This document shows, in pieces, positions 1 through 64,000 of a stretch of DNA of 64,000 bases (position 1 is the first letter of the stretch; each line of letters starts with the position of its first letter). The DNA is from Escherichia phage PhaxI, in sequence record JN673056. One strand, given 5' to 3'. Below the pieces are notes generated by a model. That model ran no database searches and was not told where the DNA came from. It saw only the letters and a program-made list of their open reading frames with translations. A program made the position numbers and the translations under genes.

Positions 1-1154
1 GCATAGAACGCCATGATGAAGTCTGCAACCTTCGGAATACCGATAGCATCTGCCAGGTCGCTAATATCACCATCAGTCGCCGATTGTTTTTCACGGTTAA
101 ATTGCATACCTGTCCATACAGGGCAATCAAATTCAAATCCAAGCGCACGGAATTCACGCGCCACCGACGTATAATACACGTTGGTGTTCTGCATTAAATG
201 GGCAGGAAGGCGAGAAGACGCTGATTCACCCAAGTAGTCTATAATAATGACGTCCGGCGTAATTCCCGTGGATGTCGCATAATCAAGGATATCGCGGCGA
301 TATAGTCCTGTATGCCCAGCGCCTGAAGGATATTCCTTGATAACAATATCACCCTTCATGGAACCGTCTTGACGAGTTCGCAACTTTTGTATCGTGGCGA
401 CATATTCATGTCGTGAGAGCTTCTCTAAGGACTCGAAGTCCCTGCGCATCATACGGGCATCAAGGCGGTGACGCCAGACGTTCTCAGCCACTTCTAGGGT
501 GAATACGAATACGTTCAACCCTTGCTCGGAGTAACCAGCAGCCAAATCAATCAGAGTTGTTGTCTTACCCGCATTAATTGCACCCGTCACGATGTTCAGC
601 GTTTTCTTACCAACACCACCACGAGTCGCTTTGTTGAATATCTCTACAGCGAAAGGAATCTTCGCTTCATTAGAGTTCATGTGGTCGTATTGTTGTTCAG
701 CCATTTCCCAATAGATATGGCCAAGATAAGAATCAAAACTTATCGCCAACGCCTCTTGTAGGAGAGTTGGAATCGTGTTCATCTCATCTTTACGTTTCTC
801 ATCACCATAGATGTTGACGGCGTGTTTGATCGCATTATGAACAGCTTTCTGCCGCGCCCAACTTTCTGTTTCTTTTACAAGCCATTCCTGATGGAATGTG
901 TTGTCATTGATATTCTCAAGAGCAGAAATAGCTTGTTCAAATACGTGTTCGTTGAGCGAAGTCTTTTCCAGCATAATAGACAACGCTTCAACCGAAGGAC
1001 GAGCATTATATTCGCAAGTGTAATGGTCAATGAGACCGAATATAATTTTCTCGCCTTCGTTATCGAAATAATCGGCTTTCAAATACGGCTGGATCTTTCT
1101 TTGATATTCTTCGTTATAGATTAATTGGGAAAGCACGACAGATTCGAGTAACAT
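1..1154 (-). CDS. 41: Replicative DNA helicase gp41 (DnaB-like); partial, gene runs off the window start
   Basis: Manual minus-strand translation from ATG at 1154: MLLESVVLSQLIYNEEY...WLVKETESWARQKA...; Walker A GAINAGKTT at plus 570-596; frame stays open to position 1; resembles T4 gp41; T4-like uvsX-40-41 order. Confidence 0.75.
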   Translation of the reverse strand, partial: MLLESVVLSQLIYNEEYQRKIQPYLKADYFDNEGEKIIFGLIDHYTCEYNARPSVEALSIMLEKTSLNEHVFEQAISALENINDNTFHQEWLVKETESWARQKAVHNAIKHAVNIYGDEKRKDEMNTIPTLLQEALAISFDSYLGHIYWEMAEQQYDHMNSNEAKIPFAVEIFNKATRGGVGKKTLNIVTGAINAGKTTTLIDLAAGYSEQGLNVFVFTLEVAENVWRHRLDARMMRRDFESLEKLSRHEYVATIQKLRTRQDGSMKGDIVIKEYPSGAGHTGLYRRDILDYATSTGITPDVIIIDYLGESASSRLPAHLMQNTNVYYTSVAREFRALGFEFDCPVWTGMQFNREKQSATDGDISDLADAIGIPKVADFIMAFY

Positions 1155-1160
1155 TGGCAA

Positions 1161-1490
1161 CTACCCCACCAAAATTTTGTTGTAATCCTGAGCATTTTGC
1201 TGTATCAGATCAACTAAGATATCCCCAGACACCACAGTGAACAAGTCATTTTCTTTCAAATTAACAAATAACAAACGCCATGGTTTCTTCAATATATCTG
1301 TTGTAAAGGATAACCGAGGCTCTCCATTGTCTAAATGGACACCCACTTTCCCTATACGAAATTGAACGCCGCGGAATTTGCCTTCCGTTATTTCGATTAT
1401 TGCTAACTGATCAGAACCAGGGTCGATGATTTTGTAATTAACGGGGGAGTCTCCTCCCCCTGCAATATTACTCGGTTGTTTTGATGACAT
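1161..1490 (-). CDS. Hypothetical protein (occupies the T4 gene 40 position between uvsX and 41)
   Basis: 109-aa ORF; ATG lies inside the uvsX 3' end (gat AAT Gtc); no recognisable motif. Confidence 0.45.
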   Translation of the reverse strand: MSSKQPSNIAGGGDSPVNYKIIDPGSDQLAIIEITEGKFRGVQFRIGKVGVHLDNGEPRLSFTTDILKKPWRLLFVNLKENDLFTVVSGDILVDLIQQNAQDYNKILVG

Positions 1491-2553
1491 TATCGAGGCG
1501 CTCCAGCATATCTGCAGGCATAACCGAACTCTGAGAGATACCGAACATGTTGTTCACATCGTCAACAAAGTCTGGGTTTTCCAGCAGCGGATACCAGAAG
1601 TCATCCCCCAGCTCTGCCTTACGATATTTCTTTTCTTTTTCTGGATCAAACCCGCCTTTGGCAGTGCGTTGATACCAAGAACCACTCACCAAATCCACAT
1701 ACCCCAGCATGCGCGCAATTTCTAACATACCGGACCAACGGTCAATACCGCCTTCATACAACACAGTGACAGGGAACTTGGCTTTTTCACGGACAAAGCG
1801 GCCTTTCATAATGTTGACTGTAAACTGCCATCCCAAAAGGTCTTTGTCTTCTTTAACTTGAGAACGCGTGATGAACCACAATTGGTTAGAAGACAGGAAC
1901 CCCTGTTTACCGCCTTTGATGTTCGGCTCGGCGTATTGGTTCCCGATTTCATCATAGTACGAGTTGATCCATACCAAAACGAATTTCTTTTCAGTGACCA
2001 ACGGGGTGATAACACGCCAAAAACTATTGAGAGCGCGAGCGCGGGTCATATCTTGCGTGTCTTTGCCCGCGATGGCATCATCAACTTCTTTGGTAGACGG
2101 CAACTGGCTGATTGAGTCAATGAATACGATGATCTTGTCACCTTTCTGTGCATCGTTCAGAAGCTGTGTCAGCTTGATCTTCGTCTTTTCAACGTTTTCA
2201 ATCGGCAGATACAAGACACGGTCCATGTCAATACCCATAGATGTCCAGTAGTTTTCATTCGCACCGCCTTCTGAATCCGCGAAGATACAAATTGCATCAG
2301 GAAACTTATCCATGTAAGCCTTAACATCCACCAGCCCAAACATGGTTTTGAATGTACGAGAATCCCCCACCAACTGTTTGATGCCTGATATCAGACCACC
2401 ATCAATACGACCGGACCAGGCCAAATTCAGAATAGGAATACCCGTACTGCAAATAATGTCAGGCTTCAGCGCATCGGTCTTTGACAGCACTTCGGCATTC
2501 GGGTCCAGTTTCTTTGCTGTCTTGAGCATGCGAGCCATCAATGAATCGGCCAT
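1468..2553 (-). CDS. uvsX: UvsX RecA-like recombinase
   Basis: 361 aa; RecA-fold core with P-loop-like VGDSRTFKT and C-terminal RecA-like region; synteny with 41. Confidence 0.85.
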   Translation of the reverse strand: MADSLMARMLKTAKKLDPNAEVLSKTDALKPDIICSTGIPILNLAWSGRIDGGLISGIKQLVGDSRTFKTMFGLVDVKAYMDKFPDAICIFADSEGGANENYWTSMGIDMDRVLYLPIENVEKTKIKLTQLLNDAQKGDKIIVFIDSISQLPSTKEVDDAIAGKDTQDMTRARALNSFWRVITPLVTEKKFVLVWINSYYDEIGNQYAEPNIKGGKQGFLSSNQLWFITRSQVKEDKDLLGWQFTVNIMKGRFVREKAKFPVTVLYEGGIDRWSGMLEIARMLGYVDLVSGSWYQRTAKGGFDPEKEKKYRKAELGDDFWYPLLENPDFVDDVNNMFGISQSSVMPADMLERLDNVIKTTE

Positions 2554-3068
2554 TTCGTTTCCTCTTGCTTGTTGATCGTAATTAATAAATCGGTGCCCAA
2601 GACTTTCTTGGACAATATATTGATTGCTTCATGAATCGCCATTATTGACGGGAGTTTTTCATCGTTAATTTCGGAACCCCCGCGTTCTGTTAAATACATA
2701 TTACGCAGACGATTGTGCTGTGCCCTGTTGACACAAGAAACATTCAATGCGATATTCAGGATATACATCATTTGTTCAGTTGTAACATCCTTTGGAATAG
2801 CATGAACATAATATATCGCATCTTCAAAATAGATATGCTGTAATGACTCTGGAATTTCTTCCCCGCCAAAAGCAAAATCTTCAATGCGTTTAAAAAGTGT
2901 TTCCGGCTCTGGTGTTGTAATATGTTGCGTTACAGTAGCCGCACCATCTGGTTCTTTGTTGAATTTGGTCGCGATAACGACATGTCTGCCAGGTTTAATA
3001 AACTCAGCAAAGTTCTGTGCCATTTGCGGGGCGTGTTCCGCGTAATATGATACGACGACTGTAAACAT
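2538..3068 (-). CDS. Hypothetical protein
   Basis: 176-aa ORF tightly packed between uvsX and the pyrophosphatase gene; no motif recognised. Confidence 0.45.
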   Translation of the reverse strand: MFTVVVSYYAEHAPQMAQNFAEFIKPGRHVVIATKFNKEPDGAATVTQHITTPEPETLFKRIEDFAFGGEEIPESLQHIYFEDAIYYVHAIPKDVTTEQMMYILNIALNVSCVNRAQHNRLRNMYLTERGGSEINDEKLPSIMAIHEAINILSKKVLGTDLLITINKQEETKWPIH

Positions 3069-3613
3069 TAGAACTCCAGAGTCAAAGGGGTTTCCGCGGA
3101 CTTATCATAGTTCGCACCGCCAGCAGCACGTAGACGATTGCGATCGTTCTTGCGCTTGTGGGCCAGCATGTAGGTCTCAGCATCCAGCCCCAAATATCCG
3201 CAAGCCGCTGCCAAGAAGGTAGCCAAAACATTCCGAAGAGGGTGTGACATGAAATACGTGAACAGTTCAGTCACTTTCCTGAGGTCGTGAGGGGTTTGAA
3301 TTGGCTGCGCCTGAACGAATCTCACCATTTCGGGAATATCGTGTGGTTTGTCTTCCTCCTGCAGGACAGCACAGAGCATGAAGTGAACAACGTCCACCAA
3401 CTCGTATATGGCATCCACTTGTCGCCAATGCTTACCACCCCCATAGATCTTCCAGTCTATGGTTGTTTCGTCTAGAAACTCTGCCCACTCACGATAGATG
3501 GAGTTTGCTATCGCCACTTCGGTCCAGCGCTTCTTCCACTCTTCCCCAAAATAGGCCACGTTGGTGGCCTTTTGAAGTTCGAGCAGACTTTTAATATGCT
3601 CTGCTGTGATCAT
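3068..3613 (-). CDS. All-alpha NTP pyrophosphatase (dimeric dUTPase/dCTPase-like; possible T4 gp56 analogue)
   Basis: 181 aa; LLELQKATN...EEW...REWAEFLDE...VDVVHFML pattern typical of dimeric dUTPase/dCTPase/MazG-like enzymes; abuts the dNMP kinase gene. Confidence 0.5.
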   Translation of the reverse strand: MITAEHIKSLLELQKATNVAYFGEEWKKRWTEVAIANSIYREWAEFLDETTIDWKIYGGGKHWRQVDAIYELVDVVHFMLCAVLQEEDKPHDIPEMVRFVQAQPIQTPHDLRKVTELFTYFMSHPLRNVLATFLAAACGYLGLDAETYMLAHKRKNDRNRLRAAGGANYDKSAETPLTLEF

Positions 3614-4194
3614 TTCCGATCCCTATAAAATTTGACGAACGGTTGCCAACCTTCAAACGGATTGACAAATTCATAATCAACTTCCATCTTATCAATGAAA
3701 GCCTCAATGTCATCCTCTATGATACCACCGCGATCCGCCTTTGAAATGCGGGTGATGGGACATTTAGTGCTCAGCGCCCATTCATATTCCTGAGGGGTGC
3801 GCAAATCACTCACGATATAATGAACGTGTGGGTTCTGTTCCACCAAAGGAAGTTGATATCGTTTAAAGAATGACAGAAACAGGTCTGGTTGTACGTAACG
3901 CAAGCCCGTATCGCTGCCGAGATGAAGCCAGATCTGCCTTGGGGTTAATCCCTTGGGGTTATCTGGGTGAACATATGGCAAGTCCTTGATGTCGTCCTCC
4001 ACCTCCGCTGGTAGCCATGGGTAGATGAAATTGGCGACACGTCGCAGTTCATCTGAGAAAGACAGACGACGAATATCCTTATCACCCTGAATATGATGAA
4101 ACCTGATCAGGGACTCCAAACAGAAGTCCTTGCCGGAGCGCTTGCGCCCCGTGAAGAATTCAAGGTTCTGGTACATCATTCGCCATACCCCCAC
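3610..4194 (-). CDS. Deoxynucleoside monophosphate kinase (T4 gp1-like)
   Basis: P-loop TGRKRSGKDF near the N-terminus, as in T4 dNMP kinase (VKRSGKD); 194 aa. Confidence 0.6.
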   Translation of the reverse strand: MGVWRMMYQNLEFFTGRKRSGKDFCLESLIRFHHIQGDKDIRRLSFSDELRRVANFIYPWLPAEVEDDIKDLPYVHPDNPKGLTPRQIWLHLGSDTGLRYVQPDLFLSFFKRYQLPLVEQNPHVHYIVSDLRTPQEYEWALSTKCPITRISKADRGGIIEDDIEAFIDKMEVDYEFVNPFEGWQPFVKFYRDRK

Positions 4195-5219
4195 ATAAAT
4201 TTCTGATCAACAGGGGAATGTAGTAATGCAGTACGAAGACCGTCATCAGCGATACGGCGTTTGTCAATTTTGGTATCATTGAGTCGACACCACAGGCAAT
4301 ATGACATATCCATCATCAATCCCGTGTCTGCTTGATATCCTTTCAGATGTTCTCTGATTTTACCAAAATCACTGCCGATGTCACAGTGATGTAACACGCC
4401 GAGGAATAGATTACAAATATCTTTTTGGGACTTCACTTTTTCTGAAGAGAATTCCAGCAAAGAATTATACATCCCAGAAGAAGTTTTGGTCTTCTTAGTG
4501 ATACCCCCGAGTTGTTTCCGACTAACTTCATTGTTGTAATAATGAAGATTGTTAGAAAACAGTTTGTAATACCCAACTTCGACATTCAGCACTTTCGCCA
4601 GAACTTCTTGCAGGATAGAGAATTCAATGAAATTGATTGAACTCATGCCCCACAAGACATCTTGGCTGCGGTTAATGACAGTGATATTCAATCGCCCTTC
4701 TGTTATACTGAACAATAGAGCAAGATTACAGATCATGTCCTTGGTCTTGGCTTCTCCAGTTTCACTATGGGTGGCCAAACCTTCATCTGAGTCCAGCGCC
4801 GGATCATAGATGGTGAGATACGCCTGACGGGTGTTGGGATTATTACGCAGACGGCTGATGACACTATCCAACTGGCCATTATTGTACAGACGTGGGCCAT
4901 ACGCGCCTCGCCAGGTTACACCGTCATCAGAGAAGTTGGCGGCGCGGGGTAAGACTTTCGAAAGGAAACGGATATCATTACGTCCGGACAACACCCAGAA
5001 TGTCTCACCGATGGCAGCAATTGCCGACGAGTTGCGGCCTTCAACGGAAAGCCAACGGTCACGTGGATCTGATACTGTAATTGTTACACCATCAATGAAA
5101 CGAGTGCCGTCAGTGTTAATCTCTGCGTTGCCAGGATCTGACTCAATGCCGTGTTCACGGATGGCCAACACAGCCTTCTTCAGCATATCATTATTGTTTA
5201 AAGCAAAAATTTCCATCAA
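4176..5219 (-). CDS. Thymidylate synthase-family enzyme (deoxypyrimidylate hydroxymethylase/methylase-like) with a C-terminal extension
   Basis: 347 aa; TS-like blocks ETFWVLSGRND, TRQAYLTIYDP, candidate nucleophile Cys in DMICNLALLF followed by RSQDV...SSINF (aligns by eye with TS PPCH...RSCDV...PFN); about 100 extra C-terminal residues. Confidence 0.6.
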   Translation of the reverse strand: MMEIFALNNNDMLKKAVLAIREHGIESDPGNAEINTDGTRFIDGVTITVSDPRDRWLSVEGRNSSAIAAIGETFWVLSGRNDIRFLSKVLPRAANFSDDGVTWRGAYGPRLYNNGQLDSVISRLRNNPNTRQAYLTIYDPALDSDEGLATHSETGEAKTKDMICNLALLFSITEGRLNITVINRSQDVLWGMSSINFIEFSILQEVLAKVLNVEVGYYKLFSNNLHYYNNEVSRKQLGGITKKTKTSSGMYNSLLEFSSEKVKSQKDICNLFLGVLHHCDIGSDFGKIREHLKGYQADTGLMMDMSYCLWCRLNDTKIDKRRIADDGLRTALLHSPVDQKFMWGYGE

Positions 5220-5890
5220 TCAATACTCCCAAAATCACGATTGAGAAACGCAAAAACAGCCTGCTCTATAGTCAGGCCATTGGACTTCATCATACCTGCG
5301 GGAACGGTAGGGAACAAGCCTTTATGCCGTTGGCGGTGGTCATGAACTCTCTCCCACTTCTCGACCACCAGGCTTTCATTGAAGTCTGCGCCGCCGTTGC
5401 GTGATTTCACACGGGAAACACAGGTTTCAAGCGGGGTGTCCATGAAGAGCACGACTAATTCGCGCGGTGGGCGCGTCAGGCGGGGAATCCATGAGCTGAG
5501 CAAAGTTGAAGGGATGATTCCTTCAAACAACACGTCATATTTCAGATATTCCGGCTGATCAGCAATGGACAAGGCGAACAACATCTGCTCGGTATCTTTC
5601 AGGGAATCAACACCTTTAGACTTAGACTTGTCATATTTACCAATACAGATAATGTTATAGGAAGGGCAAACTGTGAGCATGATCTTGCCATTGTAGGTCA
5701 CGACATACGCCTGAGGATCATTCTCCGCCAGATAGGAAGGGACAGTGGACTTGCCGCTACCGTTGGAGCCTTTAACGTAATACAACTCTCCTCGTGCCGG
5801 ATATTCCCCTTCGACAGCAGGTGGTTTTACAAACAGATGTACGGGGCGCTTCAACAACCCTTTGAGCGAATACGACATGGTGTGCTCCAA
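5216..5890 (-). CDS. P-loop kinase (nucleotide or polynucleotide kinase-like)
   Basis: Walker A GSNGSGKST at residues ~42-50; 224 aa; ATGA-type overlap with the TS-family gene. Confidence 0.5.
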   Translation of the reverse strand: MEHTMSYSLKGLLKRPVHLFVKPPAVEGEYPARGELYYVKGSNGSGKSTVPSYLAENDPQAYVVTYNGKIMLTVCPSYNIICIGKYDKSKSKGVDSLKDTEQMLFALSIADQPEYLKYDVLFEGIIPSTLLSSWIPRLTRPPRELVVLFMDTPLETCVSRVKSRNGGADFNESLVVEKWERVHDHRQRHKGLFPTVPAGMMKSNGLTIEQAVFAFLNRDFGSID

Positions 5891-5950
5891 TAAACAAAAG
5901 GAGCTGCTATTATAGCAGCCCCTTCATCTATTGAATGCTTCTGAGTTAAA

Positions 5951-6910
5951 TTACGCAGCAGCTTTCGCTTCGGCCAACGCCTGAGGTAGCCATTCGTTGA
6001 TAGCCTTTACCAGAGATTCAGCGTCAGTTTCTTTGATTTTCTGACGCTTGGTGAATGACTTACCATTCACATACAGACTGAAACCCCAGCCGCCGGAAAC
6101 GATAGGCGCCAGATCAACATAGGTGTTAGTGCGGGCATGCGGATTGGCTTCGTCTGCCAATTCAGTGACAGGGAACTGGAACCAGCGCATATCAGGGTTC
6201 ACATAACTCAAATATACTTCAGGAGTAACCCCTGCTTCAACCGCCGCCAGGATTGGACCATAGTTAGAAGCACGAGCCGCTTCAACCATTTCTTCACGCT
6301 TGTTATGACGACGCTTGCGTTCTTCGGTAGAAGATGCAGGGCGCATTTCAGAAGATTTCTTGGCCAGAACCGCCTTCGCGTTCGCTAAAGCCTGATCATC
6401 CTTCGGATTTTCAACGTCGGCGATTGCTTCAGCAACGGTTGTGCCCAGCATGCGACGGCGAACTTCTTCAGCACGGGCTTGCGCTTCTTCGTCAAGAACT
6501 TCTTCGCCTTCAACTACCAGGGAAATGGAACCGTCTTTGTTGACTTCAAGAGAACCGTCTTCGACGGTCTGGGAATTTTGATCACCGACAGGTTGCCCAA
6601 CCGTTTCTTCGGCGTCAATCACCGGATTTGATTCACCGTCGCCCTGTTTAACCCCCGCATCTTCGGTCGGTTTAACTTTTTCGGCTTCAGCGCGGTCAAG
6701 AGCTTCGAGAGTTTCTTCTTTCTCTTCCTGGCTCAGACCTTCAATGAGTTCAAAGCCGTTGGCTGACTGGAGGACGCCTTCCATCATACGGCGTAATGTT
6801 ACATTGCCAATGATAAGGTCTGCACCTTTGATTTCTGCTTGAAGATCAGCAGCGGTTTTACCATCAATTTCAAATTTCAGGCCGGACTCGATATGAAGAA
6901 TATAGGACAT
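5951..6910 (-). CDS. Hypothetical protein with a strongly acidic central region
   Basis: 319-aa ORF with an E/D-rich low-complexity middle; AAAGGG RBS upstream. Confidence 0.5.
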   Translation of the reverse strand: MSYILHIESGLKFEIDGKTAADLQAEIKGADLIIGNVTLRRMMEGVLQSANGFELIEGLSQEEKEETLEALDRAEAEKVKPTEDAGVKQGDGESNPVIDAEETVGQPVGDQNSQTVEDGSLEVNKDGSISLVVEGEEVLDEEAQARAEEVRRRMLGTTVAEAIADVENPKDDQALANAKAVLAKKSSEMRPASSTEERKRRHNKREEMVEAARASNYGPILAAVEAGVTPEVYLSYVNPDMRWFQFPVTELADEANPHARTNTYVDLAPIVSGGWGFSLYVNGKSFTKRQKIKETDAESLVKAINEWLPQALAEAKAAA

Positions 6911-7083
6911 AATAAAAACCCTTTTGTGTAGTAACCTTCTTTGGCAGTCTAATGTTCAACTGTGCGTCTGGAACATTAATATACTGCCTTTTTAGAAGAT
7001 GTAAACCACTTTTTATTGAAAAGTTGGTTAACACTTCTGTGTTAGACAACGGAACGCTGTATCAGCGCGGACTGGCGTGAATA

Positions 7084-7371
7084 TTAACTTTGTATATCAA
7101 TATTGAAAACTGTTTCAGGTGGCCACATGGCAGACAACTCGATCTGTGTGAACTTTGGTTGAACATACTGATCTAACACTTCATCCCAGAGAGCATGTTC
7201 TATGTTAGCAATCAACAATTCGTCGTCCACTATTTCGACGGAATGAACCACTATCCGGTGGTCATAAGTCAAAGCATCGCTCACATGATCATTTTCTGCT
7301 CTCAGGTGCTGCATTATGAAATATTCGATTACAGATTCCAGTACCGTGTTCAGGCGAACATATTTCTTCAT
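7084..7371 (-). CDS. Hypothetical protein
   Basis: 95-aa ORF in the minus-strand gene series. Confidence 0.4.
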   Translation of the reverse strand: MKKYVRLNTVLESVIEYFIMQHLRAENDHVSDALTYDHRIVVHSVEIVDDELLIANIEHALWDEVLDQYVQPKFTQIELSAMWPPETVFNIDIQS

Positions 7372-7388
7372 ACAGCCCCCTGCTTGTG

Positions 7389-8135
7389 CTACAGATAGAA
7401 ATTAGGAATTTCGCCGGATTCACAACCAAACCCGTTAAAATTCTGCTCAACATGTAAGCGAATTTTGTTCACCACTACCTGACGATGCTCTTCTTCCATA
7501 CAACGTTCAATCAAAGAATACGCTGTATATGACAGACTGTTGAACAATCTGGAAATAACAAGGCAATTCTCTTCATTGTAAACGACTTCAGTATGGATTG
7601 CGAAAGCGTGGTCTTCGTCGGTAAGAATTTTACAGCCTTTGACCACAAATGGTTTTTCAAAGAAATCACGAGCTGAATCAGTGCCAGATTCTGGCATTAA
7701 ACGGAAATCGCCTTCTTCGCCGAAAACCGCTTTCAGATTTTCTTTACTGAATTCCGCTTCCATCTGTATACGTTTGTCGGCAAGATATTTCGCCGCAAAG
7801 TAGAATTTACCCACTGCATCATTAGCAGCGCGGCGGTTCGTAGCGGCCTGGGTATAACCAGAAACGAAGTCTTCAATGAATTCCAATGCTTCTGGTTTGC
7901 CAAAACGAATTTCGTCGCCCAGATCCAAGCTGGCTTCGGAATCAAGTTCAATACCCATAACCTTAAGAAGATCCGTTTCATTCAGCCTGTGCTGATTAAA
8001 CAATTGTTCCTTGGAATATCCCAACTGGCTACCGAGTTCATATCCGGTTTTACCACCCGAATCTTTATGGGTGCGATCATAGCGAACGCAATTAGAACTG
8101 AATTCAATACCAAAAATACGATGTAGCTGTGACAT
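7389..8135 (-). CDS. Hypothetical protein
   Basis: 248-aa ORF; no motif recognised. Confidence 0.5.
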   Translation of the reverse strand: MSQLHRIFGIEFSSNCVRYDRTHKDSGGKTGYELGSQLGYSKEQLFNQHRLNETDLLKVMGIELDSEASLDLGDEIRFGKPEALEFIEDFVSGYTQAATNRRAANDAVGKFYFAAKYLADKRIQMEAEFSKENLKAVFGEEGDFRLMPESGTDSARDFFEKPFVVKGCKILTDEDHAFAIHTEVVYNEENCLVISRLFNSLSYTAYSLIERCMEEEHRQVVVNKIRLHVEQNFNGFGCESGEIPNFYL

Positions 8136-8196
8136 ATCATAACCTCATGTTTATAGAAAGCCGTTCGCGAATTATCACGTAGAACGGCTTTTAGAA

Positions 8197-8901
8197 CTAA
8201 CCATTTTTGTGTTTACGACGTGCGTCCTTCCAAACAGACATCTGACTCTGTTTCTGGAATCGAGCAGTACGCATAAACAAAACGACCTCCCAATATTGCG
8301 GTTCAATTTCATAAAGTTGTGAACGAAATTGATCTGCGCGGTATAATTTGACACAATGATTGTACAAAGGGTGATTCGCAAACCGCTTTAGCGCATCCCA
8401 GGTAAGTCTCAAACGTGTTTTAGAACGATACGCCCGTTCATTTCTCAATTTAATGAGATCTTCAAATACCAACAATCTGAGTTTAGGCGGTAAATAATGG
8501 AGGTTTAGGCCATAAAGATAGGTTACACCACGTTCACCGAATTTCACCCCATCCCCCTTCACAAAATTGAAGAAGAACACCAGAGGATACATATCCCAAT
8601 ACGGGAGTTCATCTTTAGTCAGCGCATCATATTTGAAATAATACATGCGACCAACAATATAACGCACACCCTGAACAGGACGTTTATTTTCAGCGAATGC
8701 TTTCATCATGTGATTCGGAGATAAGTTAGCATCTTTCGACACGCGCTCCATAAACCACACATGAGAACGACGGATATTACGCTTCGCTTCCGGCCCAAAA
8801 TGTTGACGATATTTGCGGATGTAACGCTTGACCAGTTCTGGGGCGTCCATCTCGGCGGGAAGCAACAACGGGTCTTCTTCACCCATAGCGTTCTTAGCCA
8901 T
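8197..8901 (-). CDS. Hypothetical basic protein (possibly a gp2/gp4-like head-completion or DNA-end protein; not verified)
   Basis: 234 aa, K/R/W-rich; transcribed divergently from a late structural gene as T4 genes 4/2 are from 53. Confidence 0.45.
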   Translation of the reverse strand: MAKNAMGEEDPLLLPAEMDAPELVKRYIRKYRQHFGPEAKRNIRRSHVWFMERVSKDANLSPNHMMKAFAENKRPVQGVRYIVGRMYYFKYDALTKDELPYWDMYPLVFFFNFVKGDGVKFGERGVTYLYGLNLHYLPPKLRLLVFEDLIKLRNERAYRSKTRLRLTWDALKRFANHPLYNHCVKLYRADQFRSQLYEIEPQYWEVVLFMRTARFQKQSQMSVWKDARRKHKNG

Positions 8902-8913
8902 TTGTCAACTCCT

Positions 8914-8921
8914 TATAAATA
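8914..8921 (+). promoter_or_regulatory. T4-type late promoter motif TATAAATA
   Basis: Exact TATAAATA about 35 nt upstream of the GTG start at 8956, in a divergent intergenic region. Confidence 0.5.
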
Positions 8922-8955
8922 TCAACAGATATATTATTTAAATGGAGTCCTCATC

Positions 8956-9900
8956 GTGGAAGACTATCGCAATTTTCTAACGCAACTGCTTCAACGGGGT
9001 ATTTCCCGCAAGAACAGATTTCGTGTTACAATTCCGTTGCCGCCTGGGATATTTGATTCCAATGCAACACTAGCAAATGATGGGAACGCGTATCCTTCAT
9101 CTTCATCATTTGGGGATCTGTTCAAACAAAGCGCCCGTATTGTAAACGCATTCTTTGGAGGGACAAACCAAACATCTCGTTCCCTGCAAATGATGTGTAT
9201 GGTCGCATCTTTACCTGGTACAGGGATTGACACTACTCCCATGACCAACAACGGCAACCACATTAAAATGCCGAACAACAAGACGAACATTGATCTGGAG
9301 TTGTCGTTCCTCCTCGCCAACGATTATTATGAAAAGTCGGTCATGGACAAATGGAAGAATCTGATATTCGACCCATACACAACCAAGATGGGTTATTATG
9401 AAGATTTCGTGACCGATATTTGTATAGAACAAATGGATACAGAAGATCAGGTTGTTCATCGCGTTTATGTGACTGAGGCTCACCCCATCAACTTCAGTTC
9501 TATAGACCTGGATAAAAGCGCCGCCGATCAATTTAATCAGTACAACATTTCCTTTTCTTATAACAAAGTATTATCGGAGACTGAATATGAAACGCGCAGC
9601 CTCGCCAGCGATTTTCTTCCTTTGGGTATTACTGATGCTCTTGCTTCCGGAGACTGGGAAACCGCTGCGTCAAAAGCCGGACAGCTGTATAAAAAGATCA
9701 AAGAAGGAAACTTCACAGGTGAAGCCCTGCTGGCTTATAAGCAACTCGATCAGCTTGTAAACAATCTGGCTGGTATCAGCTTGGCTGATTTCGAAAGGAT
9801 CTCTATCGGCATCCAGAGGGATATATTAGGCAATGATAACCTGACGGCGTCTGAGAAGAGTAGTCTGTTGGGATTGTTACAGGATGTTGTCAAAAACTAA
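8956..9900 (+). CDS. Putative virion structural protein (late gene; baseplate/tail-associated?)
   Basis: ORF is open from 8761, but GTG at 8956 is preceded by GGAG (8944-8947) and the late promoter; 314 aa from the GTG; followed by a terminator hairpin. Confidence 0.5.
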   Translation: MEDYRNFLTQLLQRGISRKNRFRVTIPLPPGIFDSNATLANDGNAYPSSSSFGDLFKQSARIVNAFFGGTNQTSRSLQMMCMVASLPGTGIDTTPMTNNGNHIKMPNNKTNIDLELSFLLANDYYEKSVMDKWKNLIFDPYTTKMGYYEDFVTDICIEQMDTEDQVVHRVYVTEAHPINFSSIDLDKSAADQFNQYNISFSYNKVLSETEYETRSLASDFLPLGITDALASGDWETAASKAGQLYKKIKEGNFTGEALLAYKQLDQLVNNLAGISLADFERISIGIQRDILGNDNLTASEKSSLLGLLQDVVKN

Positions 9901-9920
9901 AAAGCCCCCGAAGGGGCTTT
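9901..9920. terminator. Bidirectional rho-independent terminator hairpin
   Basis: aaaGCCCCcgaaGGGGCttt between convergent genes (8956..9900 plus, gp32 minus); T-run on the minus strand. Confidence 0.6.
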
Positions 9921-9927
9921 AGTGAAA

Positions 9928-10959
9928 TTAGTCTTGCTTCAGGAACTGCTCGAACTCATCAATGGAAGCCGTCTGTTTCGCATCGGCACCACCATTATTG
10001 GCTGGAACAGATTGCTGTGCATTAGAAGGCTGAGATTGTTGTTGGTTCAGACTTTCCTGCGCTGTTGGGCGCTGGGGTTCCTGAGACTGGGTAGGCGCAT
10101 GTGCCATAGTAGAAGCACCACCTTCAACCAGAGGCTGATTATCAGGGATGGCCAGAACTTTGCGCAAACGTTTTTCCAGATCTTCATACGATTTGAAGTT
10201 GGCCGGATTAAAGAACTCAAACAAGCTGTGCTCTTTTTCCCAGATCTCTTCAATGTATTCGTCGGTTCCCAGCGGTGCTGGATTATCCCACTTCACGTTG
10301 GTGAAGTTGGCAACCAGGCCTTTCCAGTTTCCGAACTCTTTCTCTTCGCCGTACAGATTCAGAATCAGATTCGCGCCTTCCCACATATCGAACGGGTCGA
10401 ATTTCGGGTCGGTTGAGAACTTAGGATTCTGAGCCGAATCCAGGATTTTCTTGACGGCATTACCGAACTCAAGCAAGAAGACCTTGCCGTTGTTTTCCGG
10501 ATTGTTGCCATCTTTGATCACCAGGATGTTGGCGTAGTATTTGGTGTCCGGCAGACGTTTTTTGAGAACTGTTTTCAGCTTTTCATCATTCGTTTCTTTC
10601 TGTTGTGCCCACAGAGGACGGTCATGGTCACGAACAGGATCATCGTTACCGAAAGTCTGCGGAGAGTTTTCGATATACCAACCACCAGCGCCCTGGAATG
10701 CGTGTTTCATGATCATGGCACACGGAGTTAACACAGCATCTTCAGGGATGGTGCCTTCTTCTTTAGCCTTCATGTCCACCAAAGGGATCGACAGGAAACG
10801 AATGATGTTTTCAGAAGTACCCTTGTCATTCCAGGTCCACTTCCAGATGCGTGGGTCACGACCGCCACCAACACGCTGGCCTTGCTGAGCGAGTCGCTGT
10901 TGCATAGCTTCGGCTTGTTGGCCACGAGATTGTTTAAGACGATCAAATAAATTACCCAT
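9928..10959 (-). CDS. 32: Single-stranded DNA-binding protein gp32
   Basis: YANILVIKDGNNPENNGKVFLLEFG closely resembles the T4 gp32 core ([20 protein letters not shown]); Q/S-rich acidic C-terminus; strong GAGGAA RBS. Confidence 0.9.
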   Translation of the reverse strand: MGNLFDRLKQSRGQQAEAMQQRLAQQGQRVGGGRDPRIWKWTWNDKGTSENIIRFLSIPLVDMKAKEEGTIPEDAVLTPCAMIMKHAFQGAGGWYIENSPQTFGNDDPVRDHDRPLWAQQKETNDEKLKTVLKKRLPDTKYYANILVIKDGNNPENNGKVFLLEFGNAVKKILDSAQNPKFSTDPKFDPFDMWEGANLILNLYGEEKEFGNWKGLVANFTNVKWDNPAPLGTDEYIEEIWEKEHSLFEFFNPANFKSYEDLEKRLRKVLAIPDNQPLVEGGASTMAHAPTQSQEPQRPTAQESLNQQQSQPSNAQQSVPANNGGADAKQTASIDEFEQFLKQD

Positions 10960-11055
10960 TTTAATATTCCTCTATAATCCGCCCCTTCGGGCTATTCTGT
11001 AAATGTATTTGTCAATTATTCCGACGGTGTAATTATACTGCGTTTTGCTATTGAG

Positions 11056-11295
11056 TTAACCCGCAATCATTTGTTTTGCTGGGTCTATTTCAATAATGTC
11101 GTACACATCCGAGAAGGTTTTGTGTCCTTCCAAGAATGTATGGTATTCGATGACATAGGATTTACCTTCCGGCGTCGTGTAACGTACACGATCCATATCA
11201 TCAGCATGTTCATTGAGGCTACCGTGACGCCAGCGGATAGAACCTGGCAGATACTCTTGCGCCTTCAACATTTTATAGATTTGCTCTTTGCTCAT
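11056..11295 (-). CDS. Hypothetical protein
   Basis: 79-aa ORF upstream of gene 32. Confidence 0.45.
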   Translation of the reverse strand: MSKEQIYKMLKAQEYLPGSIRWRHGSLNEHADDMDRVRYTTPEGKSYVIEYHTFLEGHKTFSDVYDIIEIDPAKQMIAG

Positions 11296-11304
11296 GTTAC
11301 AACC

Positions 11305-11548
11305 TTAAATGAGTTTTTTAGATTTCAATTCACCCTTCAACAACCGAGCATCAGAACATTCAGCTGTTAGCCTTGACAGAAGAGGAGGCGTGATCAATTT
11401 TTTGACCTTTGCTTCTTCGATGTCATACTCTTCACAAACACTGGCCATCGTTTCAAGGATTGATTCCTTGCGTTGGCTTGCTCTCATCAACACCAATTCG
11501 GAAAAAGAATCTGGTGTGAGCACTTGTGCTATTTGTTGATCAGACATC
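11305..11548 (-). CDS. Hypothetical protein
   Basis: Start set at MSDQQIAQV (ATG overlaps the stop of the upstream zinc-ribbon gene: GATGTCTGA); the track ORF extends to 11634. Confidence 0.4.
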
Positions 11549-11785
11549 GATTGTATTCCCCTTCCCTGATTGCTTCTTAATATGACGCAAAACGTCTTTG
11601 AAGCCATCAGGCGCGGACTGAGGACCACGAACACCAGATACGATCTTTGGTGCTCCGATAATCATTTTTATTTCGCCGCCACATTCAGAACATGGCTCTA
11701 ATTCAGGCGTGTGACGTTCAGCACAAGATTTTCGAGCACTAAACGAATTTCCACAACCTGTACAGGCATAATCATAAAACGGCAT
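11540..11785 (-). CDS. Zinc-ribbon protein (FmdB-like)
   Basis: MPFYDYACTGCG...CSECGG: two CxxC pairs; start taken at the internal Met to avoid overlap. Confidence 0.5.
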   Translation of the reverse strand: MPFYDYACTGCGNSFSARKSCAERHTPELEPCSECGGEIKMIIGAPKIVSGVRGPQSAPDGFKDVLRHIKKQSGKGNTIDV

Positions 11786-12068
11786 GAATCGCCTCCAATA
11801 CGTGTCGTAGAAATATAATAACTGCTCCCACCAGCGTAGAAAACAGGACAATCCTGCTTGCTTTATCACGCAGCAAAACATATTCGGCCAACATATCAGA
11901 TTGATTTGCAGCTCTTACATTGACGTCACTATGTGGTGAAACCGCATAGAAAGATACCATGGCACTTAATGAATGAAGGAATGTCAAGAATCCCTTAATC
12001 CAAACAAACGCCGTCATCAACAGCAAGGCGAAAAGCAGTATATCTGCCAGCAGCCAGTAGTTAATCAT
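11772..12068 (-). CDS. Small membrane protein
   Basis: 98 aa with hydrophobic helices (LLADILLFALLLMTAFVWI, IVLFSTLVGAVIIFL). Confidence 0.45.
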   Translation of the reverse strand: MINYWLLADILLFALLLMTAFVWIKGFLTFLHSLSAMVSFYAVSPHSDVNVRAANQSDMLAEYVLLRDKASRIVLFSTLVGAVIIFLRHVLEAIHAVL

Positions 12069-12672
12069 TTCTTACACCTCTATTGAAATCAGGATAATTT
12101 TCTATGAAGTAAGGACCAGAAACCATATTTGCAAACGAATCCACGAGGTCATCGATTGGCTTTGGATCCTTCACATCCAACATGTCCATTATACCGCGCA
12201 TCTTAACGTTGAACAGCTTCTCAAAGTGATCTATCATGACCAATTTGTCGGCATTTCCTTTACCACAAAAATGTTTCTTAACAAAAGACGGGGTAACAAT
12301 CTGAAATTCCATATTGTTACGGCGCATCGCTTGTTTCAATAGAGATGTGTTCTCGGCGGTTTGGCATATGTTGTTGGAGTTTTTTGAATTCCCCATAGCA
12401 TAGCCTTCTAGGGTGATGAAATCCGGCTTCTCTGTAAGAAGTACGGCTTCAGCCCATTTGGAAATGTTATAAAACCGTTCTTCGGGGGATTCATATTTGG
12501 GTTGACGTAAAATAAGAATATTGTGTCGCACTTGACGACAGTGCTTCTCAACGGTATGATGTGCATAGAAATGAAGATGATCAAAATCCAGAGGATCTTT
12601 GTCGTCCCAGAAGCACATGGCTGGACAGCCGTAAGAATAGTCGATTCCGCAAAATTTCATAAAAATACCCAT
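12061..12672 (-). CDS. Hypothetical protein (possible RNase H-fold/RuvC-like nuclease; weak)
   Basis: 203 aa; N-terminal FCGIDYSYG and later ITLEGYA recall RuvC-like resolvase motifs; not verified. Confidence 0.4.
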   Translation of the reverse strand: MGIFMKFCGIDYSYGCPAMCFWDDKDPLDFDHLHFYAHHTVEKHCRQVRHNILILRQPKYESPEERFYNISKWAEAVLLTEKPDFITLEGYAMGNSKNSNNICQTAENTSLLKQAMRRNNMEFQIVTPSFVKKHFCGKGNADKLVMIDHFEKLFNVKMRGIMDMLDVKDPKPIDDLVDSFANMVSGPYFIENYPDFNRGVRND

Positions 12673-12709
12673 AACGAAGTTTCATTGTGTTATGGGTATT
12701 TAGACCGGA

Positions 12710-13195
12710 TTATCTGGTGACGATTTTGCTTTCCGGTAAAATCAGGCGAGGTTTGGAGTCCATTTCTTCTTGCATCTGACGTATCTGTTGCAGTAATGCA
12801 GAAGTGTCCACATGACGTTTGATCCCCCGCGCTTCATCACCATATGACACATGGCCGTTGGCGTCCACATAATGCGCGGTGCAAACCATCAAAACATAAC
12901 CCAACTCACCAACGGCAACCGTTAAATCAACCACTTCGGAAGCCAAAGATTCTCCGTCAACACTGAGATTGGGCGAATAATGGATTTTACCATCAGCCAT
13001 AAATTCGCTATTCAGCATAATCATGCCAGCGATCGTTTGTACAACGGGGTTCCCCTGATCATCAGCAACGAAACCGTCGAATGCGCCTTCAAACCCTGGC
13101 GCAATTTCTCCCTTTTCATTTGTGATCACAGCGCGAAGGCGTTGAAGGATGACGTCTTGTACCTGCTGAATATCAGCGCGTTCTACGTTTGGCAT
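12710..13195 (-). CDS. Hypothetical protein
   Basis: Start set at MPNVERADIQ (GGAG 7 nt upstream); the track ORF extends to 13264. Confidence 0.45.
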   Translation of the reverse strand: MPNVERADIQQVQDVILQRLRAVITNEKGEIAPGFEGAFDGFVADDQGNPVVQTIAGMIMLNSEFMADGKIHYSPNLSVDGESLASEVVDLTVAVGELGYVLMVCTAHYVDANGHVSYGDEARGIKRHVDTSALLQQIRQMQEEMDSKPRLILPESKIVTR

Positions 13196-13697
13196 TATTG
13201 TTCTCCAGTTCATAATCCCGTTCTTTAACATATTCATAAAGACGAGAAGTAATTCGGTCGGCATTGCCTGTGGTATTCTTCACAACCCAACCGCTCGTAA
13301 GGACATCCATTTTATATCCACAATCATTATCTTGAAAATAACTTTTAATTGTTTCAAGGCGACGACGTTTATGAAAATACGGTATTAATTCGCCAATGAT
13401 GACACAATCGGGATAATGCTTATCCAGAGTGTTTATGTCTCGTTGAACCCAAACTGGAATAACATCTTCCTCGTCAATTGGGCTGTACGTTGGATCAACG
13501 ATAATCACATTGAATCCATAATTCAATAAATCTTTAACTCCCAGCCACCCGAATTTCATATCGGACACGGTCATGGCGACATTCTTTATCCCCAATTTAT
13601 TTGCAAAATCTGTGAGTAATACAAAAAAGTCCGTGTTTGCATCCGGATAATTAATTGCGAGTTGCTCCCCCACTTTACTGAAACAGAACGCGTGCAT
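13173..13697 (-). CDS. Hypothetical protein
   Basis: 174-aa ORF; no motif recognised. Confidence 0.45.
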   Translation of the reverse strand: MHAFCFSKVGEQLAINYPDANTDFFVLLTDFANKLGIKNVAMTVSDMKFGWLGVKDLLNYGFNVIIVDPTYSPIDEEDVIPVWVQRDINTLDKHYPDCVIIGELIPYFHKRRRLETIKSYFQDNDCGYKMDVLTSGWVVKNTTGNADRITSRLYEYVKERDYELENNNAKRRTR

Positions 13698-13710
13698 TTT
13701 CAGTCCTCGT

Positions 13711-13718
13711 TATAAATA
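13711..13718 (+). promoter_or_regulatory. T4-type late promoter motif TATAAATA
   Basis: Exact TATAAATA 29 nt upstream of ATG 13747; GGAGA RBS at 13736-13740. Confidence 0.5.
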
Positions 13719-13746
13719 CAATTACAATATACCGTGGAGATACATT

Positions 13747-14553
13747 ATGAATTTACCATCATTGCCCAAAACTGAGAGAACACATAAAAGTGATTTCTGG
13801 CCGACTGTGATCAAATACCGCGCCTTTACAGCAGGGCAACAGACCATGTTACTTCAGGTTGCTGATCCGAACACTCCTATGAGTGAGCGCGTGGCAACAT
13901 TGGAGCAACTATTTGACAGTTGTGTTGATGCTGGCGTTCCCTTTAGTAAACTGCCAATCGGTGTTACTGAAGAAGTATTTTTAAAGATGCGCTGTATATC
14001 TATCGGCGAGGTCATGAAGATACGTTACAAATGTAATAACAAAGTTCAAGCCGAAACCAATGAAGGTGGTGAAGAACCAGTTTCTGGCCTTAAAGATTGT
14101 GGTCAAGAGCTTGTGTTACCGATCCCGCTCAATCAAGTAAAATGCGTGTCCCCAGAAGGCTTCAGGGAGACGTTTGATCTACCAGGTGGTTATCATATAA
14201 AGATGCGCCAGCCGTCCTTCTCGGATGCCTCAGTGCTTAATGAAGCATCCTCTGTTGAACAAATGATTGCCACCTTTATCGATTGTCTGTATGACGACGA
14301 TGGTCAGGTTTGGAAGGTGGAAAATCCGGCTGAACCTGGTATCGATCCAGAAGTTGCTAAAGAACGCCAACGCATTAAGGATGAATTTGTCAAATGGGTC
14401 GGGGACAATATTGAATCTGAGATTGTTCAGGACATTTCGAATGATTTCTTTAAAAAGATTCCGCGTATTCGTTACGCGACAAAAATTAAATGCCCTTCGT
14501 GTGGGAAAGAACACGAAGTCAAATTTAACAGTGTCACCGAGATTTTCATTTAA
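13747..14553 (+). CDS. Putative baseplate/hub-associated structural protein (late gene)
   Basis: 268 aa behind a late promoter and upstream of the gp5/gp25 genes; C-terminal CPSCG motif; followed by a terminator. Confidence 0.45.
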   Translation: MNLPSLPKTERTHKSDFWPTVIKYRAFTAGQQTMLLQVADPNTPMSERVATLEQLFDSCVDAGVPFSKLPIGVTEEVFLKMRCISIGEVMKIRYKCNNKVQAETNEGGEEPVSGLKDCGQELVLPIPLNQVKCVSPEGFRETFDLPGGYHIKMRQPSFSDASVLNEASSVEQMIATFIDCLYDDDGQVWKVENPAEPGIDPEVAKERQRIKDEFVKWVGDNIESEIVQDISNDFFKKIPRIRYATKIKCPSCGKEHEVKFNSVTEIFI

Positions 14554-14702
14554 TTTTTGAAATTGATTTACTCTCCTATTTTGTGATGTGTGACGAATTA
14601 AAGGCACACGGCTATAGCATATTTGAAATCAGTGAATCGATGCCGTGGCATCTTGATTTGCTTACCGAGACACTGAAAATTAGATTGTCTAAGAAATCTT
14701 CC

Positions 14703-14730
14703 AACCCCACGTAATGTGGGGTTTTCTTTG
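14703..14730 (+). terminator. Rho-independent terminator
   Basis: AACCCCACgtaatGTGGGGTT followed by TTCTTT, downstream of the 13747..14553 gene. Confidence 0.6.
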
Positions 14731-15059
14731 CTTACATGTTTTATAGGTTAAGACAGGAACGTTTAACCTTAAATTGCTATAACACCGTTGTTGCTGAAGT
14801 AAGTGTTGTGTAATTGGGGTTTGAATTTGTTTTGAAGCAAAAATAATCCTTTTCTACGCATGTTCTGAGGTGTACAGTATTTTCCTCGCCTTTATGCCTC
14901 CATGGCATTGGAATGGGACTGCCTGTCAAGGCGGTGTTACGAGCTTCAGCGAGTAGGAACGAAAAGAATAAAGGTTGAACGGAAGCAGAGCTTCCTATAA
15001 TATATTATTCGACAGATTTCAAATCCCCGCCATAAATATCACATGATTCTAATTGACTA

Positions 15060-16685
15060 ATGGGTTTCAATATGTTAGACAACTTGCGTTGGTTTTACGG
15101 GCGCGTTGAAGACGTGAATGATCCCGATCAAAACGGGCGCGTCGCAGTACGCATCTATGGGGTACAACACGAGGATACCACTCTCCTGCCTACAGAATTA
15201 TTGCCTTGGGGTAAAATGCTTATGCCAGCATCTAACGCCTCCTCGGCAGGTTTAGGCTGGTCTCCGACGGGTATCACTGTCGGCTCTGACGTCATGGGGT
15301 TTGCTTTGGATGAAGCATATCAGAACATCCGTATTGCATGGGTATGGCCAGCAGCAACACCAACAGATGGGTCAGATACAAACCCATTGGCGCTGGGTCA
15401 GGTCGTTCAATCTATAGAAAGGCAGAAGTATAATGCCGTCGAGAATGTTCCTGTTAAGATTGAGGATGAACCGCAACCGGATCCACAACCACCAGTAGAC
15501 GGATATGATCCTGAGAAGTGGATGACCGTGGCTCGTGGGGAATTGGGTGTCAAAGAATATTCTGGTAAGTTCAATAACAACCCAAGGATATTGGAATATC
15601 ATAAGACAACTTCCCTGGGGGCTTCAGAAGATGAAGTTAGTTGGTGTGCGTCGTTTGTTGGATGGGTTCTGATACAGGCCGGATATACATCAACACGTTC
15701 TGCTTTGGCTCGTTCATATTTACAATGGGGGTCTCCTCTGTCAGAACCACGTTACGGCGCTGTTGTAGTGTTCCGGCGCGGGAACAACCCGACATTCGGT
15801 CACGTTGCATTCGTTCAGAAATTTGACGCCAACTACGTTTGGTGTATCGGGGGAAACCAATCCGATTCTGTGAAGGTGAGCCGTTTTAGCCGCTCATCCG
15901 TGTTGGGTTATCGTTGGCCAGGTCCAGCAACTACAGCTTCAGCAGCTCCGGCACAACAAAACGGTAAATGGTCTGAACCTATTCCAGATCGTACCCCGAA
16001 AGTCCAAGAAACACCGCCTCCTTCTGGTCGTGTTCAGGATATTGACAATACAGGAGAGGTATCGGTTCCTTCGGCTGGGGGGTCTCGTTATCCATACAAC
16101 AATGTTATGGCTTCTCGCGCTGGGCATATTATGGAGGTCGATGACACTCCAGGCGGGGAACGTTTGCATTGGATGCACTCTTCTGGGTCTTACAAGCAAA
16201 TGCTTCCTGACGGTGATGTTGTTAATAAATCAGTCAAAGATCATTATGACCTGACGATGTTCGACAAACGTTATTATGTGGGGGGTGATCATAACCTGAC
16301 AATTGGTGGGACTGAAGTACAGCGTAAGAAAGGAGAAGTTTACCACTTACACTCTTCTAACTATTCCAATGTGGTCGCTGGAACAGCGTTGATGAAATTT
16401 TCCCAATTGGCTGAGATACAGGCACAGAACGTGTTGCGTCTCATCTGTGAAATGTTTGAAGTGTCTAACACTTTGAAGGTTCCTAAGATACTGGCAACTG
16501 AAATAATTTGTGATAAATTATCGGTCGCACAGACTATTGAAGGCAACATCAAATATGCTGAAGGCGCTGGTCGCGCCGCCTCACGTGCGGGGGCAACTCC
16601 TGTAACAACTACAGGCCCAGGTCCAATTGATATAAAACCGGAGTTAGAGGATAACGGTGGCAATTTTGGTGGTAAAGGCGCATGA
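15060..16685 (+). CDS. 5: Baseplate central spike / tail-associated lysin (gp5-like) with NlpC/P60- or CHAP-like peptidase domain
   Basis: N-terminus LRWFYGRVEDVNDPDQNGRVAVRIYGV (gp5 OB-fold-like); middle domain with Cys...His pair (SWCASFVGWV...GHVAFV); C-terminal region that may correspond to the gp5 spike. Confidence 0.75.
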   Translation: MGFNMLDNLRWFYGRVEDVNDPDQNGRVAVRIYGVQHEDTTLLPTELLPWGKMLMPASNASSAGLGWSPTGITVGSDVMGFALDEAYQNIRIAWVWPAATPTDGSDTNPLALGQVVQSIERQKYNAVENVPVKIEDEPQPDPQPPVDGYDPEKWMTVARGELGVKEYSGKFNNNPRILEYHKTTSLGASEDEVSWCASFVGWVLIQAGYTSTRSALARSYLQWGSPLSEPRYGAVVVFRRGNNPTFGHVAFVQKFDANYVWCIGGNQSDSVKVSRFSRSSVLGYRWPGPATTASAAPAQQNGKWSEPIPDRTPKVQETPPPSGRVQDIDNTGEVSVPSAGGSRYPYNNVMASRAGHIMEVDDTPGGERLHWMHSSGSYKQMLPDGDVVNKSVKDHYDLTMFDKRYYVGGDHNLTIGGTEVQRKKGEVYHLHSSNYSNVVAGTALMKFSQLAEIQAQNVLRLICEMFEVSNTLKVPKILATEIICDKLSVAQTIEGNIKYAEGAGRAASRAGATPVTTTGPGPIDIKPELEDNGGNFGGKGA

Positions 16686-16746
16686 TTACACTGGTGAGGG
16701 CAGATAATGCCCTCTCGTGCTGGAGAGGCAATATCCAAAGGGGTTT

Positions 16747-17124
16747 AACATGAAAGAGTACAAAGACATTGACCTGAAGTTTGGCATGCATCCGGTCACC
16801 AAAGATGTCACTAAGAAAACAGGCATTTATGCTGTACTACAATCTGTGCGAAATATCGTGATGTCTACAGTAGTGATTGGGCCGACGTATCCGAGTATTG
16901 GGGCGGGGTTGTATACCATGCTGGGAGAAAATACAAATCCCACGATTACAGTCGACGTGAGACAAAGTGAAGATGCCATGCTCTTTGAGCCAAGAGCTGA
17001 ATTGCAATCTGTTGATGTATCATTGTCTGACGATTATCATTCTCTGGGCGTAACCATCACGTTCTATGTGGTCAACAACCCAGAGCCGATAACAGACACC
17101 ATATGGTTAAAACGCACAAACTGA
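16747..17124 (+). CDS. 25: Baseplate wedge protein gp25-like (GPW/gp25 family)
   Basis: Pattern Y.DID...G..S...I..T..G...P..G..L...ENT...TV...DYHSLGVTITFYVVNNPEPI resembles T4 gp25; start set at MKEYKD (AAAGGGG RBS); the track ORF starts at 16717. Confidence 0.65.
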   Translation, partial: NMKEYKDIDLKFGMHPVTKDVTKKTGIYAVLQSVRNIVMSTVVIGPTYPSIGAGLYTMLGENTNPTITVDVRQSEDAMLFEPRAELQSVDVSLSDDYHSLGVTITFYVVNNPEPITDTIWLKRTN

Positions 17125-17463
17125 TTAAGGTGCGTTGGTATTGGAGCGGTTGGTAATTATTTCAAAATGCGTCAGTAAACGGTACAGTAATTTCCCACCT
17201 ATTCTATGGACTATGGTGGTTGGCTTTAGGTTAACCACCACCCCATCTAGTCTCCCCGTCAACACAAATGTTAAACGAATGCGAAGGATATCACTGCCTT
17301 CAGAACGCATTATTTGACAGTCATGGCTGTACCCTATTTCTTTCCCTTTGAGGACAAGAGGAACATGTGCGCTTTCCTTTAACAGGGTATCTAAATTTTC
17401 AAATAAAGGTTCTTCTTTGTTATTGACGGAATACACCGTCTCTAATATCGGGAATTTATACAT
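17125..17463 (-). CDS. Hypothetical protein
   Basis: 112-aa ORF. Confidence 0.4.
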   Translation of the reverse strand: MYKFPILETVYSVNNKEEPLFENLDTLLKESAHVPLVLKGKEIGYSHDCQIMRSEGSDILRIRLTFVLTGRLDGVVVNLKPTTIVHRIGGKLLYRLLTHFEIITNRSNTNAP

Positions 17464-17464
17464 A

Positions 17465-17926
17465 TCATGGCACCAACGTAATCACAATCATGTTGAGTAC
17501 CGTATCAACCGCGACACCAGAATCCTCTTCATGTATGGTTGAGGCGCGCAAGTGGATATCTGAAATATAATTGTCTATATGCATCGACGTCAAATAAGGA
17601 CGGTGTTGATACACAGGACGGTTGACCTGAACATATTCACGCAGAATGCTGAATGAAAAGTCTTCACATTGAGTGGTGTCAATGCGCAAAAATCTTTGAG
17701 CATGGCAGGTCTTTAACTCGGTCACTTTCCCCAAATAATGGAGGTCTCCGGATGAACCGATACGGAACATTACGTCTACTTCAGATTTGAAAATTTCGCG
17801 TTCAATAAGGGTCGCTGGTGCCCAACAAACTTCTTCCTTGTCTTCAGCAAACAACGTATCGATCACTTCTGGTAATTGGATATAACCAAAGTTGTGGCGG
17901 GGGTTGGTGAGTAATTTGTTGGACAT
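17465..17926 (-). CDS. Hypothetical protein
   Basis: 153-aa ORF. Confidence 0.45.
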   Translation of the reverse strand: MSNKLLTNPRHNFGYIQLPEVIDTLFAEDKEEVCWAPATLIEREIFKSEVDVMFRIGSSGDLHYLGKVTELKTCHAQRFLRIDTTQCEDFSFSILREYVQVNRPVYQHRPYLTSMHIDNYISDIHLRASTIHEEDSGVAVDTVLNMIVITLVP

Positions 17927-17927
17927 G

Positions 17928-18161
17928 TTATGCTCCTATTACGTGCTGTTTGGCTTGTTCATAGGCTGTGCGGAGTTCAAGATAAGAATCTGCCAACAAC
18001 GGTGATTTGTCGTTTTTCCGATTCATGATTATTTGGTGGTTAACGACAGCACGGCGTAATCTGAGTTCTGCCACCCAGAATGCTTTTTGTTTTGCGTGTC
18101 CTGGACGGGCGCGTAGGTCGTGATAATGCATAGAAGCATGATATATTTCAGAGTTGGTCAT
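17928..18161 (-). CDS. Hypothetical protein
   Basis: Start set at MTNSE, which carries the conserved CAGGAACTATATCATG initiation region; the track ORF begins at an upstream TTG. Confidence 0.4.
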   Translation of the reverse strand: MTNSEIYHASMHYHDLRARPGHAKQKAFWVAELRLRRAVVNHQIIMNRKNDKSPLLADSYLELRTAYEQAKQHVIGA

Positions 18162-18237
18162 GATATAGTTCCTGCTATTCAATTTGTGGCGTTGGCCAAT
18201 GAATTACTGGGAAGTATAGGTGGGAAGGTTTCAAAAG

Positions 18238-18262
18238 TAAAGCCCCTCATTGAGGGGCTTTG
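18238..18262 (-). terminator. Terminator-like hairpin downstream of the glutaredoxin gene
   Basis: aaAGCCCCTCattgAGGGGCTtt. Confidence 0.5.
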
Positions 18263-18267
18263 AAAGA

Positions 18268-18492
18268 TCAGCGTTTCAAACTTGCGGCGAGTCCAGTAAC
18301 GTCGGTCACGGTTTGGTCAGCCAGAACAATCACGGGCATAGACATGCGTTGCTTACCAGTGATTTTCTGTAATTCTTCCAGCTTGTAGTCTTTGTCTAGC
18401 TTCAGAATTTGGTGTTCAATACCGCGAATGCGACAGATGTTTTCAGCTTGTAAACATTGCGCACAACCTTGTTTGGAATAAATCGTAATCAT
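18268..18492 (-). CDS. nrdC: Glutaredoxin/thioredoxin (NrdC/NrdH-like)
   Basis: 74 aa with CAQC active-site motif near the N-terminus; immediately downstream of nrdB. Confidence 0.75.
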   Translation of the reverse strand: MITIYSKQGCAQCLQAENICRIRGIEHQILKLDKDYKLEELQKITGKQRMSMPVIVLADQTVTDVTGLAASLKR

Positions 18493-18501
18493 TTCTCACC
18501 T

Positions 18502-19605
18502 TTAGGCAAATTTCAGACCGTCGGAGACTGATCCAGTAAGGACACCAGTCAGATAATCAGGGGCTTCCGCTTCCTGTAATGCATATTGCATTGTTTTATT
18601 ATCTAGCCACTCATTTATCCATGGCACTGGATTGTCTTTACGGGCTTGTCCTGGATATGGGTGGCCAATAGCTCCCATACGGTGTGTTGCCAACCAGTCC
18701 ACCATTTGATGAAGGATATTGGCATTCAGTCCCAGCATTGAGCCGTCTTTGAACAGATAATTTGCCCATTCTTTTTCTTGGTTGACAACGTCGACATACA
18801 CCTGGGTCATTTCGCCGCGCAGTTCTTCTCTAATAATGGCAAAATCAGGGTCCATTAGTGGCAGACGGTTCAGGAAAGTCTGGGTCAGGATGAGGTGATC
18901 TTGCTCATCACAAGCAATCTGGCGGATGATTTTAGCGTTCCCTTCCATTTTGTTAAGGAATTGCATGAATGCCCAAGAACACGCAAATGAAACATAGAAA
19001 CGGACGCCTTCGAGGGAGTTAGCAGCAAATAGAGCACGCCAGAATGCACGCTTGGCGTTCATGATGTCTTCACGGGTGAACGCGCGTCCAGCCATACGCA
19101 TCCCGCTGTAACGCACCATGTCGTCGTAGTATACACTGATCTGTCCGGCGCAATCGACGATCTCCTGAACGTCCAGAACATGGTCAAAAACGATACCAGG
19201 ATCATTCACTGTGTTACGAAGGATATGCGTATAAGATAGTGAGTGGATGGCTTCTTGGCGCGTCCACTCCAGAATAGCAAATTGCGCTTCTGGTGTTGAT
19301 GCCCATGGGCCAAACGCTTCGAACGGAGCAGCGCCCTGAATAGAATCCAGCATGGTCTGTCGTTTCAAATTGCTGAAGTAAATGTGTTGTTCTGCTGCGG
19401 AGAGCGTGGCGAAGTCGGCTTTGTCTTTGGTCACGTCTACTTCTTCCGGACGCCAGAATTGACTAAGACCTTTTTCATACCATTTCTGTACAAAAGGCCA
19501 TGCGACTTTGTCATAGCGTTGAATGCTCACAGGGTCGCCAAAGAACGGCAAACCTGTATTATCTGAAGATGGGTCAAATACTGAAAATTGCTTTTGTTCG
19601 TTCAT
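18502..19605 (-). CDS. nrdB: Ribonucleotide reductase small subunit (class Ia)
   Basis: 367 aa; ferritin-like di-iron motifs (e.g. QEAIHS); adjacent to nrdA. Confidence 0.95.
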   Translation of the reverse strand: MNEQKQFSVFDPSSDNTGLPFFGDPVSIQRYDKVAWPFVQKWYEKGLSQFWRPEEVDVTKDKADFATLSAAEQHIYFSNLKRQTMLDSIQGAAPFEAFGPWASTPEAQFAILEWTRQEAIHSLSYTHILRNTVNDPGIVFDHVLDVQEIVDCAGQISVYYDDMVRYSGMRMAGRAFTREDIMNAKRAFWRALFAANSLEGVRFYVSFACSWAFMQFLNKMEGNAKIIRQIACDEQDHLILTQTFLNRLPLMDPDFAIIREELRGEMTQVYVDVVNQEKEWANYLFKDGSMLGLNANILHQMVDWLATHRMGAIGHPYPGQARKDNPVPWINEWLDNKTMQYALQEAEAPDYLTGVLTGSVSDGLKFA

Positions 19606-19675
19606 GTTTCTTTCCTGATGAATAAGGGGTGACGAATCACCCCTGATATTAAACGTTTGTGTTGTATAGACCTAA

Positions 19676-21952
19676 TCAAACAACACAGGTGTCACAAATT
19701 TCTTCAACTTGTTTCAGCTCCTCGTCTTCCTTGGAGTCTTTGTTGGTGTTGTAATACAGAGTTTTACCACCCCACATGTAGAAAGACAGAATATCCTGCA
19801 TCATAAGAGAGCGCGGGATCTTGCCTTCTGGATATTTCTCTGGGTCATACCATGTGTTGGTGCTGATGGATTGATCTACCCAACGTTGTATGACCGCCGC
19901 CGTCTTCAGGTATTCAATACAATCCAGATTCCATTTCAGGTCATATAGAGGACCAAGGGTTTCTACATCCGGAACGATCTGTTTATAGACGCCGTCCTTG
20001 CTGCCTTTGATGCTGATGAGACCTTTTGGTGGCTCTATACCGTTCGTTGCGTTCAGCACCTGAGAGGAGCTTTCAGTTGGTGCTACGGCTAACAACGTGG
20101 CGTTACGGATCCCATACTCGGATAGGTTCTGCTTCAGACCTTCCCAGTCAAGACCATAGGCTTGCCCAACAGGCTTTTTGCCATTGGGTAGGATGTCCAG
20201 CGGGAGAGGCTGAAGGTCGGCTGTCACAAATCCAGAATCATGGATAGTTGACTTCTTACAAGATCCGAAACGCATGGCCAGACGGTTGGACGCTTTGACC
20301 AAGTAGAAATGAAGATGCGCCATCCACTTGTCTAGAAGTTCTAATCCGATAGGCGATCCATAACCCGTGAAATTCTTGGCCAGGAAATGTGCGACGTTGA
20401 CGATACCGATACCCAGAGGACGATATTCTTCTACGGCCAAACGGGCTTGGCGAGCTGGGTAGTCCTGATATTCCAACAACATATCCAAAGCTGAAACCAG
20501 AACGAAAGCAACATCTTCCATTTCTGTTGGATCTTCAAACGCCGTCAGGTTAAATGATGCGAGTGTACATAGGGCAATGCGACCATCTTCATCATCATAC
20601 TGTTGGAACTCACGAGTCGGAAGCGCGATTTCTAAACACAGATTAGAGCTATAAATCGTGTCCAAATTGAACGGACTATACTCGTTCATGTGATCAACGA
20701 ATGCGATGTAGATCCGTCCAGTGTCAGAACGCTGGTCTAGTAGCATTTGGAACACTTCTTCAGCTTGCAGCTTTTTGGAACGACATAACCCGGCGTCGGC
20801 AGCCTTGATCATATTGTCGTACATTTCGCGGAATTTATTGACGTCTGCGAAAAATGCTTCATACATTTCGCGGTTGTCTTTTGGATCAAACAGGTATAGA
20901 GGCTGTTTGTTCACCAGGCGCTCGAACATGACGCGGTTAATCTGAATCCCATAGTCGATACGGCGTTCACGGTTCTCTTCCAATCCACGGTTGTTTTTGA
21001 GAACAACGACATCATCAAATTGATAATGCCAGATGGGAACATAGCATGTTGCCGATCCACCACGGATACCGCCTTGAGAGCAAGACTTCAGGGCACCAGT
21101 CAAATACTTGATGAATGGAACCAGACCTGTATGGACCATTTCCCCTTTACGGATAGGGCTACCGATGCCACGAATTGCCCCAACATCGAATCCAATGCCA
21201 GCACGTTTGGAAACATAATCCACGATGCTTTTCGCAGTGGCATTAATTGAGTCCAATGTATCACCAGTTTTGATCAATACACAAGAGCTGAACTGTCGGG
21301 TCGGGGTGCGGACGCCGGACATAATAGGTGTTGGAAGACTGAATTTGCCTGTACTGGCGTATTCATAGAACTTCTTCACCATTGTCAGTCTGCTTTCTTT
21401 ATCCCACGCTGAGAATAATGCCATAGCGATTGCCATGTACATGACTTGAGGGGTTTCATAATACACTTTGCTGTCAGAAGAACGATCACGCAAAAGATAT
21501 TTTTGAGTCAGCTGGCCCATTGCTGCCCAAGTGAAATTCTTGTCGCGTTTGTGGTTGATGACTGTGTTAAGTTCTTCGAATTCTTCTTTAGAGTAAAGTT
21601 CGAGGAATTCACGATCATAAACGCCCTGCTTGATGTTTTTAGCGAAGATATCAAGCAAATGAGGTGGTTTGTACCGCCCATAGACGACTTTGCGCAGGTC
21701 ATACGATTTCAGGCGGGCAGCAACATATTGGTAGTTGGGTTTTTCTACGGAAATCAATGTAGCCGCCGCTTGGATGATAATATCCTGAATGCGTTCGGTT
21801 TTCATATTGTCTGTGAACTGAATCTTCGATGCTGCTTCTACCTCAGACACTGAAACTCCTTCTAAACCTTCACATGCACGTTCAAGAACAGTGTGGAGTT
21901 TTTCAATGTCAAAGGGGACAGAAGATCCGTCCCGCTTTATGATGTTAATCAT
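19676..21952 (-). CDS. nrdA: Ribonucleotide reductase large subunit (class Ia)
   Basis: 758 aa; N-terminal ATP-cone-like region; active-site SSNLCLEI; C-terminal Cys pair CDTC. Confidence 0.95.
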   Translation of the reverse strand: MINIIKRDGSSVPFDIEKLHTVLERACEGLEGVSVSEVEAASKIQFTDNMKTERIQDIIIQAAATLISVEKPNYQYVAARLKSYDLRKVVYGRYKPPHLLDIFAKNIKQGVYDREFLELYSKEEFEELNTVINHKRDKNFTWAAMGQLTQKYLLRDRSSDSKVYYETPQVMYMAIAMALFSAWDKESRLTMVKKFYEYASTGKFSLPTPIMSGVRTPTRQFSSCVLIKTGDTLDSINATAKSIVDYVSKRAGIGFDVGAIRGIGSPIRKGEMVHTGLVPFIKYLTGALKSCSQGGIRGGSATCYVPIWHYQFDDVVVLKNNRGLEENRERRIDYGIQINRVMFERLVNKQPLYLFDPKDNREMYEAFFADVNKFREMYDNMIKAADAGLCRSKKLQAEEVFQMLLDQRSDTGRIYIAFVDHMNEYSPFNLDTIYSSNLCLEIALPTREFQQYDDEDGRIALCTLASFNLTAFEDPTEMEDVAFVLVSALDMLLEYQDYPARQARLAVEEYRPLGIGIVNVAHFLAKNFTGYGSPIGLELLDKWMAHLHFYLVKASNRLAMRFGSCKKSTIHDSGFVTADLQPLPLDILPNGKKPVGQAYGLDWEGLKQNLSEYGIRNATLLAVAPTESSSQVLNATNGIEPPKGLISIKGSKDGVYKQIVPDVETLGPLYDLKWNLDCIEYLKTAAVIQRWVDQSISTNTWYDPEKYPEGKIPRSLMMQDILSFYMWGGKTLYYNTNKDSKEDEELKQVEEICDTCVV

Positions 21953-22036
21953 AGCGATCCTCGGTTTGTGTTAATGCAGGCTGTTATTATACGTCGCCTC
22001 CATGGATTGAAGGCGACGGGGAAGTTCGTGTGGTAT

Positions 22037-22912
22037 TTAAATGTTGTACAGGTCGTTAATTTCTAACATCAGGCGGGTGAAGTTGCCGCGACCATTACGA
22101 TCAGACTTATCGAATTCGATGATGCTGAATGGTTGAACCCACTCTGGATATTCATCTCCGATTTCTACACCGTCAATTTGCAAGGAACCTGTTTCCAGCT
22201 TGTTGTTGAAGTCTTTAAAGGAATCCACATACGTCTGTAACGCACTATCACGCAGTCGCTTGTTGGACTGTTTGATATCTCCATTCACGAAGATGTACGA
22301 AGAATCTGAAGCGCGAGTCAACAAGTTTTTCAGCTGCTCCATATCGCATTCCTGCGCTTCTTCGATAATCAGGAAACACTCATCGAAAGTCATCCCCTTT
22401 ACAGTTTCAAGGTCTTGAATTTCTATGATGCGTTTCTCCCACAGATAGTTGAAGAAACCGTCGGAACCCGTATCTGTTTTGAGAACCTTTTTGAATGTCT
22501 GTATGAGCGGCATCAAATAAGGCATCAGCTTTTCATATGTGTCACCAGGCCGGAACCCTGCTGTGGTGCCAGTTGGAAGGGGAGAACGCGTGATGATAAT
22601 CTTGTTGATGGTTTTGTCAATCAGATGTTTTGCTGCAGCAGATGCACCACAATAGGATTTGCCTGTACCTGCCGGACCGATAGCGATAGTGAGATGTTCA
22701 TTGAGTGCGGATTGATATGCGAGGTTCTGATTTTCTGAGAGGCCATTGAACGGAGCAATTTTGAAATCGCCTTTGGAAAACTTCATCCAGTCTTCTTCCT
22801 TCTGGATGGTGTCTTTCTTACGAGCAGATTTTGTCTTCGCTGGCTTCATGGATACAACTTTAGACGCAGATTGCATGTTGAACCTTCCTATATCTACAGG
22901 GGTTGTCGACAC
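22037..22912 (-). CDS. phoH: PhoH-like ATPase
   Basis: Walker A GPAGTGKS and overall PhoH-family pattern; 291 aa. Confidence 0.9.
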   Translation of the reverse strand: MSTTPVDIGRFNMQSASKVVSMKPAKTKSARKKDTIQKEEDWMKFSKGDFKIAPFNGLSENQNLAYQSALNEHLTIAIGPAGTGKSYCGASAAAKHLIDKTINKIIITRSPLPTGTTAGFRPGDTYEKLMPYLMPLIQTFKKVLKTDTGSDGFFNYLWEKRIIEIQDLETVKGMTFDECFLIIEEAQECDMEQLKNLLTRASDSSYIFVNGDIKQSNKRLRDSALQTYVDSFKDFNNKLETGSLQIDGVEIGDEYPEWVQPFSIIEFDKSDRNGRGNFTRLMLEINDLYNI

Positions 22913-22960
22913 CTTTAATTAAGCGACACGCCCAGCATACCTGTATATCAGATAAAGAAA

Positions 22961-22978
22961 AAGGCCGTTTCCGGCCTT
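22961..22978 (-). terminator. Rho-independent terminator downstream of the endolysin gene
   Basis: AAGGCCGtttcCGGCCTT, followed on the minus strand by a T-rich tract. Confidence 0.6.
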
Positions 22979-22983
22979 GAGAA

Positions 22984-23778
22984 TTAGCAGAAACTCTTGT
23001 ATGCTGCCGCCAGTTTAGTATCATACTGGTTTTTCGCATATGCCGGACCATTGTACCGACGAGCAAACTCGGCCCAATTCTTATTCTTCAGGGCTTTCCA
23101 CATATTGGCGTCAGCTTTGATGAATTTCACAAATGCCAGAAGATGAGCGCGTTCACCAGTCAGGAAATCAGTGAACATCTCTTTGGCATTTGAATAGCCA
23201 CAGATTTGGCAGTTGAACCCCATGATCTGGAATAGGCCGTAGGAAGCACTCTCGTAAGCGCAGTCCTCGTCAAGGGCGATTGCACCCTGAAGGCGTTCCA
23301 ACTCCGCGTCTCCGCCGATATACCCGCCAGAATTGGGGTTAACCAATGTTGGGTAGAGTTGGTACAGAGCATTGGCTCTTGCTTGCCCGAATTTGGCCGT
23401 CACCTTTTTGTACATGATGTGGCGCTCAAACAGAGTTTTGATCTTGCCAGTTTTGGTAAAACCCGTGCCACGGGATTCTACCTGATTCACAGCTTTCATA
23501 CTGGCCAGTTCAACACCAAGTTCACGTGCTGCGTCAACCAAGTCCGCTTCGGTCAGATGTTCCTGATGAGCGTCTCCAGCGTTGCGGATAGCATAGAAGG
23601 TCTTTGGCCCAGCAATACCATCAATAACCAATCCAGCACCTGCCTGAACGGATTTGACAGCATTCTCTGTTGCCTTACCAAATATGCCATCGGCTGTAAG
23701 GGAGAAACCGATTTTGTTGAGGCTTTGTTGAAGCGCTTTGACTTCAGAACCTCGGTTTCCAAGTTTTAGAATGGCCAT
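22984..23778 (-). CDS. Endolysin: peptidoglycan-binding domain plus lytic transglycosylase/muramidase-like catalytic domain
   Basis: N-terminal PG_binding_1-like repeat (LKLGNRGSEVKALQQSLNKIGF...DGIFGKAT); C-terminal VESRG...YGLFQIMG; start set at MAILKLGN (GGAGG RBS); the track ORF extends to 23796. Confidence 0.8.
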   Translation of the reverse strand: MAILKLGNRGSEVKALQQSLNKIGFSLTADGIFGKATENAVKSVQAGAGLVIDGIAGPKTFYAIRNAGDAHQEHLTEADLVDAARELGVELASMKAVNQVESRGTGFTKTGKIKTLFERHIMYKKVTAKFGQARANALYQLYPTLVNPNSGGYIGGDAELERLQGAIALDEDCAYESASYGLFQIMGFNCQICGYSNAKEMFTDFLTGERAHLLAFVKFIKADANMWKALKNKNWAEFARRYNGPAYAKNQYDTKLAAAYKSFC

Positions 23779-23847
23779 AAGAAAATACCTCCGCAATGTA
23801 TGCGAAGGTATTTAAAGTGAAAGTCGAACTTGAGGATTTAGTGTCGA

Positions 23848-24036
23848 TTATCTGACTACGACGACAGGCATGATTTCTTTGAAGGAAGTCCTAACTTCGG
23901 AATCATACCCATATTTTTCAAATATTTTCAACATCGCTTGTTCCAGTTCCTCTTGGAACTGAGGAAAGTGCGCGTTGGGAATTCGGTCGGCAACCCATAG
24001 AGCGCCAGGAGAGGCTTGGATAATTGCTCTACTCAT
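23848..24036 (-). CDS. Hypothetical small protein
   Basis: 62-aa ORF with AGGAGAA RBS right after a hairpin. Confidence 0.4.
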   Translation of the reverse strand: MSRAIIQASPGALWVADRIPNAHFPQFQEELEQAMLKIFEKYGYDSEVRTSFKEIMPVVVVR

Positions 24037-24064
24037 GTCTCATTCTCCTACCAAAACTTTGAAA

Positions 24065-24080
24065 GGGGGAGGTTTCCCCC
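24065..24080 (-). terminator. Terminator-like hairpin
   Basis: GGGGGAggttTCCCCC just downstream of the 24087..24575 gene. Confidence 0.5.
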
Positions 24081-24086
24081 TTGCGG

Positions 24087-24575
24087 TTAAGCCAATTTGT
24101 TCACCAGAGTTTCTACTGCCTCGGCGCTCAGTTTACCCATTTTGACATACTGGGATTTCGCTTCACCGCCAGCGGCTTTCACGATATCGCTGTTGTCATA
24201 ACCCTTTTTCGGGAATACCATCACGGAGAAGGTTCCGTTGTTCAGCGGGTTCAGCTGAATGCGACCTTTACCGACTACGATGGTGCCGTAAGTTTCGGTG
24301 TTCGCTTCGACAACGTGGATGTCATGGCCCAGGTCTTTCAGCATGCCAACCTTGTCAGCAGTCTTGGCAACCACGGCTTTGTCTACGACAACCTGCTCTA
24401 CCAGGGTGAAGCCGTTGGTCGCTTTCACTTTGCCGTTCAGCAGATTCATGAAGGAAGTTTTGCCACCAGTGAAGCCAGCTGCCTGAGCGATGCGGAACAT
24501 TTCAACTTTTGCAACTTCGGTGTTCAGTTCAAAAGAGATGGTGCCGTTGGTGATCAGAGTTTTGGTAGTAGCCAT
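24087..24575 (-). CDS. Hypothetical protein (likely well expressed)
   Basis: Start set at MATTKT with the conserved GAGGAATTACATCATG initiation region; hairpins on both sides; the track ORF starts at an upstream GTG. Confidence 0.5.
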   Translation of the reverse strand: MATTKTLITNGTISFELNTEVAKVEMFRIAQAAGFTGGKTSFMNLLNGKVKATNGFTLVEQVVVDKAVVAKTADKVGMLKDLGHDIHVVEANTETYGTIVVGKGRIQLNPLNNGTFSVMVFPKKGYDNSDIVKAAGGEAKSQYVKMGKLSAEAVETLVNKLA

Positions 24576-24724
24576 GATGTAATTCCTCATAATGTAGTTG
24601 GGTCGTTTCACTTTTCATTCGGCGGGGTGTTGTGTACCGCCCTATGTGAACTATAATAGTGCATGATTATTGAAGAGTAAAGTCTTTTTCAATAAATTTT
24701 TAAATTATTTTTGAAGTATTTTAA

Positions 24725-24745
24725 AAGGCCTCGTAGAATGAGGCC
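24725..24745 (-). terminator. Terminator-like hairpin
   Basis: AGGCCTCgtagaatGAGGCCT with a T-rich tract on the minus strand. Confidence 0.5.
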
Positions 24746-24774
24746 TAGAGAGAAGGTTTTTGAGTTAAAAAGTT

Positions 24775-24984
24775 TTAGGTCGGCTTCTTTTTCAAATACT
24801 GGCGAGCCAAATCCATTTGTTCTTCAGTGATAGGACAACCGCCGAAGTCCACCATTCCATTCCTCCAACCATGGATGAAACTCTTAGATTCTAAGCCAGA
24901 TAGGACATATCCTTCACGGGCTTGCATATACCCGCGAAGAATCTCTTCATCGTCCATACTATTCAGTTCTTTCAAATCCATCAT
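24775..24984 (-). CDS. Hypothetical protein
   Basis: 69-aa ORF; start overlaps the primase stop. Confidence 0.4.
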   Translation of the reverse strand: MMDLKELNSMDDEEILRGYMQAREGYVLSGLESKSFIHGWRNGMVDFGGCPITEEQMDLARQYLKKKPT

Positions 24985-26045
24985 ATCTTCCTCAAGTCAG
25001 AAAATCGTAAGGACGCCGACAGTCCCTGATATACGTTCTTGGCTATGATCTGAAGCAGATCACGTATCGGGATATTTCCCTTATCGGGGTGAACCATATC
25101 ATTGATATCCTTCCACGGTATTTCCGGTGGAAACAGAACGACTTTGACTCCGCTGTCTATCATCTTCTGTATACCGTCACAAACTTGTTTGTTCCTGTAT
25201 TGGTAATCGGGGATATAGATGTCTCCCTTAGCACTTAATAAGTCGGCATCGGCAGTCGCAAGACAATTGGGTAGAAACAAGCTATCAATTGGACCTTCTA
25301 CTACCAACTTTGTTTTGTTCCAAATGATGCGCTCTTCCCCGTAGATCTTAGTATCTTCGTTCTTAGGCTTGACAGTGGCATACCGTAATACCCCATCAGG
25401 AAGGTTATCGCCGAATGCGCGCCCCTGAACTATCTTCATGCGCCCGTCTTGGGTCCAGAATGGGATTACCAGCCGCTCATCTTCGGGTATCTTCTTCTGC
25501 TTCTCAACATCCGTTTCGAAACTCAGAAGATCTTGACGAAAATTCCTGCTGTAATACAACAAAGATAACGTGCTCTCCGGCATACCCCTGCCTTCAACAT
25601 AACGACGGGCGATATGATCACGGTCAAGAAGATCAAGGCGTATCATATTCCCAAGGTGCTCTTCATCCCGTTTGGCGACCTGAGAACCGATACGTGCTGT
25701 CTGGGTCAGGCGCTGTAGTGGTTTGAGTTTTTGTAACGGGCGGGAACTGGTATCCCCCATGATCCTGAATTTTTCAAGGTTGTATTCATTATACAGACGC
25801 TCGTCAAACTTCTTCAACCAGAATTCAAACGCCCAACCGCTCATTTCATTACAGTTGTGGCACTTGAAACGAAACACATCGTCATCACGATCATAAAAGA
25901 AGTGACCACGACGCTTGTTGGCACTCTTCTTAGAATCCCCACATAATGGGCAACGAAATTTGGCGACAGCGCCAACACGTTCCCAACTGAATTTATCAAG
26001 TCGGGGGGCGAGAAAATTGATGTATTGTTCGTCCAAGAATTTCAT
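24981..26045 (-). CDS. 61: DNA primase gp61
   Basis: N-terminal zinc ribbon FRCPLCGDS...FKCHNCN; TOPRIM-like VVEGPIDSLFLP; 354 aa. Confidence 0.85.
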   Translation of the reverse strand: MKFLDEQYINFLAPRLDKFSWERVGAVAKFRCPLCGDSKKSANKRRGHFFYDRDDDVFRFKCHNCNEMSGWAFEFWLKKFDERLYNEYNLEKFRIMGDTSSRPLQKLKPLQRLTQTARIGSQVAKRDEEHLGNMIRLDLLDRDHIARRYVEGRGMPESTLSLLYYSRNFRQDLLSFETDVEKQKKIPEDERLVIPFWTQDGRMKIVQGRAFGDNLPDGVLRYATVKPKNEDTKIYGEERIIWNKTKLVVEGPIDSLFLPNCLATADADLLSAKGDIYIPDYQYRNKQVCDGIQKMIDSGVKVVLFPPEIPWKDINDMVHPDKGNIPIRDLLQIIAKNVYQGLSASLRFSDLRKI

Positions 26046-26662
26046 TAGATATTTGGCCTCTGGAACACTTCTGTCACATTATAATCCACCCCGCGACTTT
26101 GAGCTATGCAAAGCTGTCGCCAAGCCCCATACAGAATATTTTGTTCCGCAACCTGATTGCGTTCAAAGTTGGCAAATTCTTCCAGCATCTGTTTGTACCC
26201 TAATAGATAAGGAGGGATATCTGTAGGACTCTTGCCAAAGATGGCCAAAGACAAATATGATGCATAATGTTCCGGTGAAGACAAAGAGGAAATATGCATA
26301 TTCGGAACGTGAACGGGCTTCAAAGATTTTCTAGGGGTGAAGTACAACAAACCCCCATTTGGAGGGAGGTCTTCAATTTTAATAACATCTGCTGGGCAAA
26401 CATAGAAACGATATGCTCCCATGCCTATGGAAGGATTCATGCGATGAGGTTTCTTTTTGTCTGTCAGGAAGTCGGCGCGGGAGACTTTAACTTCCATTAA
26501 TATAGAACAACCCCCAGGTCTGAACCCGATGGCGTCAGGGGATTCACGATTATCGAATGAATTTGGTTCTACGAACACAGCACCACAATTCATTTGTTTG
26601 TGTAGAAATTTTGCAGCGATTTGACAACCTTCTGAGTGAGAAGGTATAAAGATTTTGCCCAT
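26045..26662 (-). CDS. PD-(D/E)xK nuclease-family protein (Hjc-like?)
   Basis: PDAIGF...ILMEVKVSRADF matches the PD...(D/E)xK pattern; 205 aa; stop overlaps the primase start. Confidence 0.4.
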   Translation of the reverse strand: MGKIFIPSHSEGCQIAAKFLHKQMNCGAVFVEPNSFDNRESPDAIGFRPGGCSILMEVKVSRADFLTDKKKPHRMNPSIGMGAYRFYVCPADVIKIEDLPPNGGLLYFTPRKSLKPVHVPNMHISSLSSPEHYASYLSLAIFGKSPTDIPPYLLGYKQMLEEFANFERNQVAEQNILYGAWRQLCIAQSRGVDYNVTEVFQRPNI

Positions 26663-26725
26663 TGTTATCTGTATCCTATTGATGACGAATGGGCAAAATT
26701 ATAACCTGACGATGATCCTATTGAG

Positions 26726-27079
26726 TTAGGACAATTGCTTCAGTTTGTAAATCGTTTGATAGCACAAAGTTTTGATTTCATCAAGCGTATTTTGAAGATG
26801 GCTGTCGCATTGACCATAAATTCCGTTTACGTCGATAACAACACTGTTGACATACGATATAGGATCTGGGTTGTACAGTTTAATATTCTCAAACCCTGGG
26901 ACATATACACCACCCGCGCCGATATATGCCTCTGTGAAGGTATCCAGCAAGTCCTCCAGTTCCCCGTAGAACTCCCCGAGTGCCTTGTGCTTGGCATAGG
27001 ACGTTGTAACGAAGTGGAGGGCATGGGAGTGGGCTATAGCAAGCAGTCCACGGTTGATGAATATACTCGCATTGACCAT
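26726..27079 (-). CDS. Hypothetical protein (possible ferritin/Dps-like helical bundle; weak)
   Basis: Start set at MVNASIF; LLAIAHSHALHFVTTSYAKHKALGEFYGELEDLLD; the track ORF extends to 27139. Confidence 0.4.
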   Translation of the reverse strand: MVNASIFINRGLLAIAHSHALHFVTTSYAKHKALGEFYGELEDLLDTFTEAYIGAGGVYVPGFENIKLYNPDPISYVNSVVIDVNGIYGQCDSHLQNTLDEIKTLCYQTIYKLKQLS

Positions 27080-27135
27080 GATATTTACCCCTAAAAAGAA
27101 AATCCCCCTGTATTTAGGGGGATTGTATTTTATAA

Positions 27136-27681
27136 TCACTTTTTACCAAAAAACGATTTTAATAAATTATCAGGAATTTTTGGAAGACCTAATTTTGCCG
27201 CCAGTTCTTCTGGGGAATTACCCAAAATTTTTCTACCGTTGATGAGACCACCAACAAATTTGGTTCGATCTGTTGGACTGCGAAGGATAGTGGAGGCACC
27301 GCCAACTTTTGCGTCATACATCAGAATATGAGCGCCACGGTCACCGACGAAACGCCAGCCTTCCGCTTCAGTAACCTGACCTTTGTCAGCTGACTTGCCG
27401 AAGAAAAATTCAAAACCATCATGGACGGCAACAACTTCTTGGCCTTGGGTAATGCCGTGGGTCTGGTCTGGAGTTAGCTTCACTTTGATGGTGTTGCCAT
27501 TAGTCAATTCCAGATTATAGATGTCGGCCTGATTATCTGGAGTGATCTGGGTCACGGTGGCACCAGTACACCATTGGGTTCCGTCGGCCTGTTTGGTGAT
27601 GGTTACACTTTTGCCTTGTATGCCGCCATGAGTTTGCGGTTGTTGAGCTTGTTCTTTAAAATATTCGATAAACGGTTTCAT
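27136..27681 (-). CDS. Hypothetical protein sharing a C-terminal motif with the adjacent 795-aa protein
   Basis: C-terminus SPEELAAKLGLPKIPDNLLKSFF resembles SPDAIVRQLGLPQIPVNILNDF in 27733..30120. Confidence 0.45.
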   Translation of the reverse strand: MKPFIEYFKEQAQQPQTHGGIQGKSVTITKQADGTQWCTGATVTQITPDNQADIYNLELTNGNTIKVKLTPDQTHGITQGQEVVAVHDGFEFFFGKSADKGQVTEAEGWRFVGDRGAHILMYDAKVGGASTILRSPTDRTKFVGGLINGRKILGNSPEELAAKLGLPKIPDNLLKSFFGKK

Positions 27682-27732
27682 CGTGGATCTCCTAAGGATT
27701 TTGATGTATTTAGCCCCCGAAGGGGCTATGAC

Positions 27733-30120
27733 TTATTTCAGACTAATCTGAAGATTACCACCCAGCGATTGTTCATATTCACTGTATGCACTATCACCAT
27801 TACTCATAGCCCATTCGTCGGATTGGCGAGCGCGTTCAAGAGTCATGAGATTTGGCTCGGTAGGATTATAGCCTTTAGATTTCGCGTCGTTGTATACCGT
27901 TTGCAGGTATTGGTTGGCACGGTTGATCTGATCCTTGAATTCACGATATGCTCCTTCGGTCGTATTGCGACGGAAAGTGATATCCCAGGCAACATTCAGA
28001 ACTGTACCATTACTGGCTGTGTATACCTGCCAATCCAGATCTCGTCCATTAGGAGCGCTATCACGAATGGATCCGGCATAGGTGGCCAGATCGCCTGCAT
28101 TCTTACCACCAGCGACCTGATCTTTCGCCCGAGCCAAAGCATCAATGACTGCCGTGCGGTTTTTGGACTGTGCCAGATCTTTGTCTTGGAACATAATTGC
28201 ACCAAACTTACTGACGGTGATATCATTCAGGAACAGCTTGTTCGGGTTATAGTTTGATGAACCAAGATGGCTCAATTGAGCCGCAGCGTCTTTCAGGCGT
28301 TGTGAAGTCTCATTCAATGCATCTTGCACAGACTTGACAGATAACTGAATGTCATATCCGCTGCTATTGACTACATTTCGGCCATTTTCTGTCAGCATGG
28401 TCGTGATGTTGGCCTTATTACGATCGAAGTCGTAAGTCACGTTCGTAACGAACCGTGCGGCTTGCAGCTGGCTACCCGCAGGGAACTGGAAGTCCCAAGC
28501 CACAGAGAACCCATGAACGGTTTCACCAAATATCTTCGCATTGCTTGGGGCTTTCAGGTTCGCAGTGATGACAGCGTTATCACTGGAATTTGTGTTGATT
28601 TCGCCGAAGATAGTCTTCCCATCAGAAGACTGGACCATCAGAGTATCTTTGCTGCGCCAGTCATAACGAACAATAAACGTCGTTCGAGGGAACTCTTTTA
28701 TCAGATCGAGTTTGACTGCCTTACCCAGAGTAAATCGATTTAACAATGCATCGGCGATCTTCAAAGTAAACGAAATACAATCGACATAAGAATAACCCTG
28801 AGAACGGGAAACCTTTTGAATCGGGTATGGGGCACCGTTGATCGGAACAACACGACATTCCACTTCACCGTTGAACTGAGAATCAGCAGCACGGGATATC
28901 GCACTGACGATTTCAAAAGCAGCGTTTTTCACGTCGCCTTCCAGCATCAGCTGTTCATTGCCAGATAAATCAGAAACCACTTCTACAGAAAGTTTTCCGT
29001 TGACAATTCCCCAGAAATAAACCTGAATGTCCAGACCACCCGAAGTACGATATTTGCCCGCGCCGATTCGTGTTAGTTTCTCACCTGCATACATACCGAC
29101 CTGTTGTGGAGCATATGTGTCTACAATCCCCAGAAGGCGAGCAATATAACCCTGATTTCGTAAGTCATCCACAGATCCTGTTTTTGGCAAAGTCTGCATG
29201 TCTATTTTTCCAGAATCCCCCGTCATCTCTTTCCAGAAGATGGACGACTGCTTGGTGAAATCATTCAGAATATTCACAGGGATCTGCGGTAATCCCAGTT
29301 GGCGTACAATAGCGTCTGGGGATTGAGCGCGGATCCGTTTCTCGTTCATGATACTACCAGCATACACACCAGGTTCATTCGCGTGAGGTGCGATATTGGC
29401 GGTAATAGTCCGCCCACGTTCTTTACCAGACCAGACCAGCATAGGCTGAGTATGATCAGCTTTGGTCAGAATCCAGCGAGAATCGGCATTTATGGATTGG
29501 CTCAAATCATCCATGTCACCTTGTAGTGCGGCGTCACGAGCAGCCTGGTCAGGAACGTCACCGACTTTGTCTGGGTCGTCCCAAGTCACGCCTTTCATTT
29601 TCGGACCATCGAATACCTGAGCAGGATCCTTACCTTTACGCACAACCCATACGAATGCACGATCAGGGATAGGGGTATACGTCAGGTCCATGACATTGAG
29701 CTTCTGCTTCAGGCCGGACTGACGGATGATCTTCGGCAGGAGGGTAACACCACGTTCCAATGCTTTCTTGGAGAAGTTAATTGCAAAGCCGTCAATGGTT
29801 TTCCCCAAAGGCGTCGCCATGAATTGCTTTGTTGCTTCGATCATGGATGCGATGACACGCATTGGGTTTTTGAAACGACCGATTGCGTCTGGATAGGTCG
29901 AACCACGTTTCTGGCCTATGAAGACCTGACGAACGTTCTTGCCCAGCCCCTGCGGGGTATAAAATTGGATGCGGAATTCTTTTTCGTCTTCATCAACAAA
30001 TGTGAAGAAAATGTCACCAGCGTTCTTCTTACCGAATGTCAATTCATACGGGGATGAGTTAAACGCTTCGTCTAATTGTTTAGACTCTTCAAGAAAGTTC
30101 AAGAAAGATGGGATGGCCAT
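27733..30120 (-). CDS. Large hypothetical protein (795 aa)
   Basis: Long uninterrupted ORF; no catalytic motif recognised; shares a ~20-aa motif with the upstream 181-aa protein. Confidence 0.55.
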   Translation of the reverse strand: MAIPSFLNFLEESKQLDEAFNSSPYELTFGKKNAGDIFFTFVDEDEKEFRIQFYTPQGLGKNVRQVFIGQKRGSTYPDAIGRFKNPMRVIASMIEATKQFMATPLGKTIDGFAINFSKKALERGVTLLPKIIRQSGLKQKLNVMDLTYTPIPDRAFVWVVRKGKDPAQVFDGPKMKGVTWDDPDKVGDVPDQAARDAALQGDMDDLSQSINADSRWILTKADHTQPMLVWSGKERGRTITANIAPHANEPGVYAGSIMNEKRIRAQSPDAIVRQLGLPQIPVNILNDFTKQSSIFWKEMTGDSGKIDMQTLPKTGSVDDLRNQGYIARLLGIVDTYAPQQVGMYAGEKLTRIGAGKYRTSGGLDIQVYFWGIVNGKLSVEVVSDLSGNEQLMLEGDVKNAAFEIVSAISRAADSQFNGEVECRVVPINGAPYPIQKVSRSQGYSYVDCISFTLKIADALLNRFTLGKAVKLDLIKEFPRTTFIVRYDWRSKDTLMVQSSDGKTIFGEINTNSSDNAVITANLKAPSNAKIFGETVHGFSVAWDFQFPAGSQLQAARFVTNVTYDFDRNKANITTMLTENGRNVVNSSGYDIQLSVKSVQDALNETSQRLKDAAAQLSHLGSSNYNPNKLFLNDITVSKFGAIMFQDKDLAQSKNRTAVIDALARAKDQVAGGKNAGDLATYAGSIRDSAPNGRDLDWQVYTASNGTVLNVAWDITFRRNTTEGAYREFKDQINRANQYLQTVYNDAKSKGYNPTEPNLMTLERARQSDEWAMSNGDSAYSEYEQSLGGNLQISLK

Positions 30121-30198
30121 TGTAATTCTCCTGATTATAAAATCGGTGCGGTTTCCCTTAATTAGCGAAAAGAAAGGGATGCTAACACCCCTTTATTC

Positions 30199-30474
30199 TT
30201 AACGACGGAACGGGCGAGACGCGTTTTGGCGATTGTTGTAATTCTTATCAAATTGTGCCAACGCCGCCGGACTCCATTCGCGTTCCCATTCTTTGTCAAC
30301 TTCGGTTTGGTTGGCAGGTTCAATCATTTCAGCAGTAGGAAAATCGCGTTTCATAATTTCACGCAATTGTTCAGAAGGGGCGGTTTGGGCGTGGACTAAT
30401 TCTTCACCGTCGTAAACTTTGGCCATCAACCATTTGCTGCCGTAACGGATATATGCGTCGAGGATGATTTTCAT
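30199..30474 (-). CDS. Hypothetical protein
   Basis: Start set at MKIILD with the conserved CAGGAACTACATTATG initiation region. Confidence 0.4.
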   Translation of the reverse strand: MKIILDAYIRYGSKWLMAKVYDGEELVHAQTAPSEQLREIMKRDFPTAEMIEPANQTEVDKEWEREWSPAALAQFDKNYNNRQNASRPFRR

Positions 30475-30547
30475 AATGTAGTTCCTGCTTTTCAAGTTGG
30501 TGTCGTACTGCTTATGTTTAGAATTATACGTGGGTTATTGAAGAAGT

Positions 30548-30568
30548 AAAGGGGCTTTTGCCCCTTTT
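30548..30568 (-). terminator. Terminator hairpin followed by a TATAAT-like element
   Basis: aaaGGGGCttttGCCCCttt; on the minus strand it is followed by TATAATTCT and the RBS of the next gene. Confidence 0.5.
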
Positions 30569-30578
30569 ATTGAATATT

Positions 30579-31217
30579 TTAAGGTGTTGGATTGACAACG
30601 GGAATATGGAACCTGATTCCAGAGACAATGTCCTTCAGCTGAGGCTTCCAGCCGTCCACCAGGCGGGACAACGCGTTAGAACCAGGATAGACAATAATGA
30701 TGTCGCTTCCGGTTACATTATGTTGAGGGAATTGTGACATGTATTGCTCCATCGTCACCCCTGGGTCTATCAACACAGGACCGACATCCGAAGATGCATA
30801 TGTTGCCCCCAAACCGTCGACGCCCCATGCTAGTATTCCATAATCAGGAATATTGGCTTCAGAAGTTATGGTGAATCCGAAGATACGATTCAGCGCAGAA
30901 AAATCATACACGCCGTGAGCACTGTCATATGTCAGATAACCCTTTGACAGCATATCAGCGAATATCGCGTCTGTGTCACCAGTTGCCGGAGTCGGTATGG
31001 TAAACAATAACTCACCAGCAGGAGGGGATGGATACGTGCCGAGCGCATAAAGGCACCAAGCGTCAATGCATTTCTTGATGAATGCTTCAGGCGCGACATA
31101 ATCCGCAAGGCGCATTGTACCGGAATATTCTGAAGTAATGATCCCTTCCTTCGCGCCCTGAATGGCCAGAAATACCATTATGTGTTCATATCCGGTCTGA
31201 GATGGAGTGATATTCAT
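30579..31217 (-). CDS. Hypothetical protein
   Basis: 212-aa ORF. Confidence 0.45.
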   Translation of the reverse strand: MNITPSQTGYEHIMVFLAIQGAKEGIITSEYSGTMRLADYVAPEAFIKKCIDAWCLYALGTYPSPPAGELLFTIPTPATGDTDAIFADMLSKGYLTYDSAHGVYDFSALNRIFGFTITSEANIPDYGILAWGVDGLGATYASSDVGPVLIDPGVTMEQYMSQFPQHNVTGSDIIIVYPGSNALSRLVDGWKPQLKDIVSGIRFHIPVVNPTP

Positions 31218-31834
31218 TATCTGGTCCTCTTGAGTTTCTCAATCGTGCGCTTATTCATGGCGATCACTCCTGGGTCGACCTTTGGGTTTATTGCCATGCC
31301 TTTGAAAGACACACATCGTTGAAGATATTTAGCCTTCTTCACGACGTCGGCTGCATAAGAATTGGATTTCTGGTTACGATTGAACCCAGCATTGTAAGAG
31401 GAAAGGGATTTGCGGATGTTTTGGTTGTGATATTCTAGCCAGAAATTCATTTCATCAAGGGCAGCATTGGCAGCATATTCTTGATTGACCAGTAATTTGA
31501 TCGCGACATTGGCGTAACACTTCTGTGTTTTGCATCCCTCCCGTTTCCCGACGGTTTGGACGCGATTTTGAAATGCCCCCATATTAGCCGATTTGAGGTT
31601 ATTCCGCATGGATACAACATCTTCTCCGGCGCGGCTTTCCCTCCATGATATTGCGGCGAGGGTGAAACCAAGGTCTTGTTGTTTTCCCACGTGATAGGCT
31701 GTGGCCATGGTTGAAAGTTGTTGATCAGAAAACCCATAATCACATTGGGTGGTACTTTGGGAAGCGTGCACACTCCCGCTGGCAATGGTAAAGGTCACGG
31801 ACAAGGCCATGGCCTTCAACGTTGTCATCGTCAT
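31217..31834 (-). CDS. Secreted lytic transglycosylase-like protein (SLT domain)
   Basis: N-terminal signal peptide MTMTTLKAMALSVTFTIASGSVHA; SWRESRAGED...NMGAFQ...SSYNAGFN fits the SLT ES...Q...AYNAG pattern. Confidence 0.55.
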   Translation of the reverse strand: MTMTTLKAMALSVTFTIASGSVHASQSTTQCDYGFSDQQLSTMATAYHVGKQQDLGFTLAAISWRESRAGEDVVSMRNNLKSANMGAFQNRVQTVGKREGCKTQKCYANVAIKLLVNQEYAANAALDEMNFWLEYHNQNIRKSLSSYNAGFNRNQKSNSYAADVVKKAKYLQRCVSFKGMAINPKVDPGVIAMNKRTIEKLKRTR

Positions 31835-31930
31835 GATGGCGTTCCTTATGTGTTTGTCGACTTGCAGCTCGCTGGAGCCTCCTGACAGGGTTAAAAGATA
31901 AAGGGCACGTGATATTTAGTGCCCTTCACC

Positions 31931-32215
31931 TTATTCGTAGATCAGATGGTATGATTCCTCGATGCATTCCAACCAACCGTAGACAAATTCCATAGGATCA
32001 TCCCAAGCTGTATTGGAAGCAATAGTGAAATTCCCGTCCAAGATTTGCATGTCAGTATATTTGTTGAAACCTAACACGGCATCAACGACTATTAAGCCAC
32101 CTTGCTCTAGATAACGCTTTGGGGTCAACGTCACCTGATAATGTTTGTTTCGCTGATTCCATAACTCGACAGCGATATCACAAGCAATCTGAATTTCATC
32201 TTTCTCTTCTGACAT
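31931..32215 (-). CDS. Hypothetical protein
   Basis: 94-aa ORF followed by a terminator hairpin (31902-31925). Confidence 0.4.
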   Translation of the reverse strand: MSEEKDEIQIACDIAVELWNQRNKHYQVTLTPKRYLEQGGLIVVDAVLGFNKYTDMQILDGNFTIASNTAWDDPMEFVYGWLECIEESYHLIYE

Positions 32216-32334
32216 ATGTTTGTCTCAAATATTCAGTAAAAGATTTACCCAACTTACGGAATAGTTTAATACGACCGATCACTTTGACGTAAACATCCCC
32301 GTGGCAGGGGCGTGGTTTACACCAGCACTAACCA

Positions 32335-32649
32335 TCATGTCATGTCCTCATAATTAGATAGATTGATCAGGAAGGACAGATTCCGGTCTTCGACAAGGTC
32401 AATTGCCTTGCGACTGCCCACAGCCTCACATGTCCAATACTTGTAATTCCCTGCGATCTTCATCGCCAAACGGATAACGCGCAGCTTCATCTGGTACTGG
32501 GCGACTTGGTAGCGGACACGCGTCTTCTTGCGCCAGCATTGATTCTCCGCTTTGTACTTGTAGAGGATCATCAGGCGAACGGCTTTGTACAGGCGCTTTT
32601 CAGCGCCCTTGGATTTCTTTGATACACGAATCAGGCTACCCATGATCAA
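32335..32649 (-). CDS. Hypothetical basic protein
   Basis: 104 aa, K/R-rich; ATGA overlap with the gp46 stop. Confidence 0.4.
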   Translation of the reverse strand: MIMGSLIRVSKKSKGAEKRLYKAVRLMILYKYKAENQCWRKKTRVRYQVAQYQMKLRVIRLAMKIAGNYKYWTCEAVGSRKAIDLVEDRNLSFLINLSNYEDMT

Positions 32650-34979
32650 TCCTTCTTAATCACTTCGGTCATGCCATTACGCAGACCATAACGAATGTTA
32701 TGTTGGAAATATTCTTGGAACTCCTGCTCACGCTGACTGATGACAAACAGATTGTTCCCACCAAATTTATGTTTCAGCATCTCGATGGATTCTTGAACCC
32801 CTCGCTCACTCATGTTTTCGAGTATCTCATCCAACACGAAGAGGTTACATTGTACAGACGCCTTCAGGTTAGCGACGTCCCGTAGGGCTAATGTCACAGC
32901 CAGATTGAGTCGGCTGCGTTGTCCTGTAGACAGGGAGAATATGCTTTGCCCTTTACGACCAGCAGCGCTCATGGTGATTTCAAATGTATCATCAACAGCA
33001 ATATCCAAGAACATATTGAGTGCTTCAAGATACTCGTTTATTTTACTATTGAGGAAAGGCAAATACAGACTGATAATTCGAGCCTTGGTCTGATCATCTT
33101 TTAGGAAGAACAGAAGATGGTTCAGTCTTGCAATTTCCTCATCCAACTCTACGCGCCGCGCATTCAGATCTTCCATTAATGCCGTGATGCGAGCGATCTC
33201 TTCTTCCAGGGCGTCAGTTGGTGTCGGCTTAACCGCCAATTTACGCTCTAAATCAGCAATGGATGCCTCCAGAGGGGCACGGCGTGATTTCAGGCTGGTG
33301 AGTTTATCAGCCGTGTCGTTGATACTCTTAGAGAGCTGCTCACGCGCTTGACGGATTGACGTCGTGATATCTTCGTAACGGGTGTCTACGGCCTTGAGGA
33401 CGTCGTTAATTTTGGACTGTTGTTCCCGCTGTAAAGATGTTTTCTCAACAGCAGCGACATCATAGAATCCTTGGATGTCGCGTTTTAATGTAGCGATCGC
33501 CGATTCCGCTTCTCGAATTTCATTGCGCAAAGCATCCAGTTCTTTGTCAACAACCGAAATCTGAGAAGATAATTCTGAATCTCTGACATTGTAATTCTCA
33601 ATCAGGGAATTCACTTCTTCTAGGGCTGTATCAACCTGAAGAATCTTGTCAGTCAGTTCACTGATTTGTGGATAATATTGACTTTCAATGCGTGATTTGG
33701 TATCGTCCGACACTAATTGCGTACACGTAGGGCAAGTGCCCATATCGTGGAAACGTTTGATGGCAGATTCATGGCCTTCCATTTCTGTGACGAATTTGAA
33801 ACGGAAGTTCTCTCCCTGTTGACGCCGCGCCAACGCTTTATTCAGTTCGTCGAGATTAGCATTCCTCTGACCGACTAGTTCGTTTTTGCGTTCTGCGACC
33901 ACCGCCATTCTTTCGCGGATTTCTTGTAACGACCTTTCGCCGTCGGATACTTCTATGTGTTCATAATCTTCAGCCTTGGTATCGGCTTCATCCTGAACTG
34001 CTTGGATTTTGGCCGCATACTCTTCATTGATGGCATCGATATCCCCTTTCATTTCGGCATTCAGGCGATTACGGACTTCTGATAATTCTGATTCCAATTT
34101 AGAGTCTTGAGCACGGGACTCTGTCAGTTGTTCCTGCACTGCGCCGATATCTGAATTCAGGCTATTCAGACGTTCCTTCTCTTGGACAAGGATATCCGCA
34201 GATTGTTGCTGGATCATCGCATTGGAATTATTGATCTGTTCCAACTGCGCTTGCTGGCCTTTTAAATTTACATCATGAAAGGCGTAATCATTGGTGACCG
34301 TCGTGAGTTCATTCGTTACTGTCTTGATAGATGCTTTTACATCTTCATTCATCAGACTGAAGAACCCCAAATCCCAGATTGTCTCTACCATAGCGCGACG
34401 GTCGGCAGTGTACATTTCCGTGAATGGGATGAACTTCTCTTTGCCTAGAACCAGGGAGTTCTCAAACATCTTCTGGTCTACGCCAATCAGGTTCACAATA
34501 TATTTGTTCATGTCGGCTTTGGCCGCATCATTCACGACCTGCTTCCACTCACCGTCTACCATCTGATAGACTTCTACGAAATCAGGTTTGATATCACGAC
34601 GGACTTTCCATTCACTTCCTCGAGTGGAGAACTCAACTTCACCCACGCATTCCTTTTTGTTTTGGGAATTGACTAATCCGGCTTTCTTTTCTTTCTTGCT
34701 ATATGTGTCATTATACAGAACGAAGAACAGCAGCCAGACAAGCATGGTGGATTTACCAGCGCCATTGTCATCGGATGTAACCAAGGTTGCCGAATTGCGT
34801 TGGTAATCAATTTCCATGAATTCATTACCGATGGAACGGAAGTTTTTAGCGCGACCGCGATGGAATGTCAGTTTGTGGGTAATTTCCCCACGGATTTCAA
34901 ATGGTGCTTCAACAGAAACAGGAGTGTCCGCTTCTTTCAGAAGGGAACCGAATTTAGACAGTAGATCTACATTGCTCAT
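32646..34979 (-). CDS. 46: Recombination endonuclease subunit gp46 (Rad50/SbcC-like ATPase)
   Basis: Walker A GAGKST, zinc hook CPTC, ABC signature LSTGQRSRLNLAV, Walker B LFVLDE, long coiled-coil middle. Confidence 0.9.
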   Translation of the reverse strand: MSNVDLLSKFGSLLKEADTPVSVEAPFEIRGEITHKLTFHRGRAKNFRSIGNEFMEIDYQRNSATLVTSDDNGAGKSTMLVWLLFFVLYNDTYSKKEKKAGLVNSQNKKECVGEVEFSTRGSEWKVRRDIKPDFVEVYQMVDGEWKQVVNDAAKADMNKYIVNLIGVDQKMFENSLVLGKEKFIPFTEMYTADRRAMVETIWDLGFFSLMNEDVKASIKTVTNELTTVTNDYAFHDVNLKGQQAQLEQINNSNAMIQQQSADILVQEKERLNSLNSDIGAVQEQLTESRAQDSKLESELSEVRNRLNAEMKGDIDAINEEYAAKIQAVQDEADTKAEDYEHIEVSDGERSLQEIRERMAVVAERKNELVGQRNANLDELNKALARRQQGENFRFKFVTEMEGHESAIKRFHDMGTCPTCTQLVSDDTKSRIESQYYPQISELTDKILQVDTALEEVNSLIENYNVRDSELSSQISVVDKELDALRNEIREAESAIATLKRDIQGFYDVAAVEKTSLQREQQSKINDVLKAVDTRYEDITTSIRQAREQLSKSINDTADKLTSLKSRRAPLEASIADLERKLAVKPTPTDALEEEIARITALMEDLNARRVELDEEIARLNHLLFFLKDDQTKARIISLYLPFLNSKINEYLEALNMFLDIAVDDTFEITMSAAGRKGQSIFSLSTGQRSRLNLAVTLALRDVANLKASVQCNLFVLDEILENMSERGVQESIEMLKHKFGGNNLFVISQREQEFQEYFQHNIRYGLRNGMTEVIKKD

Positions 34980-34981
34980 TA

Positions 34982-36097
34982 TTATGCATCCAATGTGTTC
35001 AGGCGTTGTTGGGCAGCATTATAGAATTGTTCTGCTAATTTGCAAACATTTTCAGGGCGCTGGATATTATTGGCGGCGCGGATATCTTTCTTCAAGACTT
35101 CCACCGCATCAGTAGCCACCATCTCTTCAGTGACTTCTACCTTCTCGGAAGCAACAGTAATCGTCCGATCGATGAAGTTGTAATCGATGCATTTACAGCG
35201 CTTCAATGCGTCACAGAACTTTTCATAATGCTTGGCATTGTCACGGTTCTGTACAATCACCTTAACGATTTGCCCTTCAATACCCAAAACATTGTTTAAC
35301 CAATCGGGGTCGATCCAATTACCTTCAGTATCAGAAGACATTTGGGTGTAGTCGTATTCCACGAACCGGAACAACGTTTGTTGTTCGTTGTTGGGGATAA
35401 ACAATTCCCCGCCATTCATGTCGTCTACATAGAATCCTCGGTTCGTCCCGTCTTTGTGGTCTTCCCAGGTAAGGTGATAAGGAGTCCCAATATACTGAAT
35501 GTTACCTTCCATCGAACGGGTATGGAAATGTCCGGTATCCACGCGCTCGAATTTCGAAAGGAGCGCCAAGTCGATCTGACCTTTATCACATACAGAGGAC
35601 TGGTACATTTTGAACCCTGCCAACTCCAGATGCGCAAAACAGTACTTGGCGTCTGTATCTTGTATCGCTTTAATGGACGCATCATAGTTCTCTTTGTTAA
35701 TCCACGGCAGTAGGAGGGTCTTGACACCTTCAATCATTACTTCAGTTGGTTCGCTGTAATAATGATAAACCTCCGGTGCCAATTCATTAAGATAAGAAGG
35801 CCAGTTAATACGATTGGACTCTTCTAACGTGATATCATGGTTGCCGACGATGCCATTCCATTTAATACCTGCTTTGCGCAGCGCTGGCGTCAATTCATCT
35901 TTCAACCAATCTTTATCGCGACCATACATGAATTTGCGAACATCAAACGTATCACCAAATTGCCACACTTCTTTAATATCGGCGTCAACCAATTCTGGAA
36001 TAAAATAATTGATGAGATAATTCTTTATGAATTCTCGAACGTAACGGGAACCATTACGGCTCCCGATATGTAAATCGCCAATTTTAGCAATCGCCAT
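34982..36097 (-). CDS. 47: Recombination endonuclease subunit gp47 (Mre11/SbcD-like phosphoesterase)
   Basis: Phosphoesterase motifs IGDLHIG, GNHD, GHFH; immediately upstream of gp46. Confidence 0.9.
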   Translation of the reverse strand: MAIAKIGDLHIGSRNGSRYVREFIKNYLINYFIPELVDADIKEVWQFGDTFDVRKFMYGRDKDWLKDELTPALRKAGIKWNGIVGNHDITLEESNRINWPSYLNELAPEVYHYYSEPTEVMIEGVKTLLLPWINKENYDASIKAIQDTDAKYCFAHLELAGFKMYQSSVCDKGQIDLALLSKFERVDTGHFHTRSMEGNIQYIGTPYHLTWEDHKDGTNRGFYVDDMNGGELFIPNNEQQTLFRFVEYDYTQMSSDTEGNWIDPDWLNNVLGIEGQIVKVIVQNRDNAKHYEKFCDALKRCKCIDYNFIDRTITVASEKVEVTEEMVATDAVEVLKKDIRAANNIQRPENVCKLAEQFYNAAQQRLNTLDA

Positions 36098-36890
36098 TAT
36101 TTTGTTGCTCCCGTTCTAATGCTCGTTTCTTTGCTTCTTCCCAATCTGGTTCCATAGAACATATTTCGTCTTCCAGATTGAATTGAGTAGAGCCGAAGTC
36201 ATAGTCTGAATTATCTTCGGCGTCGGCGGTAATGGTATTTTCACTCTTTGTGAGACATTGAAGTATACCGCGAGGAATTTTCTTATTCTTTTCCTCTTCT
36301 TTGATGGCGATTTGCTTTTGGCGTTCCTTTTCGCGCTGGGCTTCTTTCTTAGTTTCAAAATTTCCGATACGCTCACGAAAGTCCATTGTTATACCAGTGC
36401 TGTCTACGAATGTCTGTTGCTGGAAGTCTGGGTCATCTGATAATGCAGCGAAACCACCTGCTTCTTCAAATGAACGCAACTTGATATAATTGTGTTCTTC
36501 TTCACTGGTGAGTTTCTTGGCGAATGAACGATCGGCGCACATCGTTACCCAAGAGAAGAAATTGATTTTTCCTTTCTTGCCGATATGACTGACGTCAAAT
36601 GTATGGAGGTAACGAAGGATGTTGACAACGGCCTCACTGACCATGTCTTCGCGGTATGGATAATCACGATAGTTGTAGCGCATACTCATGTTCTTAATAA
36701 TCATCTGAACATTCATGGCCACATAATTGGGGATTCTTGGTAGGGGTGTTCCTTCGGCCAAAGCCTTTTTGCGAGCCGGAATCCAATCTCTCAATATTCC
36801 AACAACACGGTCATTATCTTCGTCTGTGAAATATTTGGTGACGTTATCACCCCTGTCTACAAAATTCATACCCATCGTGATAATCCTCAA
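36084..36890 (-). CDS. 55: Late-transcription sigma factor gp55-like, with C-terminal extension
   Basis: Region NVQMIIKNMSMRYNYRDYPYREDMVSEAVVNILRYLHTFD resembles the T4 gp55 core (..LSKRFNFSGY...EMIADGIEASIKGLHNFD); 268 aa with a Lys/Glu-rich tail. Confidence 0.55.
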   Translation of the reverse strand: MRIITMGMNFVDRGDNVTKYFTDEDNDRVVGILRDWIPARKKALAEGTPLPRIPNYVAMNVQMIIKNMSMRYNYRDYPYREDMVSEAVVNILRYLHTFDVSHIGKKGKINFFSWVTMCADRSFAKKLTSEEEHNYIKLRSFEEAGGFAALSDDPDFQQQTFVDSTGITMDFRERIGNFETKKEAQREKERQKQIAIKEEEKNKKIPRGILQCLTKSENTITADAEDNSDYDFGSTQFNLEDEICSMEPDWEEAKKRALEREQQNNGDC

Positions 36891-37429
36891 ATACCAATGA
36901 ATTCATTGAAAGAACCAACGACTTTCTTGACCGAGAAACGGTTATTTTCAAGAACCATTGAACTATCTTCTTTGGCTCTAACGCTCCACTGATCCGCAAT
37001 TTCGTTGCCCATCGTTCCTGCATGACCTTTCACCCATTTTAATTCAAGTTCACAAATTGAACAAACTTTGTCATAATAATCGAACAACTCGAGCAGAAGT
37101 TCTGTGTTCTTAGGCGGCATTCCTTCATATTCCCATTTACGACGCCACTCCAAAACGCTATTGATAACATATTGGCTGTCGGATATAATGCGGGCTGGGG
37201 GAATGCAGCGTTCACCGCAATTAGAGAATTTCCATAGGATCTTCATCGCGTTTATAACCCCGAGTAACTCAGCTATATTGTTCGTTGACGGCGGGGGTAA
37301 ATACCCATAAAACACTTTCCATTGCTCTCCAGTGATTGGACTGATGGCAAATGCCCAACCAGCGGCTCGTGTCTTCTGAGGGGATGATGCCCCGTCAGTG
37401 TATATTTCAATCATGTATAAGTATCCCAA
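36887..37429 (-). CDS. Ribonuclease HI
   Basis: MIEIYTDGAS...NIAELLGVINAM...ISDSQYVI: canonical RNase HI motifs. Confidence 0.8.
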   Translation of the reverse strand: MGYLYMIEIYTDGASSPQKTRAAGWAFAISPITGEQWKVFYGYLPPPSTNNIAELLGVINAMKILWKFSNCGERCIPPARIISDSQYVINSVLEWRRKWEYEGMPPKNTELLLELFDYYDKVCSICELELKWVKGHAGTMGNEIADQWSVRAKEDSSMVLENNRFSVKKVVGSFNEFIGI

Positions 37430-37456
37430 ACTGGTTTTATCGATGAGGAACGAATC

Positions 37457-38224
37457 ATGTCAGAACGCGCATATCGTTTCAGTCTGACCGCCCCAGAAAT
37501 TGAGCGTTTGCTCTTGTCTATAAATGATTCCATACAAAAGCTGGACATCATTTATGACTACACGGCGGGTGGGACTGAAGGTCAAGTCGCAGCTGCGTCA
37601 GCTGTCAAAAACATGTGGCTAAAACTTAATGAGATGGTCACAGGTGAAGGTCTTAAAGACGCAATCAATGCAGCTAACGACAGCAACGTATTCACCGATT
37701 ATTATAAGTCTATTTTAGATCGCGAAACTTGGAAATTTATTGGTTCTCCGGCAGATTTATTAGCAAGGGACGATATAGACACTTCCAATTTTGAAGGCGG
37801 TGAAGTAATCCTCCTACAAAAGAACGCTTCGGGCAACCCAGAATTCCAATACTGGAAAAGAACTCCTGTGGCAGGAGGTGATCCAATATTTGGTTGGGAA
37901 TCTGTTTATGAAGGAAACTCCAACGACTCTTCTATTGATATTCCGGTTGTTGGGACCAGCATACTGAAGACAATCCCAAAAGCATTGTTTCATATGGTCG
38001 AATTCCGAGTACACGCTCGAGAGTCTACCCTCGGTCATTGGCAGGACACTGATGGCAAAATCGGTTATCGTGGTGAAGATCTGATTTATAGCCTGTATAA
38101 TCATGTTCAAACCAAACCGATCGCAAATATATCTTTCAGCCAAGATGTGGACAATATGATTATCACGATAACGACACTTGAACCAAATATCAAGTGCCAT
38201 TTATCGTTTATTGCGGGTTATTAA
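37457..38224 (+). CDS. Hypothetical protein (plus strand; possibly late)
   Basis: 255-aa ORF filling the gap between the RNase H start and DinG end; TATAAGTA (one mismatch to the late motif) upstream. Confidence 0.45.
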   Translation: MSERAYRFSLTAPEIERLLLSINDSIQKLDIIYDYTAGGTEGQVAAASAVKNMWLKLNEMVTGEGLKDAINAANDSNVFTDYYKSILDRETWKFIGSPADLLARDDIDTSNFEGGEVILLQKNASGNPEFQYWKRTPVAGGDPIFGWESVYEGNSNDSSIDIPVVGTSILKTIPKALFHMVEFRVHARESTLGHWQDTDGKIGYRGEDLIYSLYNHVQTKPIANISFSQDVDNMIITITTLEPNIKCHLSFIAGY

Positions 38225-39927
38225 ACCTCAAACACTGCATCGGTGAACCAGGTTGGGAAGAATTCTGGGTTGCGCATCATAAGAGATTCAAAGGATGAAT
38301 CAATGATGTATGTCGCAGCCCAGTCATCAACACCCCTGACCGAACGCCCACACATTTGAACAATGCGCAGTACTGCATTGCGGAAATATGCCGACGGATC
38401 CACTGAATTGATATGTGCTATCAGTGGATCGCCCAGATAATCATAAGGGACTTTGATCAGTATTTGGAAACGGCTGTAATCCCCTTTGAAATCATAACCT
38501 TCTTCCATAGCCGGACTGGCAATGACGCATGGGGACTTTGTTCTAAAAGCATTTTCCATAATATCCATCAACGCCTTTCGGGTACGCGGAACATGGATAA
38601 AATTCTGATATTTGCTGAATTTTTGTATTGCCAAGGCGCGATCATAACTCACTGTATGGATAATGCCGGACTGACCTGGGTGGAACGCGATTATTTCATC
38701 AATATATTCCGTCAACCTTTTCATTTCATAGTCACCCATATTGTTAGTCATCTTCACTATGGGCATATAGTTGACTTTTCTGTTTTCAATCGGGATAGGG
38801 TTGCCGATCTGAATGGAATGATAATCCCCCTGTCGAATACCCAATGAACGAGCATACAGATCGTGCTGACATATGAACGTGGATATCGCTTTTCGGAATA
38901 ACCCGAATTCGCTTACATCAGAAGGCATTACAGGTTTAAACCGGATAAAATCCTCCCCCTTTTCTTGCACAATAAATGTACTTGCTTGGGTTTGTGACAT
39001 AATACCGCAATAATCACTCAAGTTATGCAAGACATCTATAATGTCGGCGAGTTTCATCACTTGGCTTTCACTCAAGCGATCATCTTCGACCAATTCTTCA
39101 AGAACTTCCAACAAATTTTCTACTTTGAGATGGAGGGCTTCAAACATTGAATGCAGTTCACCAGACAAAGAATATAACTTGCCCAGGACATAGTCCTTGG
39201 TGCGTTCTACGATATCACCAATGGTAGAGACGATCTCCTTGCCCTCAGGGATAGAACGCAGCCCCTCCACGGCCTTTGTATTGTATTCCATGATCGTGTG
39301 CTCTAGGAGCGTAGAGGGCATTTTATGGCACTCGTCAAGGATCAGCATATCGGAACGGTTTTCGGGCTTCATGCAGATGGTTGTACACATTTCGATCATC
39401 ATGGCAGCATTAGTACAACGCAATGATGAAATATCCGTCCACAAATTACGCGCCTGTACATAAGGACAGCGGCGTTTGCTACAATGCCCGTCACGGCATG
39501 CTATACGGCATTGGACAGCATTGTAATACACATCTGGATGTACGTGGCAACGATAGTTCTTCTTGCCTTTTAGGATGTCTATCGCCACCGCCTTTTCAGC
39601 AGCATACTGATCTTGCAGACCTTTGGTCGGGGTGCTGATAGAAGTGCGAAATTGCCCATAAGGATCAGCCTGTAAAACTAGATGGCGAATCACTTTATGA
39701 ATGGTAGTGCCAATCAAAGATTTACCGACACCTGTCGGAGCTTCAATGATGACATGTTTAACCTTTTTGTTGATAAGCGCATCTATGGCTTCGACGATGC
39801 ATTCCATCTGGCCTGGGTTCGCTTTGTCATATGGGAATTCATCTTTGGTAAGGCGTTGTATTTCTTCCACAGGAACCTTACGGCCTATGGCGTCAATCGC
39901 CTTTCGGTGTTGATTAAATGCTGTCAC
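38221..39927 (-). CDS. DinG/XPD-family ATP-dependent DNA helicase (Fe-S type)
   Basis: Walker A EAPTGVGKS, DEAH-like LILDECH, four-Cys cluster in CHVHPDVYYNAVQCRIACRDGHCSKRRC. Confidence 0.8.
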   Translation of the reverse strand: MTAFNQHRKAIDAIGRKVPVEEIQRLTKDEFPYDKANPGQMECIVEAIDALINKKVKHVIIEAPTGVGKSLIGTTIHKVIRHLVLQADPYGQFRTSISTPTKGLQDQYAAEKAVAIDILKGKKNYRCHVHPDVYYNAVQCRIACRDGHCSKRRCPYVQARNLWTDISSLRCTNAAMMIEMCTTICMKPENRSDMLILDECHKMPSTLLEHTIMEYNTKAVEGLRSIPEGKEIVSTIGDIVERTKDYVLGKLYSLSGELHSMFEALHLKVENLLEVLEELVEDDRLSESQVMKLADIIDVLHNLSDYCGIMSQTQASTFIVQEKGEDFIRFKPVMPSDVSEFGLFRKAISTFICQHDLYARSLGIRQGDYHSIQIGNPIPIENRKVNYMPIVKMTNNMGDYEMKRLTEYIDEIIAFHPGQSGIIHTVSYDRALAIQKFSKYQNFIHVPRTRKALMDIMENAFRTKSPCVIASPAMEEGYDFKGDYSRFQILIKVPYDYLGDPLIAHINSVDPSAYFRNAVLRIVQMCGRSVRGVDDWAATYIIDSSFESLMMRNPEFFPTWFTDAVFEV

Positions 39928-39976
39928 GTTGTTCCTCCTTTGGATTCTGTTATAGTTTACCCGAATCCCAACAACG

Positions 39977-40005
39977 AAAAAGCCGAGGCATTAACCTCGG
40001 CTTCT
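39977..40005 (-). terminator. Rho-independent terminator downstream of the HU gene
   Basis: AGCCGAGGcattaaCCTCGGCT with a T-run on the minus strand. Confidence 0.6.
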
Positions 40006-40062
40006 CCTTTTAGCCTTGCGCCGCTGCACTGCAGACATGCGCTGGGCCGACGCCTGGTGTGA

Positions 40063-40341
40063 TTACTGGCCGTTGGCAGCAGCTTTCAGACCTTCACCGA
40101 CTTTGAATTTAACTACATTTTTCGCTTCGATCTGGATCTGTTGTCCGTTCAGCGGGTTGCGGCCAGTGCGCGCTTCCTGATGTTTAACTTCGAACGCGCC
40201 GAAGCCTACGAATTGGACAGATTGGCCAGCCGCGACTGCAGTTTTCACGCCATTGATAAAAGATGCAACGATTTTCTCAGCTTCGCCTTTGGTCATACCC
40301 TGGGTTTGAGCGATGTGAGCGATAAAATCAGTACGGTTCAT
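40063..40341 (-). CDS. HU/IHF-family DNA-binding protein
   Basis: MNRTDFIAHIAQ...VGFGAFEVKHQEARTGRNPLNGQQI: HU signature; start set at MNRTDF (the track ORF extends to 40377). Confidence 0.85.
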   Translation of the reverse strand: MNRTDFIAHIAQTQGMTKGEAEKIVASFINGVKTAVAAGQSVQFVGFGAFEVKHQEARTGRNPLNGQQIQIEAKNVVKFKVGEGLKAAANGQ

Positions 40342-40428
40342 TCGGATTACTCCAGTTGGTTGTTTACGATGTTTCACTACAAGAGGACTACAGCTTACCT
40401 AACAAATATTATTGAATAAAGCGTTTAT

Positions 40429-41220
40429 TTACCGGGCATTTAGCATGTTACTTGAGCCTGAACCATCAACAGTCAGAGTACATTTCCCGGTGTTTGGGCA
40501 AGATTGCAACACCATGTTATATTCGTGGTGTAAATATTCAGGTGTCAGAGATGTCGTCAGTTTCTGATTCGCCCTGGCTTCTTGATCTGGAATTTCAACG
40601 TTCTTTCTTGCTGTATCCAAACGTTTGTCGGCCAGGACATTATCGCGGATAGATTGCTCAATCGAAGGATCTGTCAGCGCCTTTTTCACCAACACACGTG
40701 TGATTGTGAACATGCCAGGCGCAGCAGTTTCCAATTGCTGCTGGGTGCGTTCCTTGATCATCTTTTCTAACTCAGCCCGTTGGGTGTGAATTGTCATAGA
40801 ATCCAAAGAGGAAACGGCGTCCATCGTTGAGGATGCTGCGGCGGTTTTAACCAGGTTGAATCCCACCGCTATCGTGCCGTCACCGAGTTCAGCGCTCTGA
40901 CCTGCAAATTTGGTATGGAACCAAGGAACCTTCGCGACGTTCGGTGTGTAATAAACGTCCACATCCAGATCTTCCAAGGTCAGGTTGTCTTTGGCCTTTG
41001 GCGTCATTTTGGTCAGACTCACAACGGCTTCTTTGGTCGTGTAAACATCCACGCTTGAAACAAAGCTGGTGTAGATCCCCGCTGTTACAGGGTTCATGTC
41101 TACTTCACCCCATTGGGTGTGAACGCCGACATTACCTTCATCGATAACGCCACCACAACCAGAAAGTAGACTTGCAGCCAGAACCATAATTGCACCAAAC
41201 ACCAATTTCTTGAACATCAA
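40429..41220 (-). CDS. Lipoprotein with SPFH/band-7-like domain
   Basis: Signal peptide plus lipobox LLSGC; downstream region resembles SPFH-domain proteins (by eye). Confidence 0.5.
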   Translation of the reverse strand: MMFKKLVFGAIMVLAASLLSGCGGVIDEGNVGVHTQWGEVDMNPVTAGIYTSFVSSVDVYTTKEAVVSLTKMTPKAKDNLTLEDLDVDVYYTPNVAKVPWFHTKFAGQSAELGDGTIAVGFNLVKTAAASSTMDAVSSLDSMTIHTQRAELEKMIKERTQQQLETAAPGMFTITRVLVKKALTDPSIEQSIRDNVLADKRLDTARKNVEIPDQEARANQKLTTSLTPEYLHHEYNMVLQSCPNTGKCTLTVDGSGSSNMLNAR

Positions 41221-41435
41221 TGTACCCCTTCAAAAATGTAGATATATGCACCCAATGTGAGTGCGGTTATTGTAACCGAAGAAATCAGCAGCAGGAAAGT
41301 TACCCTCACCCGTTTACGCCAACGTTTACTTCGGTAGATTTTAGTCTCTTTCAAGTATTTGAAAAAGAAAAATAAAATGAATGTTGAAATTACGAATATG
41401 AACAGATAACGGATTAACCCGATCATATTTCCCAC
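41217..41435 (-). CDS. Small membrane protein
   Basis: 72 aa; two hydrophobic segments (LIRYLFIFVISTFILFFFF; FLLLISSVTITALTLGAYIYIF). Confidence 0.4.
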   Translation of the reverse strand: MGNMIGLIRYLFIFVISTFILFFFFKYLKETKIYRSKRWRKRVRVTFLLLISSVTITALTLGAYIYIFEGVH

Positions 41436-41743
41436 CCTGTGCTACGCAGATGATCAAAATAATCGTTGAGTTCGTCAATATCTTCGATATCAACCCAACG
41501 ATCATCCAGACCCATATCATTTAGATCTTCTTCAGTCAGATCATGTTGGTATATTTGAACGCCGGAAGCATTACAATAATCCGGCTTGATGTTATTGTTA
41601 TACTGAAACAGGTCGTAATCAGCCAGAGTATTCTTCAGGCGCTGCGCTTCTTCAAATGTTGGAACCTCAACATGAAAAGCGATCCCAGGAACCTGGGGAA
41701 TATGCCAAACGCGAAATTTAAGTTCAAACGGTTTATTCGACAT
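41423..41743 (-). CDS. Hypothetical acidic protein
   Basis: 106-aa ORF. Confidence 0.4.
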   Translation of the reverse strand: MSNKPFELKFRVWHIPQVPGIAFHVEVPTFEEAQRLKNTLADYDLFQYNNNIKPDYCNASGVQIYQHDLTEEDLNDMGLDDRWVDIEDIDELNDYFDHLRSTGWEI

Positions 41744-42062
41744 GGGGTTCTCCCTGAGACAGTATGGTTTTCATCTGTTCACGCGTGATAATTGTTTCAA
41801 CAAGATTCTCGTCAATCATCATTTCGTTTAACAGTTCACAACCCAGCACGTGTGGTCGCGCCATATACGGCATCGTGTTGAGTTTTTCTTCTATGTCAAG
41901 AACGCGCTTGACAGTCAGACCCATAGAAGAAAAGGGAACAGGATAAAAGAATGAAATGATCTGATTATCCATCCCGTTTGAAAATCTTACCAACAATACA
42001 TCACACCATACGCCGGACATATTACACCTCCAGACGGTTACAATGAGAAAGCGCGTTATCAA
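41733..42062 (-). CDS. Hypothetical protein
   Basis: 109-aa ORF; overlaps neighbours at both ends. Confidence 0.35.
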   Translation of the reverse strand: MITRFLIVTVWRCNMSGVWCDVLLVRFSNGMDNQIISFFYPVPFSSMGLTVKRVLDIEEKLNTMPYMARPHVLGCELLNEMMIDENLVETIITREQMKTILSQGEPHVE

Positions 42063-42690
42063 TCTGTTCCCGAGACAGATATTCCCAACGGGTTGCGAGA
42101 AATACGCGTCTAACAGCAGCAGTTGAGCACAGCGCGATTACGAGTTTCCTCTCCATCATGATACCGTTCATATGTGGTGAACGGGCTGTCCATACAACAT
42201 ACTGACCTAAATCGTCGTTGGCAGTCAGGCTAATGCGAAACTGATTACACAATTTGTCGATTAACGCATAATCATATGTGAACGTCCCTTCAGTTTTCCA
42301 GCTTGATTTCTTCACCTGAAGAGCTTCACCACGAGTTCTGAATTCTAACGTCACTCCATGAGTTTCATTGTCGAAATGAACAACTCTCTGAGTTTCATTT
42401 TTCAGAGTCCGGTTCATATTATGTACGAAGAAACGGGCGTCGATCTCCCTATTGCTCATGGAATTAAAATCGATCGGCCAAAAACGAGCGCGCATAATCG
42501 CGCCTTCTGGCAATACAATTAGTCCATTTTCACGGGAGACATAGCAAAGACGTTTAACTACAGGGTCAGGATGTTCCACACAATAAACGGAAATTCCAGT
42601 GGGAAGGATAGCGTGGGCGACAACACCAGATCTTTCAAAATATAAATTACCCTGGTCAGCCCCGATGATAATACGGCTCTTGTTGTTCAT
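42022..42690 (-). CDS. Hypothetical protein
   Basis: 222-aa ORF. Confidence 0.45.
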   Translation of the reverse strand: MNNKSRIIIGADQGNLYFERSGVVAHAILPTGISVYCVEHPDPVVKRLCYVSRENGLIVLPEGAIMRARFWPIDFNSMSNREIDARFFVHNMNRTLKNETQRVVHFDNETHGVTLEFRTRGEALQVKKSSWKTEGTFTYDYALIDKLCNQFRISLTANDDLGQYVVWTARSPHMNGIMMERKLVIALCSTAAVRRVFLATRWEYLSREQIDNALSHCNRLEV

Positions 42691-42747
42691 AATATAGATC
42701 TCTCAAATAAAAGGCGGTTTAATAATAACCGCCCTAATGTTATTGAA

Positions 42748-43542
42748 TTATTTTATATCACCGACATACATGTTCAAACTTTCATCCCATTCTAAACGAA
42801 CACGAATAGTGCCAGAATCGTTTGGGAAAGACAATTTGTCGCACATATGACGATTTGCATATGTTCCGCTCTTATTAACAGGATAATCTTTACCTTCACC
42901 GATTGCGAATCGTTTGAAGTTCCGACTCACCATCATATTGATGTTAGGCCACTGCAATTGTTCCCGTAGGGTTTTGCACAATATAATCTTCCCATTAGAC
43001 CGGAAAGACACGAATAAATCATTTGGTGAAGAAAATCGCCTTTCTTGCGGGCATAATTGCCTGATTGAAATAAACTCAGATTCTTCTTTATTCTCAACTG
43101 GAGACTTCACGGGTTCTTCTTTTCGTTTTTCTGCATATTGCTCAACAGCCTTTTGGCTGATAGGCGGCAGATCAATAGAAGGGGAGATGACTGCGGGCTT
43201 AACGACTGGTGAAGTACGAGCAGCAACAAGTTTTTCCTGAGCTTCCAGAATTCTCTCTTGGCGAGATTTTGGTCGAGTATCAACCTTGGAGCTGAAATCA
43301 CAAACCGTAACCCAATCACCCTGATCATTGCGCTTGGCAACCAGAGTCAGTTTATAGATGATGCCCTGCAGCTTGCTTTCGCGCATAGTGTCTGCGAACC
43401 AGAAAGCACAACCCTGCTCGAACTTTTCAGCGAAGATGACGCGTCCGTCTTCGTGAATCAGAATGACCTTTGCTTTGTTGGGCGCGAACATCTTATTCTT
43501 TTCAATGATCGATTCGGCGATCTTTTTGGTAATAATCATCAC
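42748..43542 (-). CDS. Hypothetical protein
   Basis: 264-aa ORF. Confidence 0.45.
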   Translation of the reverse strand: MMIITKKIAESIIEKNKMFAPNKAKVILIHEDGRVIFAEKFEQGCAFWFADTMRESKLQGIIYKLTLVAKRNDQGDWVTVCDFSSKVDTRPKSRQERILEAQEKLVAARTSPVVKPAVISPSIDLPPISQKAVEQYAEKRKEEPVKSPVENKEESEFISIRQLCPQERRFSSPNDLFVSFRSNGKIILCKTLREQLQWPNINMMVSRNFKRFAIGEGKDYPVNKSGTYANRHMCDKLSFPNDSGTIRVRLEWDESLNMYVGDIK

Positions 43543-43589
43543 GAAGTATTTCCTTTCAGTTCAATGGAAGTTAAATTTTAACCTGAAAA

Positions 43590-43910
43590 TTATCTTTGAT
43601 TTCCAACGAAATTAGTCGCTATTTCCCGACACATAGTCAGATCTTTGATCGTCTGTTTGCTATTGTCGGCAGCGGACTCCATCATTGACAAATCCAAAGC
43701 ATTCTCTATTTGATCCACGCTGTAGAGATCAAGGCGTTTCAACTCACCTTCATAATCTGATAAAAGGATGGATGTATCTTTATCATCAGGGTGAAATTGT
43801 TGATAAGTAGACAACCAGGCCGCACACATATTCAATTTGCTAGCCGGAGTTGCCACAACTTGGAATGATGCCAACATAGAAAAGAATAACAAGAATATTA
43901 TGTTTCTCAT
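43590..43910 (-). CDS. Small secreted protein
   Basis: N-terminal signal peptide MRNIIFLLFFSMLASFQVVA. Confidence 0.4.
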   Translation of the reverse strand: MRNIIFLLFFSMLASFQVVATPASKLNMCAAWLSTYQQFHPDDKDTSILLSDYEGELKRLDLYSVDQIENALDLSMMESAADNSKQTIKDLTMCREIATNFVGNQR

Positions 43911-44596
43911 CTTTCGTTCTCCTTCATCATATTATCACAGTCAATTCTTGTTTGCTTGAGTTCACGGGCAAGCCTGGGATCATCAAGATTGACAGACAAA
44001 TTAGTGGAAAGATCTTTCAAACCATTCTGAACACGGTCTTCATAATAATGATCATTTTCCACCAGCCATGCTCTCAGGCCAAGGGCGCGAGTCCGCCATT
44101 CCTTTTTCAAACGTCGATCTGATTCTTGATCAGCACTGTATTCAAATACTCGGATACATTGGTTGCCATCATTGATGAGATCCAGCTGACGTCGGCCAAC
44201 CTGCACACCTTTTTGTAATGCTGGAGAAGGAAGAGAACGGCACTGTCTTACGGTCATTCGTCCTTGTGTGCCCATACGACCAGTCATGATGAGATCGCCA
44301 GCCTCCATGCCTCCTCGATTAAATTCTTTGTCGTTCATATATCCTTTCAGGTTGAACGCGCCTTGCTTATATCGATTAAACTCAATACCAGCATTTACAA
44401 CGGCATCTGTGACATTACCTGTGGCCCAGAGTTCAGCAAAGTTCTCTATGGAACCAGTTTTGTCTATAGCGACGGCTTGGGAGAACCCAGCACAGTAGGA
44501 AAGATCAGACCACAGTTTTTCACCTGTGGAGTTCAGCTTGGCGGTGGCAGGAAGTGCCAGACCAGCCAGCACAACCCCGATGATTAAACGTTTCAT
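43907..44596 (-). CDS. Secreted protein
   Basis: Start set at MKRLIIGVVLAGLALPATA (signal peptide) with TAAGGAG RBS; the track ORF extends to 44761. Confidence 0.45.
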   Translation of the reverse strand: MKRLIIGVVLAGLALPATAKLNSTGEKLWSDLSYCAGFSQAVAIDKTGSIENFAELWATGNVTDAVVNAGIEFNRYKQGAFNLKGYMNDKEFNRGGMEAGDLIMTGRMGTQGRMTVRQCRSLPSPALQKGVQVGRRQLDLINDGNQCIRVFEYSADQESDRRLKKEWRTRALGLRAWLVENDHYYEDRVQNGLKDLSTNLSVNLDDPRLARELKQTRIDCDNMMKENER

Positions 44597-44675
44597 GGTG
44601 ATTCTCCTTATTTCATTGGATAAAATGATAGGGCTGTCACCATGTTGAGTAAAGGGTTTCAATAAACTATCGTAT

Positions 44676-45125
44676 TCAGAAACGGGTATCGCTGACCGTT
44701 CTGTATCGCACACCCTGAAACTGTTTAGCGAGTTTAACAAATTCCATCGCTGGCAAATCAACTTTGTAGACCTTCATGCGCTGTTTGCCGTCCATGTTCA
44801 ACGCAGCGACAAATCGGTGAGACCCGTCAACAACGTAATTGTCAGAAGACACCCAAACTCGACCCATGGGCTTCTTATTTCTGATCTGCTTCATAATCTT
44901 CCAGACCTTCATTTTATTGATTTCGTTCTGGGTAAGACGAAGCATTTTGATGGGCACTTGCGCAGCATCTATGGACACGCCGTTGTCTTCAAGATATTTG
45001 TGAAAATCTTCTTGTTTGTCGGCATCGATTTGCGGCATAGAAGAACGAGAAAGCCCGAGGTTCCCAACAGGAATCCTCAGGCCATTTATGATATTCATCC
45101 AGTCAATAAAGGATGTAAGGAACAT
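44676..45125 (-). CDS. ParB-like nuclease domain protein
   Basis: YVVDGSHRFVAA matches the ParB/Srx-fold GxHR motif; 149 aa. Confidence 0.5.
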   Translation of the reverse strand: MFLTSFIDWMNIINGLRIPVGNLGLSRSSMPQIDADKQEDFHKYLEDNGVSIDAAQVPIKMLRLTQNEINKMKVWKIMKQIRNKKPMGRVWVSSDNYVVDGSHRFVAALNMDGKQRMKVYKVDLPAMEFVKLAKQFQGVRYRTVSDTRF

Positions 45126-45162
45126 GACACACCTCGGGATATAGGGTTATCCCTTAGTTAGT

Positions 45163-45441
45163 TCATTCGGACTTAAACAGCAATTCGCGAACAGAAGTCC
45201 CAACGATATTTTGGGCGTTCAACAAACGAGTTAAATCATCCATGTCGTATGCTGAATTGGTGACATGGCCCAAGATAATCGCCAACATTCCCTCCAGCGC
45301 TCTCCGATTGTTATTCTCTTCAATGTCAAACTTAATTTCAACAAATCGAGATAGCATTCTGGATTGAGCATGAGTTTCGTTGGTTTTGCTCTGTATAATA
45401 TCTTTGATTTCCGAACGAGCAATACTTCTTTGATCTGTCAT
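45163..45441 (-). CDS. Hypothetical protein
   Basis: 92 aa; preceded by a promoter/stem-loop/RBS cassette (AAGGAACTATATCATG). Confidence 0.4.
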   Translation of the reverse strand: MTDQRSIARSEIKDIIQSKTNETHAQSRMLSRFVEIKFDIEENNNRRALEGMLAIILGHVTNSAYDMDDLTRLLNAQNIVGTSVRELLFKSE

Positions 45442-45464
45442 GATATAGTTCCTTCATTTCAAAT

Positions 45465-45487
45465 GGGCGGGGCAAAGATACCCCGCC
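45465..45487 (-). promoter_or_regulatory. Intergenic stem-loop cassette (PeSL-like), copy 1
   Basis: GGGCGGGGcaaagataCCCCGCC flanked by TATAAAC and CATTTGAAATGAAGGAA-ATG. Confidence 0.5.
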
Positions 45488-45493
45488 GTGGGT

Positions 45494-46000
45494 TTATAGG
45501 GTAACAAGTGATACGGTAAAAACCATCGTCCCATCTGTTGTCATTTTTCTTGAAACTGGGAAGACGCGAGGCTGACAGAATATCCATTCTTTCTCCATGG
45601 ACGCCAAGTCCAGCATATCCATTTCTGATTCATCGCCTTTGTTCACAAATTTTTCTAGAGAACCAAAGACATTAAGCCCCTCTGGGAGTCCGTTTCGATG
45701 TTTATAACAAATGCGGGCAACAGCTTTGGTTCCATACGATTTAGAAAATTGTTTGGCCACATGCTTCAGTTCGCTGAAACTAAGACAAGAATCCCATGTC
45801 TGAAACATGTCTCCTCGTTCAAACATCATCTCCAAACGCGCAACGTCCTCTTTAGGCAACCCGCGATAAAGTGTGGTCATCTGCGGTTCGCGTAATTCTT
45901 GCACCAGACCACGGATGGCAGGGGAAACAGTGCCAGGGCGCATGATGTGGGACTTATCATGGACGAGGTAAAATAAATCTTGAATTTGTTGATCGGTCAT
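45494..46000 (-). CDS. Hypothetical protein
   Basis: 168 aa; preceded by a second copy of the same cassette. Confidence 0.45.
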   Translation of the reverse strand: MTDQQIQDLFYLVHDKSHIMRPGTVSPAIRGLVQELREPQMTTLYRGLPKEDVARLEMMFERGDMFQTWDSCLSFSELKHVAKQFSKSYGTKAVARICYKHRNGLPEGLNVFGSLEKFVNKGDESEMDMLDLASMEKEWIFCQPRVFPVSRKMTTDGTMVFTVSLVTL

Positions 46001-46024
46001 GATGTATTTCCTTCATTTCAAATA

Positions 46025-46047
46025 GGCGGGGTAATCATACCCCACCC
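46025..46047 (-). promoter_or_regulatory. Intergenic stem-loop cassette (PeSL-like), copy 2
   Basis: GGCGGGGtaatcataCCCCACC flanked by TATAAC and TATTTGAAATGAAGGAA-ATG; near-identical to copy 1. Confidence 0.5.
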
Positions 46048-46059
46048 TAAGTTATAGAA

Positions 46060-46293
46060 TTAACTGATGTGCTTCAGAAGAGCGAAGAGGATCGCGGCCT
46101 TGGCTTTCACCTTTCCGACGACGCCTGTTTCGACATCGACTTCTTCGGCAACCCAATCTTTTCCCTTCTTGCTGATGATAACATCGCGGCGCTGGGCATA
46201 TACTTCTTTGGTCGCATACACACGACGGAACCCTTTAGCGCGGAGCAAGCCCCAATTACGATCATCTCCACTGAGTTCTACCATTTGTCTCAT
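46060..46293 (-). CDS. Hypothetical basic protein
   Basis: Start set at MRQMVELSG (AAAGGTAGATATATCATG); the track ORF extends to 46350. Confidence 0.4.
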   Translation of the reverse strand: MRQMVELSGDDRNWGLLRAKGFRRVYATKEVYAQRRDVIISKKGKDWVAEEVDVETGVVGKVKAKAAILFALLKHIS

Positions 46294-46412
46294 GATATAT
46301 CTACCTTTCACCTGTGAACCCATCGTTCGCCAGTTATTGAATATACGCATTTGCCTTATAGAAGTAAACCCCTAAAAGTAAAAATCCCCCAACGTTTGTT
46401 GGGGATCTTCAG

Positions 46413-46745
46413 TTACTTGCGCAGGGCAACCACGTATTCGGCAAGTTCACCCATGGTCGGGTCGTCGCCTTTACCGCCCAGCCAGCCATCAGAGATCTCG
46501 ACATTGAACTCTTCTTCTAGTTCCATGACGATTTCGATGGCATCAAGATCGTCGCCGCCGAGGTCTTTCTTGGTGCGGAGGCCAGCCAGTTTATCCAGGG
46601 CGTCATTCATAATCACTTCCGCGTCGACGATGCCTTTGATGCTGCTCTTGTCTTCGTCACTGACTTCCAGGTTCAGATTGTCAGTGGCGTACTGAGCCAG
46701 GTGACGCATTACTTCAACATAAGTTGGTTTGTTTGACATAAGCAT
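46413..46745 (-). CDS. Acyl-carrier-protein-like acidic protein with Asp in place of the phosphopantetheine-attachment Ser
   Basis: DLGGDDLDAIEIVMELEEEFNVEISD versus canonical ACP [26 protein letters not shown]. Confidence 0.5.
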   Translation of the reverse strand: MLMSNKPTYVEVMRHLAQYATDNLNLEVSDEDKSSIKGIVDAEVIMNDALDKLAGLRTKKDLGGDDLDAIEIVMELEEEFNVEISDGWLGGKGDDPTMGELAEYVVALRK

Positions 46746-46758
46746 ATCTCAAAATGAA

Positions 46759-46774
46759 GGCGGGTTTCCCCGCC
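46759..46774 (-). terminator. Stem-loop between the vWA gene and the ACP-like gene
   Basis: GGCGGGtttcCCCGCC. Confidence 0.45.
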
Positions 46775-46782
46775 AGTTGAAT

Positions 46783-48999
46783 TTAGATTTTGACTTCTTT
46801 TTCAGCCAGTTCGGCAGTGACGGTGTATTTCACCCCATCAACGTCCACATCCATAGTGGATTCTTCCAAATCCAGGTCGGTAAACCAACCATGGCCTGCA
46901 ACAATCCCATAAACTACCTTGGACAGCGTTTTGTTCAGAGATCGAACTTCGTTGATAGCTGCTTTTGCTGCATCACCAATCCAACTTTCGATCAGCTTTT
47001 TCTGAGTCTCTTCCGGTACGCTGGTGATCATCGGCGATTTAACAAACGCATTGTATTCGGCCAGGGCATTAGCGATCAGCTGATCAGCGACATTCAGTTT
47101 TTTACCGTCCGTCTGTTTTTTGATAACAGACGCGATGCTCGGCAGTGAAGATGCGCCTTTGATTTTCACATTCAATTCACGACTCATATAGACATCGGTT
47201 GATTCTACAGAAGAAGTCTTCGGTGAAAATCCATAGTCGCGAATGCCGTTTGCTGACAGGAAATCAGCCGCTTCTTTGCCATATTTTGAAGCCAGACCCG
47301 TAGCGTTGCCTTTTCCAACCAGTTCATCACGGTAGAATTTCAGAACTTTCTGTTTTGCCTTCAATGCTTCACGGCGCACATTGTCTGCAAAGAATTCAGC
47401 AGCACTGATATTCTTTGTCATGGCGCGGTTAACCATTGGGACACTTTCCAGATTTACAATGAAGACTTCCGGCCCACCAAACACATGAACACCCATGGCA
47501 GTCAAATCCTGTGCCACCTTAGCCCGAACAATCGGAGAATCTGCAGTGATAGGCATTGTTTTCAGGTTGATGATACCATCCTTGACAATGGTGTAATTGC
47601 GATAACGCCATGTATCCAGCTCTTCAGGAAGTTCATATTTCTTCTGTACAAACTCGGGCACAACAACCGTCCCGTGTTGAACTGTCTGCACACTGATGTT
47701 AGGACGTTCTGAATTATAGACCAAATTGCTGATCGGGACAATCCCTTTATCATCTGCTGGATTGAATTCCGGCGTCCAATCTTCGTGCTCGGCCAGTTTG
47801 AGCGCCAGGGCTTTACGCTCTTCTTTAGAAGTCGCATTCGCAATCTCTTCGGCCAACTTGTCTTCGGTGTCGTCAACTTTTTGTATAGTACCGCGCCCAA
47901 TGCTCTTGTAAGAGAATAGCGGATGCTTGGTGACGATAGAGACATCTGCTTCAGCCAAATACGTCAGAACATCAACAATGGTGGTGGCGTCTTCAGCCGG
48001 AACCATATTATAATCGATGCCATCAACTCCTCGCAGAGATTCGTCTACGATAGCCTGAGTCAGATCGACTTTGATGTTGGAGTAATCCTGCTTGGTGAAA
48101 CAGTTGCTGTATTGTTTGATGAAGCGGACGTCACCCGTTTTCTTCAGCGCAGCCCAAACCAAATCTGCGTCCATGGTATACACGCCGTAAAATGCCAGCA
48201 CGTATGCCGCTTGGATGTCTGCCAGATTATCCAGCTGGTCGATCATGTTGGGGTTTACAACCCACAGCTGAGAAACGCTTTCAGGGATGCTGACGTGGCC
48301 AATAGGGTGCTCTTCATCAGGATGCACAGCTAAAACAGTCGCCACGCCATTTTCAACATAAATGGCATGGGTGTAAACCAGGGGAACATCGACCACCACT
48401 TTCGGTGAAGAAGTTTTTAGCACGTTTTCCAATTCGGTCTGATATTCATTCTGGCCTTCGGCGAATACGTGGGTCGCACCAGAACGTTCTGCCATTAGCG
48501 CCAGCAGTTCGCGATTACAATACCAACCGTATTCGATGAAGGTAATGTTATCAAACGCTTTGGGCAGTACTTCAGCGGCATCCAGGATTTCATTAGAGCG
48601 CCAGCAGTTGTCATATCCGTCGGTCATGAACGCCAGGTTATTGACATAACCAGGTTTGTTCAGGCTCATCGCGGTTTCAGCAGCCAACTTCAGAGGTTCT
48701 ACAAATCCCGTACAACCTGACGGTTGCAGGAAGCGGTCAATCAGTTTATTGATTTCACTGAGATCGGTCGCGCTATTGATCTGACGGCCAGCGAATACCG
48801 TACCGAAATCACCACGGGATGAAAAGTAAAGAATGCTGACGGTATCTTCTGGTTTAACCAGAGACGGGAGATTTTCCTTCAGATGCTTACGGACTTCTGG
48901 AAGTGAAAGATACATGGACCGGGAGATATCCACAACGATTACATGGTTAGACGGTGCGACGGTCGCAACCGCATTCTTAAATGTTAATGATTCAATCAT
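46783..48999 (-). CDS. von Willebrand factor A (vWA) domain protein, ~740 aa
   Basis: N-terminal MIDAS-like HVIVVDISRSMY (DxSxS) plus downstream T and D positions; rest unassigned; start set at MIESLTF (GAAGGT RBS; the track ORF starts at 49035). Confidence 0.6.
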   Translation of the reverse strand: MIESLTFKNAVATVAPSNHVIVVDISRSMYLSLPEVRKHLKENLPSLVKPEDTVSILYFSSRGDFGTVFAGRQINSATDLSEINKLIDRFLQPSGCTGFVEPLKLAAETAMSLNKPGYVNNLAFMTDGYDNCWRSNEILDAAEVLPKAFDNITFIEYGWYCNRELLALMAERSGATHVFAEGQNEYQTELENVLKTSSPKVVVDVPLVYTHAIYVENGVATVLAVHPDEEHPIGHVSIPESVSQLWVVNPNMIDQLDNLADIQAAYVLAFYGVYTMDADLVWAALKKTGDVRFIKQYSNCFTKQDYSNIKVDLTQAIVDESLRGVDGIDYNMVPAEDATTIVDVLTYLAEADVSIVTKHPLFSYKSIGRGTIQKVDDTEDKLAEEIANATSKEERKALALKLAEHEDWTPEFNPADDKGIVPISNLVYNSERPNISVQTVQHGTVVVPEFVQKKYELPEELDTWRYRNYTIVKDGIINLKTMPITADSPIVRAKVAQDLTAMGVHVFGGPEVFIVNLESVPMVNRAMTKNISAAEFFADNVRREALKAKQKVLKFYRDELVGKGNATGLASKYGKEAADFLSANGIRDYGFSPKTSSVESTDVYMSRELNVKIKGASSLPSIASVIKKQTDGKKLNVADQLIANALAEYNAFVKSPMITSVPEETQKKLIESWIGDAAKAAINEVRSLNKTLSKVVYGIVAGHGWFTDLDLEESTMDVDVDGVKYTVTAELAEKEVKI

Positions 49000-49266
49000 C
49001 GTTATTACCTTCTTTGGTGGTTTGAGCGGCTTCACCTTCCGGCTTTGCCAGCATGTGTTCTATGAATTCGCGATTAGTTTCAATCTGTTGGATTAAAACT
49101 TCGCTGGGTTTAAACTGTGAGTCAAGAGAGTCAACTCTTGAACGCAAAAATGGTTTGGGCAAAGTAATTTCCCTCGCTTTACAATTGGGCCATTATACCT
49201 TGGCTTGTTAATTGAAACGCCCAGCAATTTGCCGGACGTTATTGATTTTGAAAGACTTTTGAAGAA

Positions 49267-49992
49267 TTACAAGTATGACACCACGATGGCTCTATACAGC
49301 GCCCCCACGGAATCACCAGGTTGGGCTTTCGGATCTAACAAGAATTTCTTAACACGATCACAAGCTGCTTGGCGTTTGTCTTCTGACAGGTCACACCACG
49401 GATAATCCCCTGAAGCAGCATTACACGTTTTCGCCAAACGCAGGACAAGTTCAGAATTTAGATCTTCAGAAGTCATAAACGAGCGAAGATACGCTTCCAC
49501 CAAAGATCTTGCTTCACCATTACGCCGTTCGTTATAACGTTCATTATCGGTGCGAACAAATTCAACTCGACATCCCCGACTTGGATCCTTGGGATGACGA
49601 AACACGACGGATTGTCCTTTACCCTCAAGGAATTCAGAACCACCCATCTCATGTATCGCTTCCCTTTCTGACACATATTCATCAATGTTGATCTTAGCAT
49701 CTTTGGCGGACACATCGATGATCTGCTTTTCTACTATCGCGCGATATGCTTCCAGTTCCCATAGTTGAGAAAGGGTCTTTTCATAGGCCAGCTGCTTGCC
49801 TATTTCTTCATCGAAGTGGCAGGGGTCTACCGATGTGGAACTATTCTTACCCCACACAATGAACCCATTGTCCATCTTGAAATGGCATGTAATGACGCGG
49901 TGACCACCAACTTCACGGTCTTCATAAATCACTTCGGCGATGTGGGACTTTAGAAGTTCTGGAGTGAGTTTAATCCCTTCACGATTACCCAT
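49267..49992 (-). CDS. Hypothetical protein
   Basis: 241-aa ORF. Confidence 0.45.
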   Translation of the reverse strand: MGNREGIKLTPELLKSHIAEVIYEDREVGGHRVITCHFKMDNGFIVWGKNSSTSVDPCHFDEEIGKQLAYEKTLSQLWELEAYRAIVEKQIIDVSAKDAKINIDEYVSEREAIHEMGGSEFLEGKGQSVVFRHPKDPSRGCRVEFVRTDNERYNERRNGEARSLVEAYLRSFMTSEDLNSELVLRLAKTCNAASGDYPWCDLSEDKRQAACDRVKKFLLDPKAQPGDSVGALYRAIVVSYL

Positions 49993-50236
49993 TATCCACC
50001 CCCACTTTCACTAAACGGTCTAGTAATTGGCGGATATTACGGGGGCAATGTTCTAGATCTTCATCAGACAAATACAGCACGTTGGTCTGAATATCTTTAA
50101 AAGTTGAAAGGTTATTCAACTCAGATTCGACGACGGTTTTCAATTGCGTATACGCTTCATCGCAATAATTTCGGCGGTTGCAGTCGGTCATTACCTGAGA
50201 TAACTTTTCAAAAGATTCTTGTATTTCCTTTGACAT
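49985..50236 (-). CDS. Hypothetical protein
   Basis: 83-aa ORF. Confidence 0.4.
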   Translation of the reverse strand: MSKEIQESFEKLSQVMTDCNRRNYCDEAYTQLKTVVESELNNLSTFKDIQTNVLYLSDEDLEHCPRNIRQLLDRLVKVGVDNG

Positions 50237-50246
50237 CGTTTGACAC

Positions 50247-50618
50247 CTATAGTTGGTTACACACAGATATTACTTTACGGCACGTGTCGATATCGAACAA
50301 GCCGATATGGCAATCGCGCTTCTTGATCCCCAGATTATGAGCCAGCCAGTTGTAAGCATCACTCCTGCTCCTCTGCCCACTTTTCCAGATAGGGTCAAAC
50401 GACCTATGAGCTTCCTGCTTAGCAGCACGGAGAGCGGCATTCGCCATCCTTCCCATAGGGGTCTTTCCATCACCATGTTTATGGCAACCGACTCGGGCGT
50501 CACATGGAGTGCACACCCAGAACTTCAGATTGCGGAGTTCAGGGCGGTGGGGGTATACAGCATCACCACTGACGTATTTGGCAGGAAGGCCGCAATAATC
50601 ACAGATGACAGGTTTCAT
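50247..50618 (-). CDS. Zinc-finger protein
   Basis: CDYCG...CTPCDARVGCH; start set at MKPVICDYCG because the upstream in-frame ATG lies inside a terminator hairpin. Confidence 0.45.
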   Translation of the reverse strand: MKPVICDYCGLPAKYVSGDAVYPHRPELRNLKFWVCTPCDARVGCHKHGDGKTPMGRMANAALRAAKQEAHRSFDPIWKSGQRSRSDAYNWLAHNLGIKKRDCHIGLFDIDTCRKVISVCNQL

Positions 50619-50635
50619 ATTCTTTGTCCAAAAGA

Positions 50636-50656
50636 AACCCCGCACACGGCGGGGTT
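50636..50656 (-). terminator. Rho-independent terminator
   Basis: aaCCCCGCacacgGCGGGGtt with a T-run on the minus strand. Confidence 0.5.
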
Positions 50657-50677
50657 GCTTAGGCCGAGGCCGACAGA

Positions 50678-51049
50678 TTATTTCAGGAGTTTTTCCAGTT
50701 CTTCAACAGAGAGACCTTCCAGTTCCTGCTGTTTCTTACGCTGGATCAGTTCCATGATCGCCTGGTTATTCGCTTTGCGTTCGGCGGCGGTTGCGCTTTC
50801 GTCACGTTCTTTCAATTTGACACCGATGATCGCTTTCACGATATCGAAACGCAGTTGTAACTGAGAGTCGACTGCGCTTTTCACGCCGATGAAATCTTCT
50901 TCATCGCTGGCGGCTTCCTTCACCTGACGGCTGAGGTCTTTCGCCAGTTCGTTTAGGGCATTCAGGTTCAGATCCCAAACCTGCTCAACAGATAGCAGAC
51001 CTTTGTTAGAGTTGAAACGCAGTTTTAAACGGGTTGCTTGATCAAACAT
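50678..51049 (-). CDS. Hypothetical protein
   Basis: 123-aa ORF, predicted helical. Confidence 0.45.
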   Translation of the reverse strand: MFDQATRLKLRFNSNKGLLSVEQVWDLNLNALNELAKDLSRQVKEAASDEEDFIGVKSAVDSQLQLRFDIVKAIIGVKLKERDESATAAERKANNQAIMELIQRKKQQELEGLSVEELEKLLK

Positions 51050-51086
51050 TTCATTGTTCCTTATTACGAATTTGTGGTCAAATCAA

Positions 51087-53105
51087 TTAGAAAATGACTT
51101 TTACAGTACGGTTAAACGCGCCGGACACTTTGACGAACACGTGGTTGCGTTGCGTCGTCGAGAATCCCAGACCGGACAGTTGGTTTTCATTCGGCTGGAC
51201 TTTCATTTTACTACCCAACATTTCAAAAACCTTACGATGTTTATCCAGTTCCGGCTTCAGATATTCGTTGTAGAAACCACGAGTACCTTCAGGATTAGCA
51301 CAGCCTTCCAGGATGAAGAACACGTGCTTGTTGCCTGTCTGCTCGCCATCCCAATGGTTTGGTGAGTTCAGGACCAGCTGTACTTTCTGGAAGGTCGCAG
51401 TCTTGATACCCCAAACTTCTTTAGACTTATCAACATTAGCCAGTTCGGACTTAATGCCAACAACTTGTTTGTCTTTAACAGTCAAGATGACTGCGGTGAT
51501 ACGTCCCTGATCTTTCAGGCCAGGATGGCTGAAACGATGCGTTGCGCCTTTGTATTCTACTTCGACTTCAAACCCTTCGTCGATTTTTTCACGTTGATTG
51601 TAGTTGTGGATTTCGAAACGGTATTCACCATCGCGCAGCTTGCTTTCATCTGTAAAGATGATATTTTCCACCGGAGCGCGGTTTGGATCAATACCATCCA
51701 TACCGTTCATATCGATATCCAGATGGGCACCTGTCATAGAGCGGCGATCGCGGAAGTAAACGTGCTCCATGTTGTTGAACATATGCAGATCGAGGTCGTC
51801 GTTATTGTGCCACGCCAAGGAAACGCGCAGATACCCGTCAACTTTACCGCCAGCAGCCTTTACACGTTCTTTAATGGAATCGGTCACTTCACCGTTGTAA
51901 GACCAGGAGAACCCGTTGTTCCACTTGAACAGGTTAGGCGCATCTGGGTTCGCCGGAGCAACCAGGGACATCAGGTTGCTAGTATGAGAATTCTCTACAA
52001 GCACTTCCATTGAATGCGCTTTTGGCAGAACATTGCTCAGGAAATCATCAACGCTGATCTCTTCAACTTTTTCCAGGGACTTGGTCGGAGTTTTCACTTC
52101 GGCGGCCAGCTGTGCAAACGGATCCATCGCTTTCTGAGCAGCCAGATCTGCGAACAGAACGTTGTTGATTGTCAGATCATCGTAAACCGCATAACGACGC
52201 GCCAGTGAGTCTTCCAAACCCAGAGCAATAACTTCTTTCTGAGCGTTTTCGATCATGGATTTTGAAACCAGCGCTGTCGGACGTTTGTAGTTCGCCGGAG
52301 CAACTTTGGATTCAAACGATTTAACAGCCTTTTCCAGTTCCACGCCTTCACTGATATCTGTCAGCAGAGTGCCGATAACTGTGTTGCGGATGCCGTGTGG
52401 AACATGATTGTTTGAACGGTATCCAGTATGCCATGCCCAAAGAGAACGGGCTGATTCGGGGACTTGTTCATATGCCTTTTTGGTTTCAACAAATCCCTTC
52501 ACTGCTGCTTTGTGTTCTGCGCCGCGATACAGAGAATTCTGGTCAATCAGTTCCAGAACGATTTCAGCTGATTCCAGAGTAATTTCACGCAGACCGCGTT
52601 CAAACAATTCAATAGCCTGGCGGATTTCACCTTTTTTCGAAGCGATTGCGTCCGGACGCAGAACATAGCTACCAAGTAATTGGGTATGGAAATGATTGTA
52701 AGTACGGATTTTGCCATCTTCACCAGATTCGTGATTGTGAGACAGGCCGACTTTGGCAGAATCGTTAAAATAAACATCGACGATTGCGTGTTGTTTGACA
52801 TACGCGGAAAGAGCCGCAGCCACCACGTCATATTCATTACCCAGATCAATGTTGTCCCAGATAGAAATTACGTTCAGTTCTGAATCGATGGTGACAACAC
52901 CGCCGATGTTACGGATGAATTGTTTACAGCAGGTGCAATCGTGTTCAGTACGTTCGCGGTACAGCGGGTTAGTACCAGCAGGGAAAGATGCCAGATACAG
53001 ATCCCAAAGAGCATCTTTATCGATATTGGTCATGAACAGACCAGTTGCGGACATCGCCAGCACGTTGTTATTAACTGCCGTTGCGAAGGGTTTGAATTCT
53101 GCCAT
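51087..53105 (-). CDS. Large hypothetical protein (672 aa)
   Basis: Long ORF; N-terminal HDCTCC; a KVDGYLR tract noted but not assignable to a family. Confidence 0.55.
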   Translation of the reverse strand: MAEFKPFATAVNNNVLAMSATGLFMTNIDKDALWDLYLASFPAGTNPLYRERTEHDCTCCKQFIRNIGGVVTIDSELNVISIWDNIDLGNEYDVVAAALSAYVKQHAIVDVYFNDSAKVGLSHNHESGEDGKIRTYNHFHTQLLGSYVLRPDAIASKKGEIRQAIELFERGLREITLESAEIVLELIDQNSLYRGAEHKAAVKGFVETKKAYEQVPESARSLWAWHTGYRSNNHVPHGIRNTVIGTLLTDISEGVELEKAVKSFESKVAPANYKRPTALVSKSMIENAQKEVIALGLEDSLARRYAVYDDLTINNVLFADLAAQKAMDPFAQLAAEVKTPTKSLEKVEEISVDDFLSNVLPKAHSMEVLVENSHTSNLMSLVAPANPDAPNLFKWNNGFSWSYNGEVTDSIKERVKAAGGKVDGYLRVSLAWHNNDDLDLHMFNNMEHVYFRDRRSMTGAHLDIDMNGMDGIDPNRAPVENIIFTDESKLRDGEYRFEIHNYNQREKIDEGFEVEVEYKGATHRFSHPGLKDQGRITAVILTVKDKQVVGIKSELANVDKSKEVWGIKTATFQKVQLVLNSPNHWDGEQTGNKHVFFILEGCANPEGTRGFYNEYLKPELDKHRKVFEMLGSKMKVQPNENQLSGLGFSTTQRNHVFVKVSGAFNRTVKVIF

Positions 53106-53201
53106 GGTATAGTCTTCCTGTTTCAGTTCAAAGTGAGCGCCCTTATCGGGGCGCGTCGTTAAAGTGAGGTCAATATACGCTGAAAAGATTTATTGAAAAG
53201 T

Positions 53202-53609
53202 TTAAACGGGAATCATGTTTACTCGAATACTTCTGAACTGTTTCCCGTCATAACTGGTGTAACCAACAACCGTAACTGATCTTGTTCCCTTTGGATAACC
53301 CTTTGGAGTACTCACAACGCGCACAGGGCGCTTGCTTTCTTTATCGTATTTCGAAATCAATTTCAAAAGATGTTTATCGATCTGGCTTAAACTATCACCA
53401 TACACGGTATATTGATATTGCTCGCAATTACCCAACAAAATGATAAATTTATAAATTTTGTCGACCAAAGATCGACATTTTGGATCATCATAATGATGCC
53501 GACAGACTTGACATTCATATTTCCCAGTATTCATGTTGAACAATTTTGTCGCCCGACTTGAACACGCTGGGCATACTTTCCATGAACGATGATGTTTTAC
53601 GGGTTTCAT
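53202..53609 (-). CDS. Zinc-ribbon protein
   Basis: CPACSS...CQVCRH (two CxxC pairs); 135 aa. Confidence 0.45.
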   Translation of the reverse strand: MKPVKHHRSWKVCPACSSRATKLFNMNTGKYECQVCRHHYDDPKCRSLVDKIYKFIILLGNCEQYQYTVYGDSLSQIDKHLLKLISKYDKESKRPVRVVSTPKGYPKGTRSVTVVGYTSYDGKQFRSIRVNMIPV

Positions 53610-54832
53610 TTTTTCATCTTCTCTAACAGATTAATAGAACGAACGGGAGTCTTCTGTAATGGCTGATTAACTTCACCACCATTATACCCCACCTTTCCTC
53701 GAGGTTTCTCCCCGCGCATCACCGCCTCAACGCAGCGGGTATATTTCTGAAGTTCACAGAACATGTTCTCCAACTGCATAACATTCATGCAACGGTCTTC
53801 CGGTTCTTCTGCCGACCAAAATTCATTACGTTTATACCCGTACTGAGCGAACAATTGATCTTGATGATCACGAACCCAGAATATGCATTCTTCATGCGTC
53901 ATGCCGTCCTTGTCCAAAAATAACAGATCGATACCAGCACGGCAACCTGGACCAGCGATAGTGAAGTGGTTTTCACTGAATGGATATTCATCGATGTATG
54001 TAAAATCAACCCAAATCTGGTATGCCAAGAATGGTCCAAGCCCCTCAATGTCGTCATACATCGCCTGGTAAACAGAGTCGGGACGGCTAAATTCCCTGAG
54101 GCGATCAAAGTAATGAGGGTGTTTGTTGACGAATGCCTTCAAAGAGCGGATGACTCGCATCGGCATGTATGGTTCCCAGCCTTCTATTTTGTATTCACCA
54201 GGATTATCTTCGGCCAGCTTCTTGGCAACCTTGTAATCCATTTCATCTATAACACCGCCAACCCGATGGACTTTTACCTTCATGCCGCCAAAGCGTTGCT
54301 CCTTGTGGTTGACAACTAGTTCAGGGAAAGCCAGGCATTGTTTCAGACCGCCTGTATTAAACGCATTGGTGAAAACTTTGCCACCTTTAGATTCGAATTC
54401 CTGAAGAACATCTCGACACCATTCAAGATTTATGTTTCCGAATTCTTCGATCGTCCATGGACCACCCAAAGCCTGTATAGGTTCCCACATGTTGTACATG
54501 CGGAACAATACACAGTTGAACATTTTGTCAGATAGCGTGAGATCCTGATCGAGGATGATATTATTGATCAAATTTCGAGACTGCCTATCGTGCTCTCTCC
54601 GGACGTTACAGAACTTGACCTGCCGTAGTATGGGATTATCCGTCCAAGGAGCAGGAAGACGCTGGACGTCCTTTCTCACGTGGATCTTATAACGCTCGCT
54701 CATCCATTCGTATGCGAGTTGTTTATGGAATGGGCTTAACATGGGATGTGCAGATTTAATTTTAACTTCCCGAACACCGCAATAAGGAATGTCACACGGT
54801 TTATCTTTCATGGTATCCTCTCTAGAATACAA
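53606..54832 (-). CDS. Hypothetical protein (408 aa)
   Basis: Long ORF with no recognised motif. Confidence 0.5.
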   Translation of the reverse strand: MYSREDTMKDKPCDIPYCGVREVKIKSAHPMLSPFHKQLAYEWMSERYKIHVRKDVQRLPAPWTDNPILRQVKFCNVRREHDRQSRNLINNIILDQDLTLSDKMFNCVLFRMYNMWEPIQALGGPWTIEEFGNINLEWCRDVLQEFESKGGKVFTNAFNTGGLKQCLAFPELVVNHKEQRFGGMKVKVHRVGGVIDEMDYKVAKKLAEDNPGEYKIEGWEPYMPMRVIRSLKAFVNKHPHYFDRLREFSRPDSVYQAMYDDIEGLGPFLAYQIWVDFTYIDEYPFSENHFTIAGPGCRAGIDLLFLDKDGMTHEECIFWVRDHQDQLFAQYGYKRNEFWSAEEPEDRCMNVMQLENMFCELQKYTRCVEAVMRGEKPRGKVGYNGGEVNQPLQKTPVRSINLLEKMKK

Positions 54833-54881
54833 AAAACAGAGGCCATTATAGCCTCTGTTGTTTAGTGAATAACGGATTATA

Positions 54882-55754
54882 TTAATCGAAGCGAGAGAGG
54901 TGTGTCACAGTGTTTTGAACAGGTGCGCACGCGTATACACGAACATTAGCACCCCACACCCCACACAGCTTAGGCATATTGGTATCGTTAATGATATACG
55001 CTGGCACATAACTTTCAATTTGGCCGTTAACATCTACGGGTCGAGAAGATTTTTCAACTGCCATAGAAAGAATTATTTCCAACGTTTTTGGAGATACCAA
55101 ACGCCACGCCGTCAAATCATCAACAAATACCTGACCTTCTTCAATTGCCATGCTGGCAACGATGTCATTGATCTGACGGGAAGGGGTATTCGTCAGCATA
55201 TCAGAGAAATCAGGCTCTTTGAACACAGCCATGTTTTTCAGGAATTTTCCTTTCGGATATTCTTTGCCATTCCACATCACAGTCTCATTCACTTTGATGC
55301 ATGCCTGAGGGAATTCACCTTCAACGCGTAACTGGCCAACTGGGAAACCGCGTGAATAATAATATTCCAGTGCCGGACCGACTTCATCTTCTGAGCGAAT
55401 AAATTTGCTCATGTTGGAGGCATAAACACGCTGCAAGCACTCATCGCCGTTGAAACCAGCAATGTGTGCCACGCCGTCATTGACTGTTGTGATGTCGCCC
55501 TGAGCGTCCAAAATCTGGCGCATAATGTCTTTGATGTCGACAACAGCAGGTTCTTTCAGGACTCGCGGAGATGCAGTGAACTCAATTTTCACCTCGTGGT
55601 CGAAATAAGCCGCTTCCAGTAATTCGCGGGTCTCTTCCAGAACCAGTTTGGCCTGATTGCGAATTTTACCGAAGTCAGGGGCTGTAATATCTCCAGCCGC
55701 ATTACCAAAAGCCAAATTCAGTCTCACGTTTTTATTAAATGTAGTTGTCATAAT
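54882..55754 (-). CDS. Hypothetical protein (N-terminal MazG-like helical motif; weak)
   Basis: Start set at MTTTFNK; KLVLEETRELLEAAYF; the track ORF extends to 55838, overlapping regA. Confidence 0.45.
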   Translation of the reverse strand: MMTTTFNKNVRLNLAFGNAAGDITAPDFGKIRNQAKLVLEETRELLEAAYFDHEVKIEFTASPRVLKEPAVVDIKDIMRQILDAQGDITTVNDGVAHIAGFNGDECLQRVYASNMSKFIRSEDEVGPALEYYYSRGFPVGQLRVEGEFPQACIKVNETVMWNGKEYPKGKFLKNMAVFKEPDFSDMLTNTPSRQINDIVASMAIEEGQVFVDDLTAWRLVSPKTLEIILSMAVEKSSRPVDVNGQIESYVPAYIINDTNMPKLCGVWGANVRVYACAPVQNTVTHLSRFD

Positions 55755-55767
55755 ATAGCGACTCCAG

Positions 55768-56163
55768 TTATTCAATTTTTGCCCGACTTGGGCGAATGGT
55801 GTATTTTGGAACCAGTTTCCACTCTGAAACTTGGTCATGTTTTACAACTTTGATCCGAGACATGTCAGCCACTTCGGTTATTTGTTCCGGATGCAAGATC
55901 TTAACCATATTCCATTGCTCCAGAAGCCGTATAATCCGATTCATACGCAGGACATCTTCACGCGTAAAGCCGTTATAGTGCCCATCTAGCATGAACAAAT
56001 GCTTGAAATGCACGATGTGATATCTGCCAAATTTATGCAGGATATGGCACGTTTGATACAAGGTGTTAGGCTCTTGACGAGTGTTAACCCCTATCCGACT
56101 CAGCGTTTCCTTGATACCCAGGAAAATCCCTGGTTTGTCTTGGTTCAATTGAACTTCAACCAT
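55768..56163 (-). CDS. regA: Translational repressor RegA
   Basis: IKETLSRIGVN...LYQTCHILHKFGRYHIVHFKHLFMLDG...EWKLVPKYTI resembles T4 RegA; start set at MVEVQLNQ (the track ORF extends to 56232). Confidence 0.85.
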   Translation of the reverse strand: MVEVQLNQDKPGIFLGIKETLSRIGVNTRQEPNTLYQTCHILHKFGRYHIVHFKHLFMLDGHYNGFTREDVLRMNRIIRLLEQWNMVKILHPEQITEVADMSRIKVVKHDQVSEWKLVPKYTIRPSRAKIE

Positions 56164-56261
56164 ACAGTCAACAATGCTGGCCTCATCGTTGACAGCTGAA
56201 AGTTTTAAGATGTCCAGCGTATTACGCGCCATGACTCATACCCCTTTAACAATTATTTGAA

Positions 56262-56684
56262 TTACTTAGCCTTGCGCGGTTTGGCTTTTTCGTTGCTGTT
56301 GGAACGTTCGACCTTCGCCTTGATTTCAGCCAGGACTTCTTTCGGCAGGAATCGAACATATTCTGAAGCCTTTTCAGGACTGATGTAATAATACTCAGAA
56401 ATCAATTTCACATCAGGATCCATAGCTCCCTTCTTAGACCACTTGCCATAGCGACGTTTTGCCGGAATGCTATGAAACGCCAGGTTCCATTGCATCCAAG
56501 GAGTAATGGCATGAAAGCGGTTCATTTGTTCAGCAACCACAAGCGTGTCTTTACTCTGGGCAAGGCCGCGCCGAGTCATGAAAGGATCAAAAGCCTTTCT
56601 GATTTCGGGGTCTTCGGTCATCAACAGATTCTCTTTGGTGCTATTCAACGCACCGAGGTAATCGAACAGTGACGGAGCGGCCAT
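56262..56684 (-). CDS. 62: Clamp-loader small subunit gp62
   Basis: PAKRRYGKWSKK resembles T4 gp62 PRGKRYGKWAK; sits between gp44 and regA. Confidence 0.65.
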   Translation of the reverse strand: MAAPSLFDYLGALNSTKENLLMTEDPEIRKAFDPFMTRRGLAQSKDTLVVAEQMNRFHAITPWMQWNLAFHSIPAKRRYGKWSKKGAMDPDVKLISEYYYISPEKASEYVRFLPKEVLAEIKAKVERSNSNEKAKPRKAK

Positions 56685-56688
56685 AATA

Positions 56689-57678
56689 TTACTTCCATTT
56701 GATGTTGAGCATGACGTTAGTCAAGAAGTAAACGCCGTGTAACCAGACGTCGCCGACGGAACGATGTTCAATCTGAGACTGACCACAGACGCATACCAGA
56801 TCAGGGATTGACTCGTTTTGAATCAAAGGAGTCTTTTCCTTGTTCTGGGGAACGCAGAAATGGAAGAAACGGGAATAAAAATCTTCAGTGATGTAGTTTT
56901 GGTTGTCGGTCACCCACTGCTTCATCCCAGCCCAATCATTGGTTTTTAGGAAATCCACCAACGCTTGGAATTCCCCTGCTTTAACCTGTGCCAGAGCGCG
57001 TTCATCGATTTTACCAAACGTGGTGGCATTATCCTGAAGAGTTCCCATAATTTTGCGATTATCTGGGAAATATGATTTCACAATGGAAGCAATTACACCA
57101 GCTTCATACGGAATGCCTTCCTCTGTCAGGATAGTTGCGCAACGACGCATGAATTGAAGTTTAACTTCATCTGCTTCCTTTTCAGACCAGATAAAATCAA
57201 TTTCACGACAGCGGGAACGCAGAGGTTCGTTAACGCGCTGTTTCGCATTAGTCGTCAGGATGAAGGAGCAGTTTTTGGAGACTTTCTCTACGATGCCTTT
57301 CAGGGATTCCTGCGCCGCCATGGAAAGTCGCTCAACTTCATCGAGGATAACGACTTTGCGGCCACCGAAAACACTGACGCCAGTTGCGTATTGAATAACA
57401 CGGTCACGGATGACATCAATGCTGTTATCCAGTGACGCATTGATCATCAACGGTTTGATACAACCGATTTCGTTGCAAACAGCCAGAGCAGAAGTAGTCT
57501 TGCCCGTACCAGGCTGAGGGGAATAGAACAGCATTGAGGGGATGTTTCCATTGCCTGATGTAACATAGCCATGGATTTTTGCACGGACGTCTGAAGGGAG
57601 GACGATCTCATCCAGATTGTCAGGGCGATATTTGTTTTCCCACGCGTATTGATCTGTGACGATAGTGATGTTAGACAT
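56689..57678 (-). CDS. 44: Clamp-loader large subunit gp44 (RFC-like AAA+ ATPase)
   Basis: Walker A PQPGTGKTT, Walker B ILDEVE, sensor SRC; 329 aa. Confidence 0.9.
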   Translation of the reverse strand: MSNITIVTDQYAWENKYRPDNLDEIVLPSDVRAKIHGYVTSGNGNIPSMLFYSPQPGTGKTTSALAVCNEIGCIKPLMINASLDNSIDVIRDRVIQYATGVSVFGGRKVVILDEVERLSMAAQESLKGIVEKVSKNCSFILTTNAKQRVNEPLRSRCREIDFIWSEKEADEVKLQFMRRCATILTEEGIPYEAGVIASIVKSYFPDNRKIMGTLQDNATTFGKIDERALAQVKAGEFQALVDFLKTNDWAGMKQWVTDNQNYITEDFYSRFFHFCVPQNKEKTPLIQNESIPDLVCVCGQSQIEHRSVGDVWLHGVYFLTNVMLNIKWK

Positions 57679-57707
57679 TGCAGCCTCTTTAGATAAAACG
57701 TTTCAAA

Positions 57708-57725
57708 GGGCGGGGAAACCCCGCC
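57708..57725 (-). promoter_or_regulatory. Intergenic stem-loop cassette (PeSL-like), copy 3
   Basis: GGGCGGGGaaaCCCCGCC followed by CTTTGAAA and the gp44 RBS; same core as copies 1 and 2. Confidence 0.5.
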
Positions 57726-57755
57726 ACCGATAATAAAGCGCTGAATCGTTATTGA

Positions 57756-58424
57756 TTAATCCAGCTGCATGCCGACGTAATAGTTGATGGTGCCGTCTGC
57801 GGATTGGAAGTTAACCAGTTGCATTTCGGCACAGGCGCGGATCACGTAGTTTCCTTCGATCATTTTCAGGTTGACCACATCAACAGGCATAGCAAAATCG
57901 CCCAGAGTTGTTTCGCCCAATTCAACAGTGTAATCGTTGGAATTATCGATAGTAGTGGTCGTGCCTACCAGACGAGTTTTACCGCCGCTGGCAACCAGAC
58001 GTACAGTTTTGTGGCCCAGAGTAGAACAGGCGCGGGTCAGCTCTTTCATTTTTTCAGGAGTGACCGTTGCTTCGAATTCTACAGACGGGAGATCGATGCT
58101 GTCTGCTGGAACGACCGTCAATTCTTTAGCGGAACGCCAGAATTGCAGTTGGGAGTTTTCACCTTTCAGCAAAATGTGGTCTTCTGACATTTCAATTTTA
58201 CCGCCTTTGAAACTCGGAAGACGCTGGATTGCCAGCAGTTTGGTGAGATCTAGAATCGGGAATTCGAACGGGAAGTCTTCGTCGATATCAGCGATAGCGA
58301 TAACTGTACTGGAATCGTTAACGGTGCGCAGCTTTTTACCAGGTGCCAGAACGATAGAGGGGCAGATGGTTTCAAAGTTAGCCAGCAGTTGTAAAGTGCG
58401 TTCGGAGAGAGTGATCTCTTGCAT
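57756..58424 (-). CDS. 45: Sliding clamp gp45
   Basis: 222 aa directly upstream of 44/62/regA (T4 synteny); size and composition fit gp45. Confidence 0.75.
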   Translation of the reverse strand: MQEITLSERTLQLLANFETICPSIVLAPGKKLRTVNDSSTVIAIADIDEDFPFEFPILDLTKLLAIQRLPSFKGGKIEMSEDHILLKGENSQLQFWRSAKELTVVPADSIDLPSVEFEATVTPEKMKELTRACSTLGHKTVRLVASGGKTRLVGTTTTIDNSNDYTVELGETTLGDFAMPVDVVNLKMIEGNYVIRACAEMQLVNFQSADGTINYYVGMQLD

Positions 58425-58761
58425 TGTTTATATCCTCAAAATATAGTGGGGTTCAAGTCATGTTTGACGCAAATTAGTATCGCGTGTTTGCAGTTATAGA
58501 ACAAGTGTTAAAATGCCCTACGCGCGATAAATAAATGCCTGACGGCATTTATAGTATTCTGTTTTAATAAAAACCTTTCTTTATCAGTCTACTCGCTTCG
58601 CTCGTGATAATACTCGTTGCTCGCAAAGCTCACAACTCGTATATTACGCACGGATTGTTCAACAAGAAAGCGATTTTTATTCAACTAGCAAAATAATTTA
58701 TTTGGTCTAAACACAGCATGAGATTATTATGTAGTTATGTTTACTAACAAGAGAGTGATAT

Positions 58762-59139
58762 ATGAAACAATTCGTGGGTTTATATGCAGTGGGGGAAGTT
58801 CAAGAATCCAACCTTTCAATGTCTTCAATGTTGGCAGAAGCACAACCGACATTGAAAGGTGTTTACTTACACAGCCTCTATCGCACTTCTAAGTTTGTTG
58901 TGACACCAATGATGGTGATTCCGTTACTGCCAGACACCAAAGGTCTGTATATCGGCATTATCCAACAAGGACAGGCGCGGGAAGTGAAAGTCATCCCGCT
59001 GATGGAATCTAATGAAGAACTGATGAGTCAGATTCTTGAGCCGGAAGTTCTACAACAATGCGTCAACACGATGGGTTGTTTGTTCGGTTCTAACAAAGAC
59101 GGCGAGGCAACCCCCGCCTATGTGAATCAAGATAAATGA
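58762..59139 (+). CDS. Hypothetical protein (plus strand)
   Basis: 125-aa ORF filling the gap between gp45 and uvsW; GAGAG RBS. Confidence 0.4.
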   Translation: MKQFVGLYAVGEVQESNLSMSSMLAEAQPTLKGVYLHSLYRTSKFVVTPMMVIPLLPDTKGLYIGIIQQGQAREVKVIPLMESNEELMSQILEPEVLQQCVNTMGCLFGSNKDGEATPAYVNQDK

Positions 59140-59141
59140 AT

Positions 59142-60647
59142 TTATTGGAGCGATACTTTCTTCATTTGTACAGGGTGTCGCTCCATAAGATAAAATTTAT
59201 ATCTCTCATGTGAATGTCTAAGGGCATGGTTGTACGAAAATCCTTTGTAACGCAAGTTGTCTACTAAATCCCAGATCTTGGCAACATCCTTTGAAGAGTG
59301 CTGGCGCATGAGACGCCCTAAAGTCTGTATGACACGGATATAGGATTTACTCGGGTGTGCCAATATCAGATGATGAAGTTTTTTGATCGACACGCCTTGC
59401 TGCATGGTTCCATATGACGCCAACAGTGTTATATCTTCACCCTCTTCCATCGCTGCCTGAATTTGTTTACGAACTTCTGTCTTAACTTCGCCGTTGATGA
59501 CAAATACGTTTTTCTTAACGGCTGAAAGCATTTCATAAACAATCATCATATGGGCGTCAATGCGTTCGAACATGACGGCCACGTTACCTTTCAAAGACAA
59601 TGCCATTCTGGCTATTAACTCGTTTCGACGTTCATTCGCTATGAGGAATTCTATTTCCTTTTGATACTCAGCACCATGCATTTCTATACAATCCGCCATG
59701 GGATGTATGACTTCAATCATGTTGACATGGATATCTGTGGCATAACCAAGATTGATCAAATCACGCGCTGTAATAATTTTATGATATGCACCAAAGTGAG
59801 CAACGACTTGTAACCCTGCGACCTTTGTATTCGCCAGAGTTCCAGTTACACCCAAACGTTGGTCAGCGTTAATACAGTTGTTCAGGATATAAGATAGCTT
59901 TTCAGATTTAGATGTGTGTACTTCGTCGACAACAATATCCCCAAATTGATGGAACCATTCTTTGGGCTGATTCTGAATTCCCTGCCAAGTGGAAATGACT
60001 ATGGGCTTGAATATATCCTTTGTTGCACCTTCACATATCATCTGGACATTCATCATCGGATTCCAATCTGTCCCGTGGCTGTATTCCTCAAAGTTGTCAT
60101 ACAACTGAGTCACCAAGTGAATGGAAGGTACAACGATCAACGTCTTGAGATTGCTTTCCAGTGCCTCTCTGCGTTGCCTGTAGTAACGCGCCATGATGTA
60201 CAAAATAAACGATTTACCCGCGCTCGTAGCCGCTTCTAGCACGCATCTGGATTGGCGTATTGCTGTGGCCACTGAGTCGAATTGATAGTCACGCACTGTT
60301 GCGATTTGGTATTGCTTGTTTTCATCACGGTAAACAGCGTCAGGAATGATAAATGTATGTATCTCTTCGTCTGGTATATCTTGGATATATTTTAAGGCGG
60401 GATCTAATTTGATGGTGTAACCATTCATCTTACAGAACTTAAACACCTCAAACAACAGACCGATGTCTATAAGGCCAGAACTCTTTGTGAACAAGCGTAC
60501 CACGCCGTCCCATTTACTGAATGGATTTGGTTGGAAATTAGGATCTTCAAATTTGAAGTAATCGTTGAGTTCTTCACGGATATAGTCCTCGGCAAGGATC
60601 CGCATTCTAACTTCGTTCACTTTGACTATTTGGATCTCAGACATCAC
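59142..60647 (-). CDS. uvsW: UvsW SF2 DNA helicase
   Basis: Walker A AATSAGKS, Walker B VVDEVH, helicase C-terminal motifs; 501 aa. Confidence 0.85.
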   Translation of the reverse strand: MMSEIQIVKVNEVRMRILAEDYIREELNDYFKFEDPNFQPNPFSKWDGVVRLFTKSSGLIDIGLLFEVFKFCKMNGYTIKLDPALKYIQDIPDEEIHTFIIPDAVYRDENKQYQIATVRDYQFDSVATAIRQSRCVLEAATSAGKSFILYIMARYYRQRREALESNLKTLIVVPSIHLVTQLYDNFEEYSHGTDWNPMMNVQMICEGATKDIFKPIVISTWQGIQNQPKEWFHQFGDIVVDEVHTSKSEKLSYILNNCINADQRLGVTGTLANTKVAGLQVVAHFGAYHKIITARDLINLGYATDIHVNMIEVIHPMADCIEMHGAEYQKEIEFLIANERRNELIARMALSLKGNVAVMFERIDAHMMIVYEMLSAVKKNVFVINGEVKTEVRKQIQAAMEEGEDITLLASYGTMQQGVSIKKLHHLILAHPSKSYIRVIQTLGRLMRQHSSKDVAKIWDLVDNLRYKGFSYNHALRHSHERYKFYLMERHPVQMKKVSLQ

Positions 60648-60673
60648 TAATTTCCCCCAATATTATGGAGTAT

Positions 60674-61447
60674 TTAGCGATCCGCCCAGATTCCTTTCTG
60701 TTCTTTATCCATTTTGTGATACAGGCGAACACGATCAAACATTTTAGAAATAACGTCTTTGCGATCGAATTCGATTATGGTGGGAACAAGGGCATTTTCG
60801 TTGGATATAATATTGATTAAACGCTCTATCTTAACATTAAACATCTGTTGAAACATGACTGAGTATAGGCACAATTGAATACTATAATCTTCTATCATGC
60901 TTCGAGTTTTCAGGGTGTTGGATGTTTTGAAATCGATTATGCTAGGGATTCCCTCGTAAACGCCGATGAGGTCAACACGACCAGCAAGACCCAGGACTTC
61001 GCTATATAACGGAATCTCCTGTGCGTATATCTTGCTCATTTTGTTCAGGTAGGGGAAGACCTGTTTAAACATAAACACGTATTCCCCTGCGGCTTCTAAC
61101 ACTTCCTTCATCGGCCTGTTTTTGAGATACAACTCACAAGCCAAATGAAGTTTTTCCCCACGGTCTGCGCAACGATGTGTTTCTATATCAGCAGCTTCAT
61201 GTCCCAACTTGTCCCGCCAGGCTTCTAACCATGTGTGGTCACCAGTACGCCCTAACATGGTCGTCACTGAAGTCAGTTTGACTCCAGTGGGAGAAACATA
61301 GTGACGACCATTTTCGGTAGTTACGCAAGTCAGTTCCTTAAACGGCAAGGAATATTGCTGAAATGTATGATGACGATTTTCAAAGTCATTAAGTTTGCGC
61401 AAAGCCTGTAGAGAAACCATTACATCCCATCCAAATATTTTCGCCAA
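60674..61447 (-). CDS. Hypothetical protein (possible PD-(D/E)xK nuclease)
   Basis: RVDLIG...IIDFKTS tract; start uncertain (track start overlaps the upstream gene by 28 nt; internal Met at 61420). Confidence 0.4.
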   Translation of the reverse strand: MAKIFGWDVMVSLQALRKLNDFENRHHTFQQYSLPFKELTCVTTENGRHYVSPTGVKLTSVTTMLGRTGDHTWLEAWRDKLGHEAADIETHRCADRGEKLHLACELYLKNRPMKEVLEAAGEYVFMFKQVFPYLNKMSKIYAQEIPLYSEVLGLAGRVDLIGVYEGIPSIIDFKTSNTLKTRSMIEDYSIQLCLYSVMFQQMFNVKIERLINIISNENALVPTIIEFDRKDVISKMFDRVRLYHKMDKEQKGIWADR

Positions 61448-61875
61448 TCAATAGCATTCTTCACTTCATATCCGAGTTTGTTCAAACGATCTAAGCAACT
61501 TTCGATAAACTTGACTTTGGCTTTCTGCTCCTGAAGCATGCTAGACAATTCGATATAATCATTATCTGCCTTTACCCATACGTCTATATCAGATTTCAGG
61601 GGTTTAACTTTTAATGGGCGTTCAACATAAACATTGGGCGGCAATTCCCCTGCATAAAATCGGCGTAAATAAAGATCTATTCGGCGGAATTTGCCAGTTA
61701 GATACTCAAGATATCTTCCTTCCCGAATATAATGGCGTTGCACAGTCATCCACGAACGACCAATTTTCAATGACATTTGGTCTAAGTTCATGTCTTCAGG
61801 ATTTACCGAAATAAGAGGATCCAATTCTGCCATTATATCTTCGGTTTTCATCGTTTCAAGTTTTGTTTCGCTCAT
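61420..61875 (-). CDS. uvsY: UvsY-like recombination mediator (tentative)
   Basis: Small helical protein directly upstream of uvsW-adjacent genes; call rests on synteny and weak pattern similarity. Confidence 0.4.
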   Translation of the reverse strand: MSETKLETMKTEDIMAELDPLISVNPEDMNLDQMSLKIGRSWMTVQRHYIREGRYLEYLTGKFRRIDLYLRRFYAGELPPNVYVERPLKVKPLKSDIDVWVKADNDYIELSSMLQEQKAKVKFIESCLDRLNKLGYEVKNAIDWRKYLDGM

Positions 61876-61913
61876 GATTTATTCCCTGCTGTTTCAACTC
61901 TCTGTATTATAAC

Positions 61914-62411
61914 TTATTGTTTATCAATTTCGCGGGTGACGCGAGTCGGAGTCAGTTTCAAATATTTGAACGTAACAGTCGTGACCAGTTGGGGAACCGC
62001 AGCATCCACATCCACCAATACGTTGTCCAAAGCTGTGGGACGGGCTTCTTCCAACAACAATTGTAGACCAATAGGTCGATTCATGTTATCAAGAAGGTCG
62101 ATGGTGATGTCGCGGCTGACAGCTAAATCAGATCCAGCATTGGACGCAATCCAATTGTAAATCTGTTCCCAGTTGTACCAACTCTCATCGATAACGAACG
62201 TAAATACGATGGGGTCATACGTGAGACGTTCTGAAGGTATAGAGTTTAGGACATCGCCAGGGGATGGGCCTTCGATACCTTCAGAATACACGCCAGGGAT
62301 ACTGAAGTCATGTATCGAACGGGTTAACAGCACCAGGTCTCCGATAGTTAAGCGCCATTTATCGGAAGCCGCGAAATTAGGATTTTCGTTTTTGAATTGT
62401 ACACCTGTCAT
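61914..62411 (-). CDS. Hypothetical protein
   Basis: 165-aa ORF. Confidence 0.4.
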   Translation of the reverse strand: MTGVQFKNENPNFAASDKWRLTIGDLVLLTRSIHDFSIPGVYSEGIEGPSPGDVLNSIPSERLTYDPIVFTFVIDESWYNWEQIYNWIASNAGSDLAVSRDITIDLLDNMNRPIGLQLLLEEARPTALDNVLVDVDAAVPQLVTTVTFKYLKLTPTRVTREIDKQ

Positions 62412-62471
62412 GTTAGCACCTTTGCTGTGGAGAACGTTTTAGTGTTCCTGATACGTGGATTCAGAAAATGG

Positions 62472-63095
62472 ATCATGACGATGATAATGGTTCTTGTACT
62501 TACAAGCTGCCGTATCTTTGTCACGTCCGTCATTTCTGTCACCGATCTTTGGGATCCTGAAATCAGAACTATACCAGTCAATATTTCTGCTGATGTCGAC
62601 AAATGTAATAAAAAGTTACTGAATCAAGTTGTGGCAGACTTCCAGAATTTCCAAACCATACAAGTCGTCGGTTGTTTTTATGATAACAACCAGGCGTTGA
62701 GACCGTACTGGAAAACCACGATCCCTCTATTGAGGAAAGGTGATGAGGGAAAAATCCCTTATCTGTCTGCCAGTATTTACTACTCACAAAACAACAGCAT
62801 CATAGCCACATTCAATCCATCTTTCTTTGAAAAATTGAGGAGATATACAACAGCAAGAAATGTGGAATTGACAATGGATATCACGATATCTTTTCAGATA
62901 ATTAACAACACAAAAACGCCTATTCGGATTGCTACTCAAGGCGTTTTTGTGAATGGGTCTGCTGTTGGAAACGAGATGAACATCTATGAGATAAGGCCAG
63001 GGGGTAAGGTTTGGATTCGCCTGAGCGATGTTGGAGTGGACTCCCTGATGATCGAAGGCATCGAACCAGTGGGAGTCCTCCCTGCTCGTCATTGA
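62472..63095 (+). CDS. Putative lipoprotein (plus strand)
   Basis: Internal start giving MTMIMVLVLTSC with lipobox-like LTSC; the track ORF starts at 62397; start uncertain. Confidence 0.35.
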   Translation: MMTMIMVLVLTSCRIFVTSVISVTDLWDPEIRTIPVNISADVDKCNKKLLNQVVADFQNFQTIQVVGCFYDNNQALRPYWKTTIPLLRKGDEGKIPYLSASIYYSQNNSIIATFNPSFFEKLRRYTTARNVELTMDITISFQIINNTKTPIRIATQGVFVNGSAVGNEMNIYEIRPGGKVWIRLSDVGVDSLMIEGIEPVGVLPARH

Positions 63096-63096
63096 T

Positions 63097-63825
63097 TTAT
63101 TTCAGGGATTCTTTTAATGCTGGAGTCCCTATTTTGTCAATAACACCTCCGGCGCACAGATCTTTAGCCCATTCCGCGAGCACGTTAGCAAAAGAGAAAT
63201 TCAAGCACTCTTTGATCATACTTTCAATATGAGCAAGTTCTGCAGCTATCCCATCGGTGATATCGTTTATAACTCCATTGACGGCGGTTATTGCCTCATT
63301 GATATGTCCTGTTACTTCAGCAGCCAATTGCTGTAGTTTTGCCATCCCTTCTGAGGCACCTTCCATAATCATGTCATACAATTCCGATATCTTGTTAGTC
63401 ACAGTCTGGAGAGCGCCTTCCATAGCATTCAGCCATTGGCGTCCTAAATCCTGAACAACACCAAAAGCCTTGTTGATCAGATCACAATTGTTTGGTTCCC
63501 GTGATATACTTTTCAAACCTGATTTATATGAAACGGAAGTCCCAATTCTTGAATACGCTTCATTTACACTCTGGTCGCCATATGTGTTCAGTGTCGTTAT
63601 CCCCGTGTTGGCAGAGCTATACATGTTTGTGGCTGCTGTAAGTTTATCTGGTGTTAATCCACCTGCTGACATAGCCACCTGCATCTCCGGAGTCGCGTTG
63701 GCAGTTATCAATGGTATATTGGTACTACCACTGGTGATTAAATCCTGTGAGGGACCGGAGAGGGACGGAAGCGGGTTGCTAAATGCATTACCAGAGGAAA
63801 GGACATCGTAGATTTGTGCGTTCAT
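63097..63825 (-). CDS. Hypothetical protein
   Basis: 242-aa ORF, Ser/Thr/Ala-rich N-terminal half. Confidence 0.45.
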   Translation of the reverse strand: MNAQIYDVLSSGNAFSNPLPSLSGPSQDLITSGSTNIPLITANATPEMQVAMSAGGLTPDKLTAATNMYSSANTGITTLNTYGDQSVNEAYSRIGTSVSYKSGLKSISREPNNCDLINKAFGVVQDLGRQWLNAMEGALQTVTNKISELYDMIMEGASEGMAKLQQLAAEVTGHINEAITAVNGVINDITDGIAAELAHIESMIKECLNFSFANVLAEWAKDLCAGGVIDKIGTPALKESLK

Positions 63826-63831
63826 AAAAAT

Positions 63832-63849
63832 ACCCCCAATTTTGGGGGT
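63832..63849 (-). terminator. Terminator-like hairpin immediately upstream of the 63097..63825 start
   Basis: ACCCCCaattttGGGGGT followed by TTTTT-ATG on the minus strand. Confidence 0.5.
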
Positions 63850-63855
63850 ATTTAA

Positions 63856-64000
63856 TCATGGTAGATGATAAATAAAGTTTTCCGAGAACTTTTTGGCAAA
63901 CTTCTTCAGAAAGATGAATTTGGGGTCACGTGGGATACCCTTCATGTCATCTAAAGTAATAAAACAGATGCGCGCCATGAAGTACATGGTAAATGCGACA
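63856..64000 (-). CDS. Hypothetical protein, 3' end only (gene begins beyond the window end)
   Basis: Open minus-strand frame ...MARICFITLDDMKGIPRDPKFIFLKKFAKKFSENFIYHLP ending at TGA 63856-63858. Confidence 0.4.
   Translation of the reverse strand, partial: VAFTMYFMARICFITLDDMKGIPRDPKFIFLKKFAKKFSENFIYHLP

What the first reader, a model, noticed from the sequence alone, without database searches (positions are those of the whole stretch)
53606..55754. Two unknown proteins (408 aa and ~290 aa) directly downstream of regA
They occupy the position T4 gives to DNA polymerase 43, yet show no polymerase motifs. The 290-aa protein has an N-terminal MazG-like helical tract (LVLEETRELLEAAYF), which might indicate another nucleotide pyrophosphohydrolase and tie it to the nucleotide module at 2538-5890.
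Basis: inference. Interest (0 to 1): 0.45.

Follow-up and report, generated by a model that had tools for sequence, protein, structure and literature searches.

The report
Thymine-hypermodification enzyme plus MazG-like pyrophosphatase
The two genes after regA are real but not unknown: one is the ViI gp160-type DNA-base-modifying enzyme of the phage's thymine-hypermodification system, whose exact reaction nobody has assigned, and the other is a MazG-like nucleotide pyrophosphatase with an extra orphan domain.

Summary
The window is a Kuttervirus (CBA120/ViI/PhaxI-like Ackermannviridae) genome segment. Both ORFs are real and sit directly after regA on the minus strand. Their true starts are ATG 54811 (401 aa, not 408) and ATG 55751 (289 aa). 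dN/dS against ViI is about 0.11 for both.

The 401-aa protein is the ortholog of ViI gp160. It belongs to Pfam PF18723, formerly "aGPT-Pplase clade 1" (E=6e-85). It has a helix-hairpin-helix glycosylase-like fold and keeps an E-N-x-x-C-E motif that matches the metal-ligand and Cys-nucleophile motif of the characterised clade-2 amino-acid:DNA transferases. gp160 is not part of the published purified-enzyme route to 5-NeOmdU, and its reaction is unassigned. Clade-1 genes occur in every thymidine-hypermodifying phage examined, and sit beside or fused to a P-loop kinase in four phage groups.

The 289-aa protein has an intact DR2231/PRA-PH/MazG-type catalytic core (residues 1-187) and a C-terminal domain restricted to part of the Ackermannviridae. 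The counterpart of the experimentally characterised dTTPase/dUTPase is a different window gene (3068-3613).

Overall this is already known, with one real open question: the reaction catalysed by clade 1.

The parts
55768..56232 (-). regA translational repressor, the upstream neighbour and last gene of the 45-44-62-regA block
   Evidence: Pfam PF01818 E=4e-35 and PHROG 242. Same position as ViI orf00162.
54882..55751 (-). MazG-like (DR2231/PRA-PH-type) NTP pyrophosphohydrolase, 289 aa; ortholog of ViI orf00161 and CBA120 orf157
   Evidence: 82% identical to ViI Vi01_131c. PHROG 2144 E=5e-133. 100% identical to the Escherichia phage PhaxI protein. dN/dS 0.107.
55191..55751 (-). Catalytic N-terminal domain (residues 1-187): helical bundle plus a small beta region. 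Metal-ligand motifs are E39-E40-x-x-E43 (55614-55646 region) and D82-x-x-x-D86 (55494-55508).
   Evidence: 232 cluster representatives match at E<=1e-3, nearly all over residues 1-187 only. E40, E43, D82 and G93 are invariant; D86, H96, K169 and K172 are conserved in at least 90%. The profile hits DR2231 at E=2.5e-8. AF2 pLDDT exceeds 90 over most of this domain (two 10-residue blocks at 75 and 87).
54885..55190 (-). Orphan C-terminal domain (residues 188-289) with conserved ESYxP...WGxW.ANVR.Y...LTRxD
   Evidence: It is absent in phiMAM1, Bue1, Vibrio phage YC and N4-like podophages. There are no Pfam or PDB matches. The AF2 model is low-confidence here.
54835..54859 (-). Intrinsic-terminator-like hairpin (11-bp stem, T-run) between the two genes
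   Evidence: sequence. The artefactual TTG start of the 408-aa ORF lies in its T-tract.
53606..54811 (-). aGPT-Pplase clade 1 / Pfam HMUDK_hel protein, 401 aa; ortholog of ViI gp160 (orf00160, Vi01_130c)
54002..54082 (-). Helix-hairpin-helix element (residues 244-270, ...IEGLGPFLAYQIWVDF), followed by the invariant G287-P288-G289 loop
   Evidence: Model helices 244-254 and 260-270. F261, D269 and GPG are invariant across distant clade-1 proteins. Translation checked.
53741..53770 (-). Predicted active-site motif E348-N349-M-F-C352-E353-L-Q-K356-Y357
   Evidence: C352, E353, K356 and Y357 are invariant from Ackermannviridae to PaMx11-like, M6-like, PhiW-14 and Brevibacterium phages. hhalign pairs the motif with ViI gp247 E282-T283..C287..K291. 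The spacing equals PUGT Glu243-Thr244-x-x-Cys247 (PMC11472151). Translation checked.
53202..53609 (-). 135-aa zinc-ribbon ORF whose ATG overlaps the stop of the 401-aa gene (ATGA); function unknown; probably co-transcribed
   Evidence: PHROG 16119. Only sub-threshold Zn-ribbon hits. Present in CBA120 (orf154) but absent at this position in ViI.
5216..5890 (-). [quoted passage not shown]
   Evidence: Pfam PF18748 HMUDK_HMUD1 E=1.7e-116. Matches PHROG 800 positions 2-220.
4176..5219 (-). Thymidylate-synthase-like protein (dUMP hydroxymethylase candidate)
   Evidence: Pfam PF00303 E=1.3e-14. Same position as the annotated dUMP hydroxymethylases of ZC01 and SH-Ab 15599.
3068..4194 (-). dNMP kinase (3610-4194) and dimeric-type dUTPase_2 (3068-3613). 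Together they correspond to the fused, experimentally characterised dTTPase/dUTPase gp18 of phage SH-Ab 15599.
   Evidence: gp18 carries both domains. BLASTP of gp18 against window 3068-3613 gives E=1e-6. Activity data in PMC13458397.

Best explanation
The locus belongs to the phage's system for making DNA in which about 40% of thymines are 5-(2-aminoethoxy)methyl-dU. The figure comes from ViI and CBA120 and is taken from the literature.

Gene 1 (53606-54811, 401 aa) is the ortholog of ViI gp160, a clade-1 'aGPT-Pplase' (Pfam PF18723).
- Shown here: family membership, the HhH glycosylase-like fold, and a universally conserved Cys352-Glu353 with an E348-N349 pair four residues upstream.
- Inferred: like the characterised clade-2 transferases, it flips a 5-phosphomethyl-dU (made by the 5-hmdU DNA kinase at 5216-5890) out of newly replicated phage DNA. 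It holds O4 through a metal bound by E348/N349. Cys352 attacks C6, phosphate is expelled, and an exocyclic C5-methylene intermediate forms. I put this covalent-catalysis step on 5-PmdU DNA at about 0.55.
- Fate of the intermediate: the published purified-enzyme route to 5-NeOmdU uses kinase, gp247 and gp226 and does not include gp160. My preferred guess (about 0.3) is that clade-1 enzymes resolve the intermediate by reduction to thymine. That reaction is common to all these phages and is still unassigned.

Gene 2 (54882-55751, 289 aa) follows regA closely, with no terminator-like hairpin found between them, so it probably belongs to the clamp/clamp-loader/regA transcription unit (inferred). 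Its N-terminal 187 residues form a metal-dependent (d)NTP alpha-beta pyrophosphohydrolase of the DR2231/PRA-PH/MazG type with all acidic ligands present. The fold and motifs are shown; activity is inferred. The substrate is unknown. dUTP and/or dTTP clearance to favour 5-hmdUTP incorporation is the leading candidate (about 0.35). The C-terminal 100 residues are an orphan domain restricted to part of the Ackermannviridae.
For: Identity and family:
- Pfam PF18723 E=6e-85.
- 80% and 82% identity and conserved gene order with ViI orf00160 and orf00161.
- gp160 is one of the five ViI gene products sufficient for 5-NeOmdU formation in lysates (PMC5889632).

Active site:
- C352, E353, K356 and Y357 are invariant in eight clade-1 proteins down to 21% identity.
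- hhalign aligns the motif with the E-T..C..K motif of ViI gp247.
- PUGT uses Glu243/Thr244 for the metal and Cys247 as nucleophile.
- The Cys and Glu are essential in M6 gp51 and ViI gp247.

Context:
- A clade-1 gene lies directly after a P-loop kinase in ZC01, LKO4 and Microbacterium phage Golden.
- PHROG 800 indicates a kinase-clade-1 fusion, as tabulated for SP10 gp186 in PMC5889632 Table 3.
- Clade 1 is clustered with kinase-2, ADDT and the hydroxymethylase in Vibrio phage D533.
- It is also present in PhiW-14 and SH-Ab 15599.

gp160 outside the published pathway: gp247 is necessary, and purified gp247 then gp226 convert kinase-treated 5-hmdU DNA to 5-NeOmdU; gp160 is absent from the paper's table of proteins (PMC8989533).

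Open reaction: 'How 5-hmdU is converted to thymidine ... is still unknown' (PMC5889632). NaBH4 turns the clade-2 intermediate into thymidine.

MazG-like protein. DR2231 is reported as exclusively a dUTPase (title cited in PMC7575645).
Against: - No activity has been shown for gp160 or any clade-1 protein.
- Profile-profile similarity to clade 2 is statistically weak (E=0.09-0.18). It rests on one motif plus the fold.
- E348 is not universal: it is S in PhiW-14 and Q in LuckyBarnes.
- No reductant-binding motif was found.
- None of the passages of the two reconstitution papers I read mentions thymidine formation in lysates that contained gp160.
- SP10 has only the fused clade-1 domain in the published table yet makes glutamyl-thymine, so clade 1 may itself be a group transferase.
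- For the MazG-like protein, the Pfam MazG, PRA-PH and dUTPase_2 models do not hit this sequence directly.
- Homologues of its N-domain occur in N4-like podophages with no 5-hmdU gene nearby.
- A dUTPase_2 enzyme homologous to a proven dTTPase/dUTPase already exists at 3068-3613.
Confidence: 0.55

Rival explanations
1. The 401-aa protein is a second group transferase, like clade 2. It would add serine or another small nucleophile to 5-PmdU in sequence contexts or at times that gp247 does not cover, rather than making thymine.
For: It shares the fold and Cys motif with the amino-acid:DNA transferases. In the published gene table SP10 has only a clade-1 domain, fused to its kinase, yet makes glutamyl-thymine (PMC5889632 Table 3). 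In the lysate drop-out reactions gp247 was necessary even though gp160 was among the five lysates used.
Against: gp247 is necessary in those lysate reactions, so gp160 does not replace it. I read of only one hypermodified base in ViI DNA. Clade 1 is conserved across phages whose adducts differ and are set by clade 2. That pattern suggests a shared function rather than an adduct-specific one.
Confidence: 0.2
2. The 401-aa protein is not a chemical catalyst. It would be a DNA-binding, base-flipping accessory of the 5-hmdU DNA kinase, presenting 5-hmdU to the kinase or setting which sites are phosphorylated. The current Pfam name ('5-hmdU DNA kinase, helical domain') could be read this way.
For: Kinase and clade-1 genes are adjacent in four phage groups and fused in PHROG 800 / SP10 gp186. 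Hypermodification is described as sequence-specific.
Against: Kinases alone, including the SP10 kinase domain without its C-terminal part, phosphorylate 5-hmdU DNA in vitro (PMC8989533). An invariant Cys-Glu pair at the position of the clade-2 nucleophile is hard to explain for a purely structural role.
Confidence: 0.15
3. The 289-aa MazG-like protein is unrelated to thymine replacement. It would be a general phage NTP pyrophosphatase that cleans non-canonical or host-made toxic or signalling nucleotides, or reshapes dNTP pools. Its variable C-terminal domain would then be an adaptor for regulation or targeting.
For: N-domain homologues occur in N4-like podophages, Pakpunavirus-size Pseudomonas phages and a Xanthomonas jumbo phage. 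Across Ackermannviridae the gene stays with regA rather than with the clade-1 gene. The dTTPase/dUTPase role has another candidate at 3068-3613. The C-domain diverges by genus while the N-domain stays highly conserved.
Against: The closest solved relative is a strict dUTPase. The gene is adjacent to the clade-1 gene in Kuttervirus and Miltonvirus. PADLOC gives no hits, and no data point to an immune-related substrate.
Confidence: 0.4
4. The 401-aa protein is a conventional HhH DNA glycosylase that excises a base, for example uracil or 5-hmU.
Against: There is no Pfam HhH-GPD hit. The Asp after the Gly/Pro loop (D295) is replaced by A, N or E in other clade-1 proteins. Excising 5-hmU from the phage's own fully substituted nascent DNA would be self-destructive (inference).
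Confidence: 0.05

Closest known systems
Salmonella phage ViI gp160 (orf00160, Vi01_130c); Pfam PF18723 HMUDK_hel, formerly aGPT-Pplase clade 1
   Same: 80% identity, the same neighbours (regA, then MazG-like, then gp160), and the same Pfam family far above threshold. gp160 is one of the five ViI proteins used in the 2018 lysate reconstitution.
   Different: Nothing material. In this window the gene is followed by an overlapping 135-aa zinc-ribbon ORF that ViI lacks at this position. The biochemical function of gp160 itself is unassigned.
Clade-2 aGPT-Pplases / amino-acid:DNA transferases (Pfam PF18724 ADDT): ViI gp247, M6 gp51, PaMx11 gp46 (PUGT, PDB 8Z2M), SH-Ab 15599 DADT
   Different: No PF18724 hit, and pairwise similarity is at noise level. 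There is an insertion of roughly 95 residues (about 150-245) relative to the short clade-1 core. It does not replace gp247 in lysate reactions, and it is absent from the published pathway.
HhH-GPD DNA glycosylases (EndoIII/NTHL1, Ogg, AlkA) and queuosine-salvage hydrolase QNG1 (DUF2419)
   Same: Overall helical two-lobe fold with an HhH element and a Gly/Pro-rich loop.
   Different: The catalytic Asp is not conserved in the family. No Pfam match. A conserved Cys-Glu is present instead.
DR2231 of Deinococcus radiodurans (MazG-like dUTPase) and the Pfam PRA-PH / MazG / MazG-like families
   Same: The family profile of the N-domain hits DR2231 at E=2.5e-8. 26, 13 and 13 of 60 homologues hit PRA-PH, MazG and MazG-like respectively. 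The acidic ligands of the EExxE and second motifs are conserved.
   Different: This sequence itself is below the Pfam thresholds. The second motif is D-x-x-x-D rather than E-x-x-D. There is an insertion at residues 49-72 and an added 100-residue C-terminal domain with no known relative.
SH-Ab 15599 gp18, the characterised bifunctional dTTPase/dUTPase (dNMP-kinase + dUTPase_2 fusion)
   Same: It is an all-alpha NTP pyrophosphatase serving a 5-hmdU pathway in a phage classified in Ackermannviridae.
   Different: It is homologous to the window's other genes (3068-3613 and 3610-4194), not to the 289-aa protein. BLASTP gives E=1e-6 against the former and no significant match to the latter.
T4 gene 43 DNA polymerase (the gene that follows regA in T4)
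   Same: Only the map position after 45-44-62-regA. The T4 gene order is from my own knowledge.
   Different: No polymerase domain is present. In ViI the polymerase lies at 145-148 kb, next to kinase-2 and gp247.

Membership tests
aGPT-Pplase clade 1 / Pfam PF18723 (HMUDK_hel) | Match to the family HMM above the curated threshold over most of the model | tested here: met
   285.4 bits against a cutoff of 25; model positions 5-278 of 281. All 120 listed homologues carry PF18723.
aGPT-Pplase clade 1 / Pfam PF18723 (HMUDK_hel) | HhH DNA-glycosylase-like fold | tested here: met
aGPT-Pplase clade 1 / Pfam PF18723 (HMUDK_hel) | Genomic co-occurrence with 5-hmdU DNA kinase and dUMP hydroxymethylase | tested here: met
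   The window has HMUDK_HMUD1 at 5216-5890 and a TS-like gene at 4176-5219. The same association is seen in D533, ZC01, LKO4 and SH-Ab 15599.
aGPT-Pplase clade 1 / Pfam PF18723 (HMUDK_hel) | Orthology to the literature member ViI gp160 | tested here: met
   80% identity over the full length, with the same flanking genes.
aGPT-Pplase clade 1 / Pfam PF18723 (HMUDK_hel) | Enzymatic activity on 5-PmdU or 5-PPmdU in DNA | not testable with these tools
   The papers I read report no activity for any clade-1 protein.
Amino-acid:DNA transferase (clade 2, Pfam PF18724 ADDT) | Match to the ADDT HMM | tested here: not met
   Only PF18723 is reported for the 401-aa protein, whereas ViI gp247 hits ADDT at E=3e-58.
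Amino-acid:DNA transferase (clade 2, Pfam PF18724 ADDT) | Metal-ligand Glu/Thr pair and catalytic Cys (PUGT Glu243-Thr244-x-x-Cys247) | tested here: inconclusive
   E348-N349-x-x-C352 has the same spacing and is paired with the gp247 motif by hhalign, but only at E=0.09-0.18. Cys is invariant in clade 1, while Glu348 varies in 2 of 8 sequences.
HhH-GPD DNA glycosylases | Conserved catalytic Asp following the HhH and Gly/Pro loop; Pfam HhH-GPD match | tested here: not met
   D295 is replaced by A, N, N and E in ZC01, LKO4, PhiW-14 and LuckyBarnes. No HhH-GPD hit.
MazG / all-alpha NTP pyrophosphohydrolase superfamily (PRA-PH, MazG, MazG-like, DR2231) | Sequence-profile relationship to family members | tested here: met
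   There is no direct Pfam hit for this sequence. However, 26, 13 and 13 of 60 homologues hit PRA-PH, MazG and MazG-like. The family profile hits DR2231 at E=2.5e-8. PHROG 2144 and PHROG 671 match.
MazG / all-alpha NTP pyrophosphohydrolase superfamily (PRA-PH, MazG, MazG-like, DR2231) | Acidic metal-binding motifs on the helical bundle (EExxE ... ExxD) | tested here: met
   E39-E40-x-x-E43, with E40 and E43 invariant. In D82-x-x-x-D86, D82 is invariant and D86 is at least 90% conserved. The spacing of the second motif differs by one residue from the classical form. Helices are modelled at pLDDT above 90.
MazG / all-alpha NTP pyrophosphohydrolase superfamily (PRA-PH, MazG, MazG-like, DR2231) | Hydrolysis of (d)NTP to (d)NMP + PPi, and substrate specificity | not testable with these tools
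   I found no assay data for this protein or its orthologs in the papers searched.
Dimeric dUTPase (Pfam dUTPase_2), the type of the characterised phage dTTPase/dUTPase | HMM match or homology to SH-Ab 15599 gp18 | tested here: not met
   No dUTPase_2 hit. hhalign against window 3068-3613 gives E=0.33. BLASTP against gp18 is not significant.
Family-B DNA polymerase (T4 gp43) | Polymerase or exonuclease domains | tested here: not met
   Neither protein gives a polymerase Pfam, NCBIfam or PHROG hit.

The most novel reading that the evidence does not exclude
Clade-1 aGPT-Pplases (this protein, ViI gp160, M6 gp55, PhiW-14 gp72, the C-terminal half of SP10 gp186, and SH-Ab 15599 AXF41385) may be the missing post-replicative 'thymine-forming' enzyme. 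Under this reading they work directly downstream of the 5-hmdU DNA kinase and use the invariant Cys-Glu pair to convert 5-phosphomethyl-dU in DNA to an exocyclic methylene. They would then reduce it to thymine at all sites not captured by the clade-2 transferase. That would explain why virion DNA contains no 5-hmdU, and why a kinase-plus-clade-1 pair is the recurrent (sometimes fused) core of these systems.
Probability: 0.25. Interest if true: 0.75.

Novelty: already known. Interest (0 to 1): 0.35.

Why it matters
As found, the locus is ordinary for a Kuttervirus. Both genes are conserved and annotated in hundreds of sequenced phages, and one is named in the primary literature on thymidine hypermodification.

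The part that matters is the residue of ignorance. The clade-1 enzyme is present in every hypermodifying phage examined here, carries what looks like an intact covalent-catalysis motif, and still has no assigned reaction. The authors of the pathway papers state that the conversion of 5-hmdU to thymine in DNA is unexplained. Testing this one protein could close the pathway. It could also yield a new DNA-level C5 chemistry useful for enzymatic DNA labelling.

The MazG-like protein matters less. Its substrate would show whether these phages use two separate pyrophosphatases to condition the pyrimidine pool.

Tried and rejected
- Single-sequence and profile HMMER searches of PDB sequences with the 401-aa protein found nothing. 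The single-sequence search with the 289-aa protein found nothing either.
- NCBIfam and PADLOC gave no hits for either protein.
- BLASTP and profile-versus-sequence hhalign of the 401-aa protein against ViI gp247 were at noise level. I had to build a gp247 family profile.
- A relationship between the MazG-like protein and the window's dUTPase_2 was tested and not found. Homology to the characterised dTTPase/dUTPase gp18 was also tested and rejected.
- The C-terminal domain had no PDB profile hit. Its only Pfam result was one sub-threshold VanA_C hit in one of three subtypes. The UniRef label 'PAS domain' was not reproduced.
- No promoter could be placed in the 24 nt between the terminator and the ATG of the 401-aa gene, and sigma-70-like matches were at background frequency. 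Terminator read-through therefore remains an assumption.
- Iyer et al. 2013, Hutinet et al. 2021 and Goncalves et al. 2011 are not in the held library.
- The 408-aa TTG start and the 318-aa ATG start were both considered and rejected on the grounds given in the observation check.


Full report
**What the window is.** A 3.3-kb stretch around the finding is 99.4% identical to Salmonella phage BRM 13313 and 98.1% identical to Escherichia phage CBA120, with 275 matching phage records, nearly all Ackermannviridae. The 289-aa protein is 100% identical to that of Escherichia phage PhaxI. The window is therefore a Kuttervirus genome segment. This group's DNA carries 5-(2-aminoethoxy)methyl-dU (5-NeOmdU) in place of about 40% of thymidines (PMC5889632; PMC11721090).

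**Checking the observation.**
- On the minus strand the gene order is gp45 (57756-58424), gp44 (56689-57678), gp62 (56262-56684), regA (55768-56232; Pfam Translat_reg E=4e-35), and then the two ORFs of the finding.
- The 408-aa ORF begins at a TTG inside the T-run of an intrinsic-terminator-like hairpin (54859-54835). The ATG at 54811, preceded by GAGAGGA, gives a 401-aa protein starting MKDKPCD. This is the start annotated in ViI and CBA120, and the one shared by all homologues.
- Both are under purifying selection against ViI: dN/dS is 0.115 and 0.107, compared with 0.015 for regA.
- Neither protein has a polymerase domain.
- In ViI the DNA polymerase is at 145-148 kb, next to two other hypermodification genes.

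**The 401-aa protein: identity.**
- It matches Pfam PF18723 at E=6e-85, 285 bits against a cutoff of 25. The family is now called 'HMUDK_hel, 5-hmdU DNA kinase helical domain'.
- One phage record still annotates its homologue as 'alpha-glutamyl/putrescinyl thymine pyrophosphorylase clade 1', and an Ackermannviridae genome paper uses the older Pfam name for this gene (PMC10458263).
- It is 80% identical to ViI Vi01_130c, noted as orf00160. The 'gp' numbers of Lee et al. equal these orf numbers, because the published accessions of gp226, gp243 and gp247 map to orf00226, orf00243 and orf00247.
- It is therefore the ortholog of ViI gp160. gp160 is one of five gene products whose mixed lysates converted 5-hmdU DNA to 5-NeOmdU (PMC5889632).

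**The 401-aa protein: fold and active site.**
- An AlphaFold2 model from 47 homologues has mean pLDDT 89.5.
- Foldseek was uninformative.
- An alignment of eight clade-1 proteins was built from Kuttervirus, Miltonvirus, a Vibrio phage, PaMx11-like ZC01, M6-like LKO4, PhiW-14 gp72 and Brevibacterium phage LuckyBarnes, reaching down to 21% identity. It leaves few invariant residues. Among them are F261 and D269 in the HhH element, G287-P288-G289, and C352-E353-x-x-K356-Y357.
- Profile-profile comparison with a ViI gp247 family alignment is weak overall (E=0.09-0.18). It does place E348-N349..C352..K356 on gp247 E282-T283..C287..K291, and it is collinear through the HhH region.
- In the PUGT crystal structure, Glu243 and Thr244 bind the metal that contacts thymine O4, and Cys247 is the proposed C6 nucleophile (PMC11472151). 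The spacing E-x-x-x-C is identical in the window protein.
- The Cys and a nearby Glu are essential in M6 gp51 and ViI gp247 (PMC8989533).
- The Asp expected of a true HhH-GPD glycosylase (D295) is not conserved.
- I conclude that the protein is probably an active enzyme using clade-2-like covalent catalysis. It is not a glycosylase, and it is probably not merely a structural module.

**The 401-aa protein: what is and is not known about function.**
- With purified proteins, 5-hmdU DNA treated with the kinase is converted by gp247 plus serine to O-seryl-thymidine, and gp226 decarboxylates that to 5-NeOmdU.
- gp247 is necessary in lysates. gp160 is absent from the paper's table of proteins and receives no function (PMC8989533).
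- No paper I could search assigns a reaction to any clade-1 protein. The 2026 study of phage SH-Ab 15599 does not mention its clade-1 gene, although the genome has one (AXF41385.1, PF18723 E=6e-40) just upstream of the dUMP hydroxymethylase.

**The 401-aa protein: comparative context.**
- In ZC01 (PaMx11-like) the cluster is ADDT, FAD oxidoreductase, acetyltransferase, P-loop kinase, clade 1, dUMP hydroxymethylase, HD nucleotidase.
- In LKO4 (M6-like) clade 1 again directly follows the gene in the kinase position. That gene was not scanned here; RefSeq mislabels it 'terminase small subunit'.
- In Microbacterium phage Golden a P-loop nucleotide kinase and clade 1 form an adjacent pair, with no ADDT nearby.
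- The PHROG 800 profile joins a kinase half, matched by window 5216-5890 at positions 2-220, to a clade-1 half, matched by the 401-aa protein at positions 376-472. This is expected if the family contains fusions like SP10 gp186 (PMC5889632 Table 3).
- In Vibrio phage D533 the clade-1 gene sits in one block with the polymerase, kinase-2, the probable ADDT gene (assigned from the Vibrio phage D528 homologue, P0412), the hydroxymethylase, the dNMP kinase and the dUTPase.
- Clade 1 thus accompanies systems that make five or more different adducts, with the adduct set by clade 2. That pattern suggests a function shared by all these systems.
[quoted passage not shown] They also showed that borohydride reduces the clade-2 methylene intermediate to thymidine.
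- Pairing the one unassigned conserved enzyme with the one unassigned common reaction is my preferred hypothesis, at about 0.25-0.3. I found no reductant-binding motif, and none of the passages I read reports thymidine formation in gp160-containing lysates.

**The 289-aa protein: evidence.**
- No Pfam, NCBIfam or PDB sequence hit is obtained for the sequence itself. PHROG 2144 'MazG-like pyrophosphatase' and PHROG 671 do match.
- An exhaustive search of 1.8 billion cluster representatives found 232 relatives. Almost all cover only residues 1-187, and many are 150-250 aa long.
- In a 60-sequence alignment E40, E43, D82 and G93 are invariant. N12, N17, G20, Q33, D86, H96, G99, K169, L171, K172 and P180 are at least 90% conserved.
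- Of these homologues, 26 hit Pfam PRA-PH, 13 hit MazG and 13 hit MazG-like.
- The family profile hits the solved MazG-like protein DR2231 at E=2.5e-8. A 2016 FEBS Journal title describes DR2231 as having 'exclusive activity on dUTP' (cited in PMC7575645).
The second acidic motif is D82-A-Q-G-D86.
- The N-domain is modelled mostly at pLDDT above 90, and the C-terminal 100 residues below 60.
- The protein is about 175-190 aa, without that domain, in Serratia phage phiMAM1, Erwinia phage Bue1, Vibrio phage YC and N4-like podophages.
- The C-terminal domain diverges by genus while the N-domain stays highly conserved. It has no detectable relative.

**The 289-aa protein: likely role.**
- The gene starts 16 nt after the regA stop and is followed by the terminator-like hairpin. 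It therefore looks like the last gene of the clamp/clamp-loader/regA unit; this is an inference.
- A 5-hmdU phage needs dUTP turned into dUMP and dTTP removed.
- That activity has been demonstrated for SH-Ab 15599 gp18 (PMC13458397). gp18 is a fusion of a dNMP kinase and a dUTPase_2 domain.
- Its counterparts in this window are the adjacent genes 3610-4194 and 3068-3613, not the MazG-like protein.
- The MazG-like enzyme is therefore either a second, perhaps dUTP- or dTTP-selective, pool conditioner or a general house-cleaning or counter-defence pyrophosphatase. I rate these at about 0.35 and 0.4 and cannot separate them computationally.

**The link to 2538-5890.** That module consists of:
- an ACT-like protein (2538-3068);
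- dUTPase_2 (3068-3613);
- a dNMP kinase (3610-4194);
- a thymidylate-synthase-like hydroxymethylase candidate (4176-5219);
- the 5-hmdU DNA kinase of the ViI gp67 type (5216-5890; PF18748 E=1.7e-116).

The stronger connection runs through the 401-aa protein, whose presumed substrate is the product of the kinase at 5216-5890.

**Gene order.** T4 places gene 43 after regA (my own knowledge). In Kuttervirus and Miltonvirus that position holds the MazG-like gene and then clade 1. In SH-Ab 15599 it holds the clade-2 transferase itself. In ViI the polymerase sits next to kinase-2 and gp247. Hypermodification genes are thus repeatedly placed next to replisome genes, which fits their action on nascent DNA.

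**Verdict.** The MazG reading is right, and 'unknown proteins' is wrong. Both genes are already known, and the larger one is already named in the literature. The residual interest is the unassigned reaction of the conserved clade-1 enzyme, which is directly testable.

Noticed in passing
window 5216-5890 (-); also L011 4408-4971 and L014 1353-1958: The 5-hmdU DNA kinase gene (Pfam PF18748, E=1.7e-116) is labelled 'terminase small subunit' in the RefSeq records of CBA120, LKO4 and Golden. The label comes from PHROG 800, whose 511-position profile is really a kinase + clade-1 aGPT-Pplase fusion family. This mis-annotation appears to propagate.
   Followed up: partly
window 53202-53609 (-): A 135-aa zinc-ribbon ORF whose ATG overlaps the stop codon of the clade-1 gene (ATGA). 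It is present in CBA120 (orf154) but absent at this position in ViI. Some phage records call it 'DNA-directed RNA polymerase'. Only sub-threshold Zn-ribbon / TFS-like hits were found.
   Followed up: partly
window 51087-53105 (-): A 672-aa conserved protein of unknown function (PHROG 1735), with no Pfam, NCBIfam or PADLOC hit. It is intact here, in CBA120 and in phiMAM1, but is annotated as two ORFs in ViI (Vi01_128c and Vi01_129c).
   Followed up: no
window 54835-54859 (-): The terminator-like hairpin between the two genes has TATAAT as its loop. Only about 24 nt lie between it and the next start codon, so the clade-1 gene probably depends on read-through or on a promoter overlapping the terminator.
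   Followed up: partly
L013 (Acinetobacter phage SH-Ab 15599) 3922-5251 and 8961-9926: In this phage, classified in Ackermannviridae, regA is followed directly by the characterised diamine:DNA transferase (clade 2). The phage also carries a clade-1 gene (AXF41385.1, PF18723 E=6e-40) next to the dUMP hydroxymethylase, which the 2026 pathway paper does not mention.
   Followed up: partly
L012 (Brevibacterium phage LuckyBarnes) 822-4837: A clade-1 gene lies next to two TET-associated glycosyltransferases and a 517-aa thymidylate-synthase-like protein with a long C-terminal extension. No ADDT or recognisable kinase is nearby. This may be a different 5-hmdU-derived (glycosylated) modification system.
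   Followed up: no
L014 (Microbacterium phage Golden) 1353-2823: A minimal pair of a P-loop nucleotide kinase (PF18751) and a clade-1 protein, in a 40-kb siphophage that encodes ThyX rather than a ThyA-like hydroxymethylase. The substrate of this pair is unclear.
   Followed up: no
window 2538-3068 (-): A 176-aa 'phage ACT-like domain' protein (PF24021, E=2.5e-86) sits between UvsX and the dUTPase_2 gene inside the nucleotide module. It may be a small-molecule-sensing regulator of that module.
   Followed up: no

Follow-up and report, generated by a model that had tools for sequence, protein, structure and literature searches.

The 337-bp gap upstream of the sliding-clamp gene gp45 of Escherichia phage PhaxI (58425-58761 of the window, by which we mean the whole 64,000-nucleotide stretch of sequence record JN673056 that was analysed) is, judging from sequence comparison, real and functional: it is partly an ordinary divergent promoter region and partly the seat of an undescribed family of hairpin elements. 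In the reading that we prefer, and to which we give about an even chance, the gap combines two layers into one control region conserved across the family, in which a hairpin module acting as RNA is set among the promoters. The promoter layer appears fairly secure. The analysis shows conservation, promoter signatures, a base-pairing constraint, and the presence of several copies of the hairpins; activity of the promoters, action of the hairpins as RNA, and the role of the hairpins are our inferences. The gap supplies three promoter candidates, backed by conservation, for the clamp gene and its neighbour, and the hairpin-element family, which stands before gp45, gp5, and a third gene, is in no database. 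ViI-like phages (Kuttervirus and relatives) are widely used in the biocontrol of Salmonella and E. coli O157, and in T4-type phages the clamp protein couples replication to late transcription.

Genomic setting and conservation of the gap

The window comes from a Kuttervirus (Ackermannviridae, ViI/CBA120-like), and its positions 57700-59200 share 99.8% identity with Salmonella phage BRM 13313. On its left, the gap is bounded by its leftward target gp45 (57756-58424, minus strand, 222 aa), which is annotated in relatives as DNA polymerase processivity factor and is followed on the same strand by gp44 (56689-57678), gp62 (56262-56684), and regA (55768-56232) of the same cluster. On its right, the gap is bounded by its rightward target, a 125-aa ORF on the plus strand (phrog_4255, 58762-59139), beyond which the minus strand carries the gene for a UvsW-type helicase (59142-60647) and, further on, those for an exonuclease and UvsY. 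All neighbouring genes except this small ORF are on the minus strand. The annotation of relatives places a terminator between gp45 and gp44, and because this terminator separates the two genes, gp45 needs a promoter of its own. In the syntenic 49 kb of phage Ag3, nearly all genes lie on one strand and are separated by gaps of less than 200 nt, the gap of 340 nt being the largest.

The GC content of the gap was 28-41% in 100-nt windows compared with 42-55% in the flanks, which confirmed the AT-rich divergent gap of 337 bp beside gp45 that the earlier note had described. The gap aligned end to end in 271 phage records (Kuttervirus, Agtrevirus, Limestonevirus, Taipeivirus, and unclassified Aglimvirinae) with 73-100% identity, and E. 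coli genomes showed no similarity to it. Its identity alone is unexceptional, because many other short gaps of these genomes are also well conserved (80-97% identical between genera); it is the internal pattern that is informative. In an alignment of 11 genomes, 70-80% of the columns were invariant at 58410-58470 and 58590-58680; the share of such columns was about 60% for the coding DNA of gp45 and 10-30% for the 125-aa ORF. The conservation of the other gaps would fit an ordinary promoter gap, in which the palindrome and repeats are by-products of AT-rich promoter DNA and slow divergence, and so would the abundance of promoter-like hexamers in AT-rich DNA. We disfavour this explanation as very improbable in view of the pattern described below: the differences include compensatory changes, indels are limited to loops, the second and third copies have an identical 14-nt stem with different loops, and the core is retained where gp45 is only 31-37% identical.

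The 125-aa ORF evolves fast, its protein being 36-38% identical between genera with invariant N- and C-termini. It belongs to no Pfam family, and its AlphaFold2 model (pLDDT 77.7) matched no fold in the PDB. Both the gap and the ORF are still present in selz_4t3, a mutant of the genome-reduced phage selz. No pair of conserved plus-strand RNA structure (0 pairs) was detected in the leader of the ORF. ORFs of 30-31 aa within the gap, annotated in a few records, were rejected as protein-coding, since their frame is not conserved across genera: 1- and 5-nt indels break it, and the start codon is lost in other genera.

Three conserved candidate promoters of sigma70 type

Using a sigma70 weight matrix, we scanned 24 distinct sequences and mapped the matches onto the alignment. 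Three promoters, P45, P1, and P2, were found at conserved positions in 24/24 sequences with scores of 7.5-9.8 bits, and all three have hexamers near TTGACA/TATAAT at the spacing of 16-18 nt expected of sigma70-type promoters. P45 (58476-58504, minus strand) faces gp45 and consists of TTGTTC (58504 to 58499) and GATACT (58481 to 58476); its hexamers and flanks are invariant, and its spacer differs in each genus and is always 17 nt long. P2 (58702-58730, plus strand) faces the 125-aa ORF and consists of TTGGTC (58702-58707) and, after 17 nt, TATTAT (58725-58730), the latter being TA(T/A)TAT across the sequences; both hexamers are free of variation, and the spacer, of fixed length, varies in its middle part. 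Invariant hexamers combined with a spacer that is free in sequence and constant in length, as seen in P45 and P2, are the classic footprint of a working promoter. P1 (58617-58645, plus strand), which also faces the ORF, was the top-scoring conserved promoter, with a mean of 9.8 bits in 24/24 sequences; it consists of TTGCTC (58617-58622) and, after 17/18 nt, TATATT (58640-58645), which is TATAAT or TATAGT in other genera. The spacer of P1 is unusually invariant because P1 overlaps the hairpin HP1 described below. The -10 hexamer of P45, GATACT, is imperfect and counts against our preferred reading.

Two further promoter-like sites were each seen in 24/24 sequences: one on the plus strand that overlaps the gp45 leader, TTGCAT (58419-58424) followed after 17 nt by TATAGT (58442-58447), and a weak one on the minus strand, TTTCTT-17-TAATAT. 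The idea of the earlier note that the gap is a multi-promoter control region is thus supported by three conserved sigma70-type promoters in all sequences, together with the late-like motifs described below. The published genome papers did not identify the early and middle promoters or the late consensus of ViI-like phages (PMC3184105, PMC3121705), and they predict no promoter at this gap; divergence points, according to one of them, must carry one promoter each way (PMC3184105). No transcript mapping for the phage family was found in the searched literature.

Between P45 and gp45 lies the 5' leader of gp45 with its translation-initiation region (58425-58470, minus strand), in which about 80% of the columns are invariant and which carries a GAGGA Shine-Dalgarno sequence, ACUAUAUUUU, and a small GUCA/UGAC hairpin. 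On the plus strand, the fold of the left block was weak (-5.9 kcal/mol). The leader may possibly contain a RegA operator. In T4, RegA controls the translation of gene 45, the region upstream of this gene contains middle and late promoters, and late transcription involves gp45/gp33/gp55. As in T4, the clamp gene of PhaxI heads a 45-44-62-regA cluster and has its own promoter region, with a terminator after gp45; a late-type A/T-rich -10-like motif lies upstream of gp45, and homologues of gp55 and regA are present. Unlike in T4, where the upstream gene is rpbA in the same orientation, the upstream gene of PhaxI is divergent, and we know of no T4 counterpart of the hairpin module.

The earlier note had likened the gap to the complex middle/late promoter region of T4, and this analogy did not hold further. 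PhaxI is a member of Ackermannviridae, the T4 late octamer TATAAATA was at chance level in the window (2 found versus 1.78 expected), the early/middle promoter is of an ordinary sigma70-like kind, and the family is reportedly without MotA/AsiA (PMC3184105). A T4 middle promoter was rejected as a candidate on this last ground and because no TGCTT box was readable at -30.

Two hairpins on the gp45-sense strand

Three ACTCG(C/T)T-like copies, to which the earlier note had drawn attention, are present in the gap as ACTCGCT (58591-58597), ACTCGTT (58612-58618), and ACTCGTA (58635-58641). Within a single sequence the ACTCG repeat is statistically weak: longer versions of the motif were at chance level in the window, and TTGTTCAACAAG and further ACTCG-type copies there were at chance level or weak. 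Its significance comes instead from the comparison with other genomes, since the three copies and the position of the hairpin are kept across the enterobacterial genera (gp45 82-91% identical in amino acids, against 32-37% to Vibrio Ackermannviridae), and chance does not give such conservation. Comparing the motif with related phages, as had been suggested, showed that the conserved copies resolve as the arms of two hairpins, which we call HP1 and HP2: on the minus strand, which is the gp45-sense strand, the copies read CGAGU and pair with each other. The view of the copies as binding sites or iterons was accordingly replaced by that of arms of HP1/HP2, a multi-copy element family. Iterons require at least three direct repeats of about 17-22 bp, whereas here only a 5-7-nt ACTCG core repeats.

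HP2 (58591-58605, minus strand), 5'-ACGAGC-GAA-GCGAGU-3', contains the first ACTCG copy and is built of A-U, C-G, tandem G.A/A.G, G-C, and C-G pairs closed by a triloop. Its general form is ACGAGC-loop-GCGAGUAG; in Aglimvirinae a C-G pair is changed to U-A, and the loop has the variants GUA and AAA. HP1 (58610-58642, minus strand), 5'-AUAC-GA-GUUGU-GA-GC-UUU-GC-GA-GCAAC-GA-GUAU-3', contains the second and third copies. Its 11 pairs are all standard in 11 distinct variants, one pair being changed from C-G to U-A, and a change from U.G to U-A is tolerated on the minus strand only. The HP1 loop is UUU or GUUA, so that this 1-nt indel is confined to the loop. The internal loops of HP1 and HP2 are tandem G.A/A.G in 3/3 cases.

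For the 15 pairs of the two hairpins in 11 variants, 165/165 cells were standard pairs, compared with 16-47% paired in a control in which the 3' partner was slid by 1-3 columns. Two pairs are changed on both sides (C-G to U-A), and the covariation score was reached by 0/500 shuffles. All other differences in the region fall in the loops, in the linker between HP1 and HP2 (0-5-nt indels), or outside the stems. The covariation amounts to two or three independent events, and 12/15 pairs never vary. The minus-strand fold of 58522-58650 had z = -2.75, and the short HP1-HP2 piece alone folded no better than shuffles (z = -0.48). A profile scan of IMG/VR gave no relatives between 81% and 36% identity, and the covariation therefore could not be deepened; an exact 15-mer scan of IMG/VR returned known genomes and chance matches only, and a metagenome scan with gp45 found nothing.

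HP1 coincides exactly with P1, so that the constraints on the hairpin and on the promoter are inseparable. The overlap would also suit duplex operators, in which HP1, HP2, the central palindrome described below, and TTGTTCAACAA are bound by a phage-encoded dimeric regulator of the divergent promoters, which would act at the gp5 gap and a third gap as well. HP1 spans P1 from -35 to -10, the classic position of an operator; symmetric two-sided changes look identical to compensatory pairs; changes common to the copies of one genome fit a co-evolving protein; and TTGTTCAACAA, a 5-1-5 palindrome, is included in a block that is invariant without RNA structure (TTGTTCAACAAGAAAG..TTTTTA, 58655-58678), where neither a conserved plus-strand RNA structure nor a convincing promoter was detected. 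Against this, the arms are systematically non-palindromic at the TC/TC (GA.GA) positions of each of the three internal loops, the U.G state of the majority counts as a mismatch in a palindrome, and half-sites would move apart, because the centre of HP1 has 3 versus 4 nt and the HP2 loops have 3, 4, and 18 nt. We regard such operators as improbable.

The central hairpin and late-promoter-like motifs

The palindrome that the earlier note reported is real, and its extent had been set too small: AAATGCCTGACGGCATTT occupies 58533-58550, and the full palindrome, ATAAATGCC-TGAC-GGCATTTAT, occupies 58531-58552 as a 9+4+9 hairpin with perfect 9-bp arms. It is separated from HP2 by a variable A/T-rich spacer (58553-58590), which carries indels, among them a 19-bp duplication in YX22-type phages. 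The arms are common to Kuttervirus and Aglimvirinae, the loop being shortened from 4 to 3 nt in the latter, and in Taipeivirus the place is taken by another AT-rich palindrome. Conservation thus concerns the presence of a hairpin or palindrome at this position and not its sequence, and the central palindrome is the least sequence-conserved part of the gap.

A terminator scan flagged the palindrome on the plus strand only; 3/9 of its pairs are G-C, and the tail on the minus strand is AUUUAUUUAU. In the order of HP2, A-rich spacer, and hairpin, the central hairpin takes the same position as GGAAGC-AGA-GCTTCC in the gp5 gap, a hairpin that the scan left unflagged and in which one pair covaries in Taipeivirus. 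Neither of the two is a canonical terminator on the relevant strand.

The plus-strand arm of the palindrome overlaps ATAAATA (58527-58533), and the minus strand reads CTATAAATG (58554 to 58546); the late-promoter-like ATAAAT(A/G) is thus found on both arms and both strands. Within the window, 5/11 cases of ATAAATA fall in non-coding DNA, though only 9% of the window is non-coding, and ATAAATA stands 28-35 nt upstream of two baseplate genes. A late-like motif, ATAAATA or TAAATAT, also follows the hairpin copies in the gp5 gap and the third gap.

Related hairpins elsewhere in the genome and in distant relatives

The motif CGAGC-N3-5-GCGAG occurs twice in the window, compared with 0.19 expected. 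A copy of HP2, ACGAGC-TTCA-GCGAGTAG (14939-14956, plus strand), is located upstream of gp5 (15060-16685), in the 500-nt gap that separates this gene from a baseplate-hub gene, and belongs to a larger conserved multi-hairpin element (about 14866-15000). This copy reads AUGAGC-GAA-GCGAAUAGG in Ag3 and ACGAGC-AAC-GCGAGUUGA in a Taipeivirus, and in both phages the copies in the gp5 and gp45 gaps have the same lineage-specific stem and flank states with different loops. This combination of free loops with changes of stem and flank that are common to the copies of one genome points to a shared reader that co-evolves with them.

A scan of IMG/VR for ACGAGC-N3-5-GCGAGTAG was swamped by chance matches, yet it exposed copies in a third gap (76619-76983 of the BRM 13313 record, also in Aglimvirinae). 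In the third gap, the copy of HP1 is in the U-A/GUUA state, HP2 has an 18-nt apical insertion, and two middle hairpins are common to the element of the gp5 gap; the whole folds as a closed multi-helix junction (z = -3.3). A covariance model of HP1+HP2 gave a single copy per region searched; HP1 outweighed HP2 in it, and for this reason the HP2-only paralogue was missed. In the gp45, gp5, and third gaps, the copies always lie on the sense strand of the downstream gene. These results indicate that HP1 and HP2 belong to a small family of structured elements, not described before, whose members precede gp45, gp5, and a third gene.

The distant relatives from Vibrio, in which gp45 is 31-37% identical, have a gap of 350-460 nt upstream of gp45 without the small ORF, and two of them, Kuja and L077, keep the core GA-GC-loop-GC-GA. 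In Kuja, UAUAG-GA-GC-GGA-GC-GA-CUAUA stands atop a 23-bp hairpin followed by U6 (z = -9.6), and in L077, GGU-GA-GC-GCA-GC-GA-ACC lies about 200 nt upstream of gp45. The Kuja motif is on the strand antisense to gp45, which counts against our preferred reading.

The elements could also be genes in themselves, namely a free-standing minus-strand sRNA gene of about 115 nt (HP1, HP2, A-rich stretch, and terminal hairpin) with paralogues in the two other gaps, or a catalytic RNA domain. In its succession of hairpin, A-rich spacer, and terminal hairpin, the element resembles bacterial sRNAs, and the weak minus-strand TTTCTT-17-TAATAT noted above is conserved and might serve as a promoter; its -35, however, matches 2/6 positions, the start would fall inside HP1, and the terminal hairpins are without a proper U-tract. 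A catalytic RNA would agree with the closed junction of the third-gap element and with the active HDV-like ribozyme encoded by Ackermannviridae (PMC13635239), but neither a ribozyme nor an sRNA family matched: Rfam (HDV-like, twister, and hammerhead ribozymes, and sRNAs) gave no match above chance in the gap, the gp5 gap, the third gap, or the window. We consider genes of either kind distinctly improbable. An HDV-like ribozyme in the paralogous elements, prompted by GGAAUGGGAC and CCUCGC, was rejected, since the manual layout failed and the descriptor search was non-specific (448 matches).

A proposed two-layer model for expression of the clamp gene

In our preferred reading of a promoter layer with an RNA-acting hairpin module, P45 would drive the clamp gene leftward through the conserved leader of about 45 nt, and P1 and P2 in tandem would drive the small 125-aa ORF rightward; the ATAAAT(A/G) motifs that both palindrome arms carry may contribute late expression. 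The second layer would be the structured module on the gp45-sense strand, that is, HP1, HP2, the A-rich spacer, and the central hairpin, with a core of HP1/HP2 that can be written as Py-GA-GC-loop-GC-GA-Pu with tandem G.A pairs. The module would work in RNA form, carried on transcripts that come leftward out of the uvsY-exonuclease-uvsW unit and pass antisense through the small ORF. It may be a processing, stability, or termination/antitermination signal that is recognised by a protein and that separates or times clamp expression, with gp45 then re-initiated from P45. Because uvsW and the 125-aa ORF abut, a terminator would not fit between them, and transcription from uvsW must continue leftward across the small ORF. 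A role at the RNA level is favoured by this read-through, by the strand-specificity of the copies with respect to the downstream gene, and by the Kuja motif, which caps a genuine terminator-type hairpin. Points against our preferred reading, besides those named above, are the small number of covariation events, the coincidence of HP1 with P1, the poor fold of the short HP1-HP2 piece, and the departure of the central hairpin from a canonical terminator on the minus strand.

The gap might, on the other hand, serve in replication (the earlier note also named an origin-like element): P1/P2 would read into an AT-rich unwinding element as at T4 oriF/oriG, or the minus-strand hairpins would be ssi priming signals (G4-type, RSF1010 ssiA). 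T4 oriF/oriG and the T7 primary origin consist of one or more promoters and an AT-rich unwinding element. The gap is like them in that its tandem promoters are followed by AT-rich DNA of 28% GC with replication genes nearby; it is the largest in about 49 kb, among replication and recombination genes, and a long gap upstream of gp45 persists in the Vibrio relatives without the 125-aa ORF. In line with priming signals, GCGAAGC is part of HP2, and in Aglimvirinae GCGTTAGC is part of HP1 and CCGAAGG of the central hairpin; the loops follow GNA/GNNA, the rule for DNA, rather than GNRA, the rule for RNA; and the orientation of the motif is flipped in Kuja. DNA mini-hairpins of the GCGAAGC, GCGTTAGC, and CCGAAGG type were reported at the priming sites of phages G4/St-1 and at RSF1010 ssiA (PMC13037366). 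Although motifs of this class (GCGNAGC or GCGNNAGC) occur in the hairpins of the gap, they are not enriched in the window, where GCGNAGC has 16 copies versus about 31 expected, and the RNA terminators of the family, too, often have GAA and GAAA loops. Unlike in the T4/T7 and G4/RSF1010 origins, the hairpins lie upstream of P1/P2, and the same hairpins recur before gp5 and before the gene of the third gap, which has large unannotated ORFs next to it; they are on the sense strand in every case, a better fit to transcription than to replication. No DnaA-box or iteron array is present, and the GC skew, which is without inflection, is uninformative. On this evidence, we think an origin unlikely.

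A broader proposal, which we advance tentatively and consider rather unlikely, is that Py-GA-GC-loop-GC-GA-Pu represents a new class of phage cis-signal, with three copies per Kuttervirus genome and retention in Vibrio Ackermannviridae. A co-evolving phage factor would use it to time the clamp and baseplate genes, for example, by processive antitermination or RNA processing, or the signal would mark fixed DNA sites of initiation or clamp loading. If true, the new signal class would be a first handle on the early-to-late regulatory logic of the family.

The RNA-level reading can be compared with lambda nut (boxB) and HK022 put, which are hairpins in the RNA that lie ahead of terminators and render RNA polymerase resistant to termination; N proteins and their boxB sites co-vary. 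Like nut/put, the PhaxI hairpins are on the sense strand upstream of a further hairpin and a regulated gene and occur in several copies per genome, and their lineage-specific stem and flank changes, common to the copies of one genome, recall the co-variation of N and boxB. Unlike nut/put, they have no sequence similarity, boxA, identified N-like protein, or canonical downstream terminator, so that the resemblance is one of layout only.

A second comparison is with the PeSL cassettes of T4-type phages, which were reportedly described by Arbiol et al. in 2010 as an early promoter plus a stem-loop. Their stem-loops are of the terminator type, and the cassettes occur in hyperplastic regions, where they mediate the shuffling of genes. 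The PhaxI elements are like PeSLs in being repeated intergenic cassettes that combine stem-loops and promoters; they differ in that their hairpins have a fixed G.A-paired core and stand before conserved core genes.

Paralogous hairpin elements in other intergenic regions

The 500-nt gap 5' of gp5 contains a conserved multi-hairpin element on the plus strand (window 14866-15012), which had no match in Rfam. It includes GCCUCCAUGGC and GGAAUGGGAC, and among its parts are a hairpin ACUGCC..GGCGGU, with one compensatory pair in Taipeivirus, a copy of HP2 (one of the two conserved hairpins of the gp45 gap), and a hairpin GGAAGC-AGA-GCUUCC. The element is followed by CATAAATA, 28 nt upstream of the gp5 start. 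A third paralogous element is found outside the window, on the plus strand of a divergent gap in the closely related Salmonella phage BRM 13313 (ON169962.1, 76780-76925; 26780-26925 of our stretch L206). An outer stem closes this structure (z = -3.3), which holds HP1, then two hairpins in the middle, and an HP2 whose apex carries an 18-nt insertion. CTAAATAT follows, ~45 nt upstream of the start codon of the next gene.

Variation around the gp45 gap and the adjacent ORF

A 19-bp tandem duplication (CTTTATTAAAGATAATAAC) in the A/T-rich spacer adjoining the central hairpin, present in YX22 (L007, ~1645-1666) and in another phage stretch (L017), indicates that this spacer tolerates length change. 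Vibrio and other distant Ackermannviridae phages lack the 125-aa ORF, yet they keep a gap of 350-460 nt 5' of gp45 (L048, 2144-2500; L050, 2155-2494; L049, 2014-2473; L077, 1016-1452). These gaps contain perfect palindromes (AATAAGAGCTCTTATT), near-pure A/T stretches, and triloop hairpins, and in K356 and 1.255.O a promoter, TTGGTC-17-TATAAT/TATAGT, is oriented toward gp45.

The 125-aa ORF (window 58762-59139, plus strand) is fast-evolving, with 36-38% identity between genera; despite this divergence, its N-terminus (MKQFVGLYAVG) and C-terminus (GEATPAYVNQD) are invariant. Aglimvirinae versions harbor SLDKLFG, which resembles the clamp-binding tail of T4 polymerase. Comparison of the ORF fold with the PDB gave no match. 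The name 'clamp loader subunit', which the ORF carries in some records, is wrong; in Det7, it apparently arose from labels shifted by one gene. Both the gp45 gap and the ORF are still present in the genome-reduced mutant selz_4t3 (OL964738.1, 3832-10158; L051), which has lost ~13% of its genome, a retention that hints that they are not easily dispensable.

An enriched motif and a ribozyme candidate

TTCAATAA occurs 14 times in the window, compared with 4.85 expected, and none of 100 shuffles reached 14. Three of these sites, on the minus strand, are at window 53197, 30542, and 24674; none of the 14 is in the gp45 gap. Several copies have a -10-like hexamer 6-12 nt downstream. TTCAATAA could represent a phage-specific '-30 box' promoter class.

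In BRM 13313, a ~2.4-kb unannotated stretch adjoining the tRNA cluster contains a compact HDV-like candidate on the minus strand (ON169962.1, ~74987-75040; L206, ~24987-25040), which was found with a non-specific descriptor and is regarded as a lead only. Its P1 is a perfect 7 bp (GGCGGGA/UCCCGCC), P3 is GAU/AUC, and P4 contains GAGCGGAGCG. This candidate may be the Ackermannviridae HDV ribozyme whose structure has been solved (PMC13635239).
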